Assembly: GCA_965224085.1 (NCBI GenBank)
Contig: CBDCYI010000004.1
Location: 1,440,001 to 1,504,000 of the forward strand
DNA: 64,000 nt
Reading direction: 5' to 3'
Source: Candidatus Marinacidobacterales bacterium
GTDB lineage: Bacteria; Acidobacteriota; Vicinamibacteria; Marinacidobacterales; SMYC01
Of the stretch, positions 1-64,000 are shown in pieces (positions within the stretch are counted from its first letter, which is position 1; each line of letters starts with the position of its first letter). The notes below the pieces were generated by a model. It had not been told where the DNA came from. It did no database searches and worked only from the letters and a program-made list of their open reading frames with translations. The position numbers and the translations under genes were made by a program.

Positions 1-120
1 GCTGAGATGCACCTCCTCCCCTGGTCCGGGCACCATCTCTTCACAGATCAGAGTGCTAGATGGGTTCAGGTAGTGACCAACTGGCTCATGAATGAACCCG
101 CCCGTCCGCCCGTTCGTTGA
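1..120 (+). CDS. C-terminal fragment of probable alpha/beta hydrolase (runs in from window edge)
   Basis: Frame 1 reads AEMHLLPWSGHHLFTDQSARWVQVVTNWL...*, resembling the catalytic-His GH motif and terminal helix of alpha/beta hydrolases. Confidence 0.45.
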   Translation, partial: AEMHLLPWSGHHLFTDQSARWVQVVTNWLMNEPARPPVR

Positions 121-183
121 GCTCGACGTTTCTCGTGCTCGCTCACTCTGCGTACGCTCGCTGGCGGCGCTCCTTGCTCGTGT

Positions 184-1338
184 TCAGCCAGGCAACCAGC
201 CTCTCATGAGCGTCGCGATGACGAAGCCCCAGTAGTTCCCCACCGCGTAGCCAAACAGACCCGCCGCCACTCCCGGGAGGATACAATCGGTGTAACCGCG
301 GGCGCTCGCCATCGCCAGAGCAGTTGCCGGACCACCGACGTTCGCTTGAGAAGCAACGACCAGAGTCGAAAGCTCGAATTTTAGCAAGCGCCCGACGCCG
401 AAGATCACGAGACCGTGGATCATCACGGTAAAGGCAGCGTAGTAGAAGACACCTGGACCAACCTGGAATATGTTAGCAATGACCGACTTGGCGCCGTTGC
501 TTGCCAGAAAAAGCAGCAAGATGTAGTTGCCCCACAAGGCACTTCCCGCCAACCCCCGGACCAGGGGTATCTGAGCGGCGAGCAGCGCGATGGTCGTCAA
601 CCAGAGGACTTGCGGGATTTGGGGAACCTGTGACGCGATTTCCCCCGAAATCCAGACGGCTCCTACGGCGATGGTCACCAGAGCGGCGGCATCGGCGATG
701 GGAACCGGCCTACCGCTGCTGTAGAGGGAATGCTCCAGAGTCATCTTTTCTTCGCCCGAGGATGGAGCCTCGGGCGCCCGGGCCGGCTCCGCGGTCTGCC
801 TGGGTTGTCCCAGCAACACGGGAACCATCAGACAGGCGCTAAACCAGATGGTGCTCACCACCACGTCCGCGGCAACCGCGGAAGTGAACAGGCTACTGCT
901 GGTTCCGAGCGCTTGTGCCAGCGCGGCGAAGTTCATCCCTCCGCCGGTGTAGGTGCCGGTCAACTGCCCTGCCAGCTTCCAAGTTTCCGGTCCCACCTGG
1001 CGGAACAACAGCAAGCCGCCGAGTATCGAGCCAATGGCAGCGCCCAAAGCCCCCAGCGCAAAGGCAGCCAGCATCTTGCCGCCCGCCTGAACGACGGTGC
1101 GAACGTCGACGGCCAGGAGGATCAGTACGATGGCGATGCGGACACCGGGCCCCATGAGTAGGTCGTAAGTAGGAGAGGCCCCCGGCAAGACGCCGGCGTT
1201 GGAGAGGACGAGGCAGATAACGATTCCAGTCAGCGCCGCTCCAAAGGAACGAAAGACGGTAACGTGCTCCTCCAGACGGAGCGCGACATAGACGGCCAGG
1301 GCAAGGACCACGAAAACTGCGAACGGATCTGAGATCAT
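184..1338 (-). CDS. DUF819-family multi-pass membrane protein
   Basis: 384 aa hydrophobic ORF with GTYTGGGMNF and SQANVGGPATA motifs typical of DUF819. Confidence 0.8.
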   Translation of the reverse strand: MISDPFAVFVVLALAVYVALRLEEHVTVFRSFGAALTGIVICLVLSNAGVLPGASPTYDLLMGPGVRIAIVLILLAVDVRTVVQAGGKMLAAFALGALGAAIGSILGGLLLFRQVGPETWKLAGQLTGTYTGGGMNFAALAQALGTSSSLFTSAVAADVVVSTIWFSACLMVPVLLGQPRQTAEPARAPEAPSSGEEKMTLEHSLYSSGRPVPIADAAALVTIAVGAVWISGEIASQVPQIPQVLWLTTIALLAAQIPLVRGLAGSALWGNYILLLFLASNGAKSVIANIFQVGPGVFYYAAFTVMIHGLVIFGVGRLLKFELSTLVVASQANVGGPATALAMASARGYTDCILPGVAAGLFGYAVGNYWGFVIATLMRGWLPG

Positions 1339-1340
1339 CC

Positions 1341-1387
1341 GATTACTCTAGCCGCACTTCCATCGATTACGCTAGCCGCACTTCCAT
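1341..1387. repeat. 23-bp direct repeat, 2 copies at 24-bp period
   Basis: gattac(t/g)ctagccgcacttccat at 1341-1363 and 1365-1387, one mismatch. Confidence 0.85.
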
Positions 1388-1516
1388 GAAGATGTGACAG
1401 CTAAGTGGGCGTCACGGTAAATCCTTGCCTGCACGCAAGTCCAATTGATTGTGCTTCTGAGCCTATAAGCCAGGGACTTTCCTGGGTAGGAGTGGGGCGG
1501 GATTGTAGCGGAGGGC

Positions 1517-2603
1517 TGCCTTGGTGCACAACTCGCGATCTCGGTCCACAATTGTCCTGTACTCGCGGATACGAGGTTCCCCATGAGCATTTTCAAACGC
1601 ACTCAGCGGAAGTATGTGAAGAAGGCCTATCGCGTGAGGAATTGGCGTGAATATGAGGCGGGTCTACGCAACCGCGGGAGCCTGACCGTCTGGATCTCGC
1701 TCACCGCCGGCAAGCTTGTGAACTGGGACGCGCCCCGGCCAAGGAGGAGGAAACCGGGCCGTCAACGCAAGTAGTCGAACCACGCCATCGAGACGGCTGT
1801 CACCCTGGGCATGGTGTTTCATCTGTCGTCTAGGCAGAGCGAGGGATTGCTGCGATCGTTGTTCGCTCTGATGAAGCTAGACAATGATGTGCCCGATCAC
1901 ACCACGATCTCGAGGCGCAAGGCGAAGCTGGGTAAGGTCCCCTTCTACCAAGACAAGCAGAAGACGCCGTTGCACATCTTGATCGACAGCAGCGGTCTCG
2001 CTGTCCACGCCGGCCAGCTGCGCAGAGCACCAAATAGCAGGGACTATCGCAAGCTCCATCTGTGTGTCGACGAGCAGAGTGGCGAAGTCGTCGCCGGCGA
2101 GCTGACGAGCAAAAGAGCCCGCGATTCATCGCGGGTTGCATCGCTTGTCGGACAGAGCGACAGTCCCATCTCATCGGCCAGAGCTGACACCGCATACGAC
2201 GCCAGCGGCGTCTATGAGGCAATCGAGAATCACAGCGCTCATCGCTCGCCGAGGGTGCTGATACCGCCGCGCAAGGGCGCCCTGCTCGCATCGGGGCCGG
2301 CGAGCAGCCGACAGCGCAATCGCAACATTGCAGCACAAGCTCGGCTCGGCAAACGAAAGTGGCACACAGAATCGGGCTACAGCAAACGGAGCAAAGTCGA
2401 GACAACGTTCCATCGCTACAAGGCTATCGTGGGCTCAGCGATGCGAGCGAGAGGGTTGGCGGCACAGAGAGTCGAGGCAAGGATCGGGCGCAAGATTCTC
2501 AACACCATGACGGCGCTCGGGATGCCTGATAGCGAGATGATCGGATGATGGGAGTCGGGGCCAAGCGAGCTCTCGGCCTCTATCGGAGTTGTGCACCAAG
2601 GCA
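1517..2603 (+). mobile_element. IS5-family (IS903-group) insertion sequence
   Basis: Perfect 18-bp terminal inverted repeats tgccttggtgcacaactc (1517-1534) / gagttgtgcaccaaggca (2586-2603) enclosing a DDE transposase; no target duplication visible. Confidence 0.9.
1583..2548 (+). pseudogene. IS5-family transposase interrupted by in-frame TAG at 1772-1774
   Basis: YRVRNWREYEAGLRNRGSLTVW, PDHTTISRR, IDSSGL, RKLHL, ADTAYD, YSKRSKVET motifs; TAG occupies the Y of the usual YSxxAIE motif. Confidence 0.85.
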
Positions 2604-2929
2604 TCCAATTGCTGGCCCCGACGCATCGTTTCTTTGTAGTTGCTATTGCCACCGTCGACAACGATATCGCCCGCGTCGAGACACTCCGATAGCTCCTGAA
2701 CGACGCTCTCGGTGGGAGCACCCGAGGGCACCATGATCCAGACGGCGCGCGGCGCGGAGAGCTTTGAAACGAGATCCTGAAGTGACTCGGCTGCTACCGC
2801 GCCGCCTTCTGCCGCGACCCGCACCACTCCGGGATTGCGGTCGGTGACGACAACGTCATGGCCGGCCGTAAGAAGACGCGTCGTCATGCTCGCGCCCATC
2901 TTTCCGAGTCCTACCATTCCGAGCTCCAT
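2604..2929 (-). pseudogene. gnd: 6-phosphogluconate dehydrogenase (decarboxylating), N-terminal ~108 aa, truncated by IS5
   Basis: [15 protein letters not shown] Rossmann motif, PRAVWIMVPSG, VDGGNS; homology stops at the IS inverted repeat. Confidence 0.85.
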
Positions 2930-4332
2930 TACTTGGTCTCCTTCCCCACCATGTTCTCAGGCCGCACCCATTGGTCGAATTGCTCGCCGGTGAGGTGGCC
3001 GAGCTCGAGCGCTGCTTGCCGGAGAGTTGTTCCCTCCGCGTAGGCTTTTTTAGCGATCGCCGCCGCTTTGTCGTAGCCGATATGCGGATTGAGCGCGGTC
3101 ACGAGCATGAGGGATCGCCCCAAGTTCTCCTTCAGCCTTTCGTGATTCGGCTCGATGCCGGTTACGAGCTTTTCCCGGAAGCTGTCGCAGCCATCCGCGA
3201 GTAGGCGGGCGCTCTGGAGAAAATTATAGATAATGACGGGTTTGAAAACGTTAAGCTCGAAGTTTCCCGAGGCGCCTCCGATTCCGATCGTGACGTCGTT
3301 TCCGAAGACTTGAGCACAAAGCATTGTCATCGCTTCGCACTGCGTCGGATTCACTTTGCCCGGCATGATGGAGCTTCCTGGCTCGTTTGCGGGGATCGTG
3401 ATCTCACCGATGCCACTGCGTGGTCCAGAAGCGAGCCAGCGGAGGTCGTTCGCGATCTTCATAAGCGACGCGGCGAGCGTTTTGAGCGCGCCATGCGCGA
3501 AGACAAGAGCATCTTTCGACGCGAGGGCTTCGAACTTGTTCGGCGCCGAGACGAAAGGATAACCGGTAAGCTCGGAAAGATAGGCCGCGACGCGTTTGCC
3601 GAGCTCTGGATGGGCGTTCAAGCCGGTACCGACAGCCGTACCGCCGAGTGCGAGCTCTTCCAAGTGAGGGAGCGCGTAGCTCAAGCGCCGGACACCATGG
3701 TCGAGCTGAGACGCGTATCCCGAGAACTCTTGGCCAAGGGTGAGCGGCGTCGCGTCCTGGAGATGCGTCCGTCCGATCTTGACGATGTCGTCGAACGCTG
3801 CGGCTTTTTGCGCGAGCGCGTCCCCGAGCTTCTCGACCGCGGGTAGAAGGCGAGCGCGCAGTGCTTGGACCGCGGCGACGTGCATCGCGGTCGGGATGAC
3901 GTCATTCGACGACTGACCTTTATTGACGTCGTCATTCGGATGGACGAGCCGCGCCGGGCCCCGTTCACCGCCGAGAAGCTCGCTCGCCCGATTCGCGAGG
4001 ACCTCGTTCATGTTCATATTCGACTGGGTGCCGCTCCCGGTCTGCCAGACGACCAAAGGGAACTCGTCCGAATGCTTTCCCGCGAGCACTTCGTCCGCGG
4101 CCTCGATCAGCGCTTCCGCCTTATCAGCGTCCAAGAGGTCGAGCTCCTGGTTGACGGCGGCAGCCGACTTTTTGACGAGCGCGAGCGCCCGAATGAGCTC
4201 GTCCGGCATCCGCTCGCTGCCGATGCAGAAATTCCGGCGGGAGCGCTCCGTTTGGGCGCCCCATAGGCGGTCTGTCGCCACTTCGATGGGCCCGAGCGAA
4301 TCGGACTCGACGCGCGTCGTTTTCTCCGTCAT
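2929..4332 (-). CDS. fumC: class II fumarate hydratase
   Basis: 467 aa; [33 protein letters not shown] signature. Confidence 0.97.
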
Positions 4333-4436
4333 ATCGCCTCCTTCCTCAAAGCCTACACCGGAGAGGTTCCTCTTGCATAAATGGGAGGAAAGCGCCAGAA
4401 TTCGCGATTCGGATCAAGCCAAAGGAGGAAAACTGA

Positions 4437-5057
4437 ATGACAGACTCGACCAACGGGGGCGGGCTCCAACTCGGCGCCAGCGTTCCCGATTTCGAGCTCG
4501 CAACTTACGACCCCACTAAGAACGATTTCGGGACGATGAGCCTCGATCAAAACAAGAAAGACGGGAAGTGGACCATCTTGTTCTTCTATCCCGCCGATTT
4601 CACTTTCGTCTGAGCGACCGAATTCGCTGCTCTGGCAGAGCAGCAAGATCGCTTCAAAAAGTTGGGCGCCGAGCTCATTACCGTCAGCACGGATACTCAG
4701 TTTGTACATCTCGCGTGGAAGCGGCATGAAAAAAGCCTCGAGAATGTCGAGTTCTTGATGGGCGCGGATCCAACCGGAGAAGTCTCGCGTCTTTTCGGGG
4801 TCTACGTCGATGGTGCGGGCCTGGCACTGCGAGGCACGTTCATCATCAACCCCGAGGGCACGCTCTTGAGCTCGGAGGTCAGCTTCTTCAACGTGGGCCG
4901 CAACATTGACGAGGTCATGCGGAAGTTCAAAGCGAACCTTTACGTTGCTCGAAAATCGGCCGAGGCGTGCCCGGCGCAGTGGAAGGACGAGGGCGACAAG
5001 ACGCTCACACCTGGGCCGAACCTGGTCGGCAAGGTCCACGAAGCGCTTACCAAATAG
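4437..5057 (+). CDS. prxU: selenocysteine-containing peroxiredoxin (AhpC/PrxU type), 206 aa, UGA=Sec at 4611-4613
   Basis: RBS aggagg then ATG 4437; reads ...FFYPADFTFV-TGA-ATEF... with UGA at the peroxidatic Cys position; same frame continues through ACPAQW to TAG 5057. Confidence 0.9.
4613..4653 (+). promoter_or_regulatory. bacterial SECIS hairpin
   Basis: Upper stem gctgctct(4626-4633)/agagcagc(4637-4644) with G-containing loop about 20 nt after UGA; lower stem agcga/tcgct. Confidence 0.75.
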
Positions 5058-5114
5058 GCGAAAGTGCTCTACGGGGGAGGCTCGCCGCGCGGCGGGCCTC
5101 ACTCTCACCTTTCC

Positions 5115-6014
5115 CTAAGCGCCTAGAGCGCGGAGATCGAGCTTGTCGTCCTCGATGCCCGGGCACCAGTAATAGCCGCCGGAAACGGGTTTGGAGAAGC
5201 GAAACAAGCCGTCCACGATGCCGTCTTCGCGCCCGGCCATCCGGGTGAGCTGGGCCTCGAAGGCGTCGAGCGTGCGGCCGAAGGCGACGAACATCAAACC
5301 TTCGCCGTCGCGATCGGACCACGGCATGGACTGGCGGAGGACAAAGGCAGCGGGCTCGAAGCTCTCTTGCTCGGTCCGGTTGACGTGGGCGGAATCGGGC
5401 GCATCCTCGAGCTCCTCGTTGTCGTCAAGGCGCCGTCCGATGACGTCGTCCCGCTCGGCGTCCGTCATCGACTGAAGGCTCACAAGATCGTGCTGCCACT
5501 TTTGGACGGCCACGAAGCTCGACCCGTCCAGCCCCGCGCCCAGACCCGAAACGATGGCGGCTGCGACGGCGTCCTCGCCCATCGGGTTCTCCGTGCCGTC
5601 CTCGTAGCCCGAAAGATCCCGGCCGCGCCCCTCCGGCGTGGGATCGTGCTTAAAACTATCGACGATTTGCGCCATCTCGAGCACGGGATCGAAGAACTGC
5701 TCGAGCTCGAGACAACGGTGGATCAGCTCGCCGCGGTCGGCATCGCTGCGCAGCCAAATCCACAGCGCTGTTTGGGTCGAGGGTATCTCGACTCCAGGGC
5801 CCGTCAAGCTCGGAAACGTTCTGAGGCCTTCGACGATGCTCTTGGATGCGAGCACCAGCGAATTGCCGATCCCTATGACAATGTCGTCATCGAGCTCGAG
5901 CTCCGCGAGCGCGTCGAGCGCGTCGTGTGGGTCTTCGTCCGAAACGAGGTTGAGGAAGAGATAGCGTCCCAGCCGAGGGCCAGACGCGAGGATGCCGGTT
6001 TGTGGCTCACTCAT
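5115..6014 (-). CDS. Dyp-type peroxidase
   Basis: GYEDGTENP (GxxDG), GSSFVAVQKWQH, IGRR, SAHV, LRQSMPW, GLMFVAF; start MSEPQ at 6014. Confidence 0.92.
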   Translation of the reverse strand: MSEPQTGILASGPRLGRYLFLNLVSDEDPHDALDALAELELDDDIVIGIGNSLVLASKSIVEGLRTFPSLTGPGVEIPSTQTALWIWLRSDADRGELIHRCLELEQFFDPVLEMAQIVDSFKHDPTPEGRGRDLSGYEDGTENPMGEDAVAAAIVSGLGAGLDGSSFVAVQKWQHDLVSLQSMTDAERDDVIGRRLDDNEELEDAPDSAHVNRTEQESFEPAAFVLRQSMPWSDRDGEGLMFVAFGRTLDAFEAQLTRMAGREDGIVDGLFRFSKPVSGGYYWCPGIEDDKLDLRALGA

Positions 6015-6028
6015 GGTTCCGGTCCCTC

Positions 6029-6328
6029 TCAGTCGCCGAAGTACAGATCCGCCGCGCGGGCGAAATCGAAGTCCAGATTGGAGATGCCGTCGACGTCGTG
6101 CGTCGATAGCGAGATGCTGACTGAGTTGTAAATGTTCGTCCACTCTGGGTGATGGTTGATTCGCTCGGCGACGAGCGCGAGCTGTGTGATGAACGCGAAA
6201 GCGTCGATGAAATTCTCGAACCGGAACTTCCGGTGGAGCTTGCCATCGACCAGCTTCCAATGTTCGAGCTTTGTGAGCGCGTTCTCGAGATCTTCGTCCG
6301 ATAGTTTTTCTCTCTTATGTTTTGTCAT
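6029..6328 (-). CDS. phhB: pterin-4-alpha-carbinolamine dehydratase
   Basis: AERINHHPEW...LSTHDVDGISNLD signature; start MTKH at 6328. Confidence 0.9.
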   Translation of the reverse strand: MTKHKREKLSDEDLENALTKLEHWKLVDGKLHRKFRFENFIDAFAFITQLALVAERINHHPEWTNIYNSVSISLSTHDVDGISNLDFDFARAADLYFGD

Positions 6329-6487
6329 GAGTCTAGAAGGCGGGGATGAGTCCCGCTCTGATATCTCCCGTATAGACCAGGCCGTGACGATCGAGAGCAA
6401 TGCTAGAATGATCCGGATTGCATCACTCCTTTTCGACGGCGTAAGGATATCACCCTGGACGCGCTCACTCGACGCATTGACCGCGTC

Positions 6488-7315
6488 ATGCTTCTGTATC
6501 TGGCGCTCACGGGCCTCGCGCTGATCCCGAGCTTCCCGGTGCTCGTCGCTCTCCATTTGGCGGCCGGAATCACGATCCATTCACTGCGCTACTTGCCGGC
6601 GCGCCCTCGGGGGATCCCGCGATTCTTGCGAGACTGGTACCCGGCCATCGCGTTTCCGATCCTGTACAAAGAGGTAGAGCTGCTCGCTTCTGCTGTCGGC
6701 AACTGGGGGCTCACCGGGCCGGTCCAGAACCTGGAGGCCACGCTCTTCGGGGGCCAACCGAGCCTGTATTTGAGCGAGCGTCTGAGCTGGGTTTGGTTGT
6801 CGGAATATGCTCATTTTTGCTACTTCGCCTACGTGCTATTGTTCCCGGTGATTGGCGGCATTTGGTACTTCACTGGCAAGTGCCACGCTTTTCGAGAGCT
6901 TCTCTTCCTCATCTCCGTCACCTTCGCGACGAGCTATTTGTTTTACATCCTCTTTCCCGTGGACAGCCCTTATTACTTGTTGCCAAAGCTCGGCGAACCG
7001 CTGTCGGGCCGCTTTTTCTACGAGCTCGTGCACTTCGTCTCCTCCCGAGGGGGCGCGCGGGGCGGCGCTTTTCCGAGCTCGCATGTCTCCATCTCGACCG
7101 TGATCCTGCTCGTCACGTGGAAGTACCAGCCCCGCTGGCTGTATGGGTTTGTCCCGATCTATGCAGGGCTCGTCTTCGCCACCGTGTATGGCCGCTTCCA
7201 CTATCTACTTGACGTCTTTGCCGGCTGGGCGCTTGCGCTCGTGGTCGTCGGGTCGTTCAACTTCTTCAAGAAGAAGGAGCACTCCCCGTCGATTCGATCG
7301 GTTGTCCATAATTGA
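6488..7315 (+). CDS. PAP2-family (IPC-synthase-like) membrane phosphatase/phosphotransferase; 5' end possibly damaged
   Basis: AFPSSHV and ATVYGRFHYLLD motifs, multiple TM segments. Confidence 0.8.
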   Translation: MLLYLALTGLALIPSFPVLVALHLAAGITIHSLRYLPARPRGIPRFLRDWYPAIAFPILYKEVELLASAVGNWGLTGPVQNLEATLFGGQPSLYLSERLSWVWLSEYAHFCYFAYVLLFPVIGGIWYFTGKCHAFRELLFLISVTFATSYLFYILFPVDSPYYLLPKLGEPLSGRFFYELVHFVSSRGGARGGAFPSSHVSISTVILLVTWKYQPRWLYGFVPIYAGLVFATVYGRFHYLLDVFAGWALALVVVGSFNFFKKKEHSPSIRSVVHN

Positions 7316-7457
7316 AGGAACTCCTTCAAAATCAGGATCTCCAAAAATGGGTGACGAGACCACGATCCTGCCGGTGTTCCTTGCCGGCGTCGTCTTTCGA
7401 GCGCTCTCGAGTCCCGCAATCCCGGAGGGTACAATACAGAACGAACGGAGGACGGCC

Positions 7458-8807
7458 ATGTGGAATCGGGCAGTTTGGGCGCTAGCGGTATTGGGACTCT
7501 CGGGGCGCGCCGTTGCGGAGGATTGGCCGAATTGGCGCGGTCCCGACGGCAACGGCGTGAGCCCCGAGCGAGGCTTGCCGCTTGCCTGGAGTGAAAACGA
7601 GAACATCGCTTGGAAGGCTCGGCTCGGTGGGATGGGCCTCTCCTCTCCGATCATCTCCGGCGATACGATCCTGGTGACCTCGCAGGCGGGACGCGGAGTC
7701 GTCCGTGGCGGCAACCACCCGACCCTGGGAGGCGGCGGCGACGCGCCCGTGGAGCGTTCGATTGGCGGGGCAGCCGGCGATGAAGTGTTTTTTCTCGTCG
7801 AAGCCTATCAGCGCTCCGATGGAAAAAGACGGTGGCAGCATCGCCTTCCTGCGACCGCGGAGCTCCCTTCCGTGCATCGCAAGACCAACCTCGCCAACCC
7901 GAGCCCGGTCACGGATTCTGAGCACGTCTATGCGTGGTTCGGCACTGGCCAAATCGTGGCCCTCGATATGGAAGGGAAGCTCGTCTGGGAAAGGCACCTC
8001 GGTGAGGACTATGGCCCTTTCGAGATCACTTGGGGCCATTCGAGCTCGCCGACGATTTATGGTGATTCGCTCATTCTACTGTGCGACCACGTACCGGCGT
8101 CCTACCTCCTCGCGCTCGACAAACGTACGGGAAAGGAGCTTTGGAAAGCGAACCGAGGTGAAGGGCTCCGCTCCTACAGCACGCCTACGGTCGTTCCCGG
8201 GCCGGAAGGCGACGAGCTGGTGGTCAACTCGAGCGAGCGGATCGAAGGCTACGATCCGAAGACGGGCGAGCGCCTCTGGTATTACGTCGAGCCGAACCGT
8301 TTTCCGATTACGGTCCCGTCTTTCTCCTATTCCGACGGTATTATCTATACGAGCCGCGGCTATCGAAGCGGTCCGTATATGGCGATCCGGCCCGGGGGAC
8401 GCGGCGACATCGCGGGCACCGAGCATCTTGTTTGGCATGTCCCGACCGGTGCGCCTTATGTCTCCTCGGTCGTGCACTACGGTGGCGTGGTCTACTTCGC
8501 GAGCGACGCAGGTGTTCTTCAAGCCGCCGATGCCAAGACCGGCAAGCGGTTGTTTCAAGGACGTACTGGCGGTGTTTTCTCGGCAGCCCCTATCGCGGGC
8601 GACGGCAAAGTCTACTTCGTGAGCGAGACAGGCGAGACCATCGTGCTGCGGGCGTCGCGCGACTTCGAGATTCTCGCGCGTAACAAGTTGGATGCGCGCT
8701 TCCTCGCGTCTCCGGTCGTGTCGAAGAGACAGATCTTTCTTCGGAGCGACGACGAGCTGATTTGTGTGGGTACGCCGTCCGATGCGGAGACGTCCGGCGC
8801 CCGATGA
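7458..8807 (+). CDS. secreted PQQ-like beta-propeller repeat protein
   Basis: Signal peptide then DWPNWRGPDGNG, repeated SSP/ALDKxTGKELW units; RBS ggagg before ATG 7458. Confidence 0.85.
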   Translation: MWNRAVWALAVLGLSGRAVAEDWPNWRGPDGNGVSPERGLPLAWSENENIAWKARLGGMGLSSPIISGDTILVTSQAGRGVVRGGNHPTLGGGGDAPVERSIGGAAGDEVFFLVEAYQRSDGKRRWQHRLPATAELPSVHRKTNLANPSPVTDSEHVYAWFGTGQIVALDMEGKLVWERHLGEDYGPFEITWGHSSSPTIYGDSLILLCDHVPASYLLALDKRTGKELWKANRGEGLRSYSTPTVVPGPEGDELVVNSSERIEGYDPKTGERLWYYVEPNRFPITVPSFSYSDGIIYTSRGYRSGPYMAIRPGGRGDIAGTEHLVWHVPTGAPYVSSVVHYGGVVYFASDAGVLQAADAKTGKRLFQGRTGGVFSAAPIAGDGKVYFVSETGETIVLRASRDFEILARNKLDARFLASPVVSKRQIFLRSDDELICVGTPSDAETSGAR

Positions 8808-8821
8808 CTGAGCTGCCGACG

Positions 8822-10736
8822 TCAGTTGCTCGAAGCCACCCATCCCGTTTGGAACAAGTAGCGCGTGATGAGATTGTAAATGTGGAGCGTCGTGCCTTCG
8901 CCCTCGCGAATGGCGTGCGATCGGTTGGGGTAGACCATCAGGTCGAACGGCTTTCCGAGCTCGACAAGTCGGTTCACGAGACGTTCCGTTCCTTGATAGT
9001 GCACGTTGTCGTCACCGGTGCCATGGATGAGGAGGAGCTTTCCCTCGAGGCCTTCCGCGAAGTTGATCGGTGAACCGACGCGGTAGCCTTCCGTGTTCTC
9101 TTGCGGCAAGCCCATATAGCGTTCCTGATAGATCGTATCGTAAAGTGTTTGATCGGGCACCGGGGCGACCGAGACACCCACACAGAAAATATCGGGGAAG
9201 CGGAACATGGCGTTCAACGTGTTCGACCCTCCACCGCTCCATCCCCAGATGGCGACACGGTCCGCGTCGATATAGGAACGTTCTTTCACGAGCGCTGTGA
9301 CTGCGGCGGCCTGGTCTTTCGACGACAGATCTCCGACGGTCCCATACACGATTTTGCGCCACGCCGAGCCTTTGGGAGCTGGCGTCCCGCGGTTGTCGAA
9401 GCTCGCCACGATGAAGCCGGCATTGGCGAGCGCGCGATGGAACAACGAACGCGCGCCGAACCATCGGTTGAGGACGGTTTGCCCAGCCGGCTCGCCATAG
9501 ACATAGACGAGGAGCGGGTATTTCTTCGTGGCGTCGAAATTGGCGGGCTTCAGCATCCAAGAATCGAGAGCTACGCCTGGCGCGATCTCGAGCTCGAACA
9601 TAGAAACCGGTGGGTCGAGAACACCGTCGAGCGCCTTTTCTAAAGCCGCATTGTCTTCGAGGGTTCTCATGACAGTGTGATCGGGAAGCCGGACGCGATC
9701 GATCCGCGGCGGCTCGTCGAAGCTCGAGAAAGTATGAAACGCCCATCGGCCGTTCGGCGACAAATCGTACGCGTGGGTTCCAGTCGCATTTCGCGGTGTC
9801 AGCCGATCCGGGGGAGCGTCGCCATCGAGGCTCGAGCGAAATAAGTAGCGCTCGGTTGCGCTCTCGGGCGACGCGATGAAGTAGAACCACTCTCCGGCTG
9901 AGTCGAGTCTCAGCGGTTGGATCACGTCGTCCTCGAAACGGGTCAGGAGCCGCTCGTGGCCGCCGTCCCGGGCTACAGCATAGGCATGACGGTAACCGCC
10001 TTTTTCACTTAGCCATACGAGCTCTTCGCCGTCCGCGGTGAAGTCCATGCGCCGGACGACTTCGACCCAAGCGTCGTTGCGATCTTGGTGGATAGGGACG
10101 ACGTCGCCGGTCGTCGCGTCCGAAAGCAGTACGTCGTTCGTGTTCTGAAGGCGGTTCAAATGCTGAAGGACGAGATGATTGTCATCGGCCCACTCCATGC
10201 GAGCCACGTAAGTGTTGCGCGGATCGCCGGGTACTTTCATCCACGCCATCTCTCCGCCCAAAGTACTCACGACCCCAATCCTCACCGCAGAGTTCGTCGT
10301 CCCCGCTTTCGGATAGGGAATGCGCAGCAAGCTCGGGTAGAGCTCGTCAGTGTTATTAATGATAGTGAACTCGCCGATACCTTCGGCGTCAAAGTTCCAA
10401 AAGGCGATGTGCTTGCCGTCGGGGCTCCACCGAAAGCCGTCGCGAAGCCCGAACTCCTCTTCGTAAACCCAGTCGGAAGTGCCAAAAATCGTTGTCGGCG
10501 AGCCGCTTTCGGTCAGCGGTGTGACAGAGCCGGTCGTCAAAGTCTCGACGTACAAGTTGTTGGCCACGACATAGGCGACGCGCGTTCCGTCGGGCGAGAA
10601 CTTGGCGAACATGAGCGATGAGGTCGGAGCGACCCCGCCGAGCTTTCGGAGAACGCCGCTCGCGACGTCCAGGACCCAATAATCGCCGCGCGTGTTCCGC
10701 CGCCAAACACGAACGGTGTTCGTAAACACGAGCAGC
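8822..10736 (-). pseudogene. dipeptidyl-peptidase IV (S9B), N-terminus missing, fused in frame to IS200 TnpA
   Basis: DWVYEEE, YPKAG, GWSGGG (Ser), DDNVH (Asp), RSHAI (His); no signal peptide or first blades. Confidence 0.85.
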
Positions 10737-11230
10737 CGGATGTACTTTCTTATTCGCTCCTCGTCAAGGCCAACCGTACTCACACAGTACCCCTTCGCCC
10801 AAAAATGCAAGCCCGTCATACGACGTTCTTTCAGCAATTCTCGGTGGATGCGTACCGCATTCTTCCCTTTCAGAAAACCGATCGTGTGAGATACGCTGTA
10901 CTTGGGAGGGATGCTCATACACAGGTGGATGTGGTCCGGTTGCGCGTTGCCTTCTATCAGTTCTACTCCTCTCTGCTCACAAAGCTCTCGAAGAATTCGC
11001 CCCACGCGACGCCGAAGGTCCCCATATAACACCCTTCTACGATACTTGGGGATGATCACCACGTGGTACTTGCATTCCCATCGCACTTGCGACAGGCTTT
11101 TCCATTCGTGCATGCAGGTTCTCCTTTCGGAGGCCCCACAGGGTCTTCCCGGAGGGGGAACCTAGCACACGCCGGATCGCTCGAAGCTCTTCGGGTCACG
11201 CCGCCAGAGGCGGCGGGTTTATTAGCGGAC
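10737..11230 (-). mobile_element. tnpA: IS200/IS605-family element, left end plus 3'-truncated tnpA (ATG at 11113)
   Basis: CKYHVVIIPKYRR, DHIH (HUH), FWAKGYCVSTVG, KYIR; hairpin cgccgcc-aga-ggcggcg at 11199-11215; right end absent; outer boundary approximate. Confidence 0.85.
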
Positions 11231-11293
11231 TAAACGAACGCCTCCGAGATTTCCACAACGTCCCAGGGGTGCGCTTTTTCGCCTACGCGATGA

Positions 11294-12526
<1,233 letters not shown>

Positions 12527-12608
12527 ATCCCTAGTCTAGCGCCAATCGCATCCGAAGTGAGCACTATCAAATGTCACAGCCGTTGGCGTTGCACGTCAGA
12601 TCGCCTCT

Positions 12609-12935
12609 CTAGAAGTCGATGCGTGTGCCCGCGCCTGTTTCGAGTGCTCGCCGGTAGAGAAATTGTGCGGAGGCGAGGTCCTCGACGGCAATTCCGAGGG
12701 ATTTGAAGAGCGTGATCTCATCTAAGGAGTGATAGACGCAGCCGATCTGTGCGGTGACGAAGCATGACAAAAGAGCCGGAATGGAGGGAAGCAGGAAGGA
12801 GAGAAAAATCGCAGGGCCCGTCGAAGCCGCGAGCTCTCCGGGAAGGATGAAAATGGAAGCGCCCACGACATAGCCGACGAGCGTAGCCGCCGCTCCTCCG
12901 AGACCGATGCTGCGCTCGAGCTGTTGGCCTTCCAT
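12609..12935 (-). pseudogene. chimeric remnant: APC amino-acid permease N-terminus joined to ornithine cyclodeaminase/mu-crystallin C-terminus
   Basis: LERSIGLGGAAATLVGYVVGASIFILPG... then EITLFKSLGIAVEDLASA; junction near 12730. Confidence 0.75.
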
Positions 12936-12991
12936 GGGTGCGCATAATACATCGCCCGGAGAGGCGAGAGATTTTGCATTATGATGCGCGC

Positions 12992-14098
12992 GTGCGTTTG
13001 GCTCCACTGATCGGGCTTCTCTTTTTCGCGTCCGCCGTGCATGCGGACGCCCGCGATCGCATCGAGCTCTATACGATCGGCGCCGGCGACGAGCTCTTCA
13101 ACAAGTTCGGGCATGCCGCGATTTGCGTGATGGCGGACGACCTTCCTGCGGGAGGGCACTGCTATAACTACGGCACTTCGGATTTCTCGCGACCGATAGG
13201 CCTGGGCTGGGACGTCGTCGTTGGACGCGCCAAATTCTGGGTGTCCGCTTCCGATGTGTTCTCGATGATCTTTTGGTTCCAAGAGCAGGATCGCACTATC
13301 TACCGGCAGGTGCTGCCACTCTCGGACGAGCACGTCGCAGGCTTCAGGGCGGCCCTCAAGCTCGACGCACTGCCCGAGAATCGAGAGTACATCTACAGCC
13401 ATTTCCTCGACAACTGCTCGACGCGACCGCGGGATTTGATCGACGCGGCCACAGGAGGCGAGCTCCGGAAAACGCTCATCGAGAGCCCGCTTACGTATCG
13501 AGACTACGCACGCGAAGGTTTCGCCGGGGCGCACTGGGCGCTCGTGCCCGCGGGGGACTTGATCCTTGGCCGCTGGGTCGACCAGAAGCTCGGTGCCTTC
13601 GAGGCGATGTTCATCCCGCGCGTGCTCCGCTCGGCTGTCGAAGAGCGTTTCGACGCCCGTCCGGAAGTCGTCTACGCGCGAAAGAAGCCTCTCGACCCCG
13701 GAAGCGTGTCGGGCGCTTACGGGCGCTTCTGGGTCGTCGTTCTCGTGCTCTCCCTCACCGCCTGCGTCTCGCGCAAAGGCGCCGGGCTCGCCGTAGTCAT
13801 CGTCGCCGTCTTCGGAACGTTGATTTGGGTCGGCGCGGTCGTGTCGCCCTGGCCTGAGCTCCGGTGGAATGAGCTCGCGCTCATTTTGTTTCCAGCCGAT
13901 CTCTGGCTCCTCAAGCGAAGCGCGTCGACGAGCTACGCGAAGGCTCGTCTCGCGATGCTGGGCGCCGTCGCAGTCCTCGCTGCAGCCGGCATTTTCGTCC
14001 AACCGCTTTGGCCGTTCTGGGCTCTGGCGACCGCCGTGGTCGGCGCCTGCTGGTGGCACCGCCGAGCGGGTACACTTCTCGCTTCGAACAGGGGGTGA
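12992..14098 (+). CDS. DUF4105 (Lnb-like) membrane protein
   Basis: Signal peptide, FGHAAI, YNYG, YxYSHFLDNCSTR, C-terminal TM helices. Confidence 0.75.
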   Translation: MRLAPLIGLLFFASAVHADARDRIELYTIGAGDELFNKFGHAAICVMADDLPAGGHCYNYGTSDFSRPIGLGWDVVVGRAKFWVSASDVFSMIFWFQEQDRTIYRQVLPLSDEHVAGFRAALKLDALPENREYIYSHFLDNCSTRPRDLIDAATGGELRKTLIESPLTYRDYAREGFAGAHWALVPAGDLILGRWVDQKLGAFEAMFIPRVLRSAVEERFDARPEVVYARKKPLDPGSVSGAYGRFWVVVLVLSLTACVSRKGAGLAVVIVAVFGTLIWVGAVVSPWPELRWNELALILFPADLWLLKRSASTSYAKARLAMLGAVAVLAAAGIFVQPLWPFWALATAVVGACWWHRRAGTLLASNRG

Positions 14099-14101
14099 GC
14101 G

Positions 14102-14499
14102 ATGGATCGTAGAGAGCAGTGAAGTTCACGACGTCATCGTCATCGGCAGCGGGGCCTCTGCCGGGATGGCGGCCTACAACTTGACGCAAAAGGGCCATGT
14201 ACGACACGGCCGAGGAAATCCTTGAAAAAGCCGGCGCCGAAGTCGTTCCCTTCGAACGAGACGCGCAGGACGACCCGGGCTCCGCTATCCACGAGCACAG
14301 CACCTGCCGCATGGGCGCGGATGCGAAGCAGTCGGCTTTGAACGCGTTCAACCGCATGCACGAAGTCGAAAACCTTTTCGTCGTGGACGGCTAAGCCTTC
14401 ACCAACGCTTCGGAGAAGAATCTGACGCTCACGCTCCTCGCGCTCTGTTTGCGGGCGTCGGACTATATCGCCGAGGAGATGCGCGCCGGCAACATATAG
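14102..14499 (+). pseudogene. GMC oxidoreductase remnant with most of the gene deleted
   Basis: DVIVIGSGASAG N-terminus joined at ~14195 to HEHSTCRMG...[21 protein letters not shown]-terminus, which also has a TAA. Confidence 0.8.
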
Positions 14500-14507
14500 A
14501 TTGAGCT

Positions 14508-15371
14508 CTACTTGGCTCTTGCCGCGTAGCCCATGCCTTCATGGAGAAAGCGTGCTCCGAGTATGGCCGTCTGAGACTGAAAATCGCGCGGCGGGCTCAC
14601 CTCCACGACATCCATCCCTATGAGCGTCCAATGTCCACGCCCGAGAAAATCGAGCACTTGCCGCGCGCTCAATCCTCCGGGAACAGGGTGTGATACACCG
14701 GGAGCGTAGGCGGGGTCGATGCCGTCGATATCGATCGTCACGTAGACCGAGGCGCCTTCGGGAATGTGCCGAAGCTCCGGCAGTGGGCCGGGCAGCTCGC
14801 GCGCTTCGTAAATGAAGAGCTTGTCCCTGTAACGGTCGCGTTGCGGATGCTGCGCGGCGCTCATCGTTCGGATGCCGAGCTGTGTCAGGCTTTCCACATG
14901 GCTCATCTCGACGATCCGTGCGCCAGTGCAAGCGTGTGAGCTCGGGTTGCCTTCGAAATCGGGGTAGAGATCTGGGTGGGCGTCCACCTGGATGACATGG
15001 ATGGGTGCCCTAAGCACCTCCGCCGCAGCCACAACAGGGACAGTGATCGCATGATCGCCGCCGGCGACGAAAGGTACTTTACCGCTTTTCCAAAGCTCTT
15101 CTAGCCGGGCTCGATAGACAACTGCACTGGCCTCCCAGTTCTCGCACGGTTTCAAATCGCCCAAGTCGAGGACACTCTCGGCCAAGTCGACACCGTTTTC
15201 CGTCGTCGCGTTGAAGCAGTTGCCGTCGTAAGCCTGACGCATGGCTTCGGGCGCTTCCGCCGGGCCGTGCAGATAGGTGGATTGCGTGTCGTCCGCGATA
15301 CCGAGAAACACCCAAGGCGTTTTCGTCGCGTCACTCTTCGTGAAACAGCCGCCGAAAGGTAAGGGCTTCAT
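14508..15371 (-). CDS. agmatinase/arginase-family ureohydrolase
   Basis: GGDHAIT, DAHPD, SHAC, DIDGIDPAYAPG, DVVEVSP. Confidence 0.9.
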   Translation of the reverse strand: MKPLPFGGCFTKSDATKTPWVFLGIADDTQSTYLHGPAEAPEAMRQAYDGNCFNATTENGVDLAESVLDLGDLKPCENWEASAVVYRARLEELWKSGKVPFVAGGDHAITVPVVAAAEVLRAPIHVIQVDAHPDLYPDFEGNPSSHACTGARIVEMSHVESLTQLGIRTMSAAQHPQRDRYRDKLFIYEARELPGPLPELRHIPEGASVYVTIDIDGIDPAYAPGVSHPVPGGLSARQVLDFLGRGHWTLIGMDVVEVSPPRDFQSQTAILGARFLHEGMGYAARAK

Positions 15372-15449
15372 CATCGTCGAAACTTGCATGTTATAATAAT
15401 GCTCTTCCGAGGCAACTCTATCTGCCTTTCCGTGGAGGCTTTGCTGCCC

Positions 15450-16450
15450 ATGGCCTATTTCGACCTGAATCCGCTGCTCGTAAGGATGCTCGACGTCGTC
15501 CCCGGTATCTCCGACTTGAATCTCTCTGTAGGGAAACCACCCCAGGTCGAGATCGATGGGAAACTCAAAGGCGTCCCTTACGCGGGAGTCGAGAAGCTCG
15601 TGCCGTACCAGACCGAGATCATCGCGTTGAGGCTCTTGCGAGGTAAGCGGGATTTGATCGAAAGGCTCTTGCGTACGGGCTCCGTGGACCTCTCGTATGC
15701 GATCCCGCAGAAGACGCGGTTTCGCGTTAGTGTCTTCACCCAGCGCGGATCTTACAGTATCGTGCTGAGGGTCATCCCGAACAGGATCCCGACGGTAGAA
15801 GAGCTCGGTATCCCACCTCAGCTGAAAGAGATCACGGAAGAGCGCACCGGCATCGTCCTCGTTACCGGGCCGACGGGGTCGGGCAAATCGACGACGCTTG
15901 CGGCTGTGATCAATAAGATGAACGGGGAAAAACCCATCCATATCATTACGATCGAAGATCCCATCGAGTATCTGTACCCCCGCCATGCAGGCGACCATCA
16001 ACCAGCGCGAGGTTGGCGCCGATACAGAAAGCTTCGCCCTCGCGCTCCGTGCTGCATTGCGGCAAGCGCCGAAAGTGATTCTCGTGGGTGAGATGCGTGA
16101 TGCCGAGACCATCAATACCGCGCTCGAGGCGTCAGAGACGGGCCATCTCGTCTTGTCGACGCTTCACACCATCGATGCGTCCAAGACCATCGACCGCATC
16201 GTTGGTGTCTTTCCCAAGAACGAGGAGCGGCAGATCCGTACGCGCTTCGCGCAATCCTTCCGATGGATCGTGAGCCAACGTCTCGTGCCGAAGATCGGCG
16301 GCGGGCGCGTTGCCGTTTGCGAGATCTTGCGGGGCACGGCTCGCACGCGCGATTACGTGAGGGACGGAGAGAAAGAAGGAAGGAGCCTGCTCGATGCCAT
16401 GGAAGACGGCGCCCTCGACGGCATGCAGAGCTTCGATTCTGAGCTAAACG
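15450..16450 (+). pseudogene. pilT: PilT/PilU retraction ATPase, frameshifted near 15977-15985 and 3'-truncated
   Basis: GPTGSGKST, TIEDPIE, ALRQAPKVILVGEMRD, TGHLVLSTLHT split across two frames at a C run. Confidence 0.8.
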
Positions 16451-16700
16451 AACTGTCCGAACTGCTCCAATCGGCTCGTAGTGGATGATGCCAAGGTTCC
16501 CGATACCCCGTTCATGCTCAAGTGCCCGAAGTGTCAGGGCACCATCAAACTTCCCGGAAAGGCGGCGGCGGGAGCTTCGTTGCCGCCGCCATCACCACCT
16601 GCTCGCTCGCCTGCGCCAGCCCCTGCCACGCCGCCATCACCACCCGCTCGCTCGCCCGCGCCAGCCCCTGCCACGCGGCCCACTCCCGATGCCGGCTCAA
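16451..16700 (+). pseudogene. zinc-ribbon (MJ0042-like) protein fragment with Pro-rich linker
   Basis: CPNCSNRLVVDDAKVP...KCPKCQGTI; lacks start, collides with the opposite-strand permease. Confidence 0.6.
16585..16675. repeat. 45-bp tandem duplication encoding PPSPPARSPAPAPAT x2
   Basis: gccgccatcaccacc(t/c)gctcgctcgcc(t/c)gcgccagcccctgccac twice. Confidence 0.85.
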
Positions 16701-17443
16701 TGGGTCCGGACCTTCCGACCGAGAATGTTGTCCTGGGCGCCGAAACGTTGCTGCCAGAGACAGTGGCTCATAACGAGCACGTCCTCCGCACCGGGCCGGT
16801 CGTCTTGTTCCGTGATAGCACGGTCGTGAATGGGAGGCTGGAACAAGTCGAAGAAGCTCGCGGTCACATAAGCCGCGTTCGTACGCTCGGGATCGCCGTC
16901 ACCCGTCATGTTCAGCGCAGCAAGCTCATAGGCCGCGATCCCGTCGAAGGTCCGGTTGTGCTCTCGATAGTGCACGTAGCTTCCGAGCGAGAAGCCGAGC
17001 CGTGGAATGCTGGCTCCCGGCGCCGCATGCCACACGGACACCAAGCGGTCCGAGTCGGGATAGGGGAGCGGGCTGATGACGACGGCGTGCACCACGCTAA
17101 AGATCGCGGTGCTCGCTCCGATGCCGAGTGCGAGCGTCACGACCGCGGCGAGCGCAAACCCTTTTGCGTGAAGCAGTCGACGAACGGCGTAGCGAATGTC
17201 TCGGCCCATGGTGAGCTCTCCTTTTTGCTTTTGGGAAGAAGTCTCTCGGGAGCGGAATCGAAGCAGCAAAGCGCTGCGCGCCAAATCGAAGACCACGTCC
17301 CACCAGAAGCGGAAGGACCCGACACCGCCGCGATATCTCGGGTCGCGTCGTTGATCGTCGAAAAACGCGTAGAGCTCGTCCTCGTGCCGGTCCCGAAACG
17401 TCCTCGGATACGCATTCAAGAGCACGCCGAAGACTTTCTTCAT
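16697..17443 (-). pseudogene. ADOP-type ABC permease, N-terminal fragment
   Basis: LLNAYPRTFRDRH prefix domain, DIRYAVRRL...[14 protein letters not shown]; stops after ~248 aa. Confidence 0.8.
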
Positions 17444-17772
17444 AGCGATTTCAAGGACTTGGCGAAGCGCAAGAGCCCATCGAGATGGGAGAGCTCGCGT
17501 TTCAACGCTCTGCGGCCATCTGCGGACAGCTTGAAGTAGCGCCGGCGGAGTTTTTCAGTGCCGGGGCCGGGCTTGCGCGTCTCCGCTTTCAATAGGCCGG
17601 TTTTCTCGAGGCGCTGCAGCGCAACGTAGAGCGTGCCGGAGCCGAGGCTCACGCGGCCTTTGGTACGCTCTTCGACTGCGAGCTTGATACCGTAGCCGTG
17701 ACGCGCCTCTTGGACGAGGCTAAGCAGAATCTCGGTCTCGACGGGAGTGAGTGTTATATCGACCATCGACAT
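17440..17772 (-). CDS. PadR-family transcriptional regulator
   Basis: RHGYGI...GSGTLYVALQRLE...RRRYFKLS; coupled to ADOP permease. Confidence 0.9.
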   Translation of the reverse strand: MSMVDITLTPVETEILLSLVQEARHGYGIKLAVEERTKGRVSLGSGTLYVALQRLEKTGLLKAETRKPGPGTEKLRRRYFKLSADGRRALKRELSHLDGLLRFAKSLKSL

Positions 17773-17825
17773 AGCGACTGTCGACAGTATAACTCGAATC
17801 TCGACGTCGTCAAGAGATCTCGAGC

Positions 17826-18386
17826 CTACTCGCGCTCATAGATGCTTTGGATGATCAGAGGCTCGTTGAGCTGCTTGTTCTCGAGGCGAACGGTGAGCTC
17901 GAGCCGCTCGCCATCGCTCGAAAAGACGTACGTCTCGAGGACCTTGGTGTCGTCGGCCTTTTGGTCGATCGTGATGTTTTGGCCCACGCGGGTCGCCACC
18001 GTCTCGACGCGCACGCCGTTTTGAAGCTGCCGCTCGTGCTCCTCGCCGTCGAGATAGTAGATGCGGATGCGGCCGCCGCCGTCATCCACAACGAGCTCGT
18101 CCGGCTCCAGCTCGATATAGAGCTCGTCGGCATACTGCATGAACGTTTCGATCGAACGAGTGACCATTTCGGGAAGTTGGGGCGATTCCGCAACTGCTAT
18201 CCTGGCGCCCCGGCGCTCGCCCGCCTTCGCGAGATAACCTCTGACCGCTCGCTGGATCTTCTCTTCTGGATCATCTCCCTCAGTCGTACTCCGAAACCAC
18301 GTTCCGTCGACGTCCTGTGTCCACGCCGGAGGGGCCAGCGCCAAAAACGCCCCCAACATCAAAGTCAAGAGCGTGAGCAATCGCAT
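17826..18386 (-). CDS. secreted hypothetical protein (beta-rich)
   Basis: Signal peptide MRLLTLLTLMLGAFLALAPPAWT; operonic with upstream gene. Confidence 0.65.
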   Translation of the reverse strand: MRLLTLLTLMLGAFLALAPPAWTQDVDGTWFRSTTEGDDPEEKIQRAVRGYLAKAGERRGARIAVAESPQLPEMVTRSIETFMQYADELYIELEPDELVVDDGGGRIRIYYLDGEEHERQLQNGVRVETVATRVGQNITIDQKADDTKVLETYVFSSDGERLELTVRLENKQLNEPLIIQSIYERE

Positions 18387-18415
18387 GAAGGCCTCCGAGA
18401 CCAGATTATAGTCGG

Positions 18416-19903
18416 TCACGTCGAAGCGAGCGCGAAACCCGCCTCGGTGCGCACGACTTTGCCTTCCTCTTCGAGCTTGATGAGCCCCGAGAGCAGCGAA
18501 CGTTCGGCGAGCCGGTGCACGCTTTTGGGCACGTCCGTATAGATCTTCTCGACGAGCTCACGGGCACTCTGCGGTGTCTCATCGAGCTCCGCCACGAGCT
18601 GCGCTTCACGCTCGGCGCGATGCTCGAGTGTTTTGCGAATGACTTTCTTGCCATCCGACACCGGCGGACCGTGGCCGGGATAGAGCGTCCCCACCGCTTT
18701 TGACTCGAGAAGCTCGAGCGAGCGCAAGTAAGTCGCGAGGTGCCCGTCGCGAGGATCGATGAGGATCGACGAAAGGGTCGAGACGAGGTCTCCGACAACG
18801 ATGGCGCCGTATCGCGAGTCTTGAAACGCCAAATGTCCGCGAGCGTGACCGGGCACGTGATAGACCGTGAGCTTCCAATTCGAGCTCCCGTCGGGCGCCG
18901 TTTTCAGATCGATCACATCGCCATGCTCGAGAGGCGTTTTTAAGCGCGCGCCCGGAAGCTCCTTTAGGCAATCCGCATGCGCGTAGGCCGGGACATCGAA
19001 GCGGCGTTGCATTTCGGAAAGCGCGCCTACGTGGTCGGGGTGGTAGTGCGTGAGAAGGATCCCCTCGAGCATGCGGCCTTCCTTTAGCAAGTCTTCCAAG
19101 AATCCCCAAAGACGCGCCTGCTCGCGGACGTCAACGGGAGACGGGTCGACGACGTAGAGGCGCTCTTCGCCCACGACGCAGGTATTCGTGTGGGTCGCCG
19201 GAGGCTGCGTCGGCGTTTGGAGCGGCACGAGAAGAATCCCCGGTGAAAAATAGACACGGTGTGGCGCCCCGCGCTCGTAGGATTGCGTGAGACGCCGGAC
19301 GCGCTCAAGAAGCCCGTTTTGTCCCTTCGACCACTGCTCGAGCATCATCACCATGGGAGGTGCCACTTGGATCTCTCCCTTGCGCCACCGCTCATGGGCG
19401 GCGGCTGGGTCCACGAACGCGCCATCGACGAGCTCTCCGTCCCATATCTCGACTTCGGCGTCTTCAGGCACGAGCGCCCGCAAGAACCACGTGTCGTAGC
19501 GAACCGGTGAGAACGGGGGCGTCATGATCTTGCACAAAGGCATCAAGTCGGACGCGTCGATGTGCTGTCCGTCCGCCTCGAGAAGAGCAGCTAGAGTGAC
19601 GTCCTCGTCCAAAAGCCGTTTGCGGTCGTCGAGCAATCGCGATCGCGACGGCGGCGTCCCTCCCCGCCCCAGCCAAATCCCGGTCTCTTCGAAGAGCTCT
19701 CGCGCACCCGCGGCTACGAAGGGAGTGAGCGAGCCGTCGTGCAGCCCGCGAATGGGGACGCGTGCGTCCTCGGCGTCGAGAGTCCCACCGGGAAAAGCCA
19801 TGAATCCGCCAAAGGAGCGGAGCTTTTGGCTGCGCTCGACAAGGAGAAGCTCTTCCGGACGGTCGCGGCGCGAGACCGCGAGACTGACGGCTAGAAGCTT
19901 CAT
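18416..19903 (-). CDS. NUDIX + metallo-beta-lactamase-fold fusion protein
   Basis: FPGG...ARELFEETG (NUDIX); THYHPDHVG, PGHARGH, GD, PGHG (MBL). Confidence 0.88.
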   Translation of the reverse strand: MKLLAVSLAVSRRDRPEELLLVERSQKLRSFGGFMAFPGGTLDAEDARVPIRGLHDGSLTPFVAAGARELFEETGIWLGRGGTPPSRSRLLDDRKRLLDEDVTLAALLEADGQHIDASDLMPLCKIMTPPFSPVRYDTWFLRALVPEDAEVEIWDGELVDGAFVDPAAAHERWRKGEIQVAPPMVMMLEQWSKGQNGLLERVRRLTQSYERGAPHRVYFSPGILLVPLQTPTQPPATHTNTCVVGEERLYVVDPSPVDVREQARLWGFLEDLLKEGRMLEGILLTHYHPDHVGALSEMQRRFDVPAYAHADCLKELPGARLKTPLEHGDVIDLKTAPDGSSNWKLTVYHVPGHARGHLAFQDSRYGAIVVGDLVSTLSSILIDPRDGHLATYLRSLELLESKAVGTLYPGHGPPVSDGKKVIRKTLEHRAEREAQLVAELDETPQSARELVEKIYTDVPKSVHRLAERSLLSGLIKLEEEGKVVRTEAGFALAST

Positions 19904-19971
19904 CGGCTTGATTATAGCTGTAGCGCTTTCACCGGTTGCGAATGGAGGTCGGAGGCAGCCCTCAAAAGAGC

Positions 19972-22380
19972 TCAGTCTCGCACGGGCACGCCGTCGAGCA
20001 CCTCGCGTACCTTGTCGGCCAGCGATCGCGGCGTGAACGGTTTTTGCAGCAGCTGGGCTTCGTCTTGCACCAGGCCGCGATGTGACATGACCCGGGCGCT
20101 ATAGCCAGACATATAGAGCACTTTGAGCTCGGGTCTCCGGTCGCGGAGCCGCCCGGCGAGCTCCCGCCCGTTCATCCTGGGCATGACGACGTCCGTGATT
20201 AGGAGCTCTGCCTCTAGCTGCTTACGCCTCACGATCTCCATGGCGTGCTCGCCATCGCTCGCCGCGACGACGTCGTAGCCTCGATCTTCCAGGACCTCGC
20301 AAGTCAAAGCGCGCACGCCCTCGTCGTCCTCGACTACGAGGATGATCTCAGAGCCTCCTTGCACGCTCGGCACCGCCAGCTCGACGACCGTCGCGGGCTC
20401 GGGGACGCGCGGCAGATAGACATCGAAGCTCGTGCCGCTCCCCAGCTCGCTATGGGCGTAGATATAACCACCGCTCTGTTTCACGATGCCGTATACCGTC
20501 GAGAGGCCCAGTCCCGTACCCCGGCCGAGCTCCTTCGTCGTGAAGAACGGCTCGAATATGTGGCCCAGCACTTCTCGATTCATACCCAATCCGGTATCCG
20601 AGACGCTCAGGATGACGAAATCTCCCGTCGGTGGTCCATCCGTGAGAGAGCCTCCTCGTCCGAACTCGCCATTGGCTGTCTCGAGACGCAGTACGCCGCC
20701 ACCCGGCATCGCGTCCCGCGCGTTGATCGCGAGATTCATGACGACTTGCTCGATCTGGCCTGGGTCGGCCTTCAAGTTGCCGCATTCCTCCGAAAACGAC
20801 GTCTCGAGACGGATGTCTTCGCCAATCATGCGTGAGAGCATCCGCTCCATGTCGCGCAAGAGCACGTTGAGATCCAGAACGCGCGGCTGCAGCACTTGCC
20901 GCCGGCTGAAAGCGAGCAACTGGCGGGTCAGGGACGTTGCACGCTCCGAAGCAGTCGCCACACCTTCGAGTCGCTCGCTCCCCTTCGGGGAGAGATCTTC
21001 CGTGTGAATCACGAGGTCGGTATAACCGCCGATGACGGTCAGGAGGTTGTTGAAATCGTGCGCGACACCTCCGGCCAACATGCCAATGGCTTCCATTTTT
21101 TGCGCCTGCCGGAGCTGCCTCTCGCTCAACGCGAGCGCAGCATCGGCCTCTTCCCGCTCGGACAGGTCGCGATTGATGGTCGCGATCGAAAAAGGCTCGC
21201 CCGTCTTGTCGTCGAGTACGAGAAAGCTATGGACCTCCACCGGAATTGCCGGTCCATCGCCGAAATGCCGGAAGCGATAGGCCCCGCGCCAGGCGCCGAC
21301 GTCGTGTAGGTACGGGAGCACTTCCGTTCGCAGCTTCTCGTGGTCGGCTTCGAGAACATAATTTTCGAGCGTCGTTCCCTCGACCGCGTCGCTCGATGCG
21401 AGCCCAACCATTTCGAGGCCGGCGCGATTGACGAAGAGCATCTTGCCTTCGAGATCGGCGATCCCGATGAAGTCCCCGCTGTTCTCGACGAGCGAGACCA
21501 AACGTCGAAGCTGCGCGTCTGTCTCGACGCGCTCCGTAACGTCCGAGATGCTCAAAGTCAACCCGACGACTTCCCCATCGATCGTGATAGGGCTGACGCG
21601 CGTCTCGAACGCGAGAATGCCTTCCGGGCTTTCGTAGTCGCCGGAGTAGGAGTCTTGCTGCCCGGTCTCGAATACACGCGCAAAGCAAGCGTTCATTTCC
21701 GGACGATATTTAGGATCCGCGTAGTCGTAGATCGATGTCCCGAGCACTTGCTCGACCGTCAGCCCCGAGACAGCACGGTTGACAAAGACAACGGTCGCGT
21801 CCCGATCGAGCCGCATGATGTGACTGGGCGAGCTTTGCATCACTGAGCGCATAAGCTCTTCGGAGTGTTGTAGCGCCGACTCTGCGCGGCGGATGCGCGT
21901 ATCGTAGAGGTGGAGCACCAAGCCCGCCCAGCCGAGGGCGAGAGCAAGCGTCGCCCAGCGCGACAACGCCGGCTCAACGGGAAACATCCCCATCGTGCCG
22001 CCGGCGGCGACGACGCTCGCGACGCCGAAGAGCAACGCGGCCCGCAGCCCAAGCAGCAACGAGGCGAGCACAACGACGACGATGAACCCAACCATCACTG
22101 GGGAACCGATGCCGCCGGTTAACGCAACCCCGAACGTGACGACACCGAAGAGTAAAATACAGAGAAGCCAGCTTCCTACTTCGAGACGCCAAGCCGCCGC
22201 ACGGCGAATGAGAAGAAGCGATAACACAAAGACAGCTGCCATCCAAAGGACGCGAGTATCGAAGGAGCGCTCCAAAAGAACAGAGGACGCCGAGAGGATC
22301 GCGCTCGCAAACGCCGCCCAGAGACTGACGGTCATCATGCGCAGCTTTTCGTCCTGGCCTAGGGCCCCGACAACATACAT
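19972..22380 (-). CDS. membrane PAS-PAS hybrid histidine kinase with receiver domain
   Basis: TM region, two PAS, AHDFNN, NARDAM, GTGLGL, TDVVMP receiver. Confidence 0.92.
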   Translation of the reverse strand: MYVVGALGQDEKLRMMTVSLWAAFASAILSASSVLLERSFDTRVLWMAAVFVLSLLLIRRAAAWRLEVGSWLLCILLFGVVTFGVALTGGIGSPVMVGFIVVVVLASLLLGLRAALLFGVASVVAAGGTMGMFPVEPALSRWATLALALGWAGLVLHLYDTRIRRAESALQHSEELMRSVMQSSPSHIMRLDRDATVVFVNRAVSGLTVEQVLGTSIYDYADPKYRPEMNACFARVFETGQQDSYSGDYESPEGILAFETRVSPITIDGEVVGLTLSISDVTERVETDAQLRRLVSLVENSGDFIGIADLEGKMLFVNRAGLEMVGLASSDAVEGTTLENYVLEADHEKLRTEVLPYLHDVGAWRGAYRFRHFGDGPAIPVEVHSFLVLDDKTGEPFSIATINRDLSEREEADAALALSERQLRQAQKMEAIGMLAGGVAHDFNNLLTVIGGYTDLVIHTEDLSPKGSERLEGVATASERATSLTRQLLAFSRRQVLQPRVLDLNVLLRDMERMLSRMIGEDIRLETSFSEECGNLKADPGQIEQVVMNLAINARDAMPGGGVLRLETANGEFGRGGSLTDGPPTGDFVILSVSDTGLGMNREVLGHIFEPFFTTKELGRGTGLGLSTVYGIVKQSGGYIYAHSELGSGTSFDVYLPRVPEPATVVELAVPSVQGGSEIILVVEDDEGVRALTCEVLEDRGYDVVAASDGEHAMEIVRRKQLEAELLITDVVMPRMNGRELAGRLRDRRPELKVLYMSGYSARVMSHRGLVQDEAQLLQKPFTPRSLADKVREVLDGVPVRD

Positions 22381-22421
22381 GTGTTCTTGTTCCTGCGGTG
22401 ACGAAAGAATAGCATGAGTGC

Positions 22422-23185
22422 ATGCAAAACGCTGCTCTGGCCACGCTCGCCCTCACTCTAGGTCTTCAATCGGCGGACGATCTGGCGCGTCGCTTTCTCA
22501 TCGCGGACGCCAATATCCTAACGTCCTATCGCCTCACTCTAGACGCAGCCGACGTGCTCGTCAGAAGCGATATCGGTGAGTTTGACGTGCCTCGGGCCCG
22601 AGACGGCGGTCTCAATCTCGTCTTCGCGGGGCTGCTCTTTCCGACGATGCGTTTTACCAAGTGCTCGCGCAGTCCGAAGCGCCCGTCATCGCCTCTCATT
22701 CGTCGTGTCGCGCATTCACGCCCGGCTGGGAGAGAAATATGAGCGATGCGATGATCCGAACGCTTGCTGAAGGGGGAGGAGTCATCCACTTTACTTTCGG
22801 CGGATCGTTCCTCAGCACCGAGCTTCAACAACGAGAGCGGCCCGTTTGGGCTCACGTCGAGGATCCCGGCTTCAGCATCAACTCGGTAGAGGGCCGAAGG
22901 ATGGCGCAGAGATTTCGTCAAGAGAAAGGCATCCGTTATGCGACGATCGGCGACGTCGTGATCATCGACCACGTCCGGGACCTCGTCGGTATCGACCACG
23001 TCGGGATAGGCTCCGGATTCGACGGATCCGGCGATTCGATGCCGGACGGGCTGAAAGACGTCTCTGACTGCGCGAGCCTCATCGAGAGCTCTTGAAGCGC
23101 GGCTACGTGGACGACGACGTCGAGAAAATCCTTTCGGGGAACCTTCTCCGCGTATAGCCCAGGTCGAGCGGATCGCAAAGCTATA
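22422..23185 (+). pseudogene. membrane dipeptidase (M19) remnant
   Basis: FDVPRARDGGL, APVIASHS, RNMSD, GIDHVGIGSGFDG, KILSGN in different frames with deletions and a stop. Confidence 0.8.
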
Positions 23186-23223
23186 ATGTCCAGAACCTAG
23201 AAAGCCTAGAAAGGGACGACGTC

Positions 23224-24783
23224 ATGATCACGTTGAAGAGTTATGCGGCGGGGAAGTGGCAGGATAGCAGTGGACGCCCACGGATTCTCCGGCATGCCGT
23301 CAGCGGTGAGGAGATCGCTCAACTCTCGAGCGAGGGTGTCGATTTCGGGGCGATGCTCGCCTGCGCCCGCGGAAAAGGTGGGCCGGCGCTTCGCCAGATG
23401 AGCTTCCCCGAAAGAGCGGCCATCCTCAAGAAAATGGCCGGCGTTTTGAACGAGCGGCGAGACGAGCTCAACCAAATCGCCGCGAGCTACGGAGCCACGA
23501 AGAAAGATGCCGCTTTGGACGTGGATGGCGGTGTGGGTACGTTGGCGTTCTACGCGAGTCTAGGTGCAAGAAAGCTCCCTGCGTCCAACTTTGTCGTCGA
23601 CGGCGAGACGGCGCGCCTTTCGAAAGACGGCCATTTCGTCGGCCGTCACATCTACGTGCCGCTCGAAGGCGTTGCTATCCAAATCAACGCGTACAACTTT
23701 CCGTCTTGGGGCATGCTCGAGAAGCTGGCGCCGTCTTTTCTCGCTGGCATGCCCAGCATCGTGAAGCCTGCATCGCCTTCCGCGTGGCTGACCTTTCGTA
23801 TCACCGAGATCCTCGTCGATTCCGGTATCGTCCCCGAGGGCGCGCTTCAGCTCATCAGCGGCTCAGTCGGTGATTTGTTGAATCACTTGACGTGTCAAGA
23901 TGTCGTCGCGTTCACGGGGTCGGCTTCGACAGGAGAGAAAATCCGCTCCCATCCGACGATCGTCCGCGAAGCCGTGCGCGTGAACATCGAGGCGGACTCG
24001 CTCAATTGCATCGTTCTCGGACCGGACGTAGCACCCGGTTCGGAAACTTTCGAGTATTTCGCAAAAGAAGTCGTCCGAGAAATGACGGTAAAGGCAGGGC
24101 AAAAATGCACCGCCATACGGCGCGTTATCGTGGCTTCCGAACGAGCCGAAGCCGTGGCAGATACGCTGAAAGAGCGCCTCGCTAGAATCCAGGTCGGTGA
24201 TCCGAAGACCGAAGGTGTGCGCATGGGGCCACTGGTCGACGAGGACGCGCTCCGCTCGGCGCGTGAAGGCGTGGCGAAGCTATCCGGAGAGGCTGAGATC
24301 GTCTACGGCGATCCGAGCCGGAAAGATTTCGAGCCGCGTCAAGGGTTTTTCATGGAGCCGGTGCTTCTGCTGTGCCGAAAACCGCTAGGAGCCACCGACC
24401 TCCACGAAGTAGAAGTCTTCGGGCCGGCCGCAACCATCATGACCTACAACGATGTCGCCGAGGCCATCGAGCTCGCGCGTAAAGGCGGCGGCAGCCTCGT
24501 CGGCTCGATCTTCAGTGAAGACGACGATTTCGTCGCGAAAACAATGTTCGGCCTAGCCCCCTATCACGGCCGTCTGATGGTGATGAACGCGAAGGCCGCT
24601 CCCGAATCCACTGGCCACGGCGTGGTCATGCCGCACCTCGTCCACGGTGGCCCGGGCCGCGCAGGTGGCGGCGAAGAGCTCGGCGGCGTGCGGAGCGTCC
24701 ATCACTACATGCAGCGATTGGCAATCCAAGGCGACCCGGAGCGTTTGGACCATCTACTCGCTGCCGCGATCCCTCAATCCTGA
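23224..24783 (+). CDS. PaaZ/PaaN-like (3,4-dehydroadipyl-CoA semialdehyde) aldehyde dehydrogenase
   Basis: [46 protein letters not shown]; no MaoC domain. Confidence 0.88.
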
Positions 24784-25649
24784 AACCGAGCGACCCGCTC
24801 GAGAAGCGCATCATCGTCAAGCTCGAGGCAAAGCGCTTCCATCCCCTCGCGCGAGGCGCCGCGCCATTCGAGATCGTCGAGACTCTCTTCGAGCGGGACG
24901 TCCCGACGAAGGGTCGCGAGCTCTCTATAAAGAACCGCTTGCTGCCTCTCGTGACGAAGGCTCGCGGCGAGATCGTAGGCGCGGCGCGGCTTGACCTCCC
25001 AATCAGCGGCGTTCACCGGAATCGATTCGATGTGGCCGTAGCGCGCTAAGACTTGCGCCGTTGATTTCTTGCCCCAGCCGAAGACACCCGGGAGTCCGTC
25101 CGCGGCATCCCCGACGAGCGCGAGATAGTCAGGGATCGAAACGGGCGCAACGCCAAATTTCTCTTGGACGCCCTTCTCATCGAGAATGATTTGACGGCGG
25201 CGATCCCAGCAGACGACGCGGTTTTCCGTAACGCATTGGGTGAGGTCCTTGTCCGGCGACGCGATGACGACCTGCTCGACGCCGTCATGCTCGACCCAAT
25301 TCGCCGCGGCGGTAGCCATAGCGTCGTCCGCTTCGAACTCGACCATCGGCCACGTCACGAGACCGAGCGCCCGCGTCACTTCCTCCGCGAGCTCGAACTG
25401 TCCGGCGATTTCGGGCTCGATGCCGGCGCCGGTTTTATAGCCCGCGAATAGATCGTTTCGAAACGATTCGATCACGTGGTCGAAGGCGCAACCCACATGA
25501 GTGACGTCTTCGTCGCGCAGCAGGAAGAGGAGGCTCCGGAGAAGGCCGCTCGCGGCGCCTATCTCTCGGCCAGCGGGGCTCGTCTTCTTGGGAGCGCCGT
25601 AATAGGCGCGGAAAAGCTCGTAAGTAGCGTCGACAAGATGAACTTTCAC
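24774..25649 (-). CDS. 5'-3' exonuclease / flap endonuclease
   Basis: VDATYELFRAYY, FEADD, DKDL, ALVGDAADGLPGV. Confidence 0.92.
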   Translation of the reverse strand: MKVHLVDATYELFRAYYGAPKKTSPAGREIGAASGLLRSLLFLLRDEDVTHVGCAFDHVIESFRNDLFAGYKTGAGIEPEIAGQFELAEEVTRALGLVTWPMVEFEADDAMATAAANWVEHDGVEQVVIASPDKDLTQCVTENRVVCWDRRRQIILDEKGVQEKFGVAPVSIPDYLALVGDAADGLPGVFGWGKKSTAQVLARYGHIESIPVNAADWEVKPRRAYDLAASLRHERQQAVLYRELATLRRDVPLEESLDDLEWRGASREGMEALCLELDDDALLERVARFQD

Positions 25650-25813
25650 CCACAGATTCTACAGTCTACGGCGCGCGACAGGTGCTGCGGTGACAGAGAG
25701 ATCACGTCATCATTCGAGGAGGGTGAGCGAACGATGAGGACTCTAGCAACGGTGACGGGATGCACCAGTTGCGAATTACCTGGCCAAAAGACAAGCATAG
25801 CGGCTTTCAGCGG

Positions 25814-27410
25814 CTAATCGTATCTCAGGGCCTCGAGCGGCTCGATGCGGAGAGCGCGTCGAGCCGGAAGCCACGATGCCGCGATGCCAGCTACGGTCAT
25901 CAACACCGCAGCGGCCAGTGCTGCCGAAGTTGATGGCTGGATGTACGTCAGCTGACCGAGAAGACGTCCGACTAGAAACGAAAGCAAGACGCCACCAGTC
26001 GCACTCGCACCAACGAGCAGCGCAGCTCTTTTGAAGACGGCTACGAGAACATCTTGCCGCTCGGCGCCGAGCGCGATGCGAATCCCAATTTCCCGCGTGC
26101 GCCGCGATGTGGTGTAGGCAAGAAGCGCGTAGAGACCCACCGCGCTGAGAACTGCGGCGAGAGCGCCCATCGCACCAAGGCTCGCGGTGGCGAGGCGTAG
26201 AGGCGTCGTCGGCAGATCGAGATACGCTTCGAGACTCATCGCATCGAAGACGAGCACGCCCGGAGCGGCGGCCTCGATCGCCCGCTCGAGCATCGACAGG
26301 GTCGCTCGCTCGGAAAGGGTTGTTCGTACAACCAGGGTCGAGGTGCTGTTGTAGCTCTGTGCGAGGGGAAGCCAGACGGCCAACTGAGGCTCCTCGGTCA
26401 CCGTCTGGTACTTTCCCGCCTCCACCACGCCGACAATCTCGATGGGCTCAGCATCGGGGTTGAATCGGAAGCGTTGTCCCACGGGATCCTCGACGGTCAA
26501 AAGTCGGCGCACGAACGTCTCGTTCACGATCGCCACCCTGGGCGTGTCCGGCTGATCGCGGTCATCGAAGTCCCGGCCCGCCACGATAGATGTGCCCAAC
26601 GCGTCAAAGAGCCCGGGCGTAGCCTGATACGTGACGGCGGTCGGAGCTTGTGAAACCGGAGGAACGGGCCGCCCCGCGACGTAGACGCTGTTCCAGGATT
26701 GGTCGATACTAAACGGGATCGAGTTGGCGAGCCCTGCGGCTTCGATTCCGGGAAGATTCGACGCCGCCTCGTACCTGAACCGCCACATAGATGTCGCGCA
26801 GACCGAAACGGCGGATGCCGGTGAGCGTCGTCCCGCTTTTGAGCGCGGACAGGGGATCGACCGCTGAGCTACGCAGCGCAGGCATCAAGCCGATCAGCAA
26901 GGCGCTCGCAACGGCTGTGATCCCCGCGAAAGCCAAAATACTCAAATCGACGGGAAGCTCCGTGTTGATGGGGAACGTGAAAGCGGGAAGGGAGGCAACG
27001 AGCGCCCGCCCGAGCCAGAACGACAGAAGGACGCCCCCGAGACATCCCGTGAGCGCCACGAGAAGCGACTCAACGAGGAGAATGCGACCGAGCGCCGAGC
27101 GGCTCGCGCCGAGCGAGAGCCTCAACGCAAACTCTTTGTGGCGTTCCGATGCTTGCGCCAAGAGAACGTTCGATAGGTTGGCGCAAGCGACAAGAAGCGT
27201 GAGGCCCGAGATCATAAACAGACCCGTGCTGAAACCGACGGCTGGGCCCCGGAGAGCACTACCAAGAAGTCCCATCGGTGCGAGCCGAATCTCCATTCCC
27301 TCATTCGAATCGGGGTAGTCGCGAGCGAGCTGCTTCGCGACGATTTCAAGAGCAGCGCCGGCTTCGGGCTTCGTGATGCCCTCTTTCAACCGCGCGATCA
27401 CCCACGCGTT
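25814..27410 (-). pseudogene. ADOP-type ABC permease, 5'-truncated with internal deletion near 26775
   Basis: ACANLSNVLLA...RLSLGA and RRTREIGIRIALGA...PARRALRIEPLEALRYD in two frames. Confidence 0.8.
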
Positions 27411-27559
27411 CTAGCATCGCACAGAAGAGCGCTAGCTTCTCACACTCTCCTCTAGCGAGACGGCACCTATGCCACGAACGAGCCGAATCTGAAGCTGAAG
27501 CTTGCGATGGAAGGCTCCGAGGCTCAGCCGGGCGCGGCGCCAGAGGCGACGGAGGAAGT

Positions 27560-28186
27560 TTTGGTGAATTGCTCGAGGACTTTCTGGGACTGGACGGAGG
27601 CGCCCAGATTGGACTTGAGCTCCGCTACGGGCTGTTCAGAAACACTCAAATCGGCGTCTACCGCACTAGCGACCGTACGATCCAGTTCTTTGGGCGGCAG
27701 CGCTTGCTGGAGCAAGGAACCGGCGGCCCAATCGTGCTTGATCTCTCCCTCGGGATCGAGGGGACCGACAACTTCCAGGAAGATTATTCCCCCCAACTCG
27801 GGGTCGTCCTGTCGCGGCGGCTGGGGTCGCGCTTCGCGCTGTATGCATCTCCGAGCTTCGTCGGCAACACGGACTTGTTGAGCCCGGACTCGAGCGACGA
27901 CGAGGACGACTACACCGTCGTACTCGGTCTCGGCGCACGCGTACTCATCACCGACACGGTTACCATTGTCGCGGAGCTATCACCTCGAATGGCAGGTTTC
28001 GACGGACGGCTCGGGGACAAGAGCAACAAATTTCACGCCTCCTTCGGCGTCGAAAAACTTCTCAGAGGACACGTCTTTCAGCTAAACTTCTCTAACGAGG
28101 TCGGCACGACGCCTGCCCAAATCGCGAGGGGCCAACAGGGCCCGGACGATTGGTTCCTCGGCTTCAACATCTCTCGAAAATTCTGA
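27560..28186 (+). pseudogene. DUF5777-like beta-barrel protein, N-terminus missing or scrambled
   Basis: FLGLDGGAQIGLELRYG...GHVFQLNFSN...LGFNISRKF (terminal Phe). Confidence 0.65.
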
Positions 28187-28208
28187 TTCATCATGAAAGG
28201 AAACGACT

Positions 28209-28577
28209 GTGAGAGACTCGAACAAGCTCACGCGCCGAGACTTCACCGTCTCATCGGCGTTGGCTCTTCTAAGCGGCGTCGCGATCACGATCACAGGATG
28301 CGGCGGTGATTCTAACGATACGCCTACGATGACAACACCAACCCCGGTCATGGACGTGACGGGAACGGTCGGCACCAATCATGGTCACACCGCGGTCATC
28401 ACGGCCGCCCAGCTGACTTCCAACGCCACTTTGATGCTCGACATCACGGGAACTTCCGACCATCCTCACACCGTGGAAATCACCGCCGCAGACCTCGGTC
28501 AGATCATGGCCGGCATGCGTGTTACCAGAACATCGAGCAACGCTCAGGCGCACACTCACACCGTCACGTTCAACTGA
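28209..28577 (+). CDS. Tat-exported lipoprotein with three HxH motifs
   Basis: TRRDF twin-Arg, ITGC lipobox, NHGH, DHPH, AHTH. Confidence 0.75.
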   Translation: MRDSNKLTRRDFTVSSALALLSGVAITITGCGGDSNDTPTMTTPTPVMDVTGTVGTNHGHTAVITAAQLTSNATLMLDITGTSDHPHTVEITAADLGQIMAGMRVTRTSSNAQAHTHTVTFN

Positions 28578-29199
28578 TTGCGGGGGGGTCGCCGAGGAAA
28601 TCGACTCGAGTCCCACGAACTGCGCCGGTGACAAGAGGATTCCGTTAGTCTCTTCGTTCCGATGCCGAACCGCCATGAACTAACGTGCGGAGCAGTTGTG
28701 GGACGGATCGATTGGACTAAATTCTTTGCCCGTGTGGCATTTTGAAACTTAATCAAATGCGTCGCGAGGGCGAAGCGTTCCCTGAACGGCTAGGCGTTTA
28801 GTCAAGGTTGATTCGCCGGCAAGCTGAGGCTTTTGCGGCGCGGCGATGACGACGAGAGCGGGATCGACGGACGCGACACGGTACCGCGCTCATTCGACCA
28901 GCGAATTCAGGAGCTCGAGGACGCAAGCCACGCAGCCTCCGGCCGGGTGCGTTTCGCGATCCGAAAGTGCCCTACGCGGCCTCGCGCCATTCGAAGCGAT
29001 GTTGCAGGACTATGAGAACACGGAGCATCGTGCGGCGGAGTTTGCCCTATCTCGCGTTGTAATCTCAAGTGCAAAACCCGCTCTCCGGCCGCGCGAGCGG
29101 GACTCGTAACTCTCTGATTTCAAACGCGGACGGTTTTTGATGATGGACAGGTCACTTGCTGTCGCAAAGCGAGGGTTCTTCGCCCCAATCATTTTTCTC

Positions 29200-29228
29200 T
29201 TGACAATCATTATGGTTGTATATACACT
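29200..29228 (+). promoter_or_regulatory. sigma70 promoter overlapped by palindromic operator TGTATATACA
   Basis: ttgaca(29200)-17 bp-tacact(29223); operator 29217-29226. Confidence 0.75.
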
Positions 29229-29234
29229 ATTTCT

Positions 29235-29681
29235 ATGGTCGAACATCGAAAAAGTCGGGCCGGGCGTGAGATCGGGCAGAACTGCCTCGCCGTGCGGATT
29301 AGGATGCTAAACCGCATCATCACAAACATTTACGACGACGCCCTCAGACCTTTCGGCATAACTACGAGCCAAGGCAATATCCTGACGGCGATGGATCAAG
29401 TGGGTCCCGTCAAACAGGCAGAGCTCGCAGGCTATCTCCATATCGAGAAATCGACGCTCAGCCGCAATCTGTCCCTCATGAAGAAACGCGGCTGGGTGCG
29501 TGTGCTGCCTGGGGAGGACGAGAGGAGCCATGCCGTCGCCATCACCGCCAGAGGAAGCAAACTTCTGGAGGAGGCCCTGCCCTCATGGCGGAAGGCACAG
29601 CGAGCTGCGATCGAGATTCTCGGCGACGAGGGTGCGGCGACGGTGAAGGCGGTGGCGGACCGCTATCTCCCGGCCCTGTAA
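29235..29681 (+). CDS. MarR-family transcriptional regulator
   Basis: CLAVRIRMLNR...YDDALRPFGIT, EKSTLSRNL, DERS. Confidence 0.92.
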   Translation: MVEHRKSRAGREIGQNCLAVRIRMLNRIITNIYDDALRPFGITTSQGNILTAMDQVGPVKQAELAGYLHIEKSTLSRNLSLMKKRGWVRVLPGEDERSHAVAITARGSKLLEEALPSWRKAQRAAIEILGDEGAATVKAVADRYLPAL

Positions 29682-29697
29682 AAATTTTTGACGTGTT

Positions 29698-29710
29698 GGT
29701 TGTATATACA
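29698..29710 (+). promoter_or_regulatory. second copy of ggtTGTATATACA operator upstream of RND operon
   Basis: Identical 13-mer to 29214-29226; ttgacg at 29688. Confidence 0.7.
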
Positions 29711-29728
29711 TTTAACGGAGGTGAAGCG

Positions 29729-30889
29729 ATGAAGACCAAAGGCAGGAAAAAGAAGTTAGCCATGAGCGGGCTTCTAGCGGTCGCCGTGGGGAGCATTCTC
29801 GTAGCGCTTGCCAAAGGCGATACCGTCCGCACGGATGTGACGAAACCTGCGCCGACGCGAGTGCTCGTTGTCGCAACGCAGGCGATTCAGGAGCAGGAGA
29901 GCTACGCGGTGCGCCGCTCTTTCGTGGGACGCATCGAAGCGCGCCGCAGCACCGATACCGGCTTCGAGCTCGGTGGCGCCGTGCTCCGGATCCTCGTCGA
30001 CGAAGGGGACGCCGTCGCGGAAGGGCAACTGATGGCTCGGCTCGACACTAAACGCCTCGAAGCGAAGCGCGCCGAGCTGGAGGCAGGCCTTAACGAAGCG
30101 GACGCACGGCTCTCCCTGCTGCAGAGCACCCGGGAGCGCACCCTCGAAGCTCTCGAGTTGAACGCCGTGTCGACCCAGCAGTGGGACGAGGCTGATCGTG
30201 GATACGCGGCGCAAGAGGCCGTCGTCCGTCGGGTGACGGCCTAGATCGAGAGCATCGATGTCGACATCGAGAAATCGCGTCTGCGGGCGCCTTTCGCGGG
30301 CGTCGTCGCCAGACGCTTCGCTGACGAGGGCACCGTTGTCTCTGCAGGGGAGTCGTTGTTCCGGCTACTCGAGATGGGACGTCCCGAGGTCCGGGTCGGC
30401 ATCAGTGCGGAGCTTGCCAAGTCGCTTGCGGTAGGCGACGAGCGCGTCGTCCGAGCGGACGGTCGCGAGCTCTCCGCAAGGGTCAGAGCCCTCCTCCCGG
30501 CGCGCAATCGAGAGACGCGCACGGTCGACGTCGTCCTGACACTAGAGGCGACGGAGAACGCTCTCCGGCACGGTGATCTCGTCGAAATGGAACTCTCCCA
30601 GGCGATCAAAAAGAGCGGGTTCTGGCTCCCTCGTAGCGCTTTGACCGAAAGCTCCCGAGGACTTTGGGCTTCTTACGTCGCCGCGCCATTACCGGGCTCG
30701 CCCTCTGCTCGGGCTGGGGACTCTCCGACGCACATCTTGAAACGGCGCGAGCTCGAGCTCCTTTACGTCGACGGAGACAACGTCTTCGTCCGAGGAACCC
30801 TGAGCAGCGGCGAGCTCGTCGTCACCGAAGGTCTTCAACGGCTGATCCCTGACCAGCGGGTGGCGCGCGTGAAGGAGTGGGACCGATGA
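29729..30889 (+). pseudogene. RND membrane-fusion protein with in-frame TAG at 30242-30244
   Basis: GFELGG...VDEGDAV; frame resumes IESIDVDIEKSRLRAPFAG after the stop. Confidence 0.8.
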
Positions 30890-33800
30890 CTTCAGCCAGC
30901 CTCTTCCTGAAGAATAAATACCTCCTCGTCCTCTCGGTGCTCGTAATTCTTGTCGCCGGCCTCTCCGCACTCATCTCGATGCCCCGGCTCGAAGATCCGC
31001 GCATCGTGAACCGCAACCCGTTGATCGTAACGCTCGTGCCCGGTGCCTCGGCCGAGAGGGTCGAGGCTCTCGTCACCGAGAAGCTCGAGGAAGAGCTGCA
31101 AGAGGTGCCGGAGATAAAAGAGATTCGCTCGACGTCCCGCGCCGGCGTCTCCATCATCGCCGTGGAGCTCGCCGACCGGGTCTACGAGAGCGAGAAGGTC
31201 TTCTCTCTGATTCGCGACAAGCTTGCCGAAGCGCAGCCCGAGCTACCTCGCGAAGCGAGCACCCCATTGCTCGACGACCAGAGAGGGCCGGTGGCTTATT
31301 CGCTGATCGTCGGGGTGACTTGGGAGCACTCCTCCGAGCCCAAGCTCGGGATCCTGAACCGTCTCGCCGAGGAGCTCGCCGACGAGCTTCGCACGGTTGC
31401 GGGTGCTCAAATCGTCCGTCTCTTCGGCGAGCCCCACGAGGAGATAACGGTAACCGTCGACCCCAAGGAGCTCGCGGCTCTCGGCATGACGCCATCGGAC
31501 CTCGCGGCGAGCATCCGGGCGGCGGACTCCAAGGTTCCCGCGGGTATGCTGCGCAGCGGTCGCGACGACTTGATTCTCGAAGTCGTGGGAGAGCTCGACT
31601 CCCCTGCTCGGATCGGGAGCATCCCCTTGCGCGAAGGCACCGATGGGACCCTACTGCGACTGAGTGACATCGCGCGTGCCGAGCGCGACTGGCAAAGCCC
31701 GCCCCGAGAGATCGGGCTCTCGGACGGACGCCGCACGGTCTATGTGGGAGCGAAAGTCCAGGCGCACCGGCGCGTCGACGAATGGGCCGAAGAAGCGCTC
31801 GAGATCGTGGACGCCTTCGCTGCCGGAGTGGGCGACGGCGTCGCGATCGCGGTCGTCTTCGATCAGACGCGCTACACCAACGAGCGTCTCGCGGATTTGG
31901 GCATGAATCTACTCGCGGGAGCGTTGGTAGTGGTCGTGGTCATCTTCTTCGCTATGGGATGGCGTTCCTCCATCGTCGTCGCTTCCGCTCTTCCGCTGAC
32001 AGCGGCGATCGCTCTTTTCGGAACGGCGCTTTTCGGTGGCGCGCTCCATCAGATCTCGATCTTCGGAATGGTCGTGGCGCTCGGCCTTCTCATCGATAAC
32101 GCCATCGTCGTGGTTGATGAAGTGAAAAAGCACCTCAAGGGCGGAGATGATCCGTCGGCGGCCGTGTCCGCGTCGGTGCGTCATCTTTTCGTTCCGCTTT
32201 TGGCTTCCACTCTCACGACGGTGCTCGCCTTCGCGCCCATCGTGCTCATGCCGGGGAGCGTCGGGGATTTCGTGGGCTCCATCGGGGGAAGCGTCATCCT
32301 CGCGCTGATCGCGTCATTCGCGCTAGCGATGACCATCGTGCCCGCCCTCGCCGGGTGGCTAGCCGAAGCGCGGCCCGAAGCCGGGAAGCGCTCTTGGTTG
32401 AGGAGCGGCGTCGGCGGCAAGCGGTTTGCGCTCCTGACGAGGCGCGGTCTCGTCCGGGGTTTGCGCGTCCCCATCGTGATGCTTGCCCTCGCCTCAGTGC
32501 TTCCCGTTGCTAGCTTCGTCGCTTCTCGAAGCCTCGGAAGCCAGTTCTTCCTGCCTGTCGATCGCGACATGTTCGACCTAAAACTGTGGCTCCCGACGGA
32601 AGCTGCGATCGAGCGCACGCGGACCGAAGTCGAGGCGATCGAGTCCCTGCTGCGCGAGGAGTTGGGCGTCCGCCGCGTGGATTGGCTCATCGGTGGAAGC
32701 TTCCCGTCGGTGTACTACAACGCCGTCATGAATCAAGATGACGCCCGCCACCACGCGCAGGCCGTCGTTACCGCCCGCTCGAGCGAGGAGGTGAAACGAC
32801 TCATCCCGGTGATCCAGCGGCGGCTCGACGAGGCCTTTCCCGGGGCGCAGATCGTGGTGAGCCAGTTTGCCCAGGGACCACCCGTCGAGGCCGACGTGGA
32901 GTTTCGCCTCTATGGTCCCAGCATCGAGACTTTGCAGGATCTCGGCGATGAGCTCCGCCTACGTCTCGCCGAGCATCCCGGCGTGCTGCATAGCCAAGCG
33001 ACCATGGGGCGGGGCGAGCCAAAGCTATGGCTCGACGCGGACGAGCAAGAGGCACGGCTTGCGGGCCTGACCCTGTCGGATATCGCCACCCAGCTTCAAG
33101 GAGGCCTCGAAGGTACGCTCGGGGGCTCCGTCATCGAGGATTTGGAAGAGCTGGACGTGCGGATCCGCTTCGAGGACGAGCGTCGGAACGAGCTGTTCGA
33201 CATCGGCTCGACGCAGCTGACGGCCGCCGGTCGGTCAGGCTGGACATCGCTCTCGGTTCTCGGCGAGCTCGCGCTTCGTCCGGAGGTGTCCGCGATCACG
33301 CGCCATGACGGCCTCCGTGCCAACTTGATCCACGGCTATACACGAAAGGGCGCCCTTGCCATCGATGTCACCAATGAGGTGCTCAGAGAGCTCGAAGACA
33401 CGGGGTTTTTCCTGCCATCCGGGTACCGGCTTTCGATCGGCGGCGATGCGGAGGACGAGAAGACAGCCATCGGCAACTTGATGATCTATCTTCCCGTGCT
33501 CCTCACCCTCATGATCGCAACGATTGTTCTGTCGTTCAGGAGCGTTCGCCTGGCACTGGCGCTCGGCGTCGTAGCGATCCAGTCCATCGGACTCGCTCTT
33601 CTCGCCACGTGGGCCTACGGCTTCCCTGTGAGCTTCACGACGATTCTGGGAACGCTTGGGCTCATCGGCGTGGCACTCAATGACAGCATCGTGGTTCTCG
33701 CCGCCATTCGATCGAACCCCGCCGCCCGCCGGGGCGATGTGGAGGCGATGGCCGACGAAGTTGTCGGAACGTTGCGGCATGTCATCTCGACGACCTTGAC

Positions 33801-34023
33801 CACTGTGGGCGGCTTCCTGCCCCTTCTCGTCTTCGTCGGCGGTGACTTCTGGCCGCCGCTCGCGATCGTGTTGGCGGGAGGCGTCTCGGGAGCGACCATC
33901 CTCGCGGTGGTCTTCGTGCCTGCTGCTTATCGGCTCGTGATGACAGCGAGTTTCGACTTCCGCCGGCTCGCGGAGCTCGGTCGCTTCGCGCCGTTCTTCT
34001 CCGCAAAGAGAGTCGAATCATGA
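30886..34023 (+). CDS. RND efflux permease (AcrB family)
   Basis: ~1045 aa, GLLIDNAIVVVD, GVALNDSIV, 12-TM pattern. Confidence 0.93.
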   Translation: MTSASLFLKNKYLLVLSVLVILVAGLSALISMPRLEDPRIVNRNPLIVTLVPGASAERVEALVTEKLEEELQEVPEIKEIRSTSRAGVSIIAVELADRVYESEKVFSLIRDKLAEAQPELPREASTPLLDDQRGPVAYSLIVGVTWEHSSEPKLGILNRLAEELADELRTVAGAQIVRLFGEPHEEITVTVDPKELAALGMTPSDLAASIRAADSKVPAGMLRSGRDDLILEVVGELDSPARIGSIPLREGTDGTLLRLSDIARAERDWQSPPREIGLSDGRRTVYVGAKVQAHRRVDEWAEEALEIVDAFAAGVGDGVAIAVVFDQTRYTNERLADLGMNLLAGALVVVVVIFFAMGWRSSIVVASALPLTAAIALFGTALFGGALHQISIFGMVVALGLLIDNAIVVVDEVKKHLKGGDDPSAAVSASVRHLFVPLLASTLTTVLAFAPIVLMPGSVGDFVGSIGGSVILALIASFALAMTIVPALAGWLAEARPEAGKRSWLRSGVGGKRFALLTRRGLVRGLRVPIVMLALASVLPVASFVASRSLGSQFFLPVDRDMFDLKLWLPTEAAIERTRTEVEAIESLLREELGVRRVDWLIGGSFPSVYYNAVMNQDDARHHAQAVVTARSSEEVKRLIPVIQRRLDEAFPGAQIVVSQFAQGPPVEADVEFRLYGPSIETLQDLGDELRLRLAEHPGVLHSQATMGRGEPKLWLDADEQEARLAGLTLSDIATQLQGGLEGTLGGSVIEDLEELDVRIRFEDERRNELFDIGSTQLTAAGRSGWTSLSVLGELALRPEVSAITRHDGLRANLIHGYTRKGALAIDVTNEVLRELEDTGFFLPSGYRLSIGGDAEDEKTAIGNLMIYLPVLLTLMIATIVLSFRSVRLALALGVVAIQSIGLALLATWAYGFPVSFTTILGTLGLIGVALNDSIVVLAAIRSNPAARRGDVEAMADEVVGTLRHVISTTLTTVGGFLPLLVFVGGDFWPPLAIVLAGGVSGATILAVVFVPAAYRLVMTASFDFRRLAELGRFAPFFSAKRVES

Positions 34024-36827
34024 AAGTTAGGAGAAAACCCATGGGTCGTATTTGGATAATACTTTTGCTAGTCATGGCCGCAGGTGGTTGCTCGGTGGGT
34101 CCCGAGATCGTCACACCCGACGTTGCCATGGCCTGGAGCTGGATCGAGCCGACGGTCTCGTCGAGCGCGCCCCCGGTTGTTGCATGGTGGACAACGCTCG
34201 ACGACCCGACGCTTACGTCTTATGTCGAGCGCGCCGTCGCCAGAAACCATGACATTCGGATCGCCGTCGCGCGCGTGCGCGAGGCAAAAGCACTTCGACG
34301 CGCCACCGCTGGCGGTCATTACCCGGACATCGCGGCTGGCGGCGGCGCCGCGCGCCTTCGCGGAAGCGAGAACGGATTCGGCCCGGGCCCAGCGCTTGTC
34401 CGCGAAGGCTTCGGAAGCCTCGAAGACAACCTCTTCAACCTCGAGCTCGATGCCTCCTGGGAAATCGACGTTTTTGGCGCCACTCGAAGCGCTGTCGACG
34501 CCGCGAGCGCGCGGCTCGATGCCGCGATCGAGAACCGGCGGGAGGTACAGCTCATGGTGGTCTCCGAAGTAGCGCTCAGCTACATAGGAGTTCGAGGTGC
34601 GCAGCAGCGCTTTTTGATCGCCGAGGACAATGTTCGCATCCAGACCGAGACTCTGGAATTTGTGGACGATCAACGGGCGACGGGTTTCGCGAGCGCCCTG
34701 GTATCGGAGAAACTTCGTGGGAAGCACGAGCAAGAAAACAAGATTCTCACGGCGCGTCTCGCAACAGCCGAGAAGGAGTGTGACGAGGGACGTGTCGAAG
34801 CTTCAAAGCTCGAAGGGCAGATCGAAGAGCTTCACCGGAGGCTCGAACGCTCGAACGAAGTAGCCGAGGGAGGGCAGGAACGCCACGAGCAAGAGATCGT
34901 TAAATTCGAGAACACTCTTACCGAGGAACGGAAACAGGCGGACGCGACGCGTCAAGAGCTCTACGCGCAACTCACGGAACAACGCACGCAACACGCACGA
35001 GCCCTCGAAGAGCTCGAGAAGAAGCTCCTGGAGGAACGAGCCACGGCGACGTCGGAGCTCGAGAAAAAGCACCGTGCGCAGTCGGACGAAGTGGTTGGCG
35101 GGTGGAAGCGTTCCCTCGCCGAAGCGAGGGATGCGCACGAGAAAGAGCTGTCCACCCTCCGTTCGCGCCTCGGCGCTATGGAGCGCGCCGAGACAGCGGC
35201 ACGAGAAAGTCTGAAGCGCGCGTCCGAGGAGAGCACGGCCAAGCTCCAGGATCTCGAGAAGCGCTACGAGGAAAAGACTTCATCACTTGTCAAAAAGCAC
35301 GATGCCGAGCGCGCGGAGCTTCTGGCCACGGCTGCTTCCACCCTCGAATCGAAAGAAGAGGCGTTCGAGGAGCTCACCGAAAAGATCCAAAGAGCGCGGA
35401 AGAACCTGGAGGTCGAGAGACGGGACAGCCAAAAGACGCAGGAGAGATACGAGGACGAGCTTTCGAGTCTGCGGGAGACCCAGGCAAAGAATCTGGAGCA
35501 CGCTGAACAGGACAAAATGACTGCCCTCGCCGAGCTCTCTCGCAAGTCCAAAGAAGCCCGGACGAAGGCACTCGAGATCGAGCGTGCCCGTCTGCAGGAG
35601 ACGGCGGACGAAGTTCAGAAACAGCACGAGGAAGAGGTTGCGGCCCTCGAGGAGCGGCAACGTGCCGCGCTCAAAGACAGCGACGCGGCGCACGAAAGCG
35701 CGTTAGCGCAGAAGGCTCATGATCTCGACCAGATGAGCGCCAAGCACCGTGACGACCTTGCGGATGCACGGCGCGAGTACAAGAAAACGCTCGCCAAGCT
35801 TTCTCGGCAGTCCGAAGAAGCCCAGACGAAGGCGCTCGAACTCGAGCGCCGCCGCGCGCGTGACACGGCGGTCGAGGTTCAGAAAAAGAACGAGGAGGAG
35901 GTTGCGGCACTCAAGCAGCGGCGACGCGCCGGTTTGACGCACAAGGCCCGTGATCTCGATCAAATGAGCGCCAAGCACCGTGAAGAGCTCGAGGATGCGC
36001 GGCGCGAGTACAGCAACGGGCTCGCCGAGCGGGATCGCGCCGCTCAAGCGCTCAATAAGGCCATCGAACGAACGAAAGCCGACGATAGCGAGCGAGAGCT
36101 GTTGCGCGGGAAACACGCGGAGTCGCTGGCGGCCCTTCGAAAGGAGCTCGATGCATTGGGGCATACCCATCGGATCACACTCGCCCAACGAGCCGAGACC
36201 GCCACGAAGATGCTTCAGGAGGTCGAGGCGGAACGCGACGAAGCGCGTAGGGCGGCGAACGATATTCGCGCTCAGCTCGCGGAGAGCCAAAAAAAGTACC
36301 AGACCGAACGTCAGCAGCTCGAGCAGCGCGAGGGCGAATATTCCGCCGAGCTAAAGCGGCTCCGCGCCGCCATCGCACGCGAGCAGCAAGAATCTCGCTT
36401 CACGCGACAGGCGGCACGTATTAGTGACGCGATGCAGGATCGCCACGAGAGGGAAATCTCGGAGCTCGACGCGCGCCGCGCGCACGACGCGAAACGGGCA
36501 GAAAAAACTTTGATGAAGAAGCTCGAGCATCTCGAGAAAACGTTGAACCAGAAAGCCAAAAACGCCGCGGCCGACCGAGAGCGAGAGTGGACAGCCAGGC
36601 TCGAGAGGATGCGGCGTGAGTACGAGACGTCCAACGCGGCCTTGCGCAAAGAGATCGAGCACAAGGTCGGCGTTGCCGGGCATCGCTCGGAAGACGCCTC
36701 CGGGGAGCTCGCCGAGCTGAAGGCAAAGCTCGAGGAGCTGTCTCAGGAGCTTAGAAAAGCGCGCAAGGAAGTCGGCCTGCGCGACGAGCTCATTGCCGCA
36801 ACTGTAAGAAAGACTAATTCCCGCTAA
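34020..36827 (+). CDS. chimeric ORF: NodT/TolC-type outer-membrane factor N-half fused to a long coiled-coil
   Basis: GGCSVGP lipobox, WWTTLDDPTL, ASWEIDVFG until ~34700, then ~700 aa E/K/R-rich coiled-coil. Confidence 0.6.
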   Translation: MKVRRKPMGRIWIILLLVMAAGGCSVGPEIVTPDVAMAWSWIEPTVSSSAPPVVAWWTTLDDPTLTSYVERAVARNHDIRIAVARVREAKALRRATAGGHYPDIAAGGGAARLRGSENGFGPGPALVREGFGSLEDNLFNLELDASWEIDVFGATRSAVDAASARLDAAIENRREVQLMVVSEVALSYIGVRGAQQRFLIAEDNVRIQTETLEFVDDQRATGFASALVSEKLRGKHEQENKILTARLATAEKECDEGRVEASKLEGQIEELHRRLERSNEVAEGGQERHEQEIVKFENTLTEERKQADATRQELYAQLTEQRTQHARALEELEKKLLEERATATSELEKKHRAQSDEVVGGWKRSLAEARDAHEKELSTLRSRLGAMERAETAARESLKRASEESTAKLQDLEKRYEEKTSSLVKKHDAERAELLATAASTLESKEEAFEELTEKIQRARKNLEVERRDSQKTQERYEDELSSLRETQAKNLEHAEQDKMTALAELSRKSKEARTKALEIERARLQETADEVQKQHEEEVAALEERQRAALKDSDAAHESALAQKAHDLDQMSAKHRDDLADARREYKKTLAKLSRQSEEAQTKALELERRRARDTAVEVQKKNEEEVAALKQRRRAGLTHKARDLDQMSAKHREELEDARREYSNGLAERDRAAQALNKAIERTKADDSERELLRGKHAESLAALRKELDALGHTHRITLAQRAETATKMLQEVEAERDEARRAANDIRAQLAESQKKYQTERQQLEQREGEYSAELKRLRAAIAREQQESRFTRQAARISDAMQDRHEREISELDARRAHDAKRAEKTLMKKLEHLEKTLNQKAKNAAADREREWTARLERMRREYETSNAALRKEIEHKVGVAGHRSEDASGELAELKAKLEELSQELRKARKEVGLRDELIAATVRKTNSR
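35525..36011 (+). repeat. internal ~260-bp diverged tandem duplication in the coiled-coil
   Basis: LAxLSRxSxEAxTKALExER...EEEVAAL...DLDQMSAKHR...DARREY occurs twice. Confidence 0.8.
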
Positions 36828-36907
36828 ACCGCGGAGCCCTCGAAGAAAAACGCGCCTTTCTGAGCCGGGAAACGACCCTCTCTCCGTGCTCGCAGTAGAA
36901 TAGGCCG

Positions 36908-37510
36908 ATGCTCCCGAGCGTTGTTTGGCTGCTTTCGCTGCTTGTTGCGTCTCAAGATTGGCCTCAACACCTGGGCCCCAGCCGCGACGGCGTGTACACC
37001 GGCGGGCATATTTCGGAAGCCGCGCCGGCGCTCGTGTGGAAAACGGATGTCGGGCAGGGTTTCAGTGCGCCCGTGGTCAAAGGTGGCCGGCTCATCCTCT
37101 TTCACCGCGTCGACAACCGGGAGCGCGTCGATGCCCTCGACGCGGAATCAGGTGAGCTTCTCTGGTCTTCCGGTTATGCCACTGCCTATCGCGACGATTT
37201 CGGTTTCGACGAGGGGCCGCGGGCGACGCCCACGGTTGACGGCGGCAGAGTGTTCACCTTTGGTGCGCAGGGAGTGCTCCAAGCGCTCGATTTCGAGACG
37301 GGTAAGAAGATTTGGAGCGTCGATACGCCTGCGCGTTTCGGCGTGCGCAAAGGCTGGTTTGGCGCCGCGTCGTCCTCTCTCGTCGTCGAGGACAAGCTGC
37401 TCCACAACGTAGGAAGCCGCGACGGAGCTGGGATCGTAGCGTTCGACACGGCTACCGGAAAAGTTTTGTGGCAGGCCACGGATGACGAAGTGAGCTACTC
37501 GTCGCCACAC
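36908..37510 (+). pseudogene. PQQ-like beta-propeller protein, N-terminal half
   Basis: QDWPQHLGPSRDG, GPRATP, YSSP then homology ends. Confidence 0.75.
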
Positions 37511-37655
37511 GGCATCGATGCTGCGCAAGTTATTGATATCGGCCAGCGGATCGTCGTCGAGCACGATAAAGTCGGCCCAGTTGCCGGCTTCGAGCGTACC
37601 GATATCGGTGAAGCCCAAACACTGCGCCGCGTCGCCCGTCGCCGACATGAGAATT
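37505..37655 (-). pseudogene. amidohydrolase C-terminal fragment
   Basis: SATGDAAQCLGFTDIGTLEAGNWADFIVLDDDPLADINNLRSI. Confidence 0.7.
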
Positions 37656-37804
37656 TGTTTGGCCGGGAAAAAGAAGCTGGAGTTGCACGACGGCCAGAGC
37701 TTTCTTGCCGAGCTCCAGAAAAAGGGCAAACGCGCTCGAGCCCCAAAACGCAAAGCGGTCTAAAACCCTACGACCGCTGGCTCTCGCAGCTACAATGGAG
37801 GCGT

Positions 37805-38119
37805 ATGGTCTATCTGCACGTTACGTTTCATCTGGAGGCGCAGGACGTGGATCGGTTCGAGACCTTCTACGCCGAAGAGTTCTATCCCGTCATCCAAGGG
37901 CACGGCTTCGAAGCCGTTGGGATTTTCAAGACCCTCGTCGGGGTCGCCGGGGAGTTCACGGAGATATGGAGATTTCGCGACCTTCAGGACTACGAGCGAA
38001 AATGGAAAGCGTTCATGTGCGATCCCAAAGTCCAAAAGATCTTCGAGACGACCGGTCCGATGGTGAAAGGGGAGTCGTTCAAGCTCACCGAGAGCGCGGC
38101 TTTTCTGGACGCGCCTTGA
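37805..38119 (+). CDS. NIPSNAP-like protein
   Basis: RBS ggagg; GFEAVGIFKTLVG...TEIWRFRDLQDYE. Confidence 0.7.
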   Translation: MVYLHVTFHLEAQDVDRFETFYAEEFYPVIQGHGFEAVGIFKTLVGVAGEFTEIWRFRDLQDYERKWKAFMCDPKVQKIFETTGPMVKGESFKLTESAAFLDAP

Positions 38120-38131
38120 GCTTTTGCTAAG

Positions 38132-38998
38132 ATGGCTTCTGTGAAGCCCTATGGCGGGCACTCGTCCAAAACGCTGCGGCGCGTTTTGGTTTGCGAGCCG
38201 CAAACCGCCGGTTGGGGTCAAGCTGCCGGCTGGCGTGAGCTCGGCTATTTCCACGCGCCACGGCTCGACGAGGCCGAATCACAGCATGCCGGTTTGGTCG
38301 CCGCTCTCGATAAGGTTGGCGCCGAAGTCTCGCGGCTTCCCGGTGGCGACGGCGTATCGCTCGACGCGGTCTACGCGCACGACGCCTCGTTTCCGACGAA
38401 CCACGGGATGATGCACATGCACATGGGTAAGTCGACCCGCCGCGGCGAGCCAGATCTCCATCGGCGGTTTTTCGAGGCGCAATCGATCCCGGTGCTCGGT
38501 ACGGTCGAGCCTCCCGGGCTCACCGAGGCCGGCGACATGCTGTGGCTCGACGAGAGCACGATCTTGATCGGGGAAGGCTATCGGACGAATGCCGAAGGCA
38601 TCGACCAAGTGCGGAACTGCTCGCGCCTCACGGTGTCGAAGTGATTGCCTGGGCGCTCCCGTATGGTCCAGGGCCCGATGCTTGCCTGCACCTGATGTCG
38701 CTCATCAGCATTCTGGACGAGCGCGCCGCCATCGTCGACTTGCGCTGGCTATCGGTTCCCACCGTTCGGCTTCTCGAGGCGCGGGGATTTACGCTCATCG
38801 AGATCGAAGACGAAGAGCGCGACGCGCTCGCCTGCAACGTCCTCGCGTCAACAAGCTTCTCACGATTGCGGAGAACGAGAAAACGAACGCGCGATTAGAG
38901 GAAGAAGGCTTCGAAGTGATGACCTATGAAGCTTCGGAAATCAGCGCGAACGGCTCGGGTGGCCAACTTGCCTGACGCGTCCCATCTGGCGAACCTGA
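38132..38998 (+). pseudogene. dimethylarginine dimethylaminohydrolase/amidinotransferase family, frameshifted
   Basis: DAVYAHD, EAGD, GYRTN, LHLMS, ACNVL, terminal CLTRPIWR spread across several frames. Confidence 0.78.
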
Positions 38999-39029
38999 GA
39001 CTAAGCCTGAGACTAAGCCTGAGACTAAG
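38994..39029. repeat. 12-bp tandem repeat x3 (cctgagactaag)
   Basis: Three exact copies spanning the stop codon. Confidence 0.9.
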
Positions 39030-39038
39030 ATTGACGCG

Positions 39039-39311
39039 ATGTCCAAATCCGTGAAAATCGTCCTCGTGCTTCTCGTGCTCGGAGCCGTGGCCTATATCGT
39101 CACCTCTTCGATAGCGACCTCCAAGCTCAGCTGCGAGGTGTGCATCGATTTCAAAGGACGAAAAGCCTGCCGCACCGCGCGCGGACCGACGCGCGAAGAA
39201 GCCACTCAGACCGCGCTCGGAAACGCTTGCGCGCAGGTCGTGAGCGGCCGCACGGAGAATATCTTGTGCGGTGGAAGCGCGCCCGCCACAGTGGCGTGTA
39301 GCGGCGAATAG
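39039..39311 (+). CDS. small membrane-anchored Cys-rich hypothetical protein
   Basis: N-terminal TM, CEVC plus 4 further Cys. Confidence 0.65.
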   Translation: MSKSVKIVLVLLVLGAVAYIVTSSIATSKLSCEVCIDFKGRKACRTARGPTREEATQTALGNACAQVVSGRTENILCGGSAPATVACSGE

Positions 39312-39381
39312 ATCAGACGACCGCCGCGAGACCGCCTACGCGCATACCCTTGTTGCTCGTTTCGGGTTCGATTCTTTGTGT

Positions 39382-39448
39382 CTCCTGCCACAACGGTGTC
39401 AGCAAAGGCGCGTGACGTTCGACCCTGCTGACAGAAGGCTGTCAGGAG
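39382..39448. promoter_or_regulatory. pair of inverted TG(A/C)CA-Nn-TGTCAG boxes, candidate WYL-regulator operator
   Basis: ctcctgccacaacggtgtcagca (39382-39404) and tgctgacagaaggctgtcaggag (39426-39448). Confidence 0.55.
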
Positions 39449-39522
39449 CCCCGGTGCATGATGTTGCTCGAGTCCGATGCGGCGCGATGAGCGCGCCGCT
39501 GGCGATGAAGAGGAGATATCCA

Positions 39523-39879
39523 ATGCAGCACCCAGTTGTGTGGTTCGAGGTTATGGGCGAGAACGGTGAACGTTCGCAGTCGTTCTACAGCAAGCTCTTC
39601 GGGTGGAAGATCGATGCCAGCAATCCGATGAAGTACGGGATGGTCGAAGCGGTGAACGGCCAAGGCATTCCCGGTGGCGTCGGGCAGCTCGGAGACCAGC
39701 CGTGGCCCAAAGTCACGTTCTACGTGTCGACGGAATCCGTGAGTGCCTCGCTCGAGCAAGCCGAAAAGCTCGGAGGCAAGGTTCTGGTGCCGCGCACCGC
39801 GATGCCGGACGGCCCCGTTCTCGGGATTTTTACGGACCCCGACGACAACGCCATCGGCCTCGTCGAGGAGAGCGCGTAG
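39523..39879 (+). CDS. VOC/glyoxalase-family protein
   Basis: HPVVWFEV, FYSKLFGW, LGGKVL, FTDPDDNAIGL; RBS aggag. Confidence 0.9.
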   Translation: MQHPVVWFEVMGENGERSQSFYSKLFGWKIDASNPMKYGMVEAVNGQGIPGGVGQLGDQPWPKVTFYVSTESVSASLEQAEKLGGKVLVPRTAMPDGPVLGIFTDPDDNAIGLVEESA

Positions 39880-39928
39880 AGGTCGATCCTGCCCCGATCG
39901 GTGTATCTGCCGTACCATAGCCGGTGTT

Positions 39929-40634
39929 GTGAGACGCGCCGATCGACTCTTCCAGATCATCCAGCTGCTTCGCGGCCGGAGGCGGGCGGTCACCGCCTCC
40001 TGGCTTGCGGAGCGGCTTTCCGTTTCCGAGCGCACGGTATACCGTGACATCCGGGACCTCATAGCCACGGGAACGCCCATCCAGGGCGAAGCCGGGGTCG
40101 GCTACACGATACGCCGGGACTACGACCTTCCTCCGCTCATGTTCGACGCCGAAGAGCTCGAAGCTCTCGTTCTGGGAGCTCGGCTCGTGGGCGCCTTTGG
40201 CGATGAATCTCTCGTAGGCCCCGCGCGCTCCGCCATGTCGAAAGTCGAAACGGTGCTGCCGTCGCGCTTGAAAGTCGCAGGGCCCCGCCCCCGCCCTCTA
40301 CGCGCCGCGCACGTTCGGAGCCGAGATGCGCGCTCAGGCGCTCCACACCGTGCGCGGGGCCTTGACGGAAAAGCGCAAGCTGAAGCTTCGATACCAGAAG
40401 GAAGATGAAGAGGTTTCCGACCGTACGGTCCTTCCGTTGGGCGCGTTTTTCTGGGGGCGAAGCTGGACGCTTACCGCGTGGTGCGAGCTACGAAACGACT
40501 TTCGCAACTTTCGGCTCGATCGGGTCCTCGAGCTCCTGCCAATGGACGAAACATTCACCGACGAGCCCGGGCGAACCCTTCGTGACTACCTGCGCGGCAT
40601 GGGTCCTACCGCCGAGCAAATCCTTGACGACTGA
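39929..40634 (+). pseudogene. YafY-family HTH-WYL transcriptional regulator, frameshift near 40280
   Basis: RRADRLFQIIQLL, VSERTVYRDI, LPPLMF; WTLTAWCELRNDFRNFRLDR in second frame. Confidence 0.82.
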
Positions 40635-40693
40635 CGACTTCTGTTGACGTAGAATCGGGCGTCACGAATACTGAGGCACGGAGGAAATTCGAG

Positions 40694-40960
40694 ATGATGC
40701 AGCAAGCAAAGCGGCTTTCTTCGGATCGCAGGTTGGGCGATGAGTTGATGCGGGAAGCCCTCGAGCACCGAGTAAACCAAAGCAGCGAGTACGAAAAGGC
40801 TAAGAACCGGCACCTCAAACTCCTGGAACGTGGTTTCGATTTGGGTTCGGGAGGCAATCTAGCAGTTTCTCGGGACGACTTCATGACCGACGCTAAGGTC
40901 TTCCTCGATGCCAACGTCTTGGTGTACGCACACGATATTTCGGCCGGGACCAAGCACCCT
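40694..40960 (+). pseudogene. antitoxin remnant plus PIN (VapC-like) toxin 5' fragment
   Basis: YEKAKNRHLKLLERGFDLG...SRDD then MTDAKVFLDANVLVYAHD. Confidence 0.6.
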
Positions 40961-41016
40961 TTTTCATCGAGACCTTCTGCCCACGTCTGTTTCAACGTAC
41001 CGCGTCCCGATCGCCA

Positions 41017-41526
41017 TTAGTCGTCCATCAAATCCTTGAGCGCTTCGGCGTGCGTCTCCAAGAAGAGACGATCTTTGGGACGATTTGCTTTGGCCTTGGA
41101 CGCAACGATGTGCGTTAGCCGCGCCACCGGAATCTCGACGTCTTCGACACGGAACACACGTTGCTCGTTCCACACTTGCTCGAAATCGAATCCCGCCATA
41201 ACGAACGTGAGATCGACTTCCAGACCGTGGTCGTCCGTTGCTTTGGTCAGTGCCTTTCGTTCGACGACACGATCAGCTAGCAAATGGTCGAGTGGCTTCC
41301 CCAGTGGCTCGGCGCCTGCCCAGAGCTGCAGTCCCTGAGCTTCGATCGTCCGCCAAACGGTTAGCAGGTTCTCCGGGTCCGGCGGAAGGAAAAGGTCGCG
41401 GTCCTTCGTCGTGAATAGGGTCGCTCCCGATATCGCATAGTAGTTCACGCCAGCGACGCCGATGAGTACATATCTTGCTGGCTCACGCGAAAGTGCGCTC
41501 ATGAGCCGGAGGAAAGAATCCGTCAC
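41017..41526 (-). CDS. nucleotidyltransferase-fold protein (DUF6036-like)
   Basis: YVLIGVAG...TKDRDLF...IVASKAKANRPKD. Confidence 0.7.
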   Translation of the reverse strand: MTDSFLRLMSALSREPARYVLIGVAGVNYYAISGATLFTTKDRDLFLPPDPENLLTVWRTIEAQGLQLWAGAEPLGKPLDHLLADRVVERKALTKATDDHGLEVDLTFVMAGFDFEQVWNEQRVFRVEDVEIPVARLTHIVASKAKANRPKDRLFLETHAEALKDLMDD

Positions 41527-41529
41527 GTC

Positions 41530-41754
41530 TCAGCGCACGCGAGCGGCCTGTTGGTAGTGGCGATCCCAGTTGCCAATTGCTTTGTCGACCCAAGTCTTGT
41601 CCTCACCGCTCTGGTTTCGCGGGAGAGCCTCGACCCGGGCCACCGCCTTCAGGTACGCCTCGGCGAGGGGCACGTCCGGCTCCTCGGGTCGAGGCGCGCG
41701 CGCGTAGGCGTATGTTTCGGGCGTTCGATCGATCATGACCACGATCCTGTCCAT
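41530..41754 (-). CDS. small hypothetical partner of the nucleotidyltransferase, possibly truncated
   Basis: 74 aa ORF immediately upstream and co-oriented. Confidence 0.4.
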   Translation of the reverse strand: MDRIVVMIDRTPETYAYARAPRPEEPDVPLAEAYLKAVARVEALPRNQSGEDKTWVDKAIGNWDRHYQQAARVR

Positions 41755-42048
41755 ATAATATCAGGGCGACGTTCTGAGAAGCGCCCAACCCGTCGTCGGG
41801 ATGTATGGGGCGTAGCTCAACTGGCCCGCGGGGCGCGTGGTCTCGGTCCGGCTGCAAACAAAGCGTTGGGATGATGCCGAACAGCAGGCCGGCCAGCAGC
41901 GTCCGCTCGCCTCATTGGTTCGCGGCCGCGCGTTGATGCCGCCGCCAACAACGGCGCTCGTTTCTGTCATTCGAAAAATGAGTACGGCAGGAACTGAAAT
42001 CCCGCTTCCGAGGTTGATTCTCTCTTCTAAGACCGCTAGATTTGGCCG

Positions 42049-42118
42049 ATGGCTCTCCTCGCCGGAACGCGCCTAGGCCCCTACGAGATTCTTGGGCCGA
42101 TAGGTGCGGGGGGTATGG
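42049..42118 (+). pseudogene. Hanks-type Ser/Thr kinase, first 23 codons, disrupted by IS110
   Basis: MALLAGTRLGPYEILGPIGAGGM then IS sequence. Confidence 0.88.
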
Positions 42119-42133
42119 ACTCCCCACGCCGGA

Positions 42134-43429
42134 TCAAGAGAAAACCTTCTTCGTAGGAATCATCGTCGATTCGCTTTTTGTTGTGGACGACCGCGAGGGG
42201 TCGTAAAGAGTTCTTTGTCGAAGCATCGCCATGGCGATGGGTAGAATGCGGTCCATGACGCCTCTGAGAGCTCTGGCATGGCTGTGGCCCGCGTCGCGAA
42301 GCCGATCGTAGTGCTTTTTAAAGTGTGGGTCGCGAAGCACGGCAGTGCTGGCCCAATGATGGAGAGCGTTATTGAGGGGCAAAGAGCGAGCTCTCCTCAT
42401 CAGGATAGTTGGTCGCAACTGACCGCGCTTGCCGCTTTTTTTCGTGACGGGTGCGATGCCGCTGAGAGTCCTGAAGGCTTTGAGATTTCGTAGCCGAATG
42501 GGGTCGTGGGCATAGCAGAGCACGGAGGCGAGCACGTAAGCACCGACGCCGGGCAAAGAGGCAAGAATGGCAGCGTCGGAGCACTGCTTGTCGTTTAGTG
42601 CTTGCAAGCGCTTGAACCACTTCTCGAGATGCTGGTCGGAGGCACGACGATGTTGTCGAACGAGGAGCAACTGCTGAAGGAGCAGTTCGAGATGCTCAGA
42701 AGTAGCTTTGGTGGTTGCATGCGCGACTCGGAGTGGTTTTTGATTGAGGGTATCGAGGATCTGCTCGGGTTTTACGCGTCGGATGCGGTGTTTTTTAACG
42801 AGCGTCTCGATGGTGTGGCGGCTAAGAGAGTTGGGGCTGGATTCGAAGAAGAGTTTTAGGAGCTCGCAGAAAAACGCGTCGAGAGCCTTATTCTTTGGCG
42901 CGAGCGAGACGAGGTGAGGCCAACAACGAGTAAGGAGTTCTCGGATCTGCGAGCTGAGGGCAACGTGGTTTTTGACAAGTTGGTCGCGGGTGCTCAACAG
43001 CCCGCGCATAGCAAGGATCTCCGGAGGTGGAAGTTGCAAGCGCTGAAAGCGGTGACCGTCGGTTCTGAGCGAATCGGCGAGAACGAAGGCGTCGCGCCGA
43101 TCATCCTTGGCGCCGCTCATAGAATGCCGGTCGCGGAAACGGTCGACCTGCTTGGGATTGATGGAGAAAATGGCGATGGCGTTGTCAAGAAAGAGCTCGA
43201 CGACGGCTCCATGAGGCTTTTCGATCGCCACTGCGATGCGCTCGGTGTCTTGCGTGGTCAGTTCCAGAAGCCAGCCGATCGTTTCTGAAAGTCCTTCGCG
43301 GCTATGAGGAAAGCCGCGCTCCCCCATAAATTGTCCCCTGGTATCGACCACGCTGGCCAAGTGAAGCCATTGGCCCAGGTCGACACCGACGAAGAAGTCG
43401 TAGTCGAGCTGATTCCTGGAAGAACTCAT
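42134..43429 (-). CDS. IS110-family DEDD recombinase/transposase
   Basis: VGVDLG, AIEKP, AKDDRRDA (DEDD), LPGVG, SGIAPVTKKSGK (catalytic Ser), no internal stops. Confidence 0.95.
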   Translation of the reverse strand: MSSSRNQLDYDFFVGVDLGQWLHLASVVDTRGQFMGERGFPHSREGLSETIGWLLELTTQDTERIAVAIEKPHGAVVELFLDNAIAIFSINPKQVDRFRDRHSMSGAKDDRRDAFVLADSLRTDGHRFQRLQLPPPEILAMRGLLSTRDQLVKNHVALSSQIRELLTRCWPHLVSLAPKNKALDAFFCELLKLFFESSPNSLSRHTIETLVKKHRIRRVKPEQILDTLNQKPLRVAHATTKATSEHLELLLQQLLLVRQHRRASDQHLEKWFKRLQALNDKQCSDAAILASLPGVGAYVLASVLCYAHDPIRLRNLKAFRTLSGIAPVTKKSGKRGQLRPTILMRRARSLPLNNALHHWASTAVLRDPHFKKHYDRLRDAGHSHARALRGVMDRILPIAMAMLRQRTLYDPSRSSTTKSESTMIPTKKVFS

Positions 43430-43443
43430 TGCCGTCAGCGCAT

Positions 43444-43637
43444 GTGATGTTTCATCGGCCCCTGTACCGGCGCTCGAAGCGCAACTCCCCATTGGATGTC
43501 CATCACAAGAAAATTGCCGGCACGCGTGTCCATACCGGGCGCTCGGAGCGCAGGGCGAAGTATGGCGTTGCCGGCAAGCTGCTGACGAAATCGAAAATAG
43601 TTCAAGCTCATCGTGAGATTTGCTCTACCACTGAGCT
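43444..43637 (-). ncRNA. IS110 bridge RNA (5' stem-loop, target-binding loop, donor-binding loop)
   Basis: 5' stem 43605-43637; target loop 43514-43577 capped by gcgct-ccg-agcgc; donor loop 43444-43506 capped by gcgct-tcg-agcgc; loop strands match the observed junction. Confidence 0.85.
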
Positions 43638-45492
43638 CTCGCCTTCGACGAGCTCCATACAGATGGATGCCGAGATCGTGGATGGTGATGATATTCGGGT
43701 GGTTGAGCGCGGCAGCCGCGCGGGCTTCCTGAAGAAGCTGATCGCGTGCGGTGGGATCGCGCGCGAGCTTGGACGAAAGCACTTTGTAAGCGAGCGGTCG
43801 GCTCAAGAGCCTATCGAACGCGCGATAAACTTCGCCCATCCCGCCTTTGCCGATTAGCCCGTCGAGATTGTAACGGTTGCCGTTGAGTGCACCCTCGTCG
43901 CTGCTGCTCTTACCCTCGACGAGCATCCCGTTAAAGGAGCTTTCTCGCTGCTTTTCTTCTTCGATTTTCTCGAGTAGTCGGGCGTGCCGTTGGTCGACAT
44001 CCGCATAATTGTAGGAGACGGCCATGATGTTTCGCAGAAGCTCCTCGGCACGCTTCAGCTCTCCGATATCTTCGAGAGCTTCCGCGAGCGGATCCCAGAG
44101 CGCGAGATTCTCCGCATCGACGTTTCGTCCCGCGAGCACGGCTTCGAGGCGCTCGACGGCCATCGAGCCCCAGCCGCGACGGATGAATGCGCGGGCGAGG
44201 ATGACGACGGCTTCGTTGTAGCGCGCGTCTTCCTTTGGCACCTGTTGGAGATATTGAAGCATCTCGCGTTCAGCATTTGCTTCGGAAGCTGCCTGCGCGG
44301 CTTCGTAGAAACGTTCGACCAGCGCGAAAAGAACGGCGGCTTTGTCGAAGACGCCGAGCTTGAGATAGAGCTCGGCCGCCCGCTCGCGTTCGCCCGCGCG
44401 CTCGAAATAGAGAGCGGCCTTGTTGTCGAGACCCGCGCGTGCCGCCGCCTCCGCGGCCAGCGGCCACGCTTCCACCGCCTCCCAACATTCAGTGGCACGT
44501 TCGAACCGTCCGCTCCGATCGAAGAGCTCCGCCGCCGCCATGGTATCGCCGGAGCGCATGAGGGCGTCCCCCGCAGCCTCCTCGTTGCCGTCGTCGAGGT
44601 GATACTCGGCTTCGAGCTTCGCCGCACGCAGGTCGTCGCCCGCACGGGCGTACATTTTCGCGGCCTTTTTATTGTTCTTTACTTCTTGATAGAGCTCGGC
44701 CGCCCGGGCGAACCGCTCTAGTTGCTCGCACAGCTTAGCTGCTTGTTCGTAGCGTTCGGCCCGCACGAGCACCTCGACCGCTTCGTCTTTCTGCTCGGCC
44801 TTTTCGAAGAAGTGGGCCGCCCCACGGGCCGCCGTGTCGAGCTCGGTGCGTTGTTGTGGCGGGAGGTAGCCATCACGTGTGAGCTCCGCGACCCGAGCCG
44901 CATAGAGTGCTGCGGCCCGGGTGAAGTCTCCGACCTTCGCGTAGGAGGCGGCGGCCTCGCGGATACGCCCGCTTTTCTCGTAAATCTCGCCGGCCGTCAG
45001 GAAATCGCCATGTCTCTGATAGCACTCGGCGGCTTTGAGGAAGAGCCCTACTTTCGCAAAGAGCTCGCCCGCGAGCGCGAGCTCGCCGATCTCTTCGAGG
45101 AGCCCGGCGGCTTGCTGCGATTTACCTTCGTTTTCATAGAGGTCGGCGCCCCGACGCACTTCACCGGCGTCGACGAAAGCAGCGGCCGCATCGACGTTAT
45201 GTCCGGCTTCGAGGAAAGCAAGGGCAGCCTTCTGGTCCTCTCCCAGCTTCCGATAGAGGCTCGCTGCTTGATCCGGCTAGCGCGCCCGCATGTAGTGGGA
45301 CGCCGCAAGGTCTTCGCGGTTCAACTCGAGGGCCAGCTCGGCGCACTTCGCGTACTCGTCGGCTTTCTCGTAGTAGTCGATGGCGAAATAGAGCTCGCCG
45401 AGCTCTTCGTAGAGCTCACCCGCCCGCACGAAATCGCCGGATTTGACGGCTTTTTCAGCGAGTGTTCTCGGGTTCTTGCGAAGCAGCGGCAT
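43635..45492 (-). pseudogene. TPR/SNAP-like helical repeats + Ser/Thr kinase, frameshifted and truncated at IS110
   Basis: AAxLYExxG repeats; IGKGGMGEVY, AYKVL, EARAAAALNHPNI, CMELVEGES then IS. Confidence 0.8.
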
Positions 45493-45497
45493 TTTTC

Positions 45498-45525
45498 CAG
45501 CATTCGGCATTCAGCATTCAGCATT
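45498..45525. repeat. heptamer tandem repeat (cagcatt) x4
   Basis: cagcatt cggcatt cagcatt cagcatt. Confidence 0.75.
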
Positions 45526-45622
45526 TAGCTGGATGCAGAAAACCGCCTCAAATTGTTGGTGGAATCCCTACTAATATGGTAGCAAACTCGGGTGCACGGA
45601 TTGACGGGACAAAACTCTACTG

Positions 45623-48600
45623 CTAAAACAAAGGCAGCTGCGAGCCGGGCTTACGTCCGTCGAGCCGAACCGTCTCGGGCTCGTGGCCCTCGCGAATCAC
45701 CCACCCCTCGACGTCTCGCCCCGGGAACGCGGCGGCCGCCGCACGAAGCTTTGGCTCGACGTCGCGTGCGGAGAGAGCGAGCACCGTCACACGATGGCGT
45801 CCCGCAATCAAGCATCCGATGCTGCCTCGGCTTACATGACGCCCGTGAACGATCGAGAACGGGACGCCGTAGTACATGCGCCCCGTCGCCGAGAGCGCCG
45901 CGACATCCTCTCGCTCGAGTAGCTCACGATACGACGCGACATCTTCGTCGGCTATTTCCACAACCGCCGCAGCTTCGGCAGTTTCCAAGGACCCCAGGCG
46001 GAGCTCACGGGCGCGTTCGGGACGTTCTTCGTGATAGGTCCGCTCGCTCGGCCGCAGCACCCGGAGGCGGTGCGCCCCCCAGGGTATTTCGCGCTCATCT
46101 GTGTCGAGGGCCTGGTGCAGCGCATCGCGAAAGCTCTCCGGGAGGAGACGCACGAAACTCTGATCGGTTTGCGCTTCGTCGCCGAGAACCGTCGATAGCA
46201 CCAAGTTGCGGCGCGCGCGCGTCAGGGCTACATATAAGAGTCGCTTCTCTTCTTCCTCGACTCGGTTCGGGAGATCTTCCGCGGGCTCCGTCGCGGCGAG
46301 CGCGCTCACTTCGACCCGTCCATCGGGAAGCTCGCGGATGCGCGGCAGCGACGTGTCTTGGCGTGTGCGCTGATGCATGTTGACGAGAAAGACGGAATCG
46401 AACTCGAGCCCTTTCGCCGCATGCACCGTCATGAGGTTCACCGCGTCGACGGCTTCGAGCACGGCGGGCGATTCCTCCTCCGTCGAGGCGCTCGCGAGGT
46501 AGTCTGCGAGGCGCGATAGCGTGAGATAGCCGCGGTTCTCCGCGCGCCGGACCATTCCCAACACTTTCTTGAGATTCTCCCAGCTCTGCTCGTCGTCGCG
46601 GAACCACGCGGCGTAGTCAGCGTCGTCGAGAATGTACGTGAGTAGATCCGCGGGCGGCATGCGGTCGACGAGCGCGACCCACCGCGGGACGCACGCGCTC
46701 GCGCGAAGGACGGCGTTGCGGTCGTCCTCGGTTAGCGGAAGCGATGTGTCGAGCGCCGCCCCTGAAAGCCACCGAGCGATCGAAGCCTTCCGGCCTGCGG
46801 CAACGCGCACCAACCCGTCGTCGGAGATCCCGATGAAGCGTGAGCGCGCGAGCTCGGCCGCGCGGAGCTCCGAAGCGGGCTCCGCCAGGTAGCGGACGAG
46901 GGCGGCGATATCGCGCACTTCGGCAGAATCGAAGAAGCCGAGCCCGCGATAGATGTAGGCTGGGACGCCTCTCGCGACGAGCGCCTCCTGGTAGATGCGG
47001 TACGAGGAGCGGCTTCGAAACAAAATGGCGATGTCCTTCGGCCGCCGGCCTTCCTCGGTGAGTACGCGCACGATTTCGCCGGCGACGGCGCTCGCCACAC
47101 CCGGAAGATCCGCCGCGACAGCAAGCGCTATGGGGCGCTTCGCGCTATCGAGCTTCGCGACAGGGAAGTGGTCGCCCTCGTGATATTGGAACGACCAATC
47201 GAGATCGCCGCGGACTTTGGGGACCTCGTCGAACAAATCGTTTAGAAAAGACAAGAGCTCTCCGTCGGCGCGGAAGCTCGTTCGAAGCGTCAGTCGTTGT
47301 CCGCCCCGGTGGCGGATCTTGAGCAGATGGCGCGAAGCTTTCTCCAGGACTTCCACGCGCGCGTCGCGCCATCCATAGATGGACTGTTTTCGGTCTCCCA
47401 CGATGAAGAGACTCGGCTCGCTTATCCGGCCGGTGCCCTCTCCTTCGGCTTGCTCCGACAAAATGGCTTCTTGCACGAGACCCTGACCTTCGCCCCAGCT
47501 CTCGATGAGCGCTTTCACGAGCCGCCACTGCACTTCGTTCGTATCTTGGAACTCGTCGATGAGAAGGTGGTGGTAGCGCGATTCGAGACGGAAGCGGCTC
47601 TGCGCGAACTCGCCGCGGTTCTCGAGAAGAGCGACCGCGTGGGTGAGCACGTCGCTGAAATCGATGCCGGCGCGCGCGCCTTTGAGCTCGGCGAAGCGCT
47701 TCGACGCAGCGTCATAGAGCTCGAAGAGCTCACGGATCGCGTAGAAGTCTTTCTCGCGCAACCAAGCTTTGTAAGTGCGCGCGACCAAAGGCGCGAGCCC
47801 TAGTACGCGGTCGCGGTGTGTTTCATAGTCTTCTACCCGCGCGAAACTGTTTTTAGCAACGAGCTTCGAGAGGCGGCGCCGCGGCTCTTTGTTCTGTGTC
47901 AAGAAATAGGCAGCGATCTCCTCGACATCTGCGCTTCCAATCGTGTCCGCATCGATGGCGCGGCGAAGGGCGAAGCCGAGCGCTTTCAACGCGAGTGCGT
48001 CCGGAGGCCCCGTGCCCAAGAACTGCTCCACACCCTCGGCGCCACGAAAAGCACTCCCGAGGCTCTTCGAAACGCGCTTCAAACTCGCGGTGAGGCTCAC
48101 CGATTTTGGGACGACGCGGCGCACGTAACGCGCGAGTATCTCCTCTTTCACAAGGCGGCTCGTCAGAAAATCGCGCATGCCTCGCCGGAGAGTGCCTTCG
48201 TCGAAGCGCGCGATGAGAAAGCGCAGGTCGACATTCGAGCCCCAGAGCACCTCCGCCATGACCTGGTCGATCGACTCTTCGAGCAAGCGTTGATTGTCCA
48301 CTTCGTCGATGAGCGCGATGTCAGGGTCGAGCCCTGCTTCGAGAGGAAACTCCCGCAAGAGCCCGAGACAAAACGCGTCGATGGTCGTGATGTGGATCTC
48401 GAAAAGACGGGTTCGAATGTCTTTCCAGAGATTGGGTCGTTTGCGGAGCTCTTCGATGATCCGGCCGCGCATCTCGCCCGCGGCCTTACGCGTGAAGGTG
48501 ATCGCGAGGACGTGTCTCGGGCTCGCGCCCCCTTCGATGAGATGGATGTAGCGCTCCACGAGCACGCGGGTCTTGCCCGTGCCGGCGGAAGCTTCGAGCG

Positions 48601-48670
48601 CGACGTTCAGGGTCGGATCCGAGGCGAGTTCGCGCGCGCGCCGATCGACAAAGCTGACGTCGCCCCTCAC
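45623..48670 (-). CDS. AddA/UvrD-like SF1 helicase with degenerate C-terminal nuclease domain
   Basis: ASAGTGKT, AITFTRKAA, IDEFQDT, VGDRKQSIY, TVHAAKGLEF, LYVALTRAR; GTG overlaps upstream TGA. Confidence 0.88.
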   Translation of the reverse strand: MRGDVSFVDRRARELASDPTLNVALEASAGTGKTRVLVERYIHLIEGGASPRHVLAITFTRKAAGEMRGRIIEELRKRPNLWKDIRTRLFEIHITTIDAFCLGLLREFPLEAGLDPDIALIDEVDNQRLLEESIDQVMAEVLWGSNVDLRFLIARFDEGTLRRGMRDFLTSRLVKEEILARYVRRVVPKSVSLTASLKRVSKSLGSAFRGAEGVEQFLGTGPPDALALKALGFALRRAIDADTIGSADVEEIAAYFLTQNKEPRRRLSKLVAKNSFARVEDYETHRDRVLGLAPLVARTYKAWLREKDFYAIRELFELYDAASKRFAELKGARAGIDFSDVLTHAVALLENRGEFAQSRFRLESRYHHLLIDEFQDTNEVQWRLVKALIESWGEGQGLVQEAILSEQAEGEGTGRISEPSLFIVGDRKQSIYGWRDARVEVLEKASRHLLKIRHRGGQRLTLRTSFRADGELLSFLNDLFDEVPKVRGDLDWSFQYHEGDHFPVAKLDSAKRPIALAVAADLPGVASAVAGEIVRVLTEEGRRPKDIAILFRSRSSYRIYQEALVARGVPAYIYRGLGFFDSAEVRDIAALVRYLAEPASELRAAELARSRFIGISDDGLVRVAAGRKASIARWLSGAALDTSLPLTEDDRNAVLRASACVPRWVALVDRMPPADLLTYILDDADYAAWFRDDEQSWENLKKVLGMVRRAENRGYLTLSRLADYLASASTEEESPAVLEAVDAVNLMTVHAAKGLEFDSVFLVNMHQRTRQDTSLPRIRELPDGRVEVSALAATEPAEDLPNRVEEEEKRLLYVALTRARRNLVLSTVLGDEAQTDQSFVRLLPESFRDALHQALDTDEREIPWGAHRLRVLRPSERTYHEERPERARELRLGSLETAEAAAVVEIADEDVASYRELLEREDVAALSATGRMYYGVPFSIVHGRHVSRGSIGCLIAGRHRVTVLALSARDVEPKLRAAAAAFPGRDVEGWVIREGHEPETVRLDGRKPGSQLPLF

Positions 48671-51483
48671 GCGTCCTCCTGGATTTCTTTGCGACACACG
48701 CCGACGAAGCCACAGCTCGAGCAGAACGTGTCCCGGTGCGGCTTGGGCGCGAAACGGCCGTTCTGGATTGCGTCGAAGGTCTCGACGAGAAGCGCGCTCA
48801 CTTTCTGGTAATCCGCGCGCGCCGTTGATCGGCGGTCGCGGAAGCTGAGATAGGCGGATTCTTCGATGGGCGTGCCTAGATCTTGCGAAAGGCACATGGC
48901 GTAGAGCGGCACTTGGAGCGTCACCGATTTTTTCGGCGCACGGCCGCTCTTGTAGTCGTAAACATGCAGGCGCCCGGAAGTGTCCACGTCGGCGCGATCG
49001 ACCCGGCCTTTGATCCGTACGAACCACGGTTTTTCACCGCCGGGTCCTTCGGTCAAGCGGAGCGGGGTTTGAAACGGATGCTCGAGCAGCCGCTGCCGGA
49101 GCGGGCCGCGCGCCATCTCTCGGCGCAACAACCATTCGAGAGCCCCGGGTTCGCCGGGACCTCCGAACAAACGGCGGAGCTCCACGCGTCGATGTTCGGG
49201 CGGGATCTTCTTTGCCGCTATGTTTCGAAAAAGAGTGAGCGCGTCGTCATAGGTCTCGGGCTCGACGGGGCGGGGCTCGGCACGGCCTGCGTCCCATTCC
49301 TTGAAGCCTTCGTGCAAGAGATCGTGCAAGATGCGCCCACGCTCGAGCGGCGTCAGCATGGCTTCGACGTCTTCTTCTTCCGTGAGGCCGAGAAGATAGC
49401 GAGAGAAATACTTGAAGGGGCAACGGAGATAGAGCTCGAGCGCCGTCGGCGACACGGGGTCCGGGACCGCTCGCTCTGAGCCGACGATTCCGGACCGGTG
49501 CTTGGCCGGAAGCGGTGAGGACGGCTCGACGAGACCTCGGCGGAGTGCTTCGCTCTTCGTGACGACGAGCTCGCAAACGGCCTCGGCGTCATCCATAGGA
49601 GCTGGCTCGTGATCTTCGAGCCAGCTTTCGACTTCTTCGAGAAACGGCGACGCGACGGTGGGGATCTCGTCTTCGAGCTGGTGGCGAATGAGCACGAGAT
49701 GCTCTCGGCCCAAATCGAGAAGCTCTTGGAACCGACTTCGCTCCTGCGTCAAAAGCTTGCGATCCGACGGCCAGCCGAAATCGCGCAGGAGCCATTGTGG
49801 GAAGAAAATGTTGCGCTCGGCGCGCGCGGGCCACTCGCCTTCGTTGATACCGAGCAGAATTACGAGATCGAAAGCGCCGAACCCTGCGGAGCGGGCGTCG
49901 ACCACCGTTACGCCACCCGAGCCCGTCCGGAGAGCGAAGGTGTGTGCCTCCACCGCGCGGCGAAATTTTTCGCGGAAGGTGCGGAAGTCGATGGAAGGGT
50001 CGCCGACATGCAAAGCCGCCCCTTCCAAGCGTTCGAGGATCGCATCGACGGCGGCGCGGGCTCTTTGGTGACGCTCGTCCAGAATTGTGCGGGTGAAGGT
50101 TTTGAGAAAATCGCGTAGGCACCGGATTTTGTCGCCGAGCGAGCTCTCGGTCTCGAGCTCGGCGAGCGCTCTTCCCGTTTCCAGGATGGCGGCGAGTGGT
50201 GCCAGCACGCGCCGCGGCGCATCGCCCGTCTCCATTCCGGGGAGGCTCGGTTGCGCCGGTGGCCGGCTCTTCCGTCTCCAAAGCCTCTGCCAACGCTCGA
50301 GCCCGCCAGGCTCTTGATAGCGTAGCGTGAGCTCGTCAAGAGCCGCGACCTCGGATGGGCCGACGCCTTTGAAGACGAAAAACGGACTGCGTAAGAGCGC
50401 GAGGGCTTCGTTGCGATGCGCGTCGGTCGCGACCAGCTCGATAGCAAGATCGACCGCGGCCATGTATGGCTCGGTGGCGAGCGGAAAGCTGTCCTGGAGC
50501 TCGAACGGAATGCCGCCTTCGCCGAGAACTTTCTTCGCGAGGTAGAGATAGGGGAGCGGTCGCGGCACCACGATGGCGATGCGATCGAGAGGCGGCAGGT
50601 CGTCGTTGTCTTCAAGGTGTTTCATGAACCGCACAGCGTCGACGAGCGACTCCTCCCGGTCGCGCGCAACGTGCACCGCTGGATTCAAAAGCTTCGGAGG
50701 CGTCGCGCGCGCCTCTTCGTCCACGTGGAGGTCGGGTGCGGCCTCCGCGAGTGAGGCGGGAAGCGCAGAAACTTTGTCCACGGCCACTACGCTCAGTGTT
50801 TCGAGGCCCCGGGCTTTCGTCAGAAAATCGAGGTCGGCGGGAGCGAGTGTCTCCGAGCCGAGGACGAGGGCGCGCTCGTAGGGAAACGGCTCTCTCGAAA
50901 GAGCGCGGCGGACCGAAGGTGGATCGTGGAGATCGAGGCGTTCGAGCGCCGCGCGATAGGCTTGGAGCGACGTTTCGAGAAAGCGCGTCTGTGCGGCCAT
51001 CCTGGCGGCGCCCAGATCGTCAGGTGCCTCGAGCTCTTCGATCGCGCGCTTGGTGAAGTCTTCGAGCTCGGCACGATTTTGAAGAAGCTCGTCGTAGAAC
51101 TCCAGCACGCGCGGCGCAAGCCCAGCGCGCACTTTGAACGGCGGCGGGCTCCCGGACTTCGCGGCCTTTTGAAAGCCCTCTTCGAGAAGGGCCTCTCGAA
51201 GAAGTGGGTCCGCGAGGCGAACTCTGCCTTGGCTGCGCTCTGTGAGGTTTTCGAACAAAGAGCCCGGCGTCCTGATGACAGGAAGAAACACGACTTCGCA
51301 TTTCGTCGAGAGGTCGCGCTCGAGCTGGTTTCTATACAGATGCGCGGCGGCGGCCGTCGGGACGAGGACGACGGTACGACTCAGCGCGAGGGGGTCCCGC
51401 TCCGCTTGCTTTTTGAGCGTGCCGCTCGCAAAGGCGCTCACGCCGCGCCAACCGCGGCAGAGCACGAGCGCTGGTTTCGGCAT
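48667..51483 (-). CDS. AddB-like PD-(D/E)xK nuclease with Fe-S Cys motif
   Basis: RCPFKY, GRVDRAD, DYKSG, QVPLY, CSSCGFVGVC. Confidence 0.85.
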   Translation of the reverse strand: MPKPALVLCRGWRGVSAFASGTLKKQAERDPLALSRTVVLVPTAAAAHLYRNQLERDLSTKCEVVFLPVIRTPGSLFENLTERSQGRVRLADPLLREALLEEGFQKAAKSGSPPPFKVRAGLAPRVLEFYDELLQNRAELEDFTKRAIEELEAPDDLGAARMAAQTRFLETSLQAYRAALERLDLHDPPSVRRALSREPFPYERALVLGSETLAPADLDFLTKARGLETLSVVAVDKVSALPASLAEAAPDLHVDEEARATPPKLLNPAVHVARDREESLVDAVRFMKHLEDNDDLPPLDRIAIVVPRPLPYLYLAKKVLGEGGIPFELQDSFPLATEPYMAAVDLAIELVATDAHRNEALALLRSPFFVFKGVGPSEVAALDELTLRYQEPGGLERWQRLWRRKSRPPAQPSLPGMETGDAPRRVLAPLAAILETGRALAELETESSLGDKIRCLRDFLKTFTRTILDERHQRARAAVDAILERLEGAALHVGDPSIDFRTFREKFRRAVEAHTFALRTGSGGVTVVDARSAGFGAFDLVILLGINEGEWPARAERNIFFPQWLLRDFGWPSDRKLLTQERSRFQELLDLGREHLVLIRHQLEDEIPTVASPFLEEVESWLEDHEPAPMDDAEAVCELVVTKSEALRRGLVEPSSPLPAKHRSGIVGSERAVPDPVSPTALELYLRCPFKYFSRYLLGLTEEEDVEAMLTPLERGRILHDLLHEGFKEWDAGRAEPRPVEPETYDDALTLFRNIAAKKIPPEHRRVELRRLFGGPGEPGALEWLLRREMARGPLRQRLLEHPFQTPLRLTEGPGGEKPWFVRIKGRVDRADVDTSGRLHVYDYKSGRAPKKSVTLQVPLYAMCLSQDLGTPIEESAYLSFRDRRSTARADYQKVSALLVETFDAIQNGRFAPKPHRDTFCSSCGFVGVCRKEIQEDA

Positions 51484-51642
51484 CCGACCCATTCTATCCA
51501 CTCGCGTGCCGGTCTATCCAAAGGGATAGGCCGGGGACGGCCAAAAAATCGTCGACACCTTTTGTTCTCTTTAGTTTAGGTGGGCAGCGGCCGTGGAACG
51601 TCCCTTGCACAGGTGAAGGAAGAGCACACAAGGAGGCATGCC

Positions 51643-52341
51643 ATGGCGACGACGACGACCACCATAACGGCAACCCCGGATGACATGACACGAGACCTCG
51701 GGAGCCTTCTCTCTAGCCTCGAAAAACGGTGCCTCGTGTGGCTTGCGCGCCGGATGCCCCGGCGAGTCAACTCGGACCACCTGACGGCACTAGGCTTATT
51801 GGGCATGCTCGGCGCCGGGCTTTCGTTCTGGGCCGCCACTGAGCATGACCGGCCTCTTTGGCTCGCCGGGGTGGTCCTTTGTCTCTTTCTGAACTGGTTT
51901 GGCGATAGCCTCGACGGTACGCTCGCGCGAGTTCGTCACGCACAGCGTCCCAAATTTAGCTATTATGTAGACCATGTCGTCGACGTGTTCGGCGCGTTCT
52001 TCTTGATTGGCGGCCTCGGCCTATCCGGCTACATGAGCCTCTCCATTGCGGCGGCGCTCATGGTCGTCTACTTGATGGTCGCCTCGGAGATCTACCTCGC
52101 GGCCTACGCTGTGGGAACTTTTCGGATCCACTTCATGCGGCTCGGCCCGACCGAGCTTCGGATCCTTTTCGCGGTTGGAACACTCTATTTGTTGCACAAC
52201 CCGTACGTGGTGGTGATGGGAACGGAGCACTTGCTCTTCGATGTCGGCGGCGTCTGCGCGAGCGTCGGCCTTTTGGTCACCCTGCTCGTGACCGTCGCGC
52301 GCAACACGCGCATCCTCTACCTTCGGGAGCCGCTTCCATAA
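51643..52341 (+). CDS. CDP-alcohol phosphatidyltransferase
   Basis: DSLDGTLAR...YYVDHVVD signature. Confidence 0.9.
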   Translation: MATTTTTITATPDDMTRDLGSLLSSLEKRCLVWLARRMPRRVNSDHLTALGLLGMLGAGLSFWAATEHDRPLWLAGVVLCLFLNWFGDSLDGTLARVRHAQRPKFSYYVDHVVDVFGAFFLIGGLGLSGYMSLSIAAALMVVYLMVASEIYLAAYAVGTFRIHFMRLGPTELRILFAVGTLYLLHNPYVVVMGTEHLLFDVGGVCASVGLLVTLLVTVARNTRILYLREPLP

Positions 52342-52781
52342 TGGCAGAGCGATGGCGGCATGTTTTCTTTAGATGGCTCAAGTTCAGCGCCGTCGGTTGG
52401 GTCGGGGTGAGCGTTCAGCTCACGATGCTTACGCTCTTGGCCGGCCGGCTCGAAATGCACTATCTCGTCGCGACCGCGTTCGCGGTTCAGTGCGCCATTC
52501 TAAATAACTTCTTCTGGCACGAACGCTGGACGTGGGGCGATCGGGGACTCTTAGGGGCAACGGGGAGATGGCAGCGGTTTGTGCGCTTCAACGCGTCCTC
52601 GGGCGCGCTCTCGATTCTTGGAAATGTCGTCTTCATGAGCATCTACGTCGGACAGTTCGGGCTGCATTACCTCGTCGGGAACATTGCCTCGATTGCGTCC
52701 TGCACGATCTTGAACTTCGTGATCAGCGACCGGCTCGTTTTTCTCGCGATGCCCACGGGCATGCCGGCATCGAATAGCTAG
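52341..52781 (+). CDS. GtrA-family membrane protein
   Basis: LKFSAVG...NNFFWHERWTW, 4 TM. Confidence 0.88.
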   Translation: MAERWRHVFFRWLKFSAVGWVGVSVQLTMLTLLAGRLEMHYLVATAFAVQCAILNNFFWHERWTWGDRGLLGATGRWQRFVRFNASSGALSILGNVVFMSIYVGQFGLHYLVGNIASIASCTILNFVISDRLVFLAMPTGMPASNS

Positions 52782-52927
52782 CTGGTAGTGACGTTCATCA
52801 CACGGATATCGCCGCTATTCGAACCGCTGCGGCTAATAAGTGAAATCGCGTCAAGTTCTCCGTATCCGGCGCGCTCGCTAGCTTGACCGCAGCCGAGACA
52901 TGTCTACGGAGGAGCTGCTGGCAAACC

Positions 52928-53584
52928 CTATTCAGCCGGACCTACGTCCAGTACGAAGCGTGCGCCACCGAGCGCTGGGGCGTCGGTCGCATAGGCGGAG
53001 CCTCTGTGCCTCCCAGCGATCATTCTCACGAGGGAAAGGCCGATACCCGATCCTCCAGTATGGCGGCCGCGCGATTGGTCGAGACGAACGAAGCGCTCGA
53101 AGATCCGGTCGCGGTCTGCTCTAGCGATACCGGCGCCATCATCGTCGACGACGACTTGAGTTCGTCCGCCGTGGCTTCGGATCTCCAATTCAACGACGTG
53201 GCTCGCGTGTCGAACGGCGTTGTGCAACACGTTGAAAATCGCTCGCTCTAGTTGTGACGCCACGCCATGCACAGAGACCGGATCGGCCCCGCGCCACCTC
53301 AGCACAGATTCGGTCGGCGGAAGCCGATTCGCCGCACGGCGGCACACGGCGCTGAGATCGATACGTTCCTCCAAGTCCGTCGGACGATGCTCATCCGAGC
53401 GCGCAAGATCGAGCAGGTCTGAGATGAGTACCTCCATACGCTCCGCCTCCGCGCCCACCTCCCGGGCCAGTCGCCCGAGCTTGCGCGGATCCGGACTGAG
53501 TTCAGCAACCTCAGCTGCGGTCAGTGCGGTGGCGGCGAGTGTCGTTCGAACGCGGACGGAACCCAAAAACGTGCGCATCTTCAT
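52928..53584 (-). pseudogene. sensor histidine kinase with internal deletion (sensor, HAMP and H-box lost)
   Basis: SVRVRTTLAAT start joined to AEVA...DLLDLAR, NAVRH, DDDGAG, GSGIGL. Confidence 0.78.
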
Positions 53585-54255
53585 CCGTCCGGGATGAGCC
53601 TGTATCCGATGCTTCGCAGAGTGAGGATCGTCTTGACCCCAAACGGCTCGTCGAGCTTGCGACGGAGGTACCGGATGTAGACCTCGACGATATTCTCGTC
53701 CACATCGGCATCGATGCCCCACACACGGTCCAAAAGTACCTGCTTCGAGACCGGTCGGCCCCTCGCCCGGAGCAGCGTCTCAAGAACGTCGAGCTCCCGG
53801 CGGCTGAGCTCGACCTCGGCAGCGGCGCGTCGCACGGCCGCCGCCGCCGGGTCGAGTACCAGGCTGCCGCAGGTCAGCACGGTCGGACGAACGTTCGATA
53901 TACGGCGGGCTAGCGCCCGAAGACGTGCCATCAGAACGAGGAACGAGAACGGCTTCGTCAAGAAGTCGTCAGCGCCACTGTCCAGCGCGTCCGCCTCGTC
54001 CCGCTCGCCGTGCTTCGCCGTTAACATCAATATCGGAGTCCAGTCCTCTGCCTCGCGAAGCGCGCGACAAATCAAGTAGCCGTCGAGCCCGGGCAACATG
54101 ATGTCCAACACAATCACGTCATAGCTCCCCTCACGTGCACGCCACAGTCCGGATTGACCGTCGTTCTCGATATCGACCGAGACACCGTGATCTTGGAGGC
54201 CTTCGCGTATGATGGCCGCCAATCGTTCCTCGTCTTCGACCAGAAGAACTCTCAT
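53581..54255 (-). CDS. OmpR-family response regulator
   Basis: VEDE, LDIMLP, GADDFLTKPF, VEVYIRYLRRK. Confidence 0.95.
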   Translation of the reverse strand: MRVLLVEDEERLAAIIREGLQDHGVSVDIENDGQSGLWRAREGSYDVIVLDIMLPGLDGYLICRALREAEDWTPILMLTAKHGERDEADALDSGADDFLTKPFSFLVLMARLRALARRISNVRPTVLTCGSLVLDPAAAAVRRAAAEVELSRRELDVLETLLRARGRPVSKQVLLDRVWGIDADVDENIVEVYIRYLRRKLDEPFGVKTILTLRSIGYRLIPDG

Positions 54256-54414
54256 TAGCCTCTATCATGACCCATCCCGCCTTGGATGAACCTTAAACCA
54301 ACCTGAGACCTTCCGTCCGGCGCTCCAAGCTTCGTTTAAGCGGCCTTCCGTATATTACTTTTTTATTTGTTCGTGTACCGAAAGACGTAAAGCTCGCCAT
54401 TTAGGAGGACATCT

Positions 54415-54837
54415 ATGGACCAGAGCCAAACAACTGCTGTTGCGATCGCCTTCACCTTGATGATTGGGGTGGTCGCCTGTGACAACAACACGATGCCGAC
54501 TGGCGCGGAAGGCGTGGAGGGCTCCGAAGTCGGTGGCGGCATGGAGGCTGGAGAATCCGGAATCCAATATGGCGTGGCAGACATCTTTGACGAAATTCAA
54601 AGTGGTGCGCGTGCGATGGTGCGCTACGACGCGCCAAGCATGACGTTTGTCGGCACGATTGAGAACACGACGAGCGGAATCTTGAGGCGAGTCCGATTCG
54701 AAGTCCACTTGTCCAACGGAGTAGAGCTTGGCCCGACGACTCGCATGGATCTCAACCCCGGGCAAGTCATCAACTTTACATTGTCGGCGGCCGGCGAGAG
54801 CTTCGTGTGGTTTACCGGCCACCCTGAAGTCGGGTGA
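54415..54837 (+). CDS. putative lipoprotein, EVHLS-ELGPT domain (paralog 1)
   Basis: RBS aggagg, VVAC lipobox, domain shared with next gene. Confidence 0.75.
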   Translation: MDQSQTTAVAIAFTLMIGVVACDNNTMPTGAEGVEGSEVGGGMEAGESGIQYGVADIFDEIQSGARAMVRYDAPSMTFVGTIENTTSGILRRVRFEVHLSNGVELGPTTRMDLNPGQVINFTLSAAGESFVWFTGHPEVG

Positions 54838-54921
54838 GAACGAAGCTCGAGTCGCGGCCCACCGAACCAATCCTATCAACCACCATCTTTTTGCGGTCCA
54901 CGTTTTAGGGAGGAAGAGGCC

Positions 54922-55416
54922 ATGACCCATTCTCGCAAGACATTTGCCGCGCTCGCCGCGATGTTAAGCGCCGTTCTCTTCGCCATGACCACTGACGGCG
55001 GCGGCGAAACGCAAAGCCAGGACCATCGAGCACGAAGGGGCGAACAGGACGGTGACGGTCGTGAGCACGCCCGGGACGATGGCCAGCGGGGCGAGGAGGG
55101 CGAGGAATCCGGCACCATGCTCGACCTCGACGAGAAGTACGACGACGTCCGAAACGGTGTGCGACTGATGTTGACTTATGACAGGAAGAGCTACTCATTC
55201 ACAGGCACGGTGGAGAACATAACGGGCGAGACGCTATCAAAAGTCCGGGTAGAGGTCCACCTGTCGAGCGAAAGAGAGCTCGGCCCTACAAAATCCGTGG
55301 ATCTCGAACCTGGCGAAACGAAGGAGGTCCGCCTAACCGCTACGAGTCACGGCTTCGAACGCTGGACCGCGCATCCTGAAGTCGGCGCCGGCGAGCACGA
55401 TCGACACGAGCGGTAA
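54922..55416 (+). CDS. secreted protein, EVHLS-ELGPT domain (paralog 2)
   Basis: RBS, signal peptide, G/E/H/D-rich linker, same domain ending HPEVG. Confidence 0.75.
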   Translation: MTHSRKTFAALAAMLSAVLFAMTTDGGGETQSQDHRARRGEQDGDGREHARDDGQRGEEGEESGTMLDLDEKYDDVRNGVRLMLTYDRKSYSFTGTVENITGETLSKVRVEVHLSSERELGPTKSVDLEPGETKEVRLTATSHGFERWTAHPEVGAGEHDRHER

Positions 55417-55489
55417 CAAGCGGGGCGACCTGGATAACGCCGATATCATAGTGCAGCGATTACCGACGGTGAGCGCCGGGTCCGCTCGA

Positions 55490-55665
55490 GCCTAGCCACG
55501 TGAACCGAACGCAGCACCCCGTGGGACCCATATGGGACTGGCGGCGAATCGATTCTTTGCAGCCTCGATGGTGATTGTGCGACCGACGAGGATTCCGAGC
55601 GCCGCGCCGAAGACTACGTCGCTCAAATAGTGTTTGTTCTCGCTTACACGTGAGTCGGCGACGAC
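55490..55665 (-). pseudogene. PAP2 phosphatase C-terminal fragment
   Basis: SRVSENKHYLSDVVFGAALGILVG. Confidence 0.6.
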
Positions 55666-56004
55666 TCGATAATAGTCACCTCATGAGTATGGCGTCGCCG
55701 AGCCAAGCGCACAACTCAGCGAGCGCGGCCAGATGCTGACAGCATCAATGGAAGACCGCTTTTCGAGTGACCGCGGTCGTGGCCGTCGGCGCGAGCGTCG
55801 CAAGCAACATTGAGGGTTGAACTCCGTACTGATAGTCGAGCTTTACGTGAGAATTCTGGACGAAAGTGAAAGTATAGTGTATGCTCTGCCGGCGCCCAAG
55901 TGGAAGATGTCGGCGCTATGCGGCTCGTGAGTGAAATCGCGTCACGTTTATCCGTACCCGACGCGTTGGTAGTGGGGTCTTTTGAACGCGGCGTCGAACC
56001 GATG

Positions 56005-56805
56005 GCGTTTAGCGTGCGCAGTGAAATCGATATCATTGAGGGCCGTCCCTTTGCGTGGGGCCGGAACGAAGTTATCGTCGGCTCGGGCGCCGCACGCCAG
56101 TTCGTCGGTCTCGAACTCGGAGACAGCATTCCCGTCGGCAAGGAGGACTGGATCGTCGTCGGTATCTTCGAAGCTGATGGCGGTATCTCCGAGTCCGAGA
56201 TTTGGACGGATGCGGGTGTTCTGCAGCCGGCGTATCGCCGCGGCAGCTCGTTTCAAGCGGTCTATGCAAAGCTCGAGCGACCGGAGGGTTTTCAAAGCTT
56301 CAAGGATCAGCTGACGACAGACCCACGGCTCAACGTTAAGGTCGTGAGGCAGGAGGAGTACTATGCCGCACAATCGACGGCGACGACCCGCCTCATTACT
56401 GGGCTCGGCACGATGATCGCGGGCTTGATGGGGATTGGCGCCGTGTTCGGCGCGCTCAACACGATGTACAGCGCGGTGTCGTCACGAACGCGCGAGATCG
56501 CAACCCTGCGGGCGCTCGGGTTCGGCAGTGGCCCGGTTGTGATCTCGGTGCTCGCAGAAGCTCTCGTGCTCGCGCTCGTCGGTGGCGCTGTCGGCGCGGG
56601 ACTCGCTTACGTGGCTTTCGACGGCTTCCGGGCCGCGACGATGAACTTTCAGAGCTTCTCGCAAGTCGCCTTCGCCTTTGACGTGACGCCAGCACTGCTC
56701 GGCAGAGGCATCTTCTACGCCGTGATGATCGGGCTCGTTGGCGGGCTGTTGCCGGCGATACGCGCCGCGCGCCTGCCGGTAGCGACCGCGCTTCGGGAGA
56801 GCTGA
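56005..56805 (+). pseudogene. ABC (FtsX/MacB-type) permease, 5'-truncated
   Basis: IIEGRPF...NTMYSAVSSRTREIATLRALGF...PAIRAARLPVATALRE. Confidence 0.75.
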
Positions 56806-56869
56806 CGTCTCCGGACTCCTCGGTCGCACAGAGCCCCGCGTGGGAGCTCAGTGCCTCGAACGGATAGAT

Positions 56870-57655
56870 CTAGAGAGGTCGGTTCGGGTTCGAGATCGAG
56901 CGCCACATGTGGGACGACGGCGAATCGTCCCAGCCGAGACCCTCTTCGGGCTGCTTGAAATGGCGACCGATGATATCGATGAAAGGCTCGATGGAGACTT
57001 TGGCCTCGCGATCGAACGAGTATTCGTCGTTCATCGTGATGAGCCGCGCTTCCATGTACCACTTGTGGTCGCGAGCTTTCTTGTAGGCCGCTTTCAGATA
57101 CGGATCGGGTTCGTAGTCCGTGCCAAAGATGCGGTTGTAGAAGTCGGGATATTCGTAGCCGACTTGGGGATCGGGAAAGAAGCGGAGCGCTTGGTGGTAT
57201 CGAATGCCCCAGCTCACACGCTCGTCGACGTAGGGCTCGTAGAGTTGCGCACCCCACCAGCCGTGGTCGGGCTTGATCATGTTGAGCACGGTGTCGTGCA
57301 GTATACAAGCGAGCACGGTGCGCTCGGGTTGGCCCGTCTTCAGCGCGCGCGCCGCGCTCTGGAGAACGTGCCTGGCGGGGGCGAACCGCAGCTCGAAGAA
57401 ATCCACGAGAGTCGGCTTCGACGGCATCGGCTTCAAGTTCTTGTTCTCGGCGAAGAGCCGTCCCGCCCCGCGCGGCACGGGCCGCTCGGGATCGTAGAAG
57501 TCGAGCGTCCTAGTATCTTCGTCTTCGGTGGAACCTTCCGAGCTGTTCAGTTGCTCGACCATGTAATGCTCGAGCGCCTCAGCACGGGCGTTCGGGCTCA
57601 TCGCTTGGACTGCCGCCGCGCCCCCCAGGCTGCCGAAAAATGCTCTCCGGTCCAT
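56870..57655 (-). CDS. HD-domain protein with twin-arginine-like N-terminus
   Basis: MDRRAFF; HVLQSA, ACILHD, DH, RYHQ, DEYSFD. Confidence 0.75.
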   Translation of the reverse strand: MDRRAFFGSLGGAAAVQAMSPNARAEALEHYMVEQLNSSEGSTEDEDTRTLDFYDPERPVPRGAGRLFAENKNLKPMPSKPTLVDFFELRFAPARHVLQSAARALKTGQPERTVLACILHDTVLNMIKPDHGWWGAQLYEPYVDERVSWGIRYHQALRFFPDPQVGYEYPDFYNRIFGTDYEPDPYLKAAYKKARDHKWYMEARLITMNDEYSFDREAKVSIEPFIDIIGRHFKQPEEGLGWDDSPSSHMWRSISNPNRPL

Positions 57656-57759
57656 TTCCACGAAACTTACCTCCTTCCCCTCTGCTCGGATCGTCTCTCT
57701 AATTGAGGCGCATGTCAATGTCAGTGTCAGTGCCCCAGAATGCCTTGTCGAAGTTCGAG

Positions 57760-58491
57760 CTATGTGGCGAAGTGAGTCGTCGCGGCGACGACGCGGGGTG
57801 AAGTCAACGTAGCAAGCTCCGTCCACCGCGGGCCTACATAGCTACTCAAAGCTTGGAGCCGGTCGTCCTGCTTTGCTGGGTGGCACATGAGCTCCGACGT
57901 GCCGTCGGGAGCGCCGTTCAGGATCTCGAGCAGCTGGTCTTCGCTCACGTTGTCGGCGCCATAAAAGCTTGCGAGAAAGTGATCGGTGGTCTCGACACTT
58001 GCTCGACGGATCCGCTCGCGCGTCGCGTCGTCGGGAGCGCGCACCGGCACGCCCAGCCTTACCGCTTCTTCCAAAACGGCTGTCAAGATCCCTGGAAAGG
58101 CATGGACGTGGTGATGGCCGTCCATGTGGGTGGGCGCGCGGCCGACTCCCTTTTCGAAGCGTTCGAGCTGAGCACGAAGCTCGCTCCGAACTTGCTGTGG
58201 CGTGGCTCGCTCATGGGCACCGGATTCGAGCCTGCGGAAACGTCCCTCGTCGTCGATGAGAGCGCCCAGCGGCTCACGCGGGCCGGCGGGGCGCGCGAAC
58301 GTGAGGACAAAATGAAGCCCGACCGCGAGAGACCTGTGATCCCGCGCCCAGGCGAAGGCGCTCTCCGCCGCTTCGGCGTTGACCATCAAAGATGTTGCGG
58401 TCACGATGCCTCGCTCGTGCGCTTCGACGATGCCGGTGACGACCCCGGGGGTAAGCCCGAAATCGTCTGCGGTGACGATGAGCCGTTTCAT
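57760..58491 (-). CDS. ChbG/YdjC-family carbohydrate deacetylase
   Basis: TADDFG, GLHF, HMDGHHH, ELMCHP. Confidence 0.9.
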   Translation of the reverse strand: MKRLIVTADDFGLTPGVVTGIVEAHERGIVTATSLMVNAEAAESAFAWARDHRSLAVGLHFVLTFARPAGPREPLGALIDDEGRFRRLESGAHERATPQQVRSELRAQLERFEKGVGRAPTHMDGHHHVHAFPGILTAVLEEAVRLGVPVRAPDDATRERIRRASVETTDHFLASFYGADNVSEDQLLEILNGAPDGTSELMCHPAKQDDRLQALSSYVGPRWTELATLTSPRVVAATTHFAT

Positions 58492-58612
58492 GCTGCATTC
58501 TAGAACATCGGCCACGTCGAATCGTCGAGTCCCGAATACGCCGCGATGCGTGGGATTCTTGGCACTGTACAATATCGTTAGGCACCAAAATGGCAGCTGA
58601 TAAGGTCTTGCA

Positions 58613-59125
58613 ATGAGTGAGGAGGGGCCGCGGACCACCGTGCAAGGCCGACGTGAAGCTTGGCGAGGGCAAAGCGGATTCCACAATCCGACCGAGTTCA
58701 TTATGCCGGTAGTGATCATCATCATCATCGTGCTCGCGATTGCCGTCCCATCTTGCTTGAGCGCCTGGGCGCGGGCAAAGGCCGCGAAGGCCGCGGCCGA
58801 GGTGAGGGACGCCCTCACCGCCATCGCGTCTGCCGAGGCCGAGTATTTCTTGAGCCACGGGAAATACTTATTTCTGCCTTCCACGCCGCCGGGACGACCG
58901 GGGCGCACTCGCCGGCCATGACCCGACGAGCATGCCTTCACGGAGCTTGGATGGGTTCCTGAGGAAGGAAGCAGCTATTGCAGCTACTCCGTCACCGCGA
59001 CGGACTCGGTGTTTACGGTCCAGGCTGTCTGTGACGTCGATGGCGACGGGGAGCTCGCGGCGTTCGAATCTGCTCACGCCGCACCTGGTGCCGATGAAGG
59101 AATCACTGGGCCGAGTGGACGCTGA
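58613..59125 (+). pseudogene. type IV pilin-like remnant
   Basis: GQSGF..TE..VVIIIIIVLAIAVP, AEVRDALTAIASAEAEYF; C-terminus FTELGWVP...CDVDGDG in another frame. Confidence 0.55.
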
Positions 59126-59158
59126 AAAGGCGACACAGTAACAGGAACTAGCCGGGCC

Positions 59159-61583
59159 TCAGTTGTGGCGCAAAGCAACGTTGGGATCGACACGCGTCGC
59201 ACGGCGCGCAGGGACATAACACGCCAGAAGAGCAACCGCGGCCAGCAATAGCGGAATGCCGACGAAGGTCAACGGATCGGTGGCGCTCACGCCGAACAGC
59301 AAACTGGAAAGTGCGCCGGTGGCGAGAAATGCGCTCGGGACGCCAATGGCGATGCCTATGAGAATGAGACGCAGCCCCTGCCGAATCACGAGACCGAATA
59401 TTACCGGCGCCTGGGCCCCGAGGGCCATCCGAATACCGAACTCGCGTGCCCGCTGGCTGACGCTGTAGCTGATGAGACCATAAAGAGCGATCGAAGCCAG
59501 GAGCAAAGCGACGCATCCAAAGATAGCGCCGAGAATCAACATGAACCTGGGCTGCGCCATGGCATCTGAAACGTAGACCGTCATTGGGCGCAGTGCGTGC
59601 ACGGGAAGGTTGGCATCGATGGCATGCACAATATCCTGGACGAGGCCAGCGAGTGCCGAGGGGTCACCGTCGGCGCGAACCCATACATCCATGCTGCGGT
59701 TGGATCTTTGACGAAAGGGCAAGTACACCTGCTCCAACCCTTCCCGAGAGAGATCGTGGAAACGCACGTGCTCCACGACGCCTACTACATCCATCCACTC
59801 ACGCCGCACCCCGTCCAGTCCGAAGACAGGAAGCATCAACCGCTGGCCGACAGCTTCTTGACCGGGCCACGCGTTGTTGGCGAGCACGTCGTCGACGACG
59901 ACCACCCGGCGAGTGTCGGCCGTGTCGCGCCCATCGAAGAGACGTCCGGCGACCAGCCGCATCCCCGCGGTCTCGAAATAGCGGTCCGTCACCGTTCTCG
60001 CATCGGCTGTAACGCTCTCCCAGTTTTGCTCTGTCCGTTCGTCATGGGCATAGGGCGCCTGCGAGCGCCGACCGCCGAGCGGCATCTGAGAAATGGCCCC
60101 GACGGAGCGAACGCCGGGGAGCGCTTCGAGTTGCTCTGCCAACTCTTCGTGAAAGCGGTCGCGGTCTTGCGAAGACGGATATCGGTTTCCCGTCAGAGAG
60201 ACCCGAAACGTCAGGATACCTTCGGGATCGAAGCCGGGCCGTACGTCTTGTAGCAGGACGAAGCTTCGCATCAACAGACCGACGCCGATCAGTAGCACGA
60301 GCGATAGCGCCACTTCTCCCGCGACGAACGCGCCTCGTAGCGACATGCCCTCGTGCACCTTCCTTGAGCGATGCCGAAAGCTTTGGCCGAGAAGCTTTGA
60401 CCGCCGGCACGACGCCGAACACGAGGACCGTTAGAAGACATGTAGCGGCAGTGAAGGCAAAAGCGGACCCACCCACAGTGACGGTCTCGAGCCTGGGTAA
60501 ATGTGACGGGCGCAGCGCCACCAAGAAATCAATCCCCCAGAGAGCGAGCAACAAACCCACGACACCGGCGGTAAGGGAAAGGAGCGCACTCTCCGTCAGC
60601 ATCTGACGCACGATGCGGCCGCGGCTCGCGCCGATGGCGGCTCGTATGGCGAGCTCGCGCTCGCGAGCGGTGGCGCGTGCCAGCAGCAGATTGGCGACGT
60701 TGGCACAAGCAATGAACAAGACCAAGCCGACGGCGCCGAACAGAGCGAGGAGCGCGGGGCGAACGTTCTTGATGACGTCCTGATGGAAAGCAACGATGCG
60801 AATGCGCGTATCCGATTGCCGATGGACCGAGTGCGTTTCGCGCAACTGGGCGGCGATTCTAGCCATCTCCTCCTGGGCCTGCTCGAAGCCAACGCCTTGT
60901 CGGAGCCGCGCGAGGACGGTCAACAGAGTCCGGTTTCGAGGACCCGCGAACGCGTCTTGGAGAGGCGCCCACAGATCCGAGTCCTCGAGCGGGAGCGCTT
61001 CTTTGGGAAGCAGCAACTCGAACGCGGGCGGCATCACCCCCACGACGTGATGCGCGGCCCCGTTCACTTGTATCGCCTCCCCCACAATCGAGGGATCGCC
61101 GCCGAACCGTCGCTGCCAGAGACCATGACTGAGAATGACGACTTGTGGGCCATGCATCACATCCTCGTTGGCGAGGAACCCTCTTCCCAGCAGCGGCTCC
61201 ACTCCCAATAGAGGGAAAAAATTGTAGGTGACGCTCCCAAGAACCAATTGTTCCGGATCGCCGGCTCCGGTGAGGTTCGCTGTCGTTCCTCTCCCTGCGG
61301 CGAAGCCTTCGAACAACGTCGCGCTTCGTTGGTAGTCGCGAAAGTCTAAGGAGGAGACCGCGGGCAGCGATTGGCCGTGCCGGCCGAAATCGACCCAGAC
61401 GATAGCGAGGCGCTCGGCCGCCCGGTACGGAAGACCTTGCAGCACGACGGCATTCAGCACCGAGAAGATAGCCGTGCTCGCACCGATGCCGAGGGCGAGC
61501 GTCACAACGGCGATGGCGGTAAAACCTTTGTGCTTGGCCAGCACGCGTAGGCTATATCGCAAGTCATGGATCCAGTTATCCAT
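59159..61583 (-). CDS. ADOP-type ABC permease, single frameshift near 60350
   Basis: DLRYSLR...[26 protein letters not shown]; EVALSLVLL...[10 protein letters not shown]. Confidence 0.82.
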
Positions 61584-61610
61584 TCGAGTGACCTCCCGTT
61601 CCAACGGAAT

Positions 61611-61626
61611 TGCAACAGCCATGCCA
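61611..61626 (-). promoter_or_regulatory. sigma54 (-24/-12) promoter
   Basis: tGGcatggctgttGCa, GG-N10-GC, 27 nt upstream of the ATG. Confidence 0.6.
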
Positions 61627-62025
61627 TCGCCGAAGGGATGCGGTTGTTGAAACGATGTGGGTTACACCCGTGATTGTCCCGATACAATCAATGGTGTGAC
61701 CGGTTGTGAGATGCGACTGTCGTGCGGACGAACAACCCTGACTTTTCGAGGCGCCGCGGGTTCGAAGAACTGAACCCCAAGAATTCGCGAGAAAGAGCTC
61801 ATCGTAGATAGCTTTCCCTTAGCCATGCGAGGTTGTGTCTCATCATTATTAGTCCATTAATCCGGACAAGCCGACCGGCCGCAAAAAGAAACGTCTTCCG
61901 ATACGGTCTGCCCACAGGAGGAGTGCGGCTGCGGAAGGACGCGTTTTAACGACAACAGGGCCACGCGCCCGCCCCCAGATGGCCGGGATTGCGTCTTTCA
62001 GTACTATGAGTAGTATGGGCGCGAC

Positions 62026-64000
62026 ATGAAACGAAACCTATGCCTTTTGGTGCTCGCCGTCTCGTACGTTGCTTGCGCCGGATCGCGCCGCGGGGAGCAC
62101 GCCGCCATCGCGGCCAAGACGTGGGTCGATGAGACCCTCGCCGGTCTTTCACTCGAGCAAAAAGTCGGGCAGATGATCTATCCGCGCAGCGACGGTGTTT
62201 TTGTCAACGCGTCGGATCCCGAGGCGCGTACCCTCATCGTTGCCGCGCGTTCGGAGCGCATTGGCGGGGTCGTGTTCTTCAAAGGAGAGCCCTTCGAAAC
62301 GGCCGCTATCGTGAATCGGCTTCAGGAAGCTTCGAAGCTCCCGCTTCTCATGGCGTCGGACTACGAGTGGGGAACCGCCATGCGCGTCGAAGGCGGGAGC
62401 CGCTTCCCGCGTGCCATGGCGATGGGAGCGGGCGCACGTCGGGTGGACATGGAGTTTCAAGCCGAGGTCACCGCGCGTGAAGCGCGGGCCTATGGGATTC
62501 ATCTGCTCTTGAATCCTGTTCTCGACTTGAACACGAACCCGCAAAACCGCGCTATTACGACGCGGTCGTTCGGCCAAGATCCGGATCGCGCGGGAGAGCT
62601 CGGCGTCGCGTATATCGAGCGCGCGCAATCGCTCGGCGTGCTGACGACTGCGAAACACTTCCCGGGTCACGGCGCGACCGTGGTCGATTCCCATCTCGGG
62701 CTTCCAGTGCTCGATCTTGATCTAGAAAGGTTGAAACGCGTCGAGATAGCGCCGTTTCGCGCCGCCATCGACGCCGGCGTGGCAGCGGTCATGCCCGGAC
62801 ATATCGCGGTGCCCGCTCTCGGGGGTGCGAGGGATAGGCCGAGCACGCTTTCGAAGGAAGTGCTTCAGGGAGTGCTCCGAGGCGATCTCGACTTCAACGG
62901 GCTCATCGTGAGCGATGCCCTCGACATGCTCGGCGCCCGGCGGAACGCTTGGGATGGCGAGGTGGCTGTAGCCGCGGTGCGCGCGGGAGTCGACATGTTG
63001 CTCGTGCCGCCCGACCCCTTGGTGGCCTATCAGTCCGTGCTTCGAGGCGTCGAGCGCGGTGATATCCCGCTCGCTCGGATCGATAACGCGGTTCGGCGCA
63101 TCCTCGAGGCGAAAGCGCGGGTCGGGCTTCATCGCAATCGAACGGTGGACCTCAAAGCACTTCCTTTGCGCGTCGCCGAACCTGGATTTGCGGATCGCCT
63201 CGACCGACTTTTCGACAAGACCATAACACTCGTAAAGAACGAGCGCGATCTGGTGCCGCGCCACCGCGCATGTTGCTCGTGGATTTCGTTTTGTCGAACG
63301 ACGGGGATTCCGAGCCCGATATTTTCGCAGAGGAGCTCGAAAGACGCGCCGCCACGCTTCGCCGCATCCGGCTGACACCGCGCACCGCTGCAACCCGCGC
63401 CAAGGAAATCCGACCCCAGGACGGCGAGGTCGTGCTCGTGGCAAGCTACGCGCGCACGCGATCGTTTCTTGGCCGAGGCGAGCTCGCGTCAGAATTGGCC
63501 GAAACGCTGAGCGCACTAGCGAGAAGTGGCACGCGCGTCGTGCTCGCGAGCCTCGGAAGCCCCTACGCACTGAACAGGGTTCCCGACGCCGCCGCGCTCG
63601 TGACGACCTATGACGGAGCGCCGGGTTCGCAGCGTGCCCTTGCGCGGGCACTTTTCGGTGAAGTCGCCATTTCCGGGAAGCTTCCCGTTGGCCTTTCGGC
63701 GCGGTATCCTCAGGGTCATGGAATTCACGTGGATGCGCGGCGCATGAAGCTCGCTGAAGTGAGAAATCCGGAGGATGTCGGGATTGCGAAGAGCCGACTC
63801 GACGCGGTCGGGCGCCTCGTGGAAGAGGCTATCGAAGACGGCGCCGCGCCGGGTGCCGTCGTTCTCGTCGCGCGGCGCGGCCAGATCGTGCTCCAAAAAG
63901 CTTTCGGTTATATGAGCTATGACGACGGCGCCGAGCAGATGCGGGTCGATACGATTTTCGATCTTGCCTCGCTCACGAAGATCTTCGTTACGACCACGCT
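62026..64000 (+). CDS. GH3 beta-N-acetylhexosaminidase fused to serine hydrolase (beta-lactamase-like); frameshift near 63265; runs off window
   Basis: DYEWG, KHFPGHGATVVDSH, SDALDM; later GSPY, GKLPV, APGAVVLVAR, IFDLASLTK (SxxK). Confidence 0.85.

What the first reader, a model, noticed from the sequence alone, without database searches (positions are those of the whole stretch)
42112..43637. IS110 bridge RNA programmed to hit the GMGEV glycine-loop codons of Ser/Thr kinase genes
Seen: the ~195 nt upstream of the IS110 recombinase (minus strand) folds into a 5' stem-loop and two internal loops with near-identical gcgct-NNN-agcgc caps. Loop 1 carries acttcgccc (43561-43553) and ggtatgg (43536-43530). 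Loop 2 carries tggggagt (43491-43484) and gtacagg (43467-43461). The right junction reads tggggagt-CC-atacc, and the flank is a kinase gene cut at GAGGM|. Established (IS621 model): left guides match the top strand, right guides are reverse complements, and they overlap at a 2-nt core. Inference: core = CC, target = acttcgc-CC-atacc, whose reverse complement GGT ATG GGC GAA GT encodes G-M-G-E-V, the residues expected next in this kinase family. The guide thus predicts a half-site that is no longer at the junction. This would be an RNA-guided element aimed at the most conserved codons of a multi-copy signalling family, able to knock out or shuffle kinases, with a non-CT core. Bridge RNAs are known, but I am not aware of this kinase specificity being described.
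Basis: partly seen in the sequence, partly recalled or inferred. Interest (0 to 1): 0.93.

Follow-up and report, generated by a model that had tools for sequence, protein, structure and literature searches.

The report
Kinase-seeking bridge-RNA insertion sequence, truncated copy
A jumping gene of the IS110 type carries a guide RNA whose loops match the most conserved codons of protein-kinase genes, and its copies in this and related genomes do sit in those codons; the copy in this window has lost its left end.

Summary
Window 42134-43432 (minus) encodes an IS110-family recombinase. The 190 nt upstream fold into a 5' hairpin and two internal-loop hairpins, and the four words sit at the stated coordinates.

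The window copy is a fragment. The full element is about 2.6 kb and carries two extra ORFs. Its left end reads CC|TGTAC and its right end GGGGAGT|CC.

In the own genome 11 of 11 right ends are followed by CC-AT and 9 of 9 left ends are preceded by CC. Eight of 14 insertion loci lie in kinase glycine loops, always antisense.

Three same-genus genomes carry the uninterrupted site of one hit kinase. It equals right flank + one core + left flank, so there is no duplication. An orthologue of the window's cut kinase reads GGT ATG GGC GAG GT, 13 of 14 as predicted.

Four guide variants differ at wobble positions of the loop codons and tend to match their own flanks.

Not shown: RNA expression, activity, kinase shuffling.

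In passing: a group II intron in sister genomes homes to the same codons on the sense strand.

The parts
42049..42117 (+). 5' fragment (23 codons, MALLAGTRLGPYEILGPIGAGGM) of a Ser/Thr kinase gene, cut after the Met codon of the glycine loop. It is antisense to the element.
   Evidence: The G056 orthologue is a 552-aa Pkinase protein (171.6 bits) whose uninterrupted loop reads GGTATGGGCGAGGT.
42112..42116 (-). Right target half-site (RT) atacc, exact complement of the right target guide.
42117..42118 (-). Core dinucleotide CC (crossover site).
   Evidence: 11 of 11 right ends are followed by CC and 9 of 9 left ends are preceded by CC. Empty sites hold a single copy.
42119..42126 (-). Right terminus of the element = left donor half (LD) tggggagt.
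42134..43432 (-). IS110-family recombinase gene, 432 aa, open.
   Evidence: PF01548 E 6e-30 and PF02371 E 3e-11. NF033542 'IS110 family RNA-guided transposase' 161.8 bits against cut-off 140. Matches IS621 transposase 8wt6 at E 4e-7.
43443..43507 (-). Donor-binding hairpin of the putative bridge RNA. LDG tggggagt 43491-43484; RDG gtacagg 43467-43461; cap gcgcttcgagcgc.
   Evidence: LDG equals the right terminus. RDG is the reverse complement of CC+TGTAC at the left terminus of full-length copies. Invariant in 4 variants.
43514..43577 (-). Target-binding hairpin. LTG acttcgccc 43561-43553; RTG ggtatgg 43536-43530; cap gcgctccgagcgc.
   Evidence: Guide positions vary between element families and track the flanks.
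43584..43612 (-). 5' stem-loop of the putative bridge RNA.
43631..43633 (-). Truncation junction. Homology to full-length copies begins here (position 1090 of 2,620). 'cag' is shared by both partners.
   Evidence: Contigs of DNA runs X1 and X2 run on from 43633 into the full-length left part.
43634..45159 (-). Remnant of a TPR-kinase gene, same strand as the element. It is broken in kinase subdomain V and carries an internal frameshift near 43660. Its open frame runs on through the RNA region to 43435.
43829..43842 (+). Unoccupied near-cognate target (ACTTCGCCCATCCC, 1 mismatch) in the glycine loop of that remnant. Its orientation is opposite to the element.

Best explanation
This is a non-autonomous, 5'-truncated copy of a 2.6-kb IS110-group insertion sequence that works like IS621.

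How the element works (inferred by analogy with IS621). An RNA encoded just upstream of the recombinase folds into a target-binding loop and a donor-binding loop. The donor loop pairs with the joined ends of the element (tggggagt-CC-tgtac). The target loop pairs with ACTTCGC-CC-ATACC. This is the antisense strand of GGT ATG GGC GAA GT, the G-M-G-E-V codons of the glycine loop of Hanks-type Ser/Thr kinase genes. The DEDD/Ser recombinase exchanges strands at the CC core and inserts the element without duplication, antisense to the kinase gene.

Why kinases (inferred). With 56 kinase-domain matches in this genome, the loop acts as a multi-copy landing pad, much as REP sequences do for IS621. Insertions there destroy kinase genes.

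The window copy. It kept the RNA, the recombinase gene and the right junction. A deletion removed the first 1,089 bp (left terminus and two passenger ORFs) and fused it behind a broken TPR-kinase gene. It cannot form the donor site itself. At most it could supply RNA and enzyme in trans.

Shown: anatomy, termini, insertion sites, empty sites, guide-flank agreement. Inferred: that the RNA is made, that pairing directs the reaction, and any trans activity.
For: Protein. Both IS110 domains are present. NF033542 scores above its cut-off. The alignment to IS621 covers the Asp/Glu positions and the Ser-Gly of the C-terminal domain.

Termini. 9 of 9 left ends read CC|TGTACGC and 11 of 11 right ends read GGGGAGT|CC-AT. 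These match loop 2 of the window RNA exactly, 8 of 8 and 7 of 7.

Sites in the own genome. Eight of 14 loci lie in kinase glycine loops (window, L002, L003, L004, L006, L008, the scar at C11:655213, the fragment at C9:747939).

Sites in other genomes. L020 sits in IGAGGM|GEVYRARD, and its right flank matches its own RTG 5 of 5. L046 and L086 have GEVYRARDGKL.. next to the left end. Right-end remnants sit at LGAGGM| in G046 and G048.

Empty sites. G055, G053 and G054 read ..GGCGGGATGGGCGTCGTCTAT.., which equals the two L003 flanks with one core. G056 reads GGTATGGGCGAGGT for the window's kinase.

Guides. Own-guide mismatches total 37 of 132 positions, against a mean of 41.5 when family labels are permuted. 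The fraction of permutations at or below the observed value is 0.034.

Independence of insertions. The four intact family B copies share an identical left part, while the host kinases differ in sequence and architecture.
Against: There is no evidence that the RNA is made. Contigs of the one run on record as RNA cover parts of the recombinase gene at 90-95% likeness but not 43462-43603.

The fold is no more stable than shuffles. Rfam has no match.

There are only four guide variants. One compensatory stem pair was seen. LT position 6 mismatches in both L020 and L046. Three left flanks (L007, L010, L011) mismatch the guide at 6-7 of 7 positions.

Six of 14 loci are not in kinases.

Of the unoccupied sites within 2 mismatches, my kinase pattern flagged only 5 of 82 (family A) and 4 of 107 (family B). 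Pairing over 14 nt therefore does not by itself explain the kinase bias.

The window copy lacks the left terminus.
Confidence: 0.85

Rival explanations
1. The kinase association is inherited, not targeted. One old insertion in one kinase gene was copied when kinase genes duplicated.
For: Kinase genes are a paralogous family (56 Pkinase matches). Several flanks resemble each other.
Against: The four intact family B copies share an identical left part, while the host kinases differ strongly and have different architectures (N-terminal kinase versus TPR-kinase). The orthologous locus of L003 is uninterrupted in 3 of 4 sister genomes. Insertions also occur at non-kinase look-alike sites.
Confidence: 0.03
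2. The recombinase protein itself recognises the site, and the loop-to-flank matches are chance or a by-product.
For: Donor words never vary, so they give no covariation. The permutation test is only modest (0.034). The fold z-score is -0.8.
Against: Three exact words of 7-8 nt lie in the expected loop strands; a uniform-base estimate puts this at 4e-7. The RTG variants T/A/G go with flanks A/T/C. The protein belongs to the family in which RNA guidance was shown for IS621 (PMC11208160, passages read).
Confidence: 0.05
3. The window copy is domesticated. Read-through from the TPR-kinase gene drives the RNA and recombinase, and the host uses them to switch or rearrange kinase genes.
For: The host open frame 45159..43435 runs into the RNA region on the same strand. 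The recombinase ORF is intact and 100% identical to that of L003. A near-cognate target in opposite orientation lies 1.7 kb away.
Against: The left junction is not at a guide-specified site. The upstream gene is itself broken. No inversion or alternative joint at guide sites was seen in the four runs laid. Several other degraded fragments of the element exist, which fits decay.
Confidence: 0.05

Closest known systems
IS621 (IS110 group, E. coli) and its bridge RNA (Durrant et al. 2024, PMC11208160; Hiraizumi et al. 2024, PMC11208158, listing only)
   Same: Same two protein domains. The RNA lies upstream of the recombinase, with a 5' hairpin and two internal-loop hairpins. The left guides read like the top strand and the right guides are reverse complements, overlapping at a 2-nt core. 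Insertion leaves no duplication. The left non-coding end is long and the right end very short.
   Different: The core is CC, not CT. The natural target is a conserved coding motif of a gene family, not REP. The left end is about 1.3 kb, with two ORFs between the terminus and the RNA. Protein similarity is distant (E 4e-7). Any circle-junction promoter would lie about 1.1 kb from the RNA.
ISPpu10 and other REP-targeting IS110 elements; IS4321/IS5075 (terminal repeats of Tn21) and attC-targeting IS1111 elements
   Same: They are IS110-family elements aimed at a short sequence that is repeated many times in a genome.
   Different: Their targets are non-coding repeats or the ends of other mobile elements. 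Here the repeat exists because of protein conservation, and insertion inactivates a gene. What I know of these elements comes from reference lists and a search listing and from recall.
Homing of group II introns and homing endonuclease genes into conserved motifs of genes
   Same: A selfish element uses the most conserved codons of a gene as its address. In sister genomes a group II intron sits at the same ATG G|GN position of kinase genes.
   Different: Introns insert in the sense strand and can splice out. This element inserts antisense, with no splicing, so the gene is lost.

Membership tests
IS110 family transposase (bridge recombinase) | N-terminal DEDD (RuvC-like) domain PF01548 | tested here: met
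   E 6.1e-30, profile 1-155 of 155. D, E, D, D positions align with IS621. The IS621 residue numbers are recalled, not from a call.
IS110 family transposase (bridge recombinase) | C-terminal Tnp domain PF02371 with conserved Ser | tested here: met
   E 2.7e-11, profile 2-86 of 87. 'kkSGk' aligns with 'yeSGs' of IS621 8wt6.
IS110 family transposase (bridge recombinase) | Curated NCBIfam model NF033542 above its cut-off | tested here: met
   161.8 bits against cut-off 140
IS110-group bridge RNA | Structured RNA in the left end: a 5' hairpin plus two hairpins with internal loops | tested here: inconclusive
   The minimum-energy fold has this shape, but z = -0.8. RNAalifold on 4 variants keeps the first hairpin with 1 compensatory pair and folds the second differently. 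No Rfam match.
IS110-group bridge RNA | Donor loop matches both termini around a shared core | tested here: met
   LDG equals the last 8 nt of the right end. RDG is the reverse complement of CC+TGTAC at the left end, in 9 of 9 left ends and 11 of 11 right ends.
IS110-group bridge RNA | Target loop matches the insertion sites and covaries with them | tested here: met
   RT mismatches are 0, 0, 1 (family A), 0, 0, 0, 2, 1, 1, 2 (family B) and 0 (L020). LT mismatches are 1-2 in 8 of 11 and 6-7 in 3 of 11. Permutation gives 0.034.
IS110 family | Insertion without target-site duplication | tested here: met
   Empty orthologous sites in G055, G053 and G054 equal the two flanks with a single core.
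IS110 group (versus IS1111 group) | Long left end carrying the RNA, short right end | tested here: met
   The right end is 15 nt between the stop codon (42136-42134) and the core. The left end is about 1.3 kb.
IS110 family | Circular intermediate whose junction rebuilds a promoter for the RNA | not testable with these tools
   Read from the two ends, a junction would give TTGATC-17 nt-TACGCT. This matches 4 of 6 and 3 of 6, which is weak (my reading). No circle data.
IS110-group bridge RNA | The RNA is expressed and bound by the recombinase | not testable with these tools
   See Tried and rejected for the one attempt with public runs.
Hanks-type Ser/Thr protein kinase (the target) | Pkinase domain directly at the junction, starting just after the glycine loop | tested here: met
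   Pkinase matches start at profile position 13 exactly at the left ends of L003, L004 and C11:655213. L006 is weak at 22.3 bits. The orthologue of the window's kinase scores 171.6 bits. L002, L008 and C9:747939 are called by motif only.

The most novel reading that the evidence does not exclude
In this acidobacterial genus the glycine-loop codons of the expanded Ser/Thr kinase family serve as a shared homing address. Two unrelated RNA-guided mobile elements use it: an IS110 bridge-RNA element on the antisense strand and a group II intron on the sense strand. The bridge-RNA guides diversify at the wobble positions of those codons, so different element lineages address different synonymous versions of the motif. 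Selfish elements would then prune the kinase repertoire of these bacteria, since at least 8 of the loci in this genome are hit. They could also put codon-level pressure on a catalytic motif.
Probability: 0.55. Interest if true: 0.75.

Novelty: new variant of a known kind. Interest (0 to 1): 0.64.

Why it matters
Bridge-RNA recombinases are known mainly from IS621 and a few relatives whose natural targets are non-coding repeats. Here a natural bridge RNA is addressed to the most conserved codons of a large signalling gene family, and the evidence comes from real insertions, empty sites and guide variants.

This gives a natural example of three things. First, how such elements find many sites in one genome. 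Second, how guides drift along synonymous codon space. Third, what it costs the host: several kinase genes are destroyed.

It also supplies a distant, CC-core orthologue with a defined donor and target for testing. Its conserved Cys-rich accessory ORF has no counterpart in IS621.

A group II intron converges on the same codons in sister genomes. This suggests that conserved motifs of expanded families are a general niche for RNA-guided mobile elements.

Tried and rejected
Rfam search of 42000-43800 at E up to 1: nothing.

Simple promoter scan of 42000-44000: 0 sigma-70-like sites. The 3 terminator-like sites are no more than in shuffles.

Distant IS110 relatives. Of 60 loci from the search for related loci, tblastn with three kinase domains found kinase genes in only 2 (L020, L046). 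The kinase habit is therefore confined to a narrow clade. I did not build a covariance model, because four near-identical variants give it little reach.

Public runs. Twenty rows hold part of the stretch. The one run on record as RNA (X17) and one guessed RNA run (X16) hold contigs 90-95% like parts of the recombinase gene. X17 has no cover over 43462-43603. Contigs cannot show transcription, and DNA may be present in such libraries, so nothing is concluded on expression.

The missing half of the window's kinase. tblastn with the G056 orthologue finds no better than 70-80% partial matches in G000. It is probably deleted. The left-end fragment at C9:747939 is not that half, because its flank is another kinase.

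C4:438341, a kinase match starting at profile position 13, is an ordinary kinase and not a junction.

ORF1 and ORF2. No Pfam family. One sub-threshold NCBIfam hit. The Atlas gave only unnamed clusters. The homologue search for ORF1 gave 12 close relatives without names. The AlphaFold model has mean pLDDT 50.1 and only residues about 100-175 are confident, so I ran no fold search on it.

Literature. Searches found no paper describing IS110 elements or group II introns aimed at kinase genes. The supplementary tables of PMC11208160, which list natural target motifs, are closed and could hold such cases unremarked.

Full report
THE WINDOW. On the minus strand, 43432..42134 encodes a 432-aa protein with both IS110 domains: PF01548, E 6e-30, and PF02371, E 3e-11. 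It passes NCBI's model 'IS110 family RNA-guided transposase' at 161.8 bits against a cut-off of 140. It aligns distantly with the IS621 transposase of PDB 8wt6 (E 4e-7), including the Asp/Glu positions and the Ser-Gly.

The minimum-energy fold of 43633-43440 shows a 5' hairpin and two hairpins with internal loops. Its energy is ordinary (z -0.80), and Rfam has no match. The case therefore rests on what the loops match, not on the fold.

The own genome (G000, 6.87 Mb, 12 contigs) holds 12 loci with this DNA. Family A is 99-100% like the window copy: L003 is full length, L002 lacks the first 263 bp, the window copy lacks the first 1,089 bp, and a left fragment lies at C9:747939. Family B is about 90% alike: L004, L005, L006 and L007 are full length, L008 and L011 have internal deletions, and L009 and L010 are fragments.

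Full-length copies are 2,620-2,650 bp. They begin CC|TGTACGCTTGC and end GGCGTGGGGAGT|CC. Between the left terminus and the RNA lie two ORFs. ORF1 is Cys-rich. ORF2 is 138 aa.

The window copy joins internal position 1090, at the stop codon of ORF2, to a broken TPR-kinase gene on the same strand. Contigs of DNA runs X1 and X2 continue from 43633 into the full-length left part, as other copies do. The simplest account is a deletion that removed the left 1.09 kb and the neighbouring DNA. In line with this, no good match to the rest of the cut kinase remains in the genome.

THE DONOR PREDICTION. All 9 left ends in the genome read exactly this, and all 11 right ends read tggggagt-CC. This is a successful blind prediction and the strongest single argument that loop 2 is a donor-binding loop.

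THE TARGET. All 11 right ends are followed by CC-AT, the antisense of ATG G. Read on the opposite strand, the flanks give the following.
- Window: ..YEILGPIGAGGM|
- L002: ..YEVGSAIGVGGM|
- L003: ..EKLGAGGM|GVVYRAKDTRLNRIVAYKML
- L004: ..SPVGKGGM|GEVYKAKDTRLDRTVAIKVL
- L006: ..EKIGQCGM|GDVYLAQDTKLGRRVALKVL
- L008: ..SSLGSGGM|GDVYRAK..

Two further sites are in kinases. A scar at C11:655213 keeps 8 nt of the left end inside an otherwise intact kinase gene. The C9:747939 fragment lies next to GEVYRAR...

Pkinase matches start at profile position 13, just after the glycine loop, exactly at the left ends of L003, L004 and C11:655213. The other kinase calls rest on a weak Pfam match (L006), on an orthologue (window) or on my reading of motifs (L002, L008, C9).

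That makes 8 of 14 loci. The other 6 are L005, L007, L009, L010, L011 and an inverted right-end fragment beside L002. They lie at look-alike sites such as ..PLGGM|G.. that are mostly not open in that frame. The element is antisense to the kinase in every case.

OTHER GENOMES. Of 60 related loci in other species, only the two closest carry kinase genes at the left end.
- L020 (recombinase 61% identical) sits in IGAGGM|GEVYRARDTKLDRTVALKIL, with termini CC|TGTACGC and GGGGAGT|CC.
- L046 (85%) has ..|GEVYRARDGKLGRDVAIKVLP at its left end. Its right part is missing.

A DNA search of the order found matches in 7 of 55 genomes, G000 included. Among them are a left end next to GEVYRARDGKL.. in G053 and right-end remnants at ..LGAGGM| in G048 and G046. 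The remnants no longer have a recombinase gene, or have only a piece of one.

EMPTY SITES. The TPR-kinase hit by L003 has orthologues at 90-92% identity in all four same-genus genomes. In G055, G053 and G054 the loop is uninterrupted and reads ..GGCGCCGGCGGGATGGGCGTCGTCTATCGCGCC... G054 has one extra G before the GGGATGG. This is the right flank of L003, one core, and its left flank. There is thus no target duplication, and the crossover lies in the CC/GG.

The kinase cut in the window has an orthologue in G056 (89.6% over the 106 nt aligned, from 37 nt upstream of the ATG to the junction). It reads GGT GCG GGG GGT ATG GGC GAG GTC TAC.

GUIDES AND FLANKS. Four RNA variants are available.
- LTG: acttcgccc (A), acgtcgccc (B), acctctccc (L046), acttcaccc (L020).
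- RTG: ggtatgg (A), ggaatgg (B and L046), gggatgg (L020).
- LDG and RDG are invariant.

The variable guide positions correspond to third bases of the Gly, Gly and Glu/Asp codons of G-M-G-E/D-V.

Right flanks match their own guide with these mismatch counts: 0, 0, 1 (A); 0, 0, 0, 2, 1, 1, 2 (B); 0 (L020). Left flanks have 1-2 mismatches in 8 of 11 and 6-7 in 3 of 11 (L007, L010, L011). Permuting family labels gives as few mismatches in 3.4% of 20,000 trials. This is modest, since there are only four guide sets.

The three unrelated left flanks beside acceptable right halves recall the 'half-match' insertions reported for IS621 (bioRxiv 10.64898/2026.08.31.748434, abstract read). Later rearrangement is equally possible.

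WHAT REMAINS UNEXPLAINED. The genome has 82 (A) and 107 (B) unoccupied sites within two mismatches of the 14-nt targets. My kinase pattern flagged only 5 and 4 of them. Yet 8 of 14 insertions are in kinases.

There are several possible reasons. Insertions elsewhere may be purged while redundant kinases tolerate loss. Or recognition may extend beyond what I modelled.

Expression of the RNA is not shown (see Tried and rejected). A circle-junction promoter can be read only weakly from the ends (TTGATC-17-TACGCT), and it would lie 1.1 kb upstream of the RNA.

COMPARISON WITH WHAT IS KNOWN. For IS621 the left guides pair with the bottom strand, the right guides pair with the top strand, the core is included in all four pairings, and natural targets are REP elements (PMC11208160, passages read). 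The present element fits this scheme in every feature I could test.

It differs in four ways: the CC core, the coding target, the 1.3-kb left end with two ORFs, and a distant protein. ORF1 is conserved across the kinase-seeking clade: 37.6% identity over the aligned 119 residues in L020, and 12 close relatives in the protein collection. In L003 it is frameshifted. ORF2 is absent from L020.

I found no paper describing kinase-directed IS110 elements. The supplementary target tables of the IS621 paper could not be read.

SEEN IN PASSING. In G056 the orthologue of L003's kinase is interrupted at the same place (ATGG|G..) by a different element.

It is a group II intron. Rfam group-II-D1D4-6 matches at E 9e-10 and Intron_gpII at E 0.003. 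Both are below their gathering scores, and the second ends exactly at the 3' boundary. It has an RVT_1 ORF at E 5e-32 and a nested DDE transposase gene.

The intron gives 17 matches in G056, 4 in G055 and none in G000. Of 16 5' flanks read, all end in ATG and 12 or 13 read as kinase loops such as ..YEILEPIGKGGM. Of 6 3' flanks, 5 continue (G)EVYRA..VAIKVLP or the like.

So a second, unrelated RNA-guided element uses the same codons, on the sense strand.

VERDICT. The feature is real and correctly interpreted in its essentials. It is a new variant of a known kind of system with an unusual natural address. The window copy itself is a truncated, non-autonomous copy.

Noticed in passing
L155:261-3795 (G056:C1:876160-879694); further copies L156-L171, 3' ends L176-L180: A multi-copy group II intron in two sister genomes (17 matches in G056, 4 in G055, none in G000). 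It sits in the sense strand of kinase genes at ATG G|GN, the same spot as the IS110 core. Twelve or 13 of 16 5' flanks and 5 of 6 3' flanks read as kinase glycine loops. I found no report of this in print with the search.
   Followed up: partly
L095:3016-4126 (minus); the same region in L003, L046, L020: There are two passenger ORFs between the left terminus and the bridge RNA. ORF1 has a conserved Cys-rich core (C-x2-4-C .. C-x2-C .. CC-x-CG), is kept in all kinase-seeking relatives including L020, and belongs to no known family. ORF2 (138 aa) has homologues in 22 of 401 Acidobacteriota genomes sampled; the tally includes G000 and the unpublished G105. Many are multi-copy. In five of six loci inspected they sit just downstream of a ~250-aa ORF whose N-terminus looks IstB-like (IS21 helper) to me from recall; no family search was run.
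   Followed up: partly
G000:C11:655190-655240: An otherwise intact kinase gene (Pkinase profile 13-251) carries 8 nt of the element's left end (CCTGTACG) in place of about 10 nt of its glycine loop. This looks like the scar of an imprecise loss of the element.
   Followed up: partly
G000:C11:766919-766953 (locus L002/L015): A 35-bp right-end fragment in inverted orientation abuts internal position 264 of copy L002. Its own outer flank reads CC-ATTCC. It is probably the remains of a rearrangement between two copies.
   Followed up: no
window 43655-43670: The TPR-kinase remnant left of the element has lost about 8 codons between ..HPNIITIHDL and MELVEGES, with a frameshift. It was already a pseudogene, or was damaged in the same event.
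   Followed up: partly
G000, many contigs (for example C4:394936, C5:1921, C11:257708): The loose pattern scan turned up at least three other repeat families with identical 45-nt flanks in many places (about 22, 9 and 6 copies). They are other multi-copy elements of this genome.
   Followed up: no
L117:1516-3332 (G220): In one unrelated Acidobacteriota genome an ORF2 homologue, sitting just behind a ~260-aa ORF that looks IstB-like to me (recall, no family search), lies directly upstream of an intact kinase gene starting MALEPGSRLGPYEIVELRGKGGMGEVY. This may be chance.
   Followed up: no
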